From contig OZ024747.1 of NCBI GenBank assembly GCA_964016885.1, forward strand, positions 60,450,001-60,514,000: DNA of 64,000 bases. Direction: 5' to 3'. This document shows positions 1 to 64,000 of the stretch, piece by piece (the first letter of the stretch is position 1; each line of letters starts with the position of its first letter). A program made the position numbers and the translations under genes. The notes below the pieces were generated by a model. The model was not told the origin of the DNA and searched no databases. It saw nothing but the letters and a program-made list of their open reading frames with translations. This stretch comes from Eledone cirrhosa. Taxonomy: Eukaryota.

Positions 1-13560: not shown

Positions 13561-13888
13561 AAAATACATAGTGTAATGTGGCTATTTGCTTGCAAACTAA
13601 TCAAATATTTTCATTATTTGACACAAACTCACAAATGCATTTACATATCTGCTATGTTAGAGCAAGACTAATTTTGTTTTTTTATTTATCTAAAAACCTT
13701 TCCATCTTAATTTTATGTGAGAACATTTTTTATATTCCAAACATCAGCTTGTTAATGGGAAAGTTAGATATATTACTAAAACCTTCAACATTTTTTTTTA
13801 TTTTCAAAATTATTGGCAAATCATAGTGTCCTTCAATAGATATGTGATAACTAATGGGTTAAATAATCTTCTTCTCCTGTTAAAAACC

Positions 13889-14104
13889 TTAACCCTTTAG
13901 CATTTAAACTATCCATATCCAGCCAGAATTCTCTCACCTCTTTCTGTAAAAACTGACTATAACCGGCTGCTCATACTTATGTTAAGGAATTGTTCTCAAA
14001 ATAAATAAAACCAAAATCTCTTAGATTCGATATTATGTGAGATAAAGCCTTTACCATGAAAATACAATAGTAGATATAGAATAATATGAATGTTAAAGGG
14101 TTAA
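13889..14104. mobile_element. TTAA-flanked piggyBac-like MITE, family A
   Basis: ttaa-ccctttagcattta ... tgaatgttaaaggg-ttaa; second complete copy at 36287-36497. Confidence 0.82.
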
Positions 14105-14137
14105 ATAGAAAAAGTATTTTGTAGCTGACTCATGTGT

Positions 14138-14230
14138 CCCAGGTAGCCTCAATATCTGGAAAGGCACCTAAGTCAAGGCAGTTGACAGTGATAATCCCAA
14201 TTTTCAAAAAGGGTGACAAGAGATAGGTTT
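14138..14230 (+). pseudogene. Small non-LTR reverse transcriptase N-terminal remnant
   Basis: Translates to QVASISGKAPKSRQLTVIIPIFKKGDKR (IIPIFKKGD motif). Confidence 0.55.
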
Positions 14231-14974
14231 TCACCTTGGACCCAGCACAGCCAGCTTCATCTTAACAGTGTATATTTACATTATTTTAACTAGGTTTCTT
14301 CAAGCTGAATGCTTTTTTTTATTATCAACCACTATACAGAATGTACCAGTTTCATGTTAAAGATATATGGTGAGGCACTGTTAATAATATACAGCAGAAC
14401 TTCCACTCTTTAAAGACTGCCAACATTCAACTTACTCAGCTATGCACCATTCCTTGGTGTAAAATCAAACTTGTTTGTCAGGCATTGATTTCAAGCATTC
14501 AAATATTACTTTGTCGTCATTTTTAACTACCAAACTCAAATTCTCTTCTTCACATCTAACTCCACCATACTGTCAAACATGAAAGTATGAAAAACCTTTG
14601 ATTTTTATGTAAATATGTAAAACCAGAACATGGAAGCTGTTTGAACATCGAGTGACCATTTCATCTTGGGAAAGTTTTCTACTTCTCCAGCATCCTGTGA
14701 GAATTTCTAGAATAAGCTATTATGAAAACTTCCACACCATTAATGTTTTCTCATTATATTCAGTTTTGGTGTTAACATATTCAGCGCTCTGTGTCAATGT
14801 TCCTTTGCACCTTTTCCAAAATAACTCACAATAAACACAACCAAGAAAGAAAAGCCATTCATCGTGTGTGCAACCAGTCGAGTGTAACTAAAGCTGGCAT
14901 CCTCTCTACCGGGACCTCACCTCCAATTCTACTTCTTTTCATATCAAAACATTATTTCCAAAGCCACTGCTGCT

Positions 14975-14977
14975 ATA

Positions 14978-15012
<35 letters not shown>

Positions 15013-15650
15013 AACTACTACTATTACAAATACCAACACCACCACTATTAATACTACAAATATTATCAATACAATAACTACTACTACTATTATAAATACG
15101 ACCACCTCAACCACTACTACTACTATTACAAATACCACCACCGCCAACACTACTACTACCAGAACCATCACCAACACTACTACTACTACTACAACCATCA
15201 CCAACACTACACCTACTACCACCCCTATCACTACCACAACCACCACTACTACTACAACCATCACCACCACTACTACTACTACAACCATCACCAACATTAC
15301 TACTTTAACAACCATCACCAACACTACTATTACTACAACAACCATCACCAGCACTACTACAACAACCATCACCAACACTACTACTACAACAACCATCACC
15401 AACACTACTACTACAACAACCATCACCAGCACTACTACCACTACAACAACCATCACCAGCACTACTACTACTACTACAACAATCATCACCAGCACTACTA
15501 CTACTACCACAATCATCACCACTACTACCACAACCACCACCACTACTACTACAACCATCACCACTACTACCACAACCATCACCACTACTACCACAAGCAC
15601 CACCACCACCACTACCACTACTACTACTACAAGCACCACCACTACCACTA
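14975..15650. repeat. (ACT/ACC)n compound trinucleotide repeat
   Basis: Direct reading; the poly-V and G/S/C ORFs are artefacts. Confidence 0.92.
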
Positions 15651-16559
15651 CATCTAAAACAACATTTCAAGACAATGGTTATGACAAGTCATCTATTGCT
15701 AGTTCATCACAAATGTCATTGATTTATTGATTTCATAAATTGATATATTGGAATTAGATCACTTAGTATTGACAGGTTTAGGTTATTCCATTGTGAAGGC
15801 ACATGGCTTAGTGGTTAGAGAATTGGATTTTCAAACATGAGGCTGCAAGATCAATTCCCAGACCAGGCAATGTGTTATGCCCTTCAGCAAGACACTTTAC
15901 TATACTTTACTTTATGTTGCTCTTTCTGCCAGGAGTTGTGACTAATAGATAATATCAGCAATGGAAAGACCAATGGAAACATTGTTTCCTTGGCCCAATC
16001 TGACGAGATCTACCCCACTCGGTAAGTGAATAAGTGAATGTGGTCTGGAATCTTGTTCATCATTTAGTTATTTTAATAATATATTTCTTCAAATTAATAA
16101 TTCCTGTGTTAACGCAATCAGATGACAAATTGGCAGAGTTGATTTGATTGAATTGTGGATAGAATGGTTTGTAGTATTGATTCTGCCTTTCTAAGTCTTG
16201 CCAAGGTCGATGAAAAAAAAGCACCAGTTCAGTACTGGCGTTCATTCTTCATCTCTATTGGTTGATTCTTCATCTGTATCTCTCTCTCTCCTTGAACTGT
16301 GTTCAGACCTGGAAAGGAAGGGTACAAGCTTCACTAGGTTTTTTTTTAAATGCTATATGCCACTGTATGTTTGGACCTGTAATCCTAATACAATTGTATC
16401 AGGATTACGGGTCCAAACATACATATAATAGTTGAAATAATATTTCAGTAATTTCTGAGAGTTGTGTCACCAAAAGTTTTGAATCACTAAAAAGTAGGCC
16501 ATAATGCTGTTGCATGACCTTCAAAGAATAACAGTCAAATCTTCCTCAAACATAATCTC

Positions 16560-16860
16560 AAAATCTGTGTAAACTTGTCTTGTATATCGCTTTTCTTTAT
16601 TTCTTTCCTCCAGTCACTTCTATGACACTTCTGCTTGTCCTGTTCCTCTTTCAATCTTTTCTATTTTTCATCTGTCTGTACCCAAATTGTGGATTGTCTC
16701 TCTGTTGATCGCTGGTTGCTGGTCTCTGTCCTCTGATATATTTTTGCCCATCGCTGTCTTTGACAGTATTTAGCTGTTTTACCGTCTGTTTTAGCTAAGA
16801 GTTTTCTCATTTTTATATGTATTCAAATACAATCTCACTTCGTCTCGATCAGAGACAACA
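16560..16860 (-). pseudogene. Highly degraded RTE ORF2 C-terminal remnant
   Basis: Minus-strand translation contains QRQRWAKIY...STIW...KRNR, resembling the RTE RWAGH...W...KR.RGRP segment, with stops. Confidence 0.4.
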
Positions 16861-17983
16861 TTGTTTTTTCATGAAAATGGAGAATGTTGTTCTATCATCC
16901 TTTTCAACCTCAACATCGTTTTATGCCTGTTTTTCACACGAGCTTGAATTATGTGGTTTCATAGTTGACTGTGACTGAATTTGAACTCAGAATATTAAGA
17001 GACATATTATCTATCATAAGTTGTTTTCTGCAATGCTCTACTGATTATATAATCTACCACCTTCATATGATATCTATTGGTTCGTTGTTTGTAGAATAAT
17101 TCAGTATTGAATAAGGCCTTGTTCAGTCATCTGTAATCACTGCCAACTCACCTTGAAAAGAGAAAGGTAAAAATTACTTTTTCCTGATTTCCCAAAAGAG
17201 AGAGTTACTTTTGCTTAGAGCAATGTCTGTTTCTGTGAAACAGAAGAACAGTGACAGCAGCAGCAACAACAACAATACTACTTCTCAAATAGATTCTCTT
17301 CTACCATTTACCATCTTCCAGAAATGTTTATGATCGGTACTACACTATCTCCCCCCCCCCCCTCCGCTCGTCTCCCCTTCCACAATTGGTTATATTTTAG
17401 ATATATTTATTTATAACAAGCAGAATATTACTTCCTTTTTTTTTCTTTGATTTTCATAGCCCCATACACCCACCCCTCCTGTTTTATGTTTCTGTCATTA
17501 AATTTAACATATTTCACTGATTTTTCATCCATCAACAAATCATGTTATTTAGTTTAAAGTTCCTTTTTATTTTTGTTTGTATGTTTGTTGGGGTTTTTGT
17601 TTTCATAATCTATTTTATATATTTATTATTATTAGTAGTAGTACTAGTAATATTTTTTTTTTTTTATAGTTTCCTCTTCCTACCTGTACTTACATTACAA
17701 CATTCTTAATATATGCTGAAATTATTTCCATGAAGTAGCCATATTGGTTCATTGCTTCTTAGTTTTGTTAATGTTGTTTTGTGTGTTGTTGTTTTGTGTT
17801 GTATCTCGTTTTATTTTTTAGATATATTTCTTTAATTTATTTTATATATTTTAAGTATTTATTTTTATGTTTATTTATCTATCTATTCATTTTCGTCACT
17901 ACTTTAAAAATCCCAAACATTAGCTGCGAGAATGATTGCCTTAAAATATAGGCTCTTCTTATTCAACAATAATATCTATATGC

Positions 17984-18032
<49 letters not shown>

Positions 18033-18223
18033 GTGTGTGTGTATATATATATATATATAATGTGTGTATATATATATATATATATATAATGTATATATAT
18101 ATGTATATATATATATATATATAAAGAGAGAGATAGAGAGAGAAGGAATTTTACTTACAAGATGTTTCTTTTCTATAATATTAACAAGAAATCGATTCTG
18201 TGTTTTCTCGGATATCTTTTTTA

Positions 18224-18266
<43 letters not shown>

Positions 18267-18431
18267 CACACATACAGACTCACACATACATCTTCATATA
18301 TACTCATATGCAAACATACACATACACACACTCTCAATCATACACACAGGCATACATATACAATGTCACACACACATAAGCACCACAATCCACTCAAACA
18401 CAACCACACACAAATCACCATACACAACAAT

Positions 18432-18478
<47 letters not shown>

Positions 18479-18972
18479 TTCAAATACAATAACACACACA
18501 CACACACACATAAATACATAAATTGGTGAGAAGGAAAATAATATTTCTTTGAAATACAACTATACGCATATCTACAATGCATACACACATATATTCATAA
18601 AAGTACTCACACAGAAACACACACATACATACATACACACATACATACATACATATATACACACACCTGTGAAAAGGAAAGTAATATTTCATTGAAATAA
18701 TATATAAAATTGATGGCCTGTCAGATAGATTTTGAAACAGTTTCAGCAAAGTAACAAAATTGTGCCTAAGAACAAACTAAGAATATGAAATGGTAAAATA
18801 AATATAAAGACATATAAATAAAATATTGTCAAGAAATATTTCTAAGAGAGAGAAATATTTTTATGTTATATATAGAAACATTGGCACTGCTCTTGAAACT
18901 TCTAGCCCTTTTGATACCAAACTGCCTGAAACTATCCCTGGTTTTGTGATAAAAGGCAGTTTATTTAAAAAT

Positions 18973-19054
<82 letters not shown>

Positions 19055-19751
19055 ACCTTCCATAACAATTTTATGTATGAGCATTTGTTAAGTTATCTTC
19101 CAAATGTTAGCTAGATAATAAAAAACTTCTATTACTCCATCCCTACAAATTCTTGATTATTTTCAAAATGATTAGAAAATCATAGACTGTGTCTTTTATT
19201 AGAATTTTATAGTAGTGGAAGGGTTAAAGTGTTTATATTTATCTAAAAATAACTTTCATCATACTGTAAGAAACTTTGTTAAATTGATATTCCAAACACC
19301 AACTTAATAATATGGAAGTCAATTAAATGACTAAATCCAACCAAATTCTTGATTATTTTAAAAATTATTCTTTAGAAATATGATAACAAAATATTTTAAA
19401 AATGGAGAAAATATGTAGAAATATTTATGAGAGAAATATTTTTATTCTATATATAGAAACATTAGCTCCAATCTGTAAAATTTTAAGAAAAGTCCAACGT
19501 TCAATGTTAAAGACGTAAATATTTACTAAGTGAATTTTGGTTTTGTATCATGTGTGGAGTTCTATGTAACATGGGACTGTTTCTGTATATGTGTGTCATT
19601 GTATGTATCTGTAAGAGAAAGGCTGGGAGAGATGGAGAAGGAGAAATACTGGGAGAGACAGAGAGAAAAAGGGATGAGGAGAGAGAGAAAGATAAAATTT
19701 CTCTGATATTTGTCTTGTAAAATAGTTCAGGAATGAGGTTTTATAATTGAG

Positions 19752-19787
<36 letters not shown>

Positions 19788-19920
19788 CTGTTTCTATTTT
19801 GTACTCCTGAAGAAGGGCTTAAGCGCTACACATCGAACTTTCTTTCCCCTTAGTTTCAAAGCATGAAACTAATGAGACTTTATGTACTTGTTTGTCTCCT
19901 TGAATTATCTATATATATAT

Positions 19921-20253
19921 ATATTGTTATACTTTGGGAGGGTCATGTTGCCAATAAGAAACACACACACCAGTTGCTTTCACTCCAATTTATTATAAAT
20001 TCAAAATTTTTTTATTTTTTATTTTTAATTATTAATTTTTAATGTTTAATTTTTAATTTTTAATTTTTAATTTTTAATTTTTAATTTTTAATTTTTAATT
20101 TTTAATTTTTTAATTTTTTATTTATAATAAATTGGAGTGAAACCAACTGGTGCATGTGTTTCTTATTGGCAACATGCTCCTCCCAAAGTATAACAATATC
20201 GGTTTCAACACACGTTTTCAGATAAAGAATCTTGCTAAACAAATTCAGAAACG
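19921..20253. mobile_element. (TA)n-embedded fold-back element H4 (80-bp arms plus tail)
   Basis: Arms 19921-20000 and 20120-20199 are reverse complements around a (TTTTTAA)n spacer; tail 20200-20253; related fragment near 49350-49418. Confidence 0.8.
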
Positions 20254-20272
20254 ATATATATATATATATATA

Positions 20273-21148
20273 CAGGGTGCGGACAATATGTGTTCGCAAG
20301 ATTGCTGTCTAGGAAAAAGTAACAGTAGTTTTATTTTTTAAGATATATTTATCAAACTTGGGTCAGTTTGTCTTCATGACTTGTTCTTTCCATCTTACTC
20401 AATAAACCCACCATTGGCTTTGATGACGGCCTCAAGGCAGCCTCAGAACCGGCTACATGCCTTCGTCACTGTCCCCAACTTAGGCTCCTAAAAACACTTG
20501 TGACCCTGGCATTGAGATCGTCTTTCATATTGCCGCTAGATCTGTTGGTGTCTCGTTCCACTGCACTCCATACAAAGAAGTCAGGGGGTTGAAGTCAGGC
20601 GAGCTGGGAGGCCAGATGTCAGGTGAAGTGTGGTCGACAAAGTTCTCTGACAGCCAGGCTTGGGTCTTTCGGCTGGTATGGCATGGCGCTGAGTCTAGCT
20701 GCCACATGTATGGCCTACCTGCAGCTACCTGGTCGATCCAGGACTTTACTACCTCGCTCAGAACGCAGATGTAGCCATCGGTGTTCAGCTTCAGGCCCTC
20801 AGGGAAGAAGTGACGTGGCATGACATCACCTTGACTGCTGACGACACCTAAGACCAATGTTGTCGCTGGAAACTTTGTCTGCATGACTCTGGGCACGTCT
20901 TTGGATGAGACAGCGAGCCACCTGTTATTCTAGGGGTTGATCTTCTGGTCTTATTTGTCCTCCCGGCGCGGATTCCAAGAAGAACTCCGTATCTCTTCCA
21001 CAAATTTGGAGGTTCAAAGTTATTCATAATCAATTACTCTGAAAATAAACAATGGAAATATAGTCACTGTTTTTATGAAGACAAGAGTGACAATGCAAGT
21101 AAAAAAATTTGCAGTTGAAAATTGCGAACAAATATCGTCCGCATCCTG
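20273..21148 (-). mobile_element. Internally deleted Tc1/mariner transposon, DD37D (maT) type
   Basis: TIRs cagggtgcggacaatatgtgttcgcaa / ttgcgaacaaatatcgtccgcatcctg between TA; ORF 20525-20896 has QLDSAPCH...WPPSSPDFNPL with 37 residues before a frameshifted third D. Confidence 0.92.
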
Positions 21149-21185
21149 TATATATATATATATATATATATGTGTGTATGTGCAT

Positions 21186-21480
21186 GAAGGCGCATGGCTT
21201 AGTGGGTAGTCATCAGAAGAACATACTATGTGATTCTCAGACCGTGTGATGTATTGCGTCCTTGAGCAAGACACTTTATTTCACCTTGCTCCAGTTTACT
21301 CAGCTGTAGAAATGAGTTGCTATGTCACGGTGCCAAACTCTATCGGCCTTTGCCTTATCCTTAGACAACATCTGTGGCATGAAAATGGGAGGCTGGTATG
21401 CATGGGCGATTGCTAGTCTTCCACAAACAACCTTGCTCGGACTTCTGACTTGGAGGGGAAGTTTCTAGGTGAAAAAAAAA
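21186..21480 (+). mobile_element. tRNA-derived CORE-type SINE with a different tail
   Basis: tggcttagtgg A box, ccttgagcaagacacttta core; its tail also occurs at about 8037-8147. Confidence 0.8.
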
Positions 21481-21493
21481 AAAATGTATATAT

Positions 21494-21660
21494 AGGCACA
21501 GACATGGCTAAGTGGTTAAGAAGTTTTCTCCCCAGACAGTTCGTTCTGGGTTCTGTCCCTCTACATGTTACCTTGGGCAAGTGTCCTTGACTATAGCCTC
21601 AGGTTGACCGATGTCACGTGAGCGGAATTTGGTGCACAGAAATTGCAGAAGCTTGTCGTA
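21494..21660 (+). mobile_element. Short tRNA-derived CORE-type SINE
   Basis: tggctaagtggttaag A box, gggttctgtccc B-box-like, accttgggcaagtgtc core. Confidence 0.65.
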
Positions 21661-21680
21661 TATATATATATATATATATA

Positions 21681-22023
21681 ATCATTTTACGTCCGCTTTT
21701 CCTTGCTTGCAAGGGTGGGACGGGTCCTTTTCAGCACATCATCTCTCCATTCGTCACACTCCTTTGTCATCTCTTCTGTGAGCTTCAGCAATCTGAGGTC
21801 ATCTCTCAACACCTCTGCCCATGTTATTCGAGGTCTTCTTCTACTGCATCTTCCTTGCACCGGGATTTCTTGGCACTTCTTCACCCAGCAGTCATCTTCC
21901 ATGCACATCATATGACCACACCAGTCTTTTCTCCTGCACACTACAGTTTATTCTTCTTATACACAGTTTCACTCTCAACTCGTCCATGTTTGGTCATTCA
22001 CACTCATTGACATTGCACATCCA
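21681..22023 (-). mobile_element. RTE family B 3' fragment
   Basis: ORF 21687-21941 ends TRPTLASKEKRT*, followed directly by a TGA tail. Confidence 0.88.
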
Positions 22024-23052
22024 TATATATATATGGTAGATTACATTATATATGTATATATGTATGGGGTGTGTCCACGTCTGTGTTTATGTTAGTGTGT
22101 GTTTATCAGGAATTTAGCAGTTCAGCAAATAAAGAATCAAAATAATTTTCAAACTTGAAAAAATAAGTTGCGTTGTTGATATGAGGGATTAAATCAAGGT
22201 AGTACCCCAGCATGGCCACAGTATAATGACTGAAACATGTAAATGAATGAGAAACTACACAGGCAGTCTGATACACATGGTTGTTCACACACAAACACAT
22301 ACATGCAAACACACTCACAACATGTGCACATACATAAACAAGCACTTATACATACAAACATATACACACACATGACAACACTTCAGATATCATACATCCA
22401 GATGACCTTTTCTATCACTCTCATTCTCTCTCTCTCTCTCTCTCTATGTATATATATATATATATCCTCATCTCTAATGCTTACCCTCTCTCTAATGCTC
22501 TCTCTCTCTCTATCTAATGCTCTCACTCTATCAAATATTTTTCTTATGCCCCCCCCCCCCCCACCCCACCCCCTCACCCAGTACTATCTGCAATCCAAAG
22601 AAATAGTTGGTGATCTGTGGAGGCTAAAATTAATCCATAGGAGAGATCATAGAAGAATTCTGTAAGTTAATTTACCATGTGGAATGAAATAATCAAATAC
22701 TTCAAGCACTTGTCCTTATTCAGAGAAAGAGAGTGAGTGGCATCTTCTTGATCTCATTCTCATCTGTGTTCTCCCTTTTTGTTGTTGAGTTTAACCACTG
22801 TGCCTGCCATGGATCAGCAGGAATTTTATATCATATCATCATCATCATTAATTGTATGCCCAATTTCTCTATTATAACATAAGCTGGACAGAATTCTGTG
22901 GCTGTATGACTTTTCTGATACCAGCACTCAAACTTAAGCCCTGAAAGCATTACCTTGAATTTACCAATAAATCGGGGCATTAAGTTCTGTCAACATTATC
23001 TACCCCAACTTAAATTGGTGTATACCAATTATATATATATATATATATATAT

Positions 23053-23373
23053 CATCATCATTTTATGGCCACTTTTCCCTGCTTGCAAGGGTGGGACAGG
23101 AACTGATTCTGGCTTGATTTCTACAGCTGGATGCCCTTCCTAACACTAACCTCATTTACAGTGAGTGCTGGGTGCTTTTTTTGCCGTGGCACCTCCACGA
23201 CCACGTTACAGTGGAATGATAGGGACCCCAGTCCTGTCATCTCATTTCTACAGCTGAGTAAACTGGAGCAAGTGTCTTGCTCAAGGAAACAACACATCAC
23301 CCGGTCTGAGAATTGAACTCACAACCTTTCGATTGCAAGGCCAATGCTCTAACCACTAAGCCATGTGACTCCA
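23053..23373 (-). mobile_element. SINE family 1 (tRNA head, CORE, RTE-derived tail)
   Basis: Reverse complement of 28263-28610. Confidence 0.9.
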
Positions 23374-23511
23374 TATATATATATATGACTCCATATATGT
23401 GACTCTATATATAAGCAAAAGGGATATTTAATTTGTTGGTAATTCAACAAATATATATGTTTATAACTGATTCGAAGCACACAACAAATTTAATATCATT
23501 GATATATATAT

Positions 23512-23614
23512 ATTGTTCTCAGTATGGTGAACTAACTATTATGTTACGCCTTCTACCTAACTTGTCCAATGGACTGAGTGCTCTACCACTACGGATATTA
23601 CCTTCCAGTGTTCT
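23512..23614 (+). mobile_element. Family H1 fragment (distal arm plus tail)
   Basis: Matches 61640-61740; lies between (TA)n and (CT)n(TA)n. Confidence 0.82.
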
Positions 23615-23616
23615 AC

Positions 23617-23693
<77 letters not shown>

Positions 23694-23928
23694 TGTAATA
23701 AACAACATAAGGCAATTATTTCATTTACCAGTGGTTTCTTAAAAGCAAAAAAAATTTTGCTTTCAATCATCAGAATGAAAAAATCCTGGTGTATTTATTG
23801 ACGTTGGATTTTAAAAACAAAAATGCAATCTATATGAAAGTGAGGCTGGAAAAGGAAGAAGGAAAGGAAAAATAAAAACATATATATATATATATATATA
23901 TAGAAGTGGTTACACAACAGTTAGTTCA

Positions 23929-23978
23929 CCATACCGAGAACAATTGTTTCCCCTTAGCGGATCCTCAGCTCGTAATGG
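23929..23978 (-). ncRNA. Minimal type I hammerhead ribozyme in an H1 element (23902-24075)
   Basis: Minus strand CCAT-TA-CGAG CTGAGGA TCC-GCTAA-GGG GAAA C-AATT-G TT^CTCG-GT-ATGG: full CUGANGA/GAAA/UH core, stems I-III, palindromic ACAATTGT stem III. Confidence 0.8.
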
Positions 23979-24072
23979 GCATGGTTATACGGAACATGAA
24001 GGACAACCGTACGGACGCGCATGCGCAGAAATTGGTCCCTTCACACAGGCAATACTAAAATGTGTGCAAGAG

Positions 24073-24125
<53 letters not shown>

Positions 24126-24130
<5 letters not shown>

Positions 24131-24440
24131 AAGATGAATATAAAATGAAAGTGCTTTTATAAAGGAATTTATTAGGTATTGACATATGTTTCTGTAACAG
24201 ACGGAATACCTATGTATCGCTGCTTGTGTAATCATATAATGTTAGCAAGTATTCGATAGCAAATGTATAATCAGTTGTCACTTCTTCAGAGATATTATGA
24301 AAGCACTTTCATTTTATATTCATCTTTTCTACATTTTCTCCGGAATATAATTTATACTCGTTGAGCAAACCTACACGTACGCTGTTCATCTCTAACGTGA
24401 CGATATATTATCACTACATTATTGATAACTTGAAATTTAT
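24126..24440. mobile_element. (TA)n-embedded fold-back element H3 with hammerhead-like core in the spacer
   Basis: 37-bp arms 24126-24162 and 24295-24331; minus strand CTGAAGA-A-GTGACA...TGTTAC-A-GAAAC-ATAT-GTC at 24289-24181; tail 24332-24440. Confidence 0.72.
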
Positions 24441-24444
24441 ATAT

Positions 24445-24445
<1 letters not shown>

Positions 24446-24476
<31 letters not shown>

Positions 24477-24820
24477 TTTACGTCCGCTTTTCCCTGCTTG
24501 CAAGGGTGGGACGGGTCTTATTCAGCACAGCATCTCTCCACTCGTCACGGTCCCTCGTCATCTCCACCGTGAGCTTCAATGATCTGAGGTCTGTTCTCAC
24601 CACCTCCGCCCATGTTTTTCGTGATCTACCTCTAGCACGTCTTCCTTCAACTGGCAATTCCTGGCACTTCTTCACCCATCGGTCATCCTCCATGCGCATC
24701 ACATGTCCATACCACCTCAGTCTCCTCTCCCGTACACTACATTCTATCCCTCTCAGACACAGTTTCTCTCTCAACACATTTATGCTGGGTCGTTCACGCA
24801 CATTTACACTGCACATCCAT
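24446..24820 (-). mobile_element. RTE family B 3' fragment
   Basis: ORF 24478-24816: RRLRWYGHVMRMEDDRW...TRPTLASREKRT*, then (TGA)n; shorter copy at 49441-49553. Confidence 0.92.
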
Positions 24821-25172
24821 ATATATATATATATACACCTATTTAAGGTGGGGCAGATAATGTTGATATAACCTAATGATAGAACTCAGTATTGCAGAGT
24901 GTGGATGAACCTAGAACCTTGGGTAGTGAAGTGAACTCTTTAACCACACAGCTATTCTTGTGCTATATAATTTATCATCAACATATCTCCTCATAAGTTT
25001 CATTGTTCCAGAATAATTTCTAGAAATTAGAACATATATTACCATGAAACTATTATTAAAGTTTATTTTGTATTTATGATATGGCTCCAAATTGATTGGC
25101 AAATTAAACAAAAATATTAGATAAAATTAAAATAAATTAATATTTCTAATTTATCTGATATCTATCTCTATA

Positions 25173-25217
<45 letters not shown>

Positions 25218-25380
25218 ATAAACTTCAATACTCTCTTATACATACATATATATAGAGATAGATGCATACATACACGGATGGAAAAATGATGATATATATA
25301 TATATGTATGTATGTATGTATATATATGTATGTATAAGAGTATTGAAGTTTGTTTTCATATATATATATATATATATATA

Positions 25381-36497: not shown

Positions 36498-39400
36498 TTT
36501 AACTATATAAACCCACATGAATTGCCAATGTATTACATTTGGAATAAAGTTTAATCTTTTCGATATCATATTTCTAATGCCTGTGATGTACATTTTACTA
36601 CCTATGATTTTCAAATAATTTTGAAAAATAATCAGTAATTTGAAGGATATAACTAATTTTCTCATAGTCCACTGAGGCATGGGGTAACCAGAACGTGGGC
36701 TCCCATTTTCTCGTAATAGTGAGAGATGGGAGAGCGTGAAATGGAAGCAGTGGCTATACCAGCATTGCTGAAGTATTTTGTAGAGTTAAAGTTAAGTGAT
36801 AACATAAAGGTAAAGTGTTAACAAATGTTTGTACATAAGATTATGATGGAAGGTTTTTAGATAAATATAAACAACTAGTAAAAGAATAAAATAATATATT
36901 ATTTATGGTTGATTAGATCAATCTAATTTTAGTTAATAGCGTTCTAAGGAAAAAGAGAAAATAAAGAGTTTAACAACATTCTCTTTCTTGACATATTGTT
37001 AAATTTTGGGAGAGTCATTCTCTCCTAATATTGCCAAAAGTAGTAAAACAAACTTTGGTTTGGATTTTGCTACAGTATATTTTCTTATATTTTTATAAAT
37101 AATTTAGCTGGCAATGTTTATCATTAATTTACAAGGAATTAAATATATAAATATAATTTCTCAAAATTCTTTCATCACACATTTCTGTGACATCTTCAGT
37201 GATTATGGCTGTTTCCTCCCATTCTTTATCTAAAACGTTATTTCTTGACATATTTCTGAATAATAAGAATGGTGTTTCTCATAAAATCCCTGATATTATA
37301 GAGAAATATTAAGACTTGTGTGTATATATATATATATGTACGTTTGTATATTTATACGTTTATGTGTGTGTGTATTTGTGTGTATGTGTATACAGTCATG
37401 TGTGTAGATGTTGTGAGCATGCATGTGTGTGTATGTGTGCAGTTATGTATGTTTAGTTGTTTGCACATATAGTTGTATGTATGTGTAGTTTTGTAGTTGG
37501 GTGTATCTATATGTAGTTGTATGTGTGTTTGTGCAGTTCTATGTATATGTGTGTGCAGTTATGTGTGTGAGTATGTGATTTTGCATATGTGCATGTATTT
37601 ATGTGAATGCATGTGTATAGTTATGTGCATGTATGTATGTGACTGTGTGTGAATTTATCTACATGTATGTATGTATTGTGTGTATGTATGTAAGTGTGTG
37701 TATGTATGTGAATGTGTGTCTGGTGGAAATACCAAACATGTATCAAAATGGCAAATTAAAAATAGAAAACAGATTAATTTTGTATAGATATTGTTTTTTC
37801 TCCAGATTACAATTTTGGTTGTATATTTTGCAGTAAAAGAGGATATTAATTATAAAAGATATTCAGAAATAATGACCCTCATTCATCTTTGTGTCCATTT
37901 CAACTGTTTCATTCCCTGTACTTCTTAACTATATATATAATTTACAAGCTTAACCACTCTATGAGATAAATAGGTTATTGTTATTGTATTTGAAGATCAG
38001 TGAGTCATAAAGGGAGATTATTTAACCCTTTTCCAACCAAACTACCTGAAACTGCTGTGGGTATTTGATACAAAACTGCTGTAGAAACCAAGCCCAAATC
38101 AGTTCTGTATGAGCAAGACATGGTCACTTGACCTGGCATTGCTTGCAACAGGATAATTTGTCTAACCCATGCCAGCATGGAAACATGGACGTTAAACAAT
38201 GATGAGGATGTCTGTGCATTACTGGATGTTTGCGCATTACTGGTACTTTATTTTATCAACTCTGTAAAGATGGAAGGCAAAACTAACCATAGCGAGATTT
38301 GAACTCAAAATATAAAGGGCTATAACTATATGGTTCAATGAATGTTGTCCAGCACTCTACTGATATTACGACTTTAATAGGTGAACTAGTTGGGTTTTTT
38401 GTTTTTCATGGCATCAGTACTAACACTTTACAGGGAATATTGGGGGGGGGGGCTTTTTTCACATCACCAGCACTACCAGCTTATAATGTAAACTCTATAG
38501 TATATAATTTAATATGTAAACATTCTATTGCAATCTCCAATATTTCACTATCAATGATTATGTTGTTAGTAATTATTGATTATTTTAAAGGTTGTAAGCA
38601 TTGATTGCTTTCTTTGTTTTATCTATATGTTTATATATTTCGTTTTTGTTGACTATCTAACGTGTGACTTTTAATGACAAATGTTAACTGAATCACAAAA
38701 AAGACTGGAAATAAAACGAAAATTAACATTTCTTTCGTAAACATTGTTATTGTTGTTTAACTCTGCCTGTTCAAACCTACTGGCTTAGGAGCAGCTTACA
38801 GTTGCTACATCCTACATAAAAGCAATTTAATTAATGATGTGAAAGGGAATTCAAGACATTTCTCCATTCTCTGCTTCAAGTCTATGGGCTTAAAATTGAA
38901 ACATTACATTCTCCTCACTTTCCTCAACAAAACAAAAAGAAATTCTAATCTTTTTTCTTTTACTTTTCTTTGGCACATTCATTTCTTCTAAGACTACCTT
39001 CTCTCTAAACACACAGCAGTAATGTTTGATTCCTTTGTATTTATTATTATCATTATTATTATTATTAATGCAGTAGTAGTAGTATCTTTTTTCTGTAGGA
39101 ACCTTTGTTATTGTAAATATATTTTCTTTATTTGCATAAATTATCATATGATTAACAATTTACCGAAAAAAAAATAGCAATCAAAGAAGTAAAAAAGAAA
39201 GGGGTGGGAGAAAACATGCACACTCAATTACACACCAGAATTAAGGGTGCTGAAGTTTCCCCTTTGCTTGTTATGTCAATATTCTGCAATTCCAAAAGTC
39301 CAGGAAAGGATGTTGTTCAGTGTAGCGGAGATATACATTCTGTTACAGGAAAAAACCATTATCATTATGATTATTATATTTACCGATCTTGTGGCATGTT

Positions 39401-39682
39401 TTATAAACAAGCTAAAACATCTCGGCAGTCATGATCTGTGTATAGATTATTGAAAATATATTCCTACATTCTGAAGAAATGTGGCTAGAGTGTGTTAGGG
39501 GTATGATGTAATTTGATGAGCTAACATCAACAACAACGACAACATCACAACTGCTATTTGTAGTTATCTATCATATCAATATAACTTGAAACCCTTTTCA
39601 TTAAGAAGAGGCAATGTAATATTTAGAAGGGCGCAAGAAAATATCCAGCCACTCCCTTTCCATTTGATGAAGTAGTAGTAAT

Positions 39683-39715
<33 letters not shown>

Positions 39716-39716
<1 letters not shown>

Positions 39717-40064
39717 GAGAATGGCTCGTGTGAATGGGCCTACTCTGACCATGCGCCTATAGGCTGGCTAACTTGAGGAGAGGGGTGCTCTCCCTGGGTG
39801 CCCTAGAAGCGCAGGGTGGTTCAGGATTGGTGGGGTACCTGAAGCACCCCAGGGTCGTACACCCCCTATCGAGGAATTTATTTTGTTATATTTATGCATA
39901 GTTTATTTTATATTTTTATATTTTCATTGTTAAATTAGTCTTGCCATTGTGCACTTTTACTCCACCTTATTGTAAACCCCCACTGTACCTGTCTTTGTAT
40001 TGTCCCCTACATGTCGGCCCTGGTGGCTAATAAATGAAATCATCATTATTATTATTATTATTAT

Positions 40065-40065
<1 letters not shown>
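39716..40065 (+). mobile_element. L1/Tx1 3'-end fragment, related subfamily
   Basis: agaatggctcgtgtgaatgggcctactctga matches 33370-33400; AATAAA then ATT tail. Confidence 0.8.
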
Positions 40066-40102
<37 letters not shown>

Positions 40103-40429
40103 ATTAAAAAGAAGAATTAAAAAAAAAAACCCAGAAATTTTATCTAATCCCCTAAATCAATTCCATTAGATGAAAGTTCTATGTCTGACCCTAAATTTGA
40201 TAATTTTGTTTGCTGGCAGCATGATTCTTCTATCCCTTAATATCTTTTGAACTTCTCTGAATTACTGCTCTTTCCTCTGTTAAGCAAACATAATAAGCAT
40301 CTCTCTTCCAGTCAGTAATCTGCATTCTTGAAGAATTCAATGGAATACACTCTATATTGGTCTGTCTTCTTCCTACTTACTGTTTGTATATATACATACA
40401 ATCACTCTCACAAACTGACTCTTTTTGTT

Positions 40430-40467
40430 TCTATCTATCTATCTATCTATCTCTCTATCTCCATCTC

Positions 40468-40563
<96 letters not shown>

Positions 40564-40749
40564 TCTCAGATTTACTCTCTTTGCGTCTCTCTATCTATCT
40601 CTCTATCTCCTTCTCCCTCTCTCACTCTCTCTATATATATATCTGTCTCTCAGATTTACTCTCTCTCTGTCTTTCTCTCTCTGTCCTATTTATTCTATCT
40701 CCTACTCTTTTCTCTGTTTGTCTCTCAGACATTCTCTGTCTATCTATAT

Positions 40750-40810
<61 letters not shown>

Positions 40811-42190
40811 TTCTCTCTCTCTCCCAGTCTTGTATATCTTGTTCACTTTCACTCTCTCTCTCCCATGCTCTCTCTCCCTCACTCTCTCCTGTGCTCCCCC
40901 TCTCGCTCTCCTGTGCTCCCCCTCTCTCTCTCATGCTGCCCCTCTCTCTCCCATGTTCCCTCTCTCTCCCATGCTCCCCGCTCTCTCTCCCATGCTCCCT
41001 CTCCCCCCCTCTCTCCCGTGTTGCCCCCTCCCTCTCCCATGCCCCCTCCCCCTCCCATGCCTCCCTCCCCTTTACTCTCTCCCTCCCTCACTCTCTCACA
41101 CTCACTCACTCAATCATATACCAAACTTATTTTTGTTTAATGATGTCTGTCAAATTGCTTAAGAAACTCCAACGAAACCAACCCTCCACTGTAACAGCCG
41201 CAAACACTGTAACTAATCAATCAATGTTATCAATTCAATATATAGACTTGGAATATATTGCTGCCTTGTCACCTTCTGCCACTCTCACTTTCATTCCACT
41301 CCTACTCCCACTCCTTTTGAAAAATCTTCAGCTAATCTGTTTGATTACTCGTTCGCTGATGCATCACTGTTTACATTCGACTCCATCAGCAATTCTTATC
41401 CAAAAGCTTCTCTGGCAAGCAAATTGCAAGAACAAGAAGAGTGAAGAATTCAAATAGTTTCAAGCATGTTTGCTACATCACAAAGGATCCTTCTTCAACA
41501 CTGGCAGAGATAACACCATAGATATATTATATGTACCATATACTTAGCTTTCACTTCCTTCTTACTGCCAACACTCACAGACACACACACATTCATTCAC
41601 ATTCACACTCACGCACACACACAGTCACAGACTCAGACACACACACACACAGACTCACAAACACACACACAGTCACACTCACAGACTCAGAGAGACACAC
41701 ACACACACACACAAACTCACAAACACACACACAGTCACACTCACAGACTCAGAGAGACACACATTCATTCACACACACACACACACACACACACTCACAT
41801 ACTCACAGACACACACATTCATTCACACACACACACAAACACACACACAGACAGACTCATAGACTGACAAACACATACACACACACTCACAGACACACAT
41901 ATACACACACATTCATTCACACTCACTGACAAACACACACACACACAGACTTACCCACACACTCACAGACTGACAAACACACACAGACTCACAAACGCAC
42001 ACACAGACTCACAAACACACACACAGACTCACAAACACACACACAGACTCACAAACACACACACAGACTCACAAACGCACACACAGACTCTCAAACGCAC
42101 ACACAGACTCACAAACGCACATACACACTCACAGACATACATTCACACACACACATTCACACTCACAGACGCACACATACACACACACAA
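40430..42190. repeat. (CT)n/(TA)n and (CA)n-derived low-complexity tracts
   Basis: Direct reading (40430-41110 and 41570-42190, with unique sequence between); SL/HT-rich ORFs are artefacts. Confidence 0.88.
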
Positions 42191-42659
42191 GGTCACCATT
42201 ATATAGTTTGACTAAACCTTTTGTTACTATATATCTAATGAAAGATAGTGAATTTCAAACATTTAATTTAACTATACAAACCTACATCTATTACTTTTGA
42301 AATAAAGTTTAACCCTTATCTTATTATATTTCTAATAGAAGGCATTGCCTATTATTTGGAAAACAATCAAGATCCTGAAAGGATTTAGTAATATAGCTAA
42401 CTTTGTCATTATCAAGCTGCTGTTTGGAACATAACTTCATAATGGTTCTTATATAGAATTATGATAGAAGGGTTTTAAATAAATATAAACATTTAATATT
42501 TCTTTTACCATGTTTCTAATGAATGGCATTGCCTATAATTATCAAGAATTTTAAGTGATTTATTATATAACTAACTTTTTCATTATTAAGCTGGTGTTTG
42601 GAACATGACTTAAATTTTCTTATAAAAATAACATGACGGAAGGTTTTTAGATAAATATG

Positions 42660-43183
42660 CCACAAAAATAAGGACTCAGCCCACACTGTAAAGTAGTAGT
42701 GCTGGTGACATAATAAACTGCACCTGGCCTACACTGCAGTGCACCATAAAGTTGTAGTGCTGGTGACTCAATAAAATACACCTAGCCTACAATGCAATGC
42801 ACTGTAAAGTTGTAGTGCTGGTGACTCAATAAAATACAAATACACCTGGCCTACAATGCAATGCACTGTAAAGTTGTAGTGCTGGTGACTCAATAAAATA
42901 CACCTAGCCTACAATGCAATGCACTGTAAAGTTGTAGTGTTGGTGACTCAATAAAATACAAATACACCTGGCCTACAATGCAGTGCACTGTAAAGTTGTA
43001 GTGCTGATGTCACAATGAAAAGCGCCTATATGCCATGAAATGATTGACATTAGGGAGGGCAACCTGCTGTAGAAACCATGTCATAATGGAATGTATGAGC
43101 AAGACAGTCATTTGAACTGTTTAGCCTCAGCATGTAACAACCCATCTAACCCATTCATGCATGGAATTAGACTTAAAATGGTT

Positions 43184-43212
<29 letters not shown>
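42660..43212 (+). mobile_element. RTE-type 3'UTR with about 6 tandem 57-63-bp repeats
   Basis: Units gcactgtaaagttgtagtgctggtgactcaataaaatacacctagcctacaatgcaat, then agggcaacctgctgtagaaacc...ctaacccat...(TGA)n as in RTE-A tails. Confidence 0.78.
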
Positions 43213-43215
<3 letters not shown>

Positions 43216-43299
43216 AAACACTTTAACTCTTTTGATGTCAGTCTGCTTGCAATCATGGCTGCTTCTTCAATACCAAAATAGTGAAAGCATAAGTAATAA

Positions 43300-43640
43300 A
43301 AGAGTCACTTGCTGGGAAGAAAAACTTAACTATCTCCCATCTGTAACAACAATGGTGCTAAAGGGAAGCGAGGCACTTCTGCCTGGAGAAGATACAAGCT
43401 ATGCAGTGTGGAAATGACTCAACAGACTAAGATCTGGTGTTGGATGTGCAAATGTCAATCTTGCAAAATGGTGATATTTAAAGGATATGCCCCCTGCTGG
43501 AACACCCCTACACAGCAATGGACTTGGCAGAGTTTAATGAGAAAGGACAACAATGTGTTCAGATCTGGTGGAACCACATTTAGCCAAGCTTTGTAACTGA
43601 CACTCTTGTGGACATGACAAGAAGAATACAAAAATTGTCT
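43300..43640 (+). pseudogene. Ingi/Vingi-like LINE C-terminal remnant
   Basis: Reads LPGEDTSYAVWK*LNRLRSGVGCANVNLAKW*Y (W..LNRLR.G.G...L.KW motif). Confidence 0.55.
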
Positions 43641-44849
43641 GTTTTGAAGTGAAGTGTTAATCTTTATCTAAAAGCGTTCTATCATAATTTATGTAGGAAC
43701 CTTTATGTTCCAAACACCAGCTTAAAAATGAGAAAGTTAATTATATTACTAAATTCCTCCAAATTCTTGATTATTTTCAAAATTATTTGAAAATAATCAA
43801 TAGCCTTTCACTAGAAAGGGTTAAAAGAAACAGCTTTGTACCATAGAACTAAGAGTAGCTCCAAGTACCTTGGTAACAAAAGAGCCAAGTCTTTCCTTGG
43901 CTACTATTGTTAAATTAATTTAGTAACCTCCACCTCTGCTATTTATAAAATAAACTCATTTATTTTATTTTGTTTCCTGGTTTTGCATTCTCTTTGAAAA
44001 ATGGTAGGTCTTAATTTATTTAATGATTATATGTTCACTGTCAGAAATATTTAAAATTTTCCATTGTCTCAATGAAAATGTTCTTTAATTGTATGCTCTA
44101 ATTAAAACTGATTACGGATGGCGATTGGCGTTATATTCTGACAGTTTTCTGTGAAAATAACATGCAGAACTGATTGAGCCATAAATGTTTCATGTTTCTT
44201 CTCCATTTCCTTATCATCATCATCATCACCATCAACATTATCAACATTAGCATCATTATCATTAGCATTATCATCACTACTCTCATCCCCATCACCACCA
44301 ACGCTATCATCTCCATCACCAACACCACTATCCCCTCCACCATCACCTACACTTACCATCACTAACACCCCCCACTACCAACACCATCACCAACACCATC
44401 ACCTACACTTCCCATTACCCTTTCCCCCACCTTAGCCATCATACAGACCATCATTATATTTTGAAATTAATTAGACTCTAAATATATTTTTCAGAATATC
44501 CCATCAGACAGACTGGAAATTTCTTGACATAATAATAATGTTTATTTAGGTCATCACCACCATCACCACAACCACCATCGTTACCATCACCATCGTTACC
44601 ATCACCATTGTCACCATCACCATTGTCACCACCATCATCATCACCACAATCATCACCACAACCATCACCTCAACGCCATCACTACCCCTATCGTCATCAC
44701 CACCATAACCAAAATCATCATCACCCCACCACCAGCACTACTGCCATCATCATCACCATCACCATCATCATGTCATGGCCAAAGTAATTTAAATAGGTAC
44801 TCTTTAACATTGGTTGGTTTGTTTCATAAAGCCAGTGCCAGTTTTGGTT

Positions 44850-45378
44850 GAGTTGGTATCAAGAGCTGGTATCAAGAGCTGGTATCAAGAGCTGGTATCA
44901 AGAGTTGGTATCAAGAGCTGGTATCAAGAGTTGGTATCAAGAGTTGGTATCAAGAGTTGGTATCAAGAGTTGGTATCAAGAGTTGGTATCAAGAGCTGGT
45001 ATCAAGAGTTGGTATCAAGAGCTGGTGTCAAGAGTTGGTATCAAGAGTTGGTATCAAGAGTTGGTATCAAGAGTTGGTATCAAGAGTTGGTGTCAAGAGT
45101 TGGTATCAAGAGTTGGTATCAAGAGTTGGTATCAAGAGTTGGTATCAAGAGTTGGTATCAAGAGTTGGTATCAAGAGTTGGTATCAAGAGTTGGTATCAA
45201 GAGTTGGTATCAAGAGTTGGTATCAAGAGTTGCTGTCAAGAGGTGGGATTAAGAGTTGCTGTCAAGAGTTGCTGTCAAGAGTTGGTATCAAGAGGTGGGA
45301 CCAAAAGAGTTGGTATCAAGAGAGTCGGTATCATGAGCTGATATCAAGAGTTGGGATCAAGAAAGTCTGTATCAAGAT
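44850..45378. repeat. 13-bp minisatellite (gagttggtatcaa)n, about 40 units
   Basis: Direct reading; explains the SWYQELVSRVGIK ORFs in all three frames. Confidence 0.96.
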
Positions 45379-45982
45379 GGTAGTCTGAATATTGGCAATA
45401 TATTGTAATTTTAACAGTATCAGAATTACACAGCCTACAACCCCTTCTGTAAAAAGTGGGGGGAGAGTTCCTATCAAAAAAGCAATCATTAGATTGACTC
45501 TGTTAGGATCCATTGATATGTAAATAACTTCATCACTGACATCAAAGTTCTGGATTAATCTGTGTGTGTACATGTGTGTGTATGTCTGTGTTTGTATGCC
45601 TGTGTGTATGTGTACATGTGTGTGTGTGTGTCTGTGTTTGTATGCCTGTGTGTATGTGTACATGTGTGTGTGTATGTGTTTGTATGCCTGTGTGTATGTG
45701 TACATGTCTGTGTGTGTATGTCTGTGTTTGTATGCCTGTGTGTATGTGTACATGTGTGTGTGTGTATGTCTGTGTGAATGTATGTATGCGTGTATATATG
45801 TGTGTGTGTGTATGTGTGTTGACTTACATCTGAATTAGAAATTTGTTAATAAATAAATTAATACTACAAATACATACACATAAACTCATACACTTTTATA
45901 CATACACATGCATGCACTCATATATATATATATTTATATACACACACACACATATACACAAATACATACATATTTATATATG

Positions 45983-46061
<79 letters not shown>

Positions 46062-46192
46062 CATCTCCTTCCTTGTTTTTGTTTTTCTGTTACTTTGTTC
46101 ATTACACACACACATACACACATATTATCTCCACAGCATGACAAAGCAGCAGATATTTCTGTTGCTCTTCAACTAAAAATATTCAAAACAAC

Positions 46193-46227
<35 letters not shown>

Positions 46228-46739
46228 AAGACAAAAACTCGAAAATCCCAATAAAATGTAGCAAGAATTGATCACTATTCTAACAACTATTTCCCCCGTC
46301 TTTTCTTTTATTTTCAAGATTGCCCTCTAACAATACTTAATCTAGGTAAGAAGCAACTTTGATTGCCCTCTAACAATACTTAATTCAGATAACAAGCAAC
46401 TTTCTCCACCAAACATTCTCACAATGTCTTTTCAAATGTAATTGTATGACTATTCCAAGGGAGGTGAGGGTGGAGTGGGATGCTTAATCCCTCCTTGCTC
46501 TCCCCCTCTATCGCTTCCCCTTTATCTATCACTATCCTATTTTCTATCTCTCCTTTTATATATAACTGTGTACAATTGCCTCCTGTGTTTTGTTTGTCCA
46601 TTTTCCACTATATATATGTGTGTGTATCATCATCATCATCGTTTAACATACACCTTCCACGCTAGCATGGGTTGGACAGGCTGTGACTCCAGTACTGCCA
46701 CCTGACAGGATGGGCTAGATGATTTTATATTATATATAT

Positions 46740-47036
46740 CATCATCATCATTTTACGTCCGCTTTTCCCTGCTTGCAAGGGTGGGACAGGAACTGATTCT
46801 GGCTTGATTTCTACAGCTGGATGCCCTTCCTAACACCAACCTCATTTACAGTGAGTGCTGGGTGCTTTTTTTTTTATAGTGGAATGATAGGGACCCCAGT
46901 CCCTATCATCTCATTTCTACAGCTGAGTAAACTGGAGCAATGTGAAATAAAGTGTCTTGCTCAAGGAACAACACATCACCCGGTCTGAGAATTGAACTCA
47001 CAACCTTTCGATTGCAAGGCCAATGCTCTAACCACT
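46740..47036 (-). mobile_element. SINE family 1 copy
   Basis: Reverse complement of 28263-28610 with an internal deletion; 5' end lost in (TA)n. Confidence 0.9.
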
Positions 47037-47408
47037 ATATATATATATATATAGGTATTTGAGGTGCAAATGAATTGCATCCGCAAGTTGTATGCCTAGA
47101 TAAGCACTCAATGCTCTTGGGGAGCAGAGTATCAATAATGATATTAAAGGGGAACAAAGAATCAGTATTGTATAATATACATATTTAATTACATATTACA
47201 TATGTTTCACTGCCGATCAGCTCCAGGAACGATCAATTAATGTTCGATCCTGACATCTAGACGCATGTCCAATATATATAAATATATAAATGGTTGTGTC
47301 CCACCATAGTATATATATATATATATTACGCAATGTCTAGCATTCTCCACCCCCTCTCCTCCACACTACACACACTACTTACCATTGTAGTGATATATGC
47401 CTTGGTAG

Positions 47409-47440
<32 letters not shown>

Positions 47441-47446
<6 letters not shown>

Positions 47447-47641
47447 AGAATCAGGACCCCGAGGGCTGAGCTCCGGCTGTTTCGACAGCTACATCTGGAC
47501 ATTCAGATCTAGCTGTCGAAATGGCCAAGAGCTCAGCCTTCGGGGTCCTGAATCTTTTCATATTACCCACTCTACTACACCAAGTATCGAGTACTCTGGT
47601 GGTTATGGTGGTGCAGCTGGTATTTTACCACACCCTATCTG
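47441..47641 (+). mobile_element. Fold-back element H2, copy B (diverged)
   Basis: Arms 47441-47499 and 47502-47561; tail tacccactctactacaccaagtatcgagtactctggtg. Confidence 0.85.
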
Positions 47642-48509
47642 ATGTGTGTTTCTTAGAATTGGTTTACTTCTGTTCCATAAAAGGTTGCAAATTGGTAGAG
47701 TCATTAGAATTTCAGTGAGAATGATTTATGGCATTTCTTCTCGCTGTATCTGCTTGGAGTTCAAATCCCATTGCGGTCACTTTTGCCTTTCAAGATTTTG
47801 AGGTTGATAAAAAAAATGTACCTGTCCAGTACTGGGGTCATTTCTTCCTCAATTTCTCTTTTTCATTTTCTCTCTATCCCTCTCTATCTCCTTATATGGA
47901 AGAAATCAGGTGTGTTTATTCCTGGAAATAAATGGATTCTACCAGGTTTAAAATGCCTGAGACATGTGGTATGTCACAATGGAGTCCCTGTGACTCTATT
48001 TCTTGTTATGGATCCATACATATACACTTTCATATTCCATCAAAGTAATTCAATGGTTTTACAATTTTCCCAATATAATCTATATTCCAGCACTTCTGAT
48101 AATGATAAATTTATCAAAAAAAGAAAAAAAGTATTTGTTATTATTTTTTTTCCTTTCCAATCATTGTCTGATGCTTATAAACTCTCACCTATTATTACTA
48201 TTATTATTATTAGTAGTAGTAGTAGTAGGATAGTAGTAGTAGTGGCGGTGGTAGTAGCAGTATCATTTATTATTTCCATATTTTCAAGTGAGTTTCTACT
48301 GTATCACATGGTGCACCTCAATGCTCCTGAGGCATGTACTTATCTATTATTATCCCACCGAGGGTAGCTTTGCCATTCATCCTTACAGGGTCGATAAAAT
48401 AAAGTACCAGTAATGCACTGGGTTGATTTAATCGACTTTCCCTTTCCACCAAATTGCTGGCCTTGTGCCTAATTTAGAAACCATTATTATTATTATTATC
48501 ATTATTATC

Positions 48510-49080
48510 GCAGCTGGCAGCTGACTCAGAGCATTCCTAGTTATGTGAGCCAAGCTTTGGTGACAGTGCTAAGAAAGAGCCCAAACAAGGGAGGGGTGCA
48601 TGATAGAGAACTTCAGGCCTGTAACTCTTCAAAACATACATCTGAAGATTTTGACAAATGTGCTCACCAAGAGGTTGTTGCTTGCCATTAGTAGTTGAGT
48701 CAGAGATAGGTCTATCTATGACAGTTTCCCCTTCGTGAAAGACACCGTAGAAGTAGACCTAGATTTAGGAAGGTACTGATCACTCTAGATCAGGCCAAAG
48801 CTTTTGACAAGTTTGACCAACTCCATCTTGAAGCTGTCCTAAGACCAGCTAGTTTCAGCTTTAGTTTCAGGAGCTGGATTTCTACCTTCTACAGTCTAAC
48901 TAAATGGACACTTAATGAAACTTTTCAATATCAAATTCATAGTCCATCAACAATGTCTTCTCTCCCCTGTCTTTTATGTGTTGGCCTTGGAGTCTTTGCT
49001 GCAGAGAATGGAAATCTTACTCTTGAACTGGTTTGCACAAAAGCTGGGTCTGTGTACACAAATGGCATTACCATCAGGGA
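48510..49080 (+). pseudogene. L1/Tx1 reverse transcriptase remnant
   Basis: IENFRPVTLQNIHLKILTNVLTKRL, LDQAKAFDK, VHQQCLLSPVFYVLALESL; frameshifted and deleted. Confidence 0.82.
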
Positions 49081-49177
49081 CTCAGATACTTGATATATAT
49101 ATATATATATATATAAGTTAACAAGATAAAAATGGCGTGAACATTACAATACAACACAATAGGAGGAAACATGATAA

Positions 49178-49230
49178 TAGTACCACTGATGATGTTGCAG
49201 ATGTGCAACGAAAGAACTTTGTTAGACTAT
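49178..49230 (+). ncRNA. Degenerate hammerhead-like motif between (TA)n tracts
   Basis: CTGATGA-T-GTTGCA-GATG-TGCAAC-GAAA with a perfect 6-bp stem II; stems I and III imperfect. Confidence 0.5.
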
Positions 49231-49804
49231 ATATATATATATTTATATCTGTATTTTTAACCATTGGTCAGTCAATGATAAACATTGATTGCCAAATAAA
49301 TTAACTATGGAGATATAAAAGATACAGAAGCGAAAACCAACCAAACAGTGAGTGTGTTCTGTTATTATTTCTGGCAATATTATTTCAACAATATGACCCT
49401 CCCCAAGTATAACAATATATATATATATATATTTATATATATCATACCATCATTTTACGTCCGCTTTTCCCTGCTTGCAAGGGTGAGACGGGTCTTATTC
49501 AGCACAGCAACTCTCTACTTGTCACAGTCCTTCGTCATCTCCTCCGTGAGCTTATATATGTAATGCACTGGGGTCGATTTAGTCAACTTTCCACTCCCCA
49601 AAAATGTTTGGCCTTGTGCCTAAATCAGAACAGCCCTTTACATTCTGAGTTCAAATCACACCAAGGTTAAAGTTGTCTTTCATCCTTACGGAGTCAATAA
49701 AATAAAGTACCAGTAATGCAGTGGGATCGCTTTAATGACTTTCCCTTCCTTAAAAATTGTTGTCCTTGTACCTAAACTAAAACCCATTATTATTATTATC
49801 ATTC

Positions 49805-50385
49805 GCCCTGGTGGTCAGGGTAACCGTGGTCTTTTGTGTGGTTTTCGCCACGAGTAACCCTCGGAGGTTTCCCCCTATTGGGGAATTTTTAATCAGTTCA
49901 ATTTTCATTTTTATTTTCATATATAAATAATAAAAATCTTTACACGCACAAAACCCACATCGTACCGTCCTGTACCGCCTGTAATGTTTTTCTTGATGTC
50001 AGCCCTTGTGGCCAATAAAGAAATCATTATTATTATCATTATCATTGAAAGATGGGTGAGAGAAGCAAGTATGGCCCGAGTGAATGGGCCTACTCTGAGT
50101 ATGTGTCTGTAAATTAAAGGTGGAAAACTGGGAGAGGGCACTTGCCCTGGTGGTCAGGGTCACTGTGGCCTTTTAATGGGCTTTCTCCACAAATGTCCCT
50201 CGGAAGTCTCCCCACTATTGGGGAATTTTTCATTGTTATTTTGTTGTTACATCCTCTGTTTTTGTTTTTTTTACACGCAGAAATGCCCCTTTGTACCGTC
50301 CTGTATTGTCCTGTACTGTCCTTAATGTCTACTTTATGTAAACCCTTGTGGTTAATAAAGAAAGCATTGTTATTGTTATTACTAC

Positions 50386-50417
<32 letters not shown>
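49805..50417 (+). mobile_element. Two stacked L1/Tx1 3' ends
   Basis: 49805-50045 and 50047-50417; the second is nearly identical to 33347-33670. Confidence 0.88.
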
Positions 50418-50419
<2 letters not shown>

Positions 50420-50669
50420 TTTTCACAATTTCTAAATTAATGTCTTGTGTATGTTTTACAATTAGTTTTTTTTGTAGTTTTAAAGGTTTTTTTTTTTTTT
50501 TCTCTTCTTCACTCCAACATACATTTGAAAATTCCTTTTCAATTTCAACCAAGTAGATGAAAGTAGGGGTGGGGGGTGAAAAAATACTGCTGTGTTTTTA
50601 TCATGTTTATTTTAATCAAACATCAATTTGTTTGTTTATTTTGTTTAATTTACTTTCTGCTCTGTTTTC

Positions 50670-51937
50670 AACATCATCATCATCATCACCACCATCATCC
50701 TCATCACCCTCATCATCACCATCATCATCATCAACATCATTGTCTTCATCACCACCATCATCATCACCATCATCATCAGTCTTCATCACCTCCTCCTCCA
50801 CCACCACCATCATCATCAGCATCATCAACATCATTGTCTTCATCACCTCCACCACCACCACCATCATCATCAGCATCATCAACATCATTGTCTTCATCAC
50901 CTCCACCACCATCATCATCTCCATCATCATCATCGCCATCCTCATTGACCTCATAATCAGTATCAGCATCATCACCATCATCATCATTGTCACCATAATC
51001 ATTACCATCATCCCTATCATTACCATCATCATCATTACCATCATCATCACCAGTGTCATCATCACCATCATCATTATCATCATCATCATCACCACCACCA
51101 CCAAAAACAACACCACCACCACCACCACTGCCACAATCACTACCACCATCATCATTGCCATCACCACCACCACCACCACTACCACCACCACCACAGCCAC
51201 AACCACCACCACCGCCACAACCACCACCACTGCAACCACCACCACCACCACCACCGCAACCACAACCACCACCACCACCACCACTACCATCATCATCATC
51301 ACCACCACCACCACCACCACCGCCACCATCACTACCACCACCACTTCCACCATCACCACCACCACCACCATCACTACCACCACCACCGCCACCATCACTA
51401 CCACCACCACCACCGCCACCATCACTACCACCACCACTGCCACCATCACCACCACCACCACCATCACTACCACCACCACCGCCACCATCACTACCACCAC
51501 CACCACCGCCACCATCACTACCACCACCACTGCCACCATCACCACCACCACCACCATCACTACCACCACCACCGCCACCATCACTACCACCACCACCACC
51601 ACCACCATCACTACCACCACCACCGCCACCATCACTACCACCACCACTGCCACCATCACCACCACCACCACCATCACTACCACCACCACCACCACCATCA
51701 CTACCACCACCACCACCACCACCACCACCATCACTACCACCACCAGCGCCACCATCACCACCACCGCCACCATCACCACCACCACCACCATCACTACCAC
51801 CACCACCGCCACCATCACTACCACCACCACCACCACCACCACCATCACTACCACCACCAGCGCCACCATCACTACCACCACCGCCACCACTACAATCACT
51901 ACCATCATCATCATTACTACTGCCATTATTATTATTA
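50670..51937. repeat. (ATC)n/(ACC)n compound trinucleotide repeat
   Basis: Direct reading; poly-T/P/V ORFs are open in several frames on both strands. Confidence 0.93.
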
Positions 51938-52339
51938 TGTAACGTCCCTTTACAGTCTGAGTTTAAATCCCGTCGAGGTTAACTTTGCCTTTCATCCTTA
52001 CAGGGTCGATAAAATAAAGTACCAGTAATGTACTGGGTAATTGCTGGCCTTGTGCCAAAAGTAGAAACAATTATTATTATTATGTAAATAAAGTACCAGT
52101 AATGTACTGGGTAATTGCTGGCCTTGTGCCAAAAATAGAAACAATTATTATTGTTATGAAACTTTGTTTTCTCTTTCTTTCTTTCCCACTGGTCTTCTCT
52201 TCTTTTTCTTCCTTTCCTCTCTTTCCATATTTATTAAACAAAATAATTGTTTAATATTTCAAAGAAGAGACATCTTCTCTAGTCTTAGAGTTGTCTTGAA
52301 ATTGTCAGGATGGAGAGAGGAAGGGGGAGGGTGTTGTTA

Positions 52340-52805
52340 TTGTGTGTGTGTGTATTTGTTTGCGTTTGTGTGTATGTATGTGTGTGTGTGTGTGTGTATG
52401 TGTGTGTATTTGTTTCTGTTTGTGTGTATGTGTGTGTGTGTGTATATGTATGTGTGTGCATGCATGTGTGTGTGTGTGTATTTGTGTGTGTTTGTGTGTG
52501 TGCATGCATGTGTGTGTATTTGTGTGTTTGTGTGTATGTATGTGTGTGTGTATTTGTGTGCGTGTGTGTGCATGTATTTGTGTATATGTGTGTGTATATA
52601 TGTGTATGTATTTGTGTGTGTTTCAGTGTGTGTATTTATGTGTGCATGCATGTGTGTATGTGCATGTATTTGTGTGTATTTGTGTGTGCACGCATGTATT
52701 TGTGTGTTTGTGTTTGTGTGTTTTTGTATTAGTGTGTGGATGCATGTGTGTGTGTGCACATGTGTGTGTGTGTGTGTGTATCTGTGTGTGTATATCTGTG
52801 TGTGT
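52340..52805. repeat. (GT)n degenerate microsatellite
   Basis: Direct reading; similar tracts at 37320-37720 and 45560-45820. Confidence 0.92.
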
Positions 52806-53844
52806 CTTCTACATTTCATAATTAAACCACATCTCCAGATGGCATTTTTTTATCTAAACATATAAATTGTACATATGTTTCTTTTTCATTTCCTTATTTC
52901 ACTTATTCTTGGAAGCAAACACAGCATTTGATTTTATAGATGTTAGTGAGAATAGTGAGGCTCCAGCAAGCCTGTCTATTTATTTATTTAGTTTTATATC
53001 AAAACTGAACAACCAAGAATGCAGGAGATACACAATAGAAACCATTTTCTCAATGATTGTATTTCTTTCCACTGGAACTTCACTTTAGAAATTAAAAATA
53101 AATCTATATTTATTCACATTTTTTCTTTTTCTGGTAAATCAGTTGGAGTGATTTATGTTCTTCATTTTAACCCTTTTAATATCATGCAGCCTGAAACCAC
53201 TCTTGGTTTCGTTCTGTGATACATAACTATTTCTTTTAAAGTGTTTAGATCTATCTAAAAACCCTCCATCATAATTTTATGAGAGAACCTTGGTCAAGTT
53301 ATGCTCTAAACACTAGTTTATATATAAATCCTTCCAAATTATTGATTATCTGTTAGATACGCAGAATGTTTTAAGTCTGCATGTCTGACATATATGCGTA
53401 GCTTGTGAATAAAAAATTCAAGGGGTGTTGCTGGCCGTGGTGATCCCTCCCAAACATCTTTTGTAATGTATCGTCTTATTGGCTAATTTCATCGTCTTAT
53501 TGGTTAATCAACCAACGAGAGTAATTGTTGCTCAAAAGCATCCGCCACTTTGTTTGCATGTCTATTTATCATTTTGCTTTTGAATCTTCCTCCAGTATTT
53601 CGTTGTTTATCATCAAAATATTTTTTTTCATTTTGGTAAGTCGTATTGTTAATTTATATATGATTTTTTAAATTTATATTAACTATTAAAAGTCTGAAAA
53701 TATTTTCATACATCTTACAATAATATTTATAAGATCATTTATAAAATAACAATTATATAATCTAATTACATTACAACGATAATGTATTATTAATATATAT
53801 CATGTTTAACTAGAGTTATTACAAGTGTTGCCTTAAAAAATATT

Positions 53845-54294
53845 AAACTAGACCTGAAAAATGCGCCAGCTCAAAAGAGCCACAGAATATTATAATAAAC
53901 CTTCAAAAGTTTGGGACTAGAGTTGTTGCTTAAAAATATTGTAATCATTATCTATCGAACACTCTGTGGCATCCTTTTATAAAAAAGAGACTCATAACGA
54001 ACTCAAGACGACACGATAATTATTTAAGTGAATTTATAATATAGAATTCGGTTTAAGTGCATTTCATATTAATCATTACTAAACATCTAATATGAGATAT
54101 TGAACATTAGCTTAAATAATTATCGCGTCGTCTTGAGTTCGTTATGAGTCACTATTTTATAAAAGGATGCCACAGATTGTATGATAGATAATGATTACAA
54201 TATTTTTTAGCAACATCTCTAGTCCCACACTTTTGAAGGTTTATTATAACATTCTGTGGCTCTTTTGAGCTTGTGCATTTTTCAGGTCTAGTTT
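53845..54294. repeat. Long inverted repeat (184-bp arms, 82-bp spacer); fold-back or MITE-like
   Basis: 53845-54028 (aaactagacctgaaaaatgc...gataattatttaag) is the imperfect reverse complement of 54111-54294. Confidence 0.9.
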
Positions 54295-54309
54295 TCAAAA
54301 TTATTTTTA

Positions 54310-54505
54310 AATTGTGGGTTTTGTGTGTGGAGACTTCTGGTCTCCTTGGCCCTAGAGCCACCTCCCTACTCACCACTACCATCAGCACAGAGATGGCTCC
54401 CTGCAGGTGTGAGCCTCATGAGATGGAATGGCTCTTTCAGTGCATTTCCATCAGCATCCTCCAAGGAAACGCCCTCTCTATTCTGTCTGCCGGGTCTGCT
54501 GGGCA
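54310..54505 (+). pseudogene. CRE-clade non-LTR retrotransposon C-terminal remnant
   Basis: LCVETSGLLGPRA...WLFQCISISILQGNALSIL resembles the CRE ET.G..G..A...FQRISV.IQRGNA end. Confidence 0.6.
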
Positions 54506-55219
54506 GCCAGTCCACCAGATTTGTACAGTGGCCTGTACCTGGGCACACATTTGCTCATAATATTGAGAGATAGGGAGAGCGGGAGAGGTGGAGGCAGTGA
54601 CAGTGGGAGTTTTGTTCCTTTGTGTTCGGACCTGGTGTATATGTATATATTTATTTACCACACCACATGTTATATACACACATTAAGCTTTTAGTATAAC
54701 TACTTACATATGAGGAATCAATATTTGATGGAACAATACGGTACTGTCATAGAGAAAAATCTAAACCAAGTAAACCGAGACACATTACTCTCTTGATATA
54801 CGTTGATATACCTTGCTTTATTATCTGTTTAAAGTAACCCCATTAACATTGAATTAGAAATATGATATTGAAAAGGTTAAACCCTTCATCAGCAATTCTG
54901 GTATTTTTATCCTATTTAAACCACTTCATCAACCATATAAAAACATTTCCCTGTTTTCCCCCTCCTCAAAACTAGAGATTGTATATAACAGATTAGATTA
55001 GAGTTAGGTTGGGCTGGGCTGTATTATAAAGCTGACTAGGTTGAAGCCATGCAGGGACATGGTGTACAAAATATTTGAAGAACCTAGGAGCCCATCCATT
55101 GTTTAATAGAGTTCTAGGGTTGAGGGATTTCTGTTTAACAGTAAGTATTTACTATGGTTATATGTAGGAAAGATTTGTGCTCTCAAAGTTTCATGTGATA
55201 CACTAATAGTTACTGTACC

Positions 55220-55502
55220 CAGGGCCGGATTTAATGAGGGGTCTGCATGCCCTCATGCACTGTAAGCCAGCGCATTGAGCCGGTGCTTATCCTTGTTTCA
55301 ATGAGGGGCAAAGGGGGCAATTGCCCTAGGCCAAGTAATTGGAATTGAAAAGTTATATACACAAATAAAAAATTATACATACAGGTAAACTAAAAAGCCC
55401 AGCTGAGAGCACAAATAAATTGCTACGGTTGTTGCTTGTGGGGTTTCCACTGCAGGGGTATTGAGACAATTGCGCCTTTGCTCCCTATTAAATCCGGCCC
55501 CG
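55220..55502 (-). mobile_element. hAT-like MITE with a small internal insertion
   Basis: TIRs cagggccggatttaat / attaaatccggccccg; body matches 10995-11161. Confidence 0.75.
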
Positions 55503-56087
55503 CATAAAGATGATATTCTGGTGAAGAAGATATGGGTAAATTGGTTTGTGTAGAGTCTGTGGAAGTGAATATAAAACATGGGTTATAAGAAGAGGCCTGA
55601 GTGAGTGAAGAGTGATTAAATGAAGGTAGCATGAGACCAGCTGGTTCCAGTGAACAGAGGCCTCAATAGTAGCAGTGAAAACATCAGATTGAGGCGACCA
55701 CATGTCTGTGGGCCAGAGGTTATTACAACAATTCATCTGAATATATAAATATATACAAATTTTGTTCATGAGCTATTGCACTGTTTTGATTAATATAATA
55801 CAATAGATCAATAAGTTCACCCTAGACATGCTAGGAATTGATGCTTTATCCAATTTATCAATAAATTCTGATATCTATTATTTGCTTTCTTCCAAACAAT
55901 GCAGTTGTAAATTATTTTACATAACAAAAATTATTGTTTTTATTGAACTTAGTCAGAAATTGATGTACGTATATTGATTATATGTGAGGGTGATTTATTG
56001 GAGTACAGGTAATATTGAAGTGACAATTTTTATTGTTACTTTGAAAACAAAGGTGGCATTGTCTATCATACTGACCATTATCTTTCA

Positions 56088-57590
56088 CTGTGACCAGAAT
56101 AGATGGTCACACATGTAAAGGAGGGGGTGGTGTTGTCTATTGAACTGTGACCAGCATGGATGGTCACACATGTAAAGGAGGGGGTGGTGTTGTCTATTGG
56201 ACTGTGACCAGCATGGATGGTCACATATGTAAAGGAGGGGGTGGTGTTGTCTATTGGACTGTGACCAGAATAGATGGTCACATATGTAAAGGAGGGGGTG
56301 GTGTTGTCTATTGGACTGTGACCAACATGGATGGTCACACATGTAAAGGAGGGGGTGGTGTTGTCTATTGGACTGTGACCAGAATAGATGGTCACATATG
56401 TAAAGGAGGGGGTGGTGTTGTCTATTGGACTGTGACCAGCATGGATGGTCACATATGTAAAGGAGGGGGTGGTGTTGTCTATTGGACTGTGACCAGCATG
56501 GATGGTCACATATGTAAAGGAGGGGGTGGTGTTGTCTATTGGAAAGTGACCAGAATAGATGGTCACATATGTAAAGGAGGGGGTGGTGTTGTCTATTGGA
56601 CTGTGACCACATGGATGGTCACATATGTAAAGGAGGGGTGGTGTTGTCTATTGAACTGTGACCAGCATGGATGGTCACATATGTAAAGGAGGGGGTGGTG
56701 TTGTCTATTGGACTGTGACCACATGGATGGTCACATATGTAAAGGAGGGGGTGGTGTTGTCTATTGGACTGACCAACATGGATGGTCACATATGTAAAGG
56801 AGGGGGTGGTGTTGTCTATTGGACTGTGACCAACATGGATGGTCACATATGTAAAGGAGGGGGTGGTGTTGTCTATTGGAAAGTGACCAACATGGATGGT
56901 CACATATGTAAAGGAGGGGGTGGTGTTGTCTATTGGACTGTGACCAACATGGATGGTCACATATGTAAAGGAGGGGGTGGTGTTGTCTATTGGACTGTGA
57001 CCAACATGGATGGTCACATATGTAAAGGAGGGGGTGGTGTTGTCTATTGGAAAGTGACCAACATGGATGGTCACATATGTAAAGGAGGGGGTGGTGTTGT
57101 CTATTGGAAAGTGACCAACATGGATGGTCACATATGTAAAGGAGGGGGTGGTGTTGTCTATTGGAAAGTGACCAACATGGATGGTCACATATGTAAAGGA
57201 GGGGGTGGTGTTGTCTATTGGAAAGTGACCAACATGGATGGTCACATATGTAAAGGAGGGGGTGGTGTTGTCTATTGGAAAGTGACCAGAATAGATGGTC
57301 ACATATGTAAAGGAGGGGGTGGTGTTGTCTATTGGAAAGTGACCAACATGGATGGTCACATATGTAAAGGAGGGGGTGGTGTTGTCTATTGGACTGTGAC
57401 CAGAATAGATGGTCACATATGTAAAGGAGGGGGTGGTGTTGTCTATTGGACTGTGACCAGCATGGATGGTCACATATGTAAAGGAGGGGGCGGTGTTGTC
57501 TATTGAACTGTGACCACATGGATGGTCACATATGTAAGGGAGGGGTTATCATCTATGGAACTGTGACCAGAATAGATGGTCACACATATA
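56088..57590. repeat. 57-bp minisatellite, about 26 units, each with an internal hairpin
   Basis: Unit gtgacca-N7-tggtcacatatgtaaaggagggggtggtgttgtctattggact; tggtcac at 56104 and 56161. Confidence 0.97.
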
Positions 57591-57989
57591 AAAAAAAAGG
57601 TGTGGATGCTGTCTATTGGACTGATCACTACCTTTCACATGTGAAGGGGCATGGTTCAATGGTTAAGGTGTGGTACCAACACTACCATTTTACTGTGGTG
57701 GCTGGGGTTGTATTTATTGTGGTATATATATGAATGGGCGTCTGTCTCTGTGTTTATATGTATTAGTGTGTGTGTGTATGTCTGTTTGTATATTTATAAG
57801 TGTGTATATGTGTATATGTGTGTTCATGTGTGTATATATGCGTGTGTGTATGTATGTGAGTGTGTATGCATGTGAGTGTATATATATATATATGTTTGTG
57901 TGTGTGTGCGTATGTTTCTCTGGACAGACATTAGTAATTAATTCTCAACAAATAAGATATGTGTAAAGATATTGAAATATGTGTAGGGT

Positions 57990-58845
57990 GCGGTGGTGGT
58001 GGTTGCTGTGTTGGTGGTGGTGGTGGTGGTGGTTGTTGCTGTGTTGGTGGTGGTGGTGGTGGTTGCAGTGGTGGTGGTGGTGGTTGTGATGACGTTACAT
58101 TGGTTGTAGTGGTTGTGTTATAAGCTGTGGTGGTGGTGGTGGTTGTTGCTGTGTTGGTGGTGGTGGTGGTTGCAGTGGTGGTGGTGGTGGTTGTGATGAC
58201 GTTACATTGGTTGTAGTGGTTGTGTTGTAAGCTGTGGTGGTGGTTGTTGTTGCTGTGTTGGTGGTTGCGGTGGTTGTGGTGGTGGTTGTGGTTGTTGTGA
58301 TGAGGTTACATTGGTTGTAGTGGTTGTGTTGTAAGCTGTGGTGGTGGTGGTGGTGGTGGTGGTGGTTGCTGTGTTGGTGGTTGCGGTGGTTGCAGTGGTG
58401 GTGGTGGTGGTTGTGATGAGGTTACATTGGTTGTAGTGGTTGTGTTGTAAGCTGTGGTGGTGGTGGTGGTTGTTGTTGCTGTGTTGGTGGTTGCGGTGGT
58501 TGTGGTGGTGGTGGTGGTGGTTGTGATGAGGTTACATTGGTTGTAGTGGTTGTGTTGTAAGCTGTGGTGGTGGTGGTGGTGGTTGTTGTTGCTGTGTTGG
58601 TGGTTGCGGTGGCTGTGGTGGTGGTTGTGGTGGTTGTGATGCGCAATCAGGTTATGTTGGTTGTGACATAATAGATGGCATGGTGGTGGTGGTGGTGGTG
58701 GTGGTGATGTTGTTGTTGTTGTTGTTGAGTGGTGGTGGTGGTGGTAGCAGTGGTGATGTTGTTATTGTTGTTGGTGGTGGTGGTGGTAGCAGTGGTGATG
58801 TTGTTGTTGTTGAGTGGTGGTGTTGGTAGCAATGGTGGTGGTTAT
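57990..58845. repeat. (GGT/GTT)n tract with about 5 higher-order 110-120-bp units
   Basis: Recurring gttgtgatgaggttacattggttgtagtggttgtgttgtaagctg spaced by GGT runs. Confidence 0.88.
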
Positions 58846-59300
58846 GTGACAACAAAAACCAGCGGGCAGCCATGTTGTTAGCAGAATTAATATTTATTGG
58901 ATCTGCTCCTTCATTAAAGTTTTGTAAAGATTTCAGCTTGTTTGGTACAATGTCTAAATTGAGGAGATAAAACTTAAGAAGCAATATTGACCAAACAGCA
59001 AAGAATAAACCATTGCCATAGAGAGAATATAGAGACAGTCGATAGAATATCATCATGTATTGAAAGTGGAGAGGTAGGTGGAAGTATGGCAGTCGGGGGA
59101 GAGGTGGAGGTATGGTGGTATAGGTGGGCAGGGGTGTATGTAGGAGTGAAAAATGTAAAAGGAAGATATATAGATAAAGAATATATATATATATACACAC
59201 ACATATATATATATATAGTGCAAATTTGGACGGGAACGAAACAGAGAGGCAGACAAATAAAGGTTTATTAGATATATATATATATTAAATATATAATGTG

Positions 59301-59336
<36 letters not shown>

Positions 59337-59864
59337 ATATAGAGAAAGGAAGGACAAAACCGCCATGTATTGGCGGCGGTGGTGGGCATGGTGGAGAGTA
59401 GGAAAGGTCAGAGCGAACAGAGCTGAGGAATTCTAACAGATTGTAAAATTAATGTAAAAGGAAGAATGGTAAATAACAAATAAGGAAATAAAATAGAAGA
59501 AATAAAAAAAAAATGGCTACTTTAAAAAGTCAACAGAAACAAACGCAGATTGAGATTCATAAAGTAGTTTTATTTCTATTTTTAATTATCATTGTTATTA
59601 TTATTATTACTACTATATCATGGTCATCATCATCATTAGTATTATCATCGTAATTATTATTAGTAGTTGTTTTGTTTTTGATGTTTTAAGGGGCCCTATT
59701 ATTTAATTAGTTGCTGTGTCAACATAGTTTAATTTCCTGTACTGAAACTTTGTTACAAGACACATCTGAGCCAATTCCAGTTCTGTTTAATTTCTGTACG
59801 ATTTTGATTGACTTTTACAGATAATTGCATCACTACACCAAACCCCTCCCCTCCTCTCCTCCAT

Positions 59865-59889
59865 GTATGCATGTGTATATATATATGTG

Positions 59890-59930
<41 letters not shown>

Positions 59931-60054
59931 GTATGTTTCTGTATGTATACATATACATATATATATGTATGTTTCTATATATATATGTGTATGTATATAT
60001 ATATATATGTATGTTTCTGTATGTATACATATATATATTATATATATGTGTATG

Positions 60055-60087
<33 letters not shown>

Positions 60088-60432
60088 CTGTATGTATATA
60101 TATATATAGATATATATATATATGTATATATATATAGATATATATATGATGATGATGTATGTTTCTGTATGTATGTATATATATATATATATATATGTAT
60201 ATGTATGTTTCTGTATGTATATATATAAATATATACATGTATATGTATGTTTCTGTATATATATATATATATATATATAATTATATTTATATATATGATT
60301 GTAATATATATATATTTATTTATATATATATATATATATGTTTGTGTAACATATATAATATATATATACACATGCACATACGTATACAAATACACATATA
60401 TGGGTGCATATATCCATATATATATATATATC

Positions 60433-60485
<53 letters not shown>

Positions 60486-60906
60486 GCATATAGATATACA
60501 CATTTCTTTATATACATACATTGTCAGATATTTCTCTGTGTCTGTTGTATGTGAACTGTATGTTTGGTTAGAAGAAGCTACATGGAAGATGTTGATGTGA
60601 AACCAATTCCAGTTGTACAACTCATATATCACATGTTGTCAATATTCTCCACTAATGAGCAAATTTATAATTAAGATCATTTCTACAAGTTCCAAATAAA
60701 ACAACAATGCAATGATTTCTTCAACATGTTAACAAATTCCCAGCTCTGTGTTAGGATACATAGGTTTATATATATATATATATATATATGTATACACACA
60801 CACATACATATATATATAAATATAAATGTCCCCCACCCCCCACCCCTCAGTCTCAAGCGTGAACCTAATACCTTTCGTAACTGTACACCTTCTTGTTTTT
60901 TACTTT

Positions 60907-60952
<46 letters not shown>

Positions 60953-60970
60953 GCATATATATACACATAC

Positions 60971-61014
<44 letters not shown>

Positions 61015-61015
61015 T

Positions 61016-61069
<54 letters not shown>

Positions 61070-61105
61070 TATATGTATATATATACAAATACATATGTAT
61101 ATATG

Positions 61106-61150
<45 letters not shown>
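59865..61150. repeat. (TA)n-rich compound microsatellites
   Basis: Direct reading; recurring tatgtatgtttctgtatg interruption. Confidence 0.9.
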
Positions 61151-61155
<5 letters not shown>

Positions 61156-61348
61156 AGAAAGTATGACCTCGGCGACAGAGCTCAAGCCATTTCGGCGGCT
61201 ATTTCTGGAGTCCAGAAGTAGCCGTCGAGACGGCTTGAGCTCTGCCGTCGGGGTCATACTTTCTCCTATTACCCACTCTACTACCCTAAGTATTGAGTAC
61301 TCTGGTGCGTTATGGTCCATCTGGTTCCTTACCACAACTCCTCTGTTA
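61151..61348 (+). mobile_element. Fold-back element H2, copy C
   Basis: 59-bp arms 61151-61209 and 61211-61269; tail 61270-61348; (TA)n on both sides. Confidence 0.9.
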
Positions 61349-61436
61349 TATATATCTATATATATGAATGTATGTATGTATTTGTATGTGAAATGTGTAT
61401 GGAAAGAATACAACAGACAGTGAAATTAGTTTCATG

Positions 61437-61507
<71 letters not shown>

Positions 61508-61510
61508 TAT

Positions 61511-61737
61511 AAGTGGTAACACAACAGTTAGTTCACCATACCTAGAACAATTGTTTCACCTTAGCGGATCCTCAGCTCGTAATGGGCATGGTTATCTGTA
61601 TAACCACGACCATTACTGAGGATCCGCTAAGGTGAAACAATTGTTCTTAGTATGGTGAACTAACTGTTGTGTTACCACTTCTACCTAACTCGTCCCATGG
61701 ACTGAGTGCTCTACCACTACGGATATTACCTTCCAGT

Positions 61738-61740
<3 letters not shown>
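61511..61740 (+). mobile_element. Fold-back element H1 with a hammerhead core in each arm
   Basis: About 80-bp arms spanning 61511-61680; CTGAGGA-TCCGCTAAGGT-GAAAC-AATT-GTT on plus (61616-61645) and on minus (61575-61546); tail 61681-61740. Confidence 0.88.
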
Positions 61741-61816
<76 letters not shown>

Positions 61817-61818
<2 letters not shown>

Positions 61819-62200
61819 AGGCACATGGCTTAGTGGTTAGAGCATTGGCCTTGCAATCGAAAGGTTGTGAGTTCAATATTTCAGACCGGGTGATGTGTTG
61901 TTTCCTTGAGCAAGACACTCTATTTCACATTGCTCCAGTTTACTCAGCTGTAGAAATGAGATGATAGGGACTGGGGTCCCTATCATTCCACTGCAAAGTG
62001 GTCGTGGAGGTGCGACGGCAAAAAAGCACCCAGCCCACACTGTAAAAGTGGACGTGTAGGCGCCACGGAAAAAAAGCACCTAGCACTCACAGTAAATGAA
62101 GTTGGTGTTAGGAAGGGCATCCAGCTGTAGAAATCAAGCCAGAATCAGTTCCCGTGCCACCCTTGCAAACAGGGAAAACTGGAAGTATGATGATGATGAT
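61817..62200 (+). mobile_element. SINE family 1, longest copy
   Basis: tRNA head, CORE, RTE-A 3'UTR repeats, RTE-B terminal segment, (TGA)n. Confidence 0.92.
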
Positions 62201-62204
62201 ATAA

Positions 62205-64000
62205 TCATCATTATTGTCATCATCTTTTAATACCTCTCATCCATGCTTGTATGGTTTAGACAAGCTGTCACGTTATGAGGGGAGTCAGGTCAGGTGACCA
62301 GATCTTGCTCATCCAGTGGCTGGATACCCTTCCTAATGCCAACCACATTACGGTGTTGACTAGGTGCTTTTTACAGGGTGGAATTGTTACTTTTGTCATG
62401 TCACCAGCACAACCACCTTACAGGGTGGAATTGATACTTTTGTCATGACACCAGCACAACCACCTTACAGGGTGGAATTGTTACTTTTGTCATGTCACCA
62501 GCACAACCACCTTACAGGGTGGAATTGATACTTTTGTCATGTCACCAGCACAACCACCTTACAGGGTGGAATTGTTACTTTTGTCATGTCACCAGCACAA
62601 CCACCTTACAGGGTGGAATTGTTACTTTTGTCATGACACCAGCATAACCACCTTACAGGGTGGAATTGATACTTTTGTCATGTCACCAGCACAACCACCT
62701 TACAGGGTGGAATTGTTACTTTTGTCATGTCACCAGCACAACCACCTTACAGGGTGGAATTGATACTTTTGTCATGACACCAGCATAACCACCTTACAGG
62801 GTGGAATTGATACTTTTGTCATGTCACCAGCACAACCATCTTACAGGGTGGAATTGATACTTTTGTCATGACACCAGCATAACCACCTTACAGGGTGGAA
62901 TTGATACTTTTGTCATGTCACCAGCACAACCACCTTACAGGGTGGAATTGATACTTTTGTCATGACACCAGCACAACCATCTTACAGGGTGGAATTGATA
63001 CTTTTGTCATGACACCAGCACAACCATCTTACAGGGTGGAATTGTTACTTTTGTCATGTCACCAGCACAACCACCTTACAGGGTGGAATTGTTACTTTTG
63101 TCATGTCACCAGCACAACCACCTTACAGGGTGGAAATGTTACTTTTGTCATGTCACCAGCACAACCACCTTACTGGGTGGAATTGATACTTTTGTCATGA
63201 CACCAGCACAACCACCTTACTGGGTGGAATTGATACTTTTGTCATGACACCAGCACAACCACCTTACAGGGTGGAATTGATACTTTTGTCATGTCACCAG
63301 CACAACCACCTTACAGGGTGGAATTGATACTTTTGTCATGTCACCAGCACAACCACCTTACAGGGTGGAATTGATACTTTTGTCATGTCACCAGCACAAC
63401 CACCTTACAGGGTGGAATTGATACTTTTGTCATGTCACCAGCACAACCACCTTACAAGGTGGAAATGATGCTTTTTGTCATGTCACCAGCACAACCACCT
63501 TACAGGGTGGAATTGTTACTTTTGTCATGTCACCAGCACAACTATCTTTCAGAGATAAATGGATGCTTTTTTCATGGTCACCAGCACAATCACCTTACAG
63601 GGAGGTGAAGTGAGAGGAACTGGTATGCAAGTTGAACATGGACAAGGTGAGTGGGGAGGTCTAAGGGGAGATACTTAACTGCTGATGGGGTAGTCGTTAA
63701 TTTAGATTGGGGAAGATGTGTTAGGGGTGGGGAAGATTGGTATAGATCAGTGCCTTTTACATGACTGTTTTATCCTGTGATATGAGAAGATATTGCCAAT
63801 GGTTTCAATCTTGTGTCATCTCCTTTGATGGGTTTAATTTGGCGAAGTCAGCTTTTATCACTTCATCCTAAGCATTCATAGGTCTTCTTCTTCCATATTT
63901 TCCATCAACTTCAAGTTCCCTACACTTTTTTTTTATATAGCTGTCATCCTCCATACACACAACGTGTTCATACCACTGCTGTCTCCTCCCTGCATACTGC
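62205..64000 (-). mobile_element. Diverged RTE LINE 3' end containing an expanded minisatellite
   Basis: 63810-64000 minus reads RRQQWYEHVVCMEDDSYIKK..CRELEVDGKYGRRRP...DEVIKAD; the 3'UTR and tail lie at 62205-62370. Confidence 0.82.
62372..63600. repeat. 47-bp minisatellite, about 26 units
   Basis: Unit acagggtggaattgatacttttgtcatgtcaccagcacaaccacctt; acaggg at 62373 and 62420. Confidence 0.95.

What the first reader, a model, noticed from the sequence alone, without database searches (positions are those of the whole stretch)
61511..61740. H1 fold-back copy with hammerhead cores on both strands and a one-sided tail
Seen: a 170-nt near-perfect palindrome places CTGAGGA...GAAACAATTGTT on both strands, followed by a 60-nt tail on one side only, between (TA)n and (CT)n(TA)n. 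The plus-strand core has lost 4 nt of stem I. Established: Penelope insertions often show an inverted partial terminal repeat and a 3' tail extension. Inference: the fold-back records the integration mechanism. In a read-through transcript the long duplex would sequester the ribozyme and create dsRNA.
Basis: partly seen in the sequence, partly recalled or inferred. Interest (0 to 1): 0.7.

Follow-up and report, generated by a model that had tools for sequence, protein, structure and literature searches.

The report
Two-armed Penelope retrotransposon insertion
This short mirror-image repeat is one of thousands of broken copies of a known kind of jumping gene, and the fixed pairing of its two different ends suggests it was likely copied twice from one RNA, from both sides of a DNA cut.

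Summary
In detail: a 170-nt fold-back with hammerhead cores on both strands, a one-sided tail, and a 4-nt stem I deletion in the plus arm. It is a 5'-truncated copy of a Hydra-clade Penelope-like element (PLE). The parent unit is 2,577 bp and encodes a telomerase-like RT with a C-terminal GIY-YIG region. The 28-nt core occurs 2,655 times in the genome, and fold-backs are the majority form (17 of 26 and 18 of 29 end-selected insertions). Inverted copies, a one-sided tail, hammerheads and (TA)n targets are all published for PLEs, so the locus is ordinary. The added value is quantitative. Outer ends fall at two sites 66 nt apart, one of each, in 70 of 72 complete fold-backs (none A+A). The two arms share template alleles and often stop at the same RNA position. 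This best fits priming from both cut DNA ends on one RNA (about 60%, inferred). Both hammerheads here are damaged. The dsRNA claim is untested: no RNA run was available, and no editing scars were found in 81 fold-backs.

The parts
61440..61510 (.). Left (TA)n flank (target microsatellite)
   Evidence: sequence
61508..61595 (-). Arm 1: element 3' end in minus orientation, family positions -87 to 0, ending at site A (no tail); its last bases merge with the TA run
   Evidence: L001 1409-1496
61536..61585 (-). Type I hammerhead of arm 1: core from 61575, predicted cut between 61546 and 61545, one mismatch in stem I
   Evidence: cleavage inferred
61593..61600 (.). Head-to-head junction (stops at -87 and -92, 1-nt overlap), the hairpin loop
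61595..61683 (+). Arm 2: element 3' end in plus orientation, family positions -92 to 0
   Evidence: L001 1496-1643
61610..61655 (+). Type I hammerhead of arm 2: core from 61616, 4-nt deletion of core-proximal stem I, likely inactive
   Evidence: inactivity inferred
61684..61738 (+). Tail between site A and site B; in tandem parent copies it runs on into the 5' end of the next unit
61739..61776 (+). (CT)19, typical of one subfamily's B ends (11 of 16 copies with T at -10, 1 of 69 with A)
61777..61816 (.). Right (TA)n flank
   Evidence: sequence

Best explanation
This fold-back is a 5'-truncated insertion of an abundant Hydra-clade Penelope-like retrotransposon, and its two arms were likely copied from one RNA by reverse transcription primed from both ends of a cut in a (TA)n repeat. 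Shown: parent element, copy number, two fixed outer ends (A, and B 66 nt further 3'), one of each per fold-back, shared alleles between arms, variable inner junctions. Inferred: the RT-endonuclease, probably a dimer, cuts both strands; one DNA end primes at A and the other at B on the same uncleaved or re-ligated RNA; the B-primed enzyme displaces or catches up with the A-primed one; both often stall just upstream of the hammerhead; the two cDNA ends join through short microhomology and are filled in. The hammerhead is a passenger of the element's 3' repeat, duplicated by this process, and is decaying here.
For: Parent: L061 has repeat-ORF-repeat with a 2,577-bp unit. The modelled ORF (pLDDT 93) has TERT as 8 of the top 8 fold matches; Hydra motifs are present. 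End pairing: 70 of 72 complete fold-backs are A+B and 0 are A+A. In the set chosen by the core alone, 38 of 43 are A+B and the other 5 have a degraded end. Genome-wide exact ends number 2,972 (A) and 2,974 (B). Same template: position -10 agrees in 58 of 62 pairs (43.9 shuffled), -72 in 38 of 39 (24.6), and private variants are shared. Stops within 10 nt of each other: 25 of 64 against 12.6 shuffled. The A arm reaches >10 nt further upstream in 19 of 69, the B arm in 24 of 69, so the A arm cannot simply be a copy of the B cDNA. A target-like A at -2 is seen in 31 of 109 A ends and 2 of 115 internal A sites. (CT)n follows 7 of 72 A ends, though the internal site has none. In vitro, a Poseidon PLE cuts and extends both strands, starts at two sites bounding the tail, and is predicted to be a dimer (PMC11167929). 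A second family here gives 20 of 22 A+B.
Against: No experiment and no RNA data. About a third of insertions are solo arms (9 of 26, 11 of 29). Two of 72 are B+B (L064 includes an internal tandem tail; L200's arms are split by simple repeats). In PMC11167929 the start site did not differ between strands, and pairing within one event was not reported in the parts read. Two RNAs from one source locus, or gene conversion between arms, would also give shared alleles; arms differ by 4.8% within and 6.8% between insertions. Rank correlation of stop points is not significant (rho 0.11, p 0.38); only the excess of near-equal stops is. This copy's arms differ at -78, where both alleles are common. About 8 of the first 100 A-pattern hits end in the same letters as the 3 that proved internal, so the 1:1 count is approximate.
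Confidence: 0.6

Rival explanations
1. Self-priming or snap-back: one strand folds back and copies itself (on an antisense template, as proposed for Adineta Penelopes), and the endonuclease trims one arm at site A.
For: Proposed in PMC3846280 (passages); endonuclease-mediated resolution is suggested in PMC8557442. It explains shared alleles and near-equal stops.
Against: The A arm reaches further upstream in 19 of 69; in some (L137, L138, L149, L155) the B arm is the tail alone. A ends show target-like letters and (CT)n stutter, as expected of a priming site.
Confidence: 0.2
2. Two RNA molecules from the same source locus, or two repeats of one tandem or circular transcript, one per subunit, with an asymmetric complex fixing one start at A and one at B.
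For: Tandem copies exist (L061, L064, L066). 123 of 138 arms cross the predicted cleavage site, which fits a re-ligated circle as proposed in PMC4209133. It needs no strand displacement.
Against: It needs an added asymmetry to avoid A+A and B+B, and does not by itself explain near-equal stops.
Confidence: 0.15
3. A miniature DNA transposon (MITE) with terminal inverted repeats and a TA target duplication.
For: Palindromic, with at least 3 TA units on both sides in 56 of 72.
Against: Ends are asymmetric, the centre differs in each copy, arms run from a few nt to over 2 kb, and the sequence is the 3' end of an RT element.
Confidence: 0.01
4. A long-read fold-back or assembly artefact at this locus.
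For: This locus's own centre was not covered at 98% in 4 of 4 runs laid; contigs are filtered and the raw run is RAD-seq, so a hole proves nothing.
Against: The arms differ by 5 substitutions and a deletion, and only one has the tail. Short-read data from other samples show other junctions between the arms.
Confidence: 0.02
5. The fold-back is a functional unit: a dsRNA source or a ribozyme switch.
For: A very stable hairpin; on either strand the antisense arm would be transcribed before the ribozyme arm (sequence).
Against: Both ribozymes are mutated; 0 of 81 fold-backs show polarised A>G change, and this copy has 0 of 52 A>G.
Confidence: 0.04

Closest known systems
Hydra clade of Penelope-like elements, nearest Hydra-1_Obim (Craig et al. 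2021, PMC8557442; passages, section 11, supplement part 2 of 59 and searches seen)
   Same: Unit under 3 kb, C-terminal GIY-YIG, DKT, CxCX5C linker, no CCHH, CxxC and CxH, hammerhead near the 3' end with the U...U flanks seen in many Hydra motifs, (TA)n targets. Penelope-13_HM is listed with a 5' inverted copy. By eye the ORF is clearly similar to Hydra-1_Obim.
   Different: A different family: different hammerhead, RWR for RWK, a stem II of only 2 bp, and 3 of 3 motifs of ours absent from the supplement text. Hydra-1_Obim is listed without a pLTR, while this family has tandem repeats and thousands of copies.
Poseidon element PAc of Anolis (Frangieh et al. 2024, PMC11167929; parts 1-2 of 4 read, supplement search empty)
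   Same: Two RT start sites bound the tail; both target strands are cut and extended; AT-rich target; hammerhead not needed for insertion.
   Different: Other clade; the tail is given as 30-40 bp against 66 here; the parts read do not say that each insertion uses one site of each kind.
Adineta vaga Penelopes (Arkhipova et al. 2013, PMC3846280; passages seen)
   Same: [quoted passage not shown]
   Different: Few copies, 8-10 bp target duplications, and the inversion is explained by self-priming on an antisense template.
L1 twin priming (recalled; no paper read)
   Same: Both target ends prime on one RNA, giving a 5' inversion joined by microhomology.
   Different: In L1 the two pieces do not overlap and the second site is variable; here both sites are fixed and both arms hold the same sequence.
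Metazoan non-LTR retrozymes (bioRxiv 10.64898/2026.07.22.740005, part 1 of 5 read; its supplements not seen)
   Same: Type I hammerhead related to PLE repeats.
   Different: Retrozymes are non-coding tandem units; this is the truncated end of a coding element.

Membership tests
Hydra-clade PLE | Telomerase-related RT | tested here: met
   YRDD 42 times in 50 loci; 8 of the top 8 fold matches are TERT. Pfam and PDB sequence searches gave no relevant hit.
Hydra-clade PLE | C-terminal GIY-YIG endonuclease | tested here: met
   VIY...YVG motif 42 times, C-terminal to the RT; the top homologue carries PF01541 (name GIY-YIG recalled). No GIY-YIG structure among the fold matches listed.
Hydra-clade PLE | Short (<3 kb), single ORF | tested here: met
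   Unit 2,577 bp; longest open frame 722 aa among 150 scored hits; no fully intact copy seen.
Hydra-clade PLE | DKT motif | tested here: met
   SDKT 23 times.
Hydra-clade PLE | RWK motif | tested here: inconclusive
   9 of 9 read RWR, a conservative change, at the same place.
Hydra-clade PLE | CxCX5C linker; CCHH absent; CxxC and CxH around the E and N | tested here: met
   CSCRKPEAC, no Cys between VIY and YVG, CGLC and CPH.
Hydra-clade PLE | Hammerhead in the terminal repeat, and (TA)n insertion | tested here: met
Hydra-clade PLE | Placement in an RT phylogeny with reference Hydra elements | not tested
   Reference sequences were seen only in a paper's supplement and compared by eye.
Naiad PLE | N-terminal endonuclease, no canonical hammerhead | tested here: not met
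   The endonuclease is C-terminal and a hammerhead is present.
Type I hammerhead | Core CUGANGA / GAAA / UH with three stems | tested here: met
   Family form has all core bases; subfamily variation falls at N7, loop II and distal stem I. Stem II is 2 bp; stem III is short and palindromic.
Type I hammerhead | Rfam model match | tested here: not met
Type I hammerhead | Self-cleavage | not testable with these tools
   No RNA run listed; both copies at this locus have stem I defects.
MITE / DNA transposon | Symmetrical fixed TIRs and a constant body | tested here: not met
MITE / DNA transposon | Fixed-length target duplication | tested here: inconclusive
   Hidden in (TA)n; empty-site candidates for only 3 of 72.
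Non-LTR retrozyme | Non-coding tandem units, each with a hammerhead | tested here: not met
   The upstream sequence is the RT-EN ORF.

The most novel reading that the evidence does not exclude
Penelope-like elements integrate by obligate double priming on a single RNA: a dimer starts one cDNA at each of two fixed sites from the two ends of a break. The tail, the inverted repeat and the fold-back are then one signature of a retrotransposition mode distinct from LINE target-primed copying, with telomerase-like stutter at initiation.
Probability: 0.5. Interest if true: 0.65.

Novelty: new member of a known kind. Interest (0 to 1): 0.4.

Why it matters
The locus itself is a decaying copy among thousands. 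The family is a large natural record of PLE integration, whose mechanism and complex inverted/tandem products are called unresolved in PMC8557442 and PMC11167929. The strict A+B pairing, shared template and near-equal stops give sharp predictions for an in vitro system that already exists. In practice, these palindromes in (TA)n look like MITEs and could be mis-annotated as DNA transposons.

Tried and rejected
(1) My early idea that the arms come from two different templates was rejected: arms share alleles far above shuffle. (2) Hammerhead cleavage as the cause of truncation was rejected as a main cause: 5 of 138 arms stop at -40..-33, and 123 cross it; two junctions (L099, L105) do sit at the cut site, with a 10-nt stem I overlap. 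(3) A-to-I scars: none in 81 fold-backs. (4) Apparent A+A pair L188/L189: an internal site with a point change. (5) Whether the element makes its own (TA)n: one search was uninformative and its output was cut; one search gave 3 of 72 candidates, of which one (L147) suggests a TA run existed before insertion. (6) No RNA holder listed; this is no evidence on expression. (7) The locus's own junction was not covered in X1-X3 or X9. (8) Rfam, Pfam and PDB sequence searches were blank. (9) One search used a wrong reference and gave nothing; redone. (10) Literature: searches (listings only, apart from the five papers named) showed no paper stating one-of-each end pairing or twin priming for PLEs. Older subscription papers on the Penelope tail are outside the library, and bioRxiv supplements were not seen. 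(11) Earlier-findings look-ups near the locus and by sequence were empty.

Full report
OBSERVATION. The window at 61511-61680 is a near-perfect palindrome. As RNA the 230 nt fold at -139.7 kcal/mol, z -18.8, and 0 of 200 shuffles fold as well. A hammerhead core starts at 61616 (+) and at 61575 (-). The plus arm lacks 4 nt of stem I next to the core and has two further changes in the 3' strand; the minus arm has one private change in the third pair of stem I. A 55-nt unique tail follows the plus arm only, then (CT)19 and (TA)n; (TA)n lies on the left. Rfam does not recognise the motif.

WHAT IT IS. The genome has 3.0 Gb in 1,796 contigs. An octopus host is my inference, from the repeat landscape and the likeness to Hydra-1_Obim; no call names it. 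A 28-nt core word occurs 2,655 times, with 0 for the reversed control. Copies that are not folded back run upstream into an ORF. L061 holds repeat-ORF-repeat with a 2,577-bp unit, and in tandem copies the tail continues into the start of the next unit. The ORF has 946 homologues among 7,997 scored candidates; the 120 listed are mostly about 700 aa and 37-50% identical. Its model (pLDDT 93.3) matches telomerase RT best, 8 of the top 8. Motifs counted over 50 long loci match the Hydra clade as defined in section 11 of PMC8557442: DKT, CxCX5C, no CCHH, CxxC and CxH, with RWR in place of RWK. Many published Hydra hammerheads have the same U...U flanks on stem II, and several have U at the cut site. 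The family is related to Hydra-1_Obim by eye but has a different hammerhead, and three of its motifs are not in that supplement's text. No tree was built.

ANATOMY ACROSS COPIES. I number site A (arm end, window 61683) as 0 and site B (tail end) as +66. Over 230 loci plus the window there are 72 distinct complete fold-backs: 70 A+B, 0 A+A, 2 B+B. Of the two B+B, L064 includes an internal tandem tail and L200 has arms separated by simple repeats. L001-L030 were selected with the tail in the query, so the fairer test is the set chosen by the core alone: 38 of 43 head-to-head pairs are A+B and 5 have a degraded end. Independent choice of ends would give 38 of 38 with probability 4e-12. Counting by eye, and dropping 3 internal false hits and 1 duplicate, 17 of 26 A-selected insertions have a B partner and 9 are solo. 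Of 29 distinct B-selected insertions, 17 have an A partner, 1 a degraded partner and 11 are solo. Exact end words number 2,972 (A) and 2,974 (B); about 8% of the A hits may be internal. The fold-back is thus the family's commonest form.

TEMPLATE AND STOPS. Arms of one insertion share subfamily alleles: -10 in 58 of 62 (43.9 shuffled), -72 in 38 of 39 (24.6), -78 in 25 of 31 (10.7), and some variants are seen nowhere else. They differ by 4.8%, against 6.8% between insertions, so gene conversion or same-locus RNAs are not excluded. Stops lie within 10 nt of each other in 25 of 64 pairs against 12.6 shuffled (1 ambiguous pair and 5 that outran the reference were dropped from 70). The rank correlation is not significant (rho 0.11). 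In the end-selected set, 19 of 25 A arms and 18 of 25 B arms stop between -110 and -50, although B arms copy 66 nt more; position on the RNA, near the ribozyme, sets the stop. The A arm goes more than 10 nt further upstream in 19 of 69, the B arm in 24, and they are close in 26. Only 5 of 138 arms stop near the predicted cut and 123 cross it, so the template was mostly uncut or re-ligated, in line with PMC11167929. At A ends the -2 base is target-like in 31 of 109, against 2 of 115 at internal A sites. (CT)n follows 7 of 72 A ends, in 3 cases in mirror image at both ends, which a pre-existing compound repeat would not give. This copy has stops -87 and -92 with a 1-nt overlap.

MECHANISM (inferred). 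Both strands of a (TA)n target are cut. One end primes at A and the other at B on one RNA. The two cDNAs stall, often together, just past the hammerhead, then join by microhomology and are filled in. In vitro support from another clade: both strands cut and extended, two start sites bounding the tail, a predicted dimer (PMC11167929, parts 1-2 of 4). Self-priming on an antisense template (PMC3846280) fits shared alleles and equal stops, but fits poorly the cases where the B arm is the tail alone. Two RNAs from one locus, or a circle (PMC4209133, parts 1-2 of 4), remain possible. A neighbouring family repeats the rule, 20 of 22 A+B, with 1 A+A and 1 degraded. Earlier AI notes on other families of this genome reach a similar reading; they are not independent support.

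RIBOZYME AND dsRNA. Subfamily variation falls at N7, loop II and distal stem I, and core bases are 96-100% conserved; this suggests selection in the source elements. With a 2-bp stem II and a short palindromic stem III, the hammerhead fold is not the lowest-energy fold of a single arm (-10.7, -5.4 and -6.7 against -17.4, -16.2 and -17.4 kcal/mol), so activity may need a dimer or protein, as reported for other PLE motifs. In a read-through RNA of either strand the antisense arm comes first, so sequestration is expected. No RNA run was listed, and 0 of 81 fold-backs show polarised A>G change. The family is abundant in other samples, with other junctions. This locus's junction was not covered at 98% in 4 runs, which does not test it.

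VERDICT. A real and correctly described structure: a new family in the known Hydra clade, in a published configuration (PMC8557442 Fig. 2 legend; PMC3846280). Searches showed no paper that states the one-of-each pairing or double priming on one RNA; older subscription papers and bioRxiv supplements could bear on this. Membership in PLE: about 0.97. Mechanism: about 0.6. Interest 0.4.

Noticed in passing
window 61151-61346, 25387-25584, 47455-47632: A second, abundant fold-back family with a ~77-nt one-sided tail in (TA)n; 20 of 22 pairs are A+B. Longer copies (L015, L076, L152) show a hammerhead-like core of the U3-A8 type with a 3-bp stem I. No parent ORF found.
   Followed up: partly
window about 23690-23790, minus strand (core at 23773); also the flank of L008: A third hammerhead-like repeat with a long stem II, lying between two copies of the main family.
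   Followed up: no
window 23512-23618 (+) and 23901-24077 (-): Two more copies of the main family: a solo tailed arm with (CT)n, and a solo arm ending at site A.
   Followed up: partly
window from 61817: A tRNA-like SINE head begins right after the right (TA)n flank; a similar one lies at about 23230-23370 (-). Recognised by eye.
   Followed up: no
window 62372-63560 and about 2800-6000: Tandem arrays with a 44-nt unit.
   Followed up: no
L087 and L088 (G000:C1 35.17 and 36.10 Mb): The same insertion with the same flanks at two places, inverted: a segmental duplication or an assembly duplicate.
   Followed up: no
L099, L105: Junctions where one arm stops at the predicted hammerhead cut and joins the other through a 10-nt stem I overlap.
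   Followed up: partly
L091, L106, L163, L195, L201: Copies with internal deletions or extra template jumps inside the arms.
   Followed up: no
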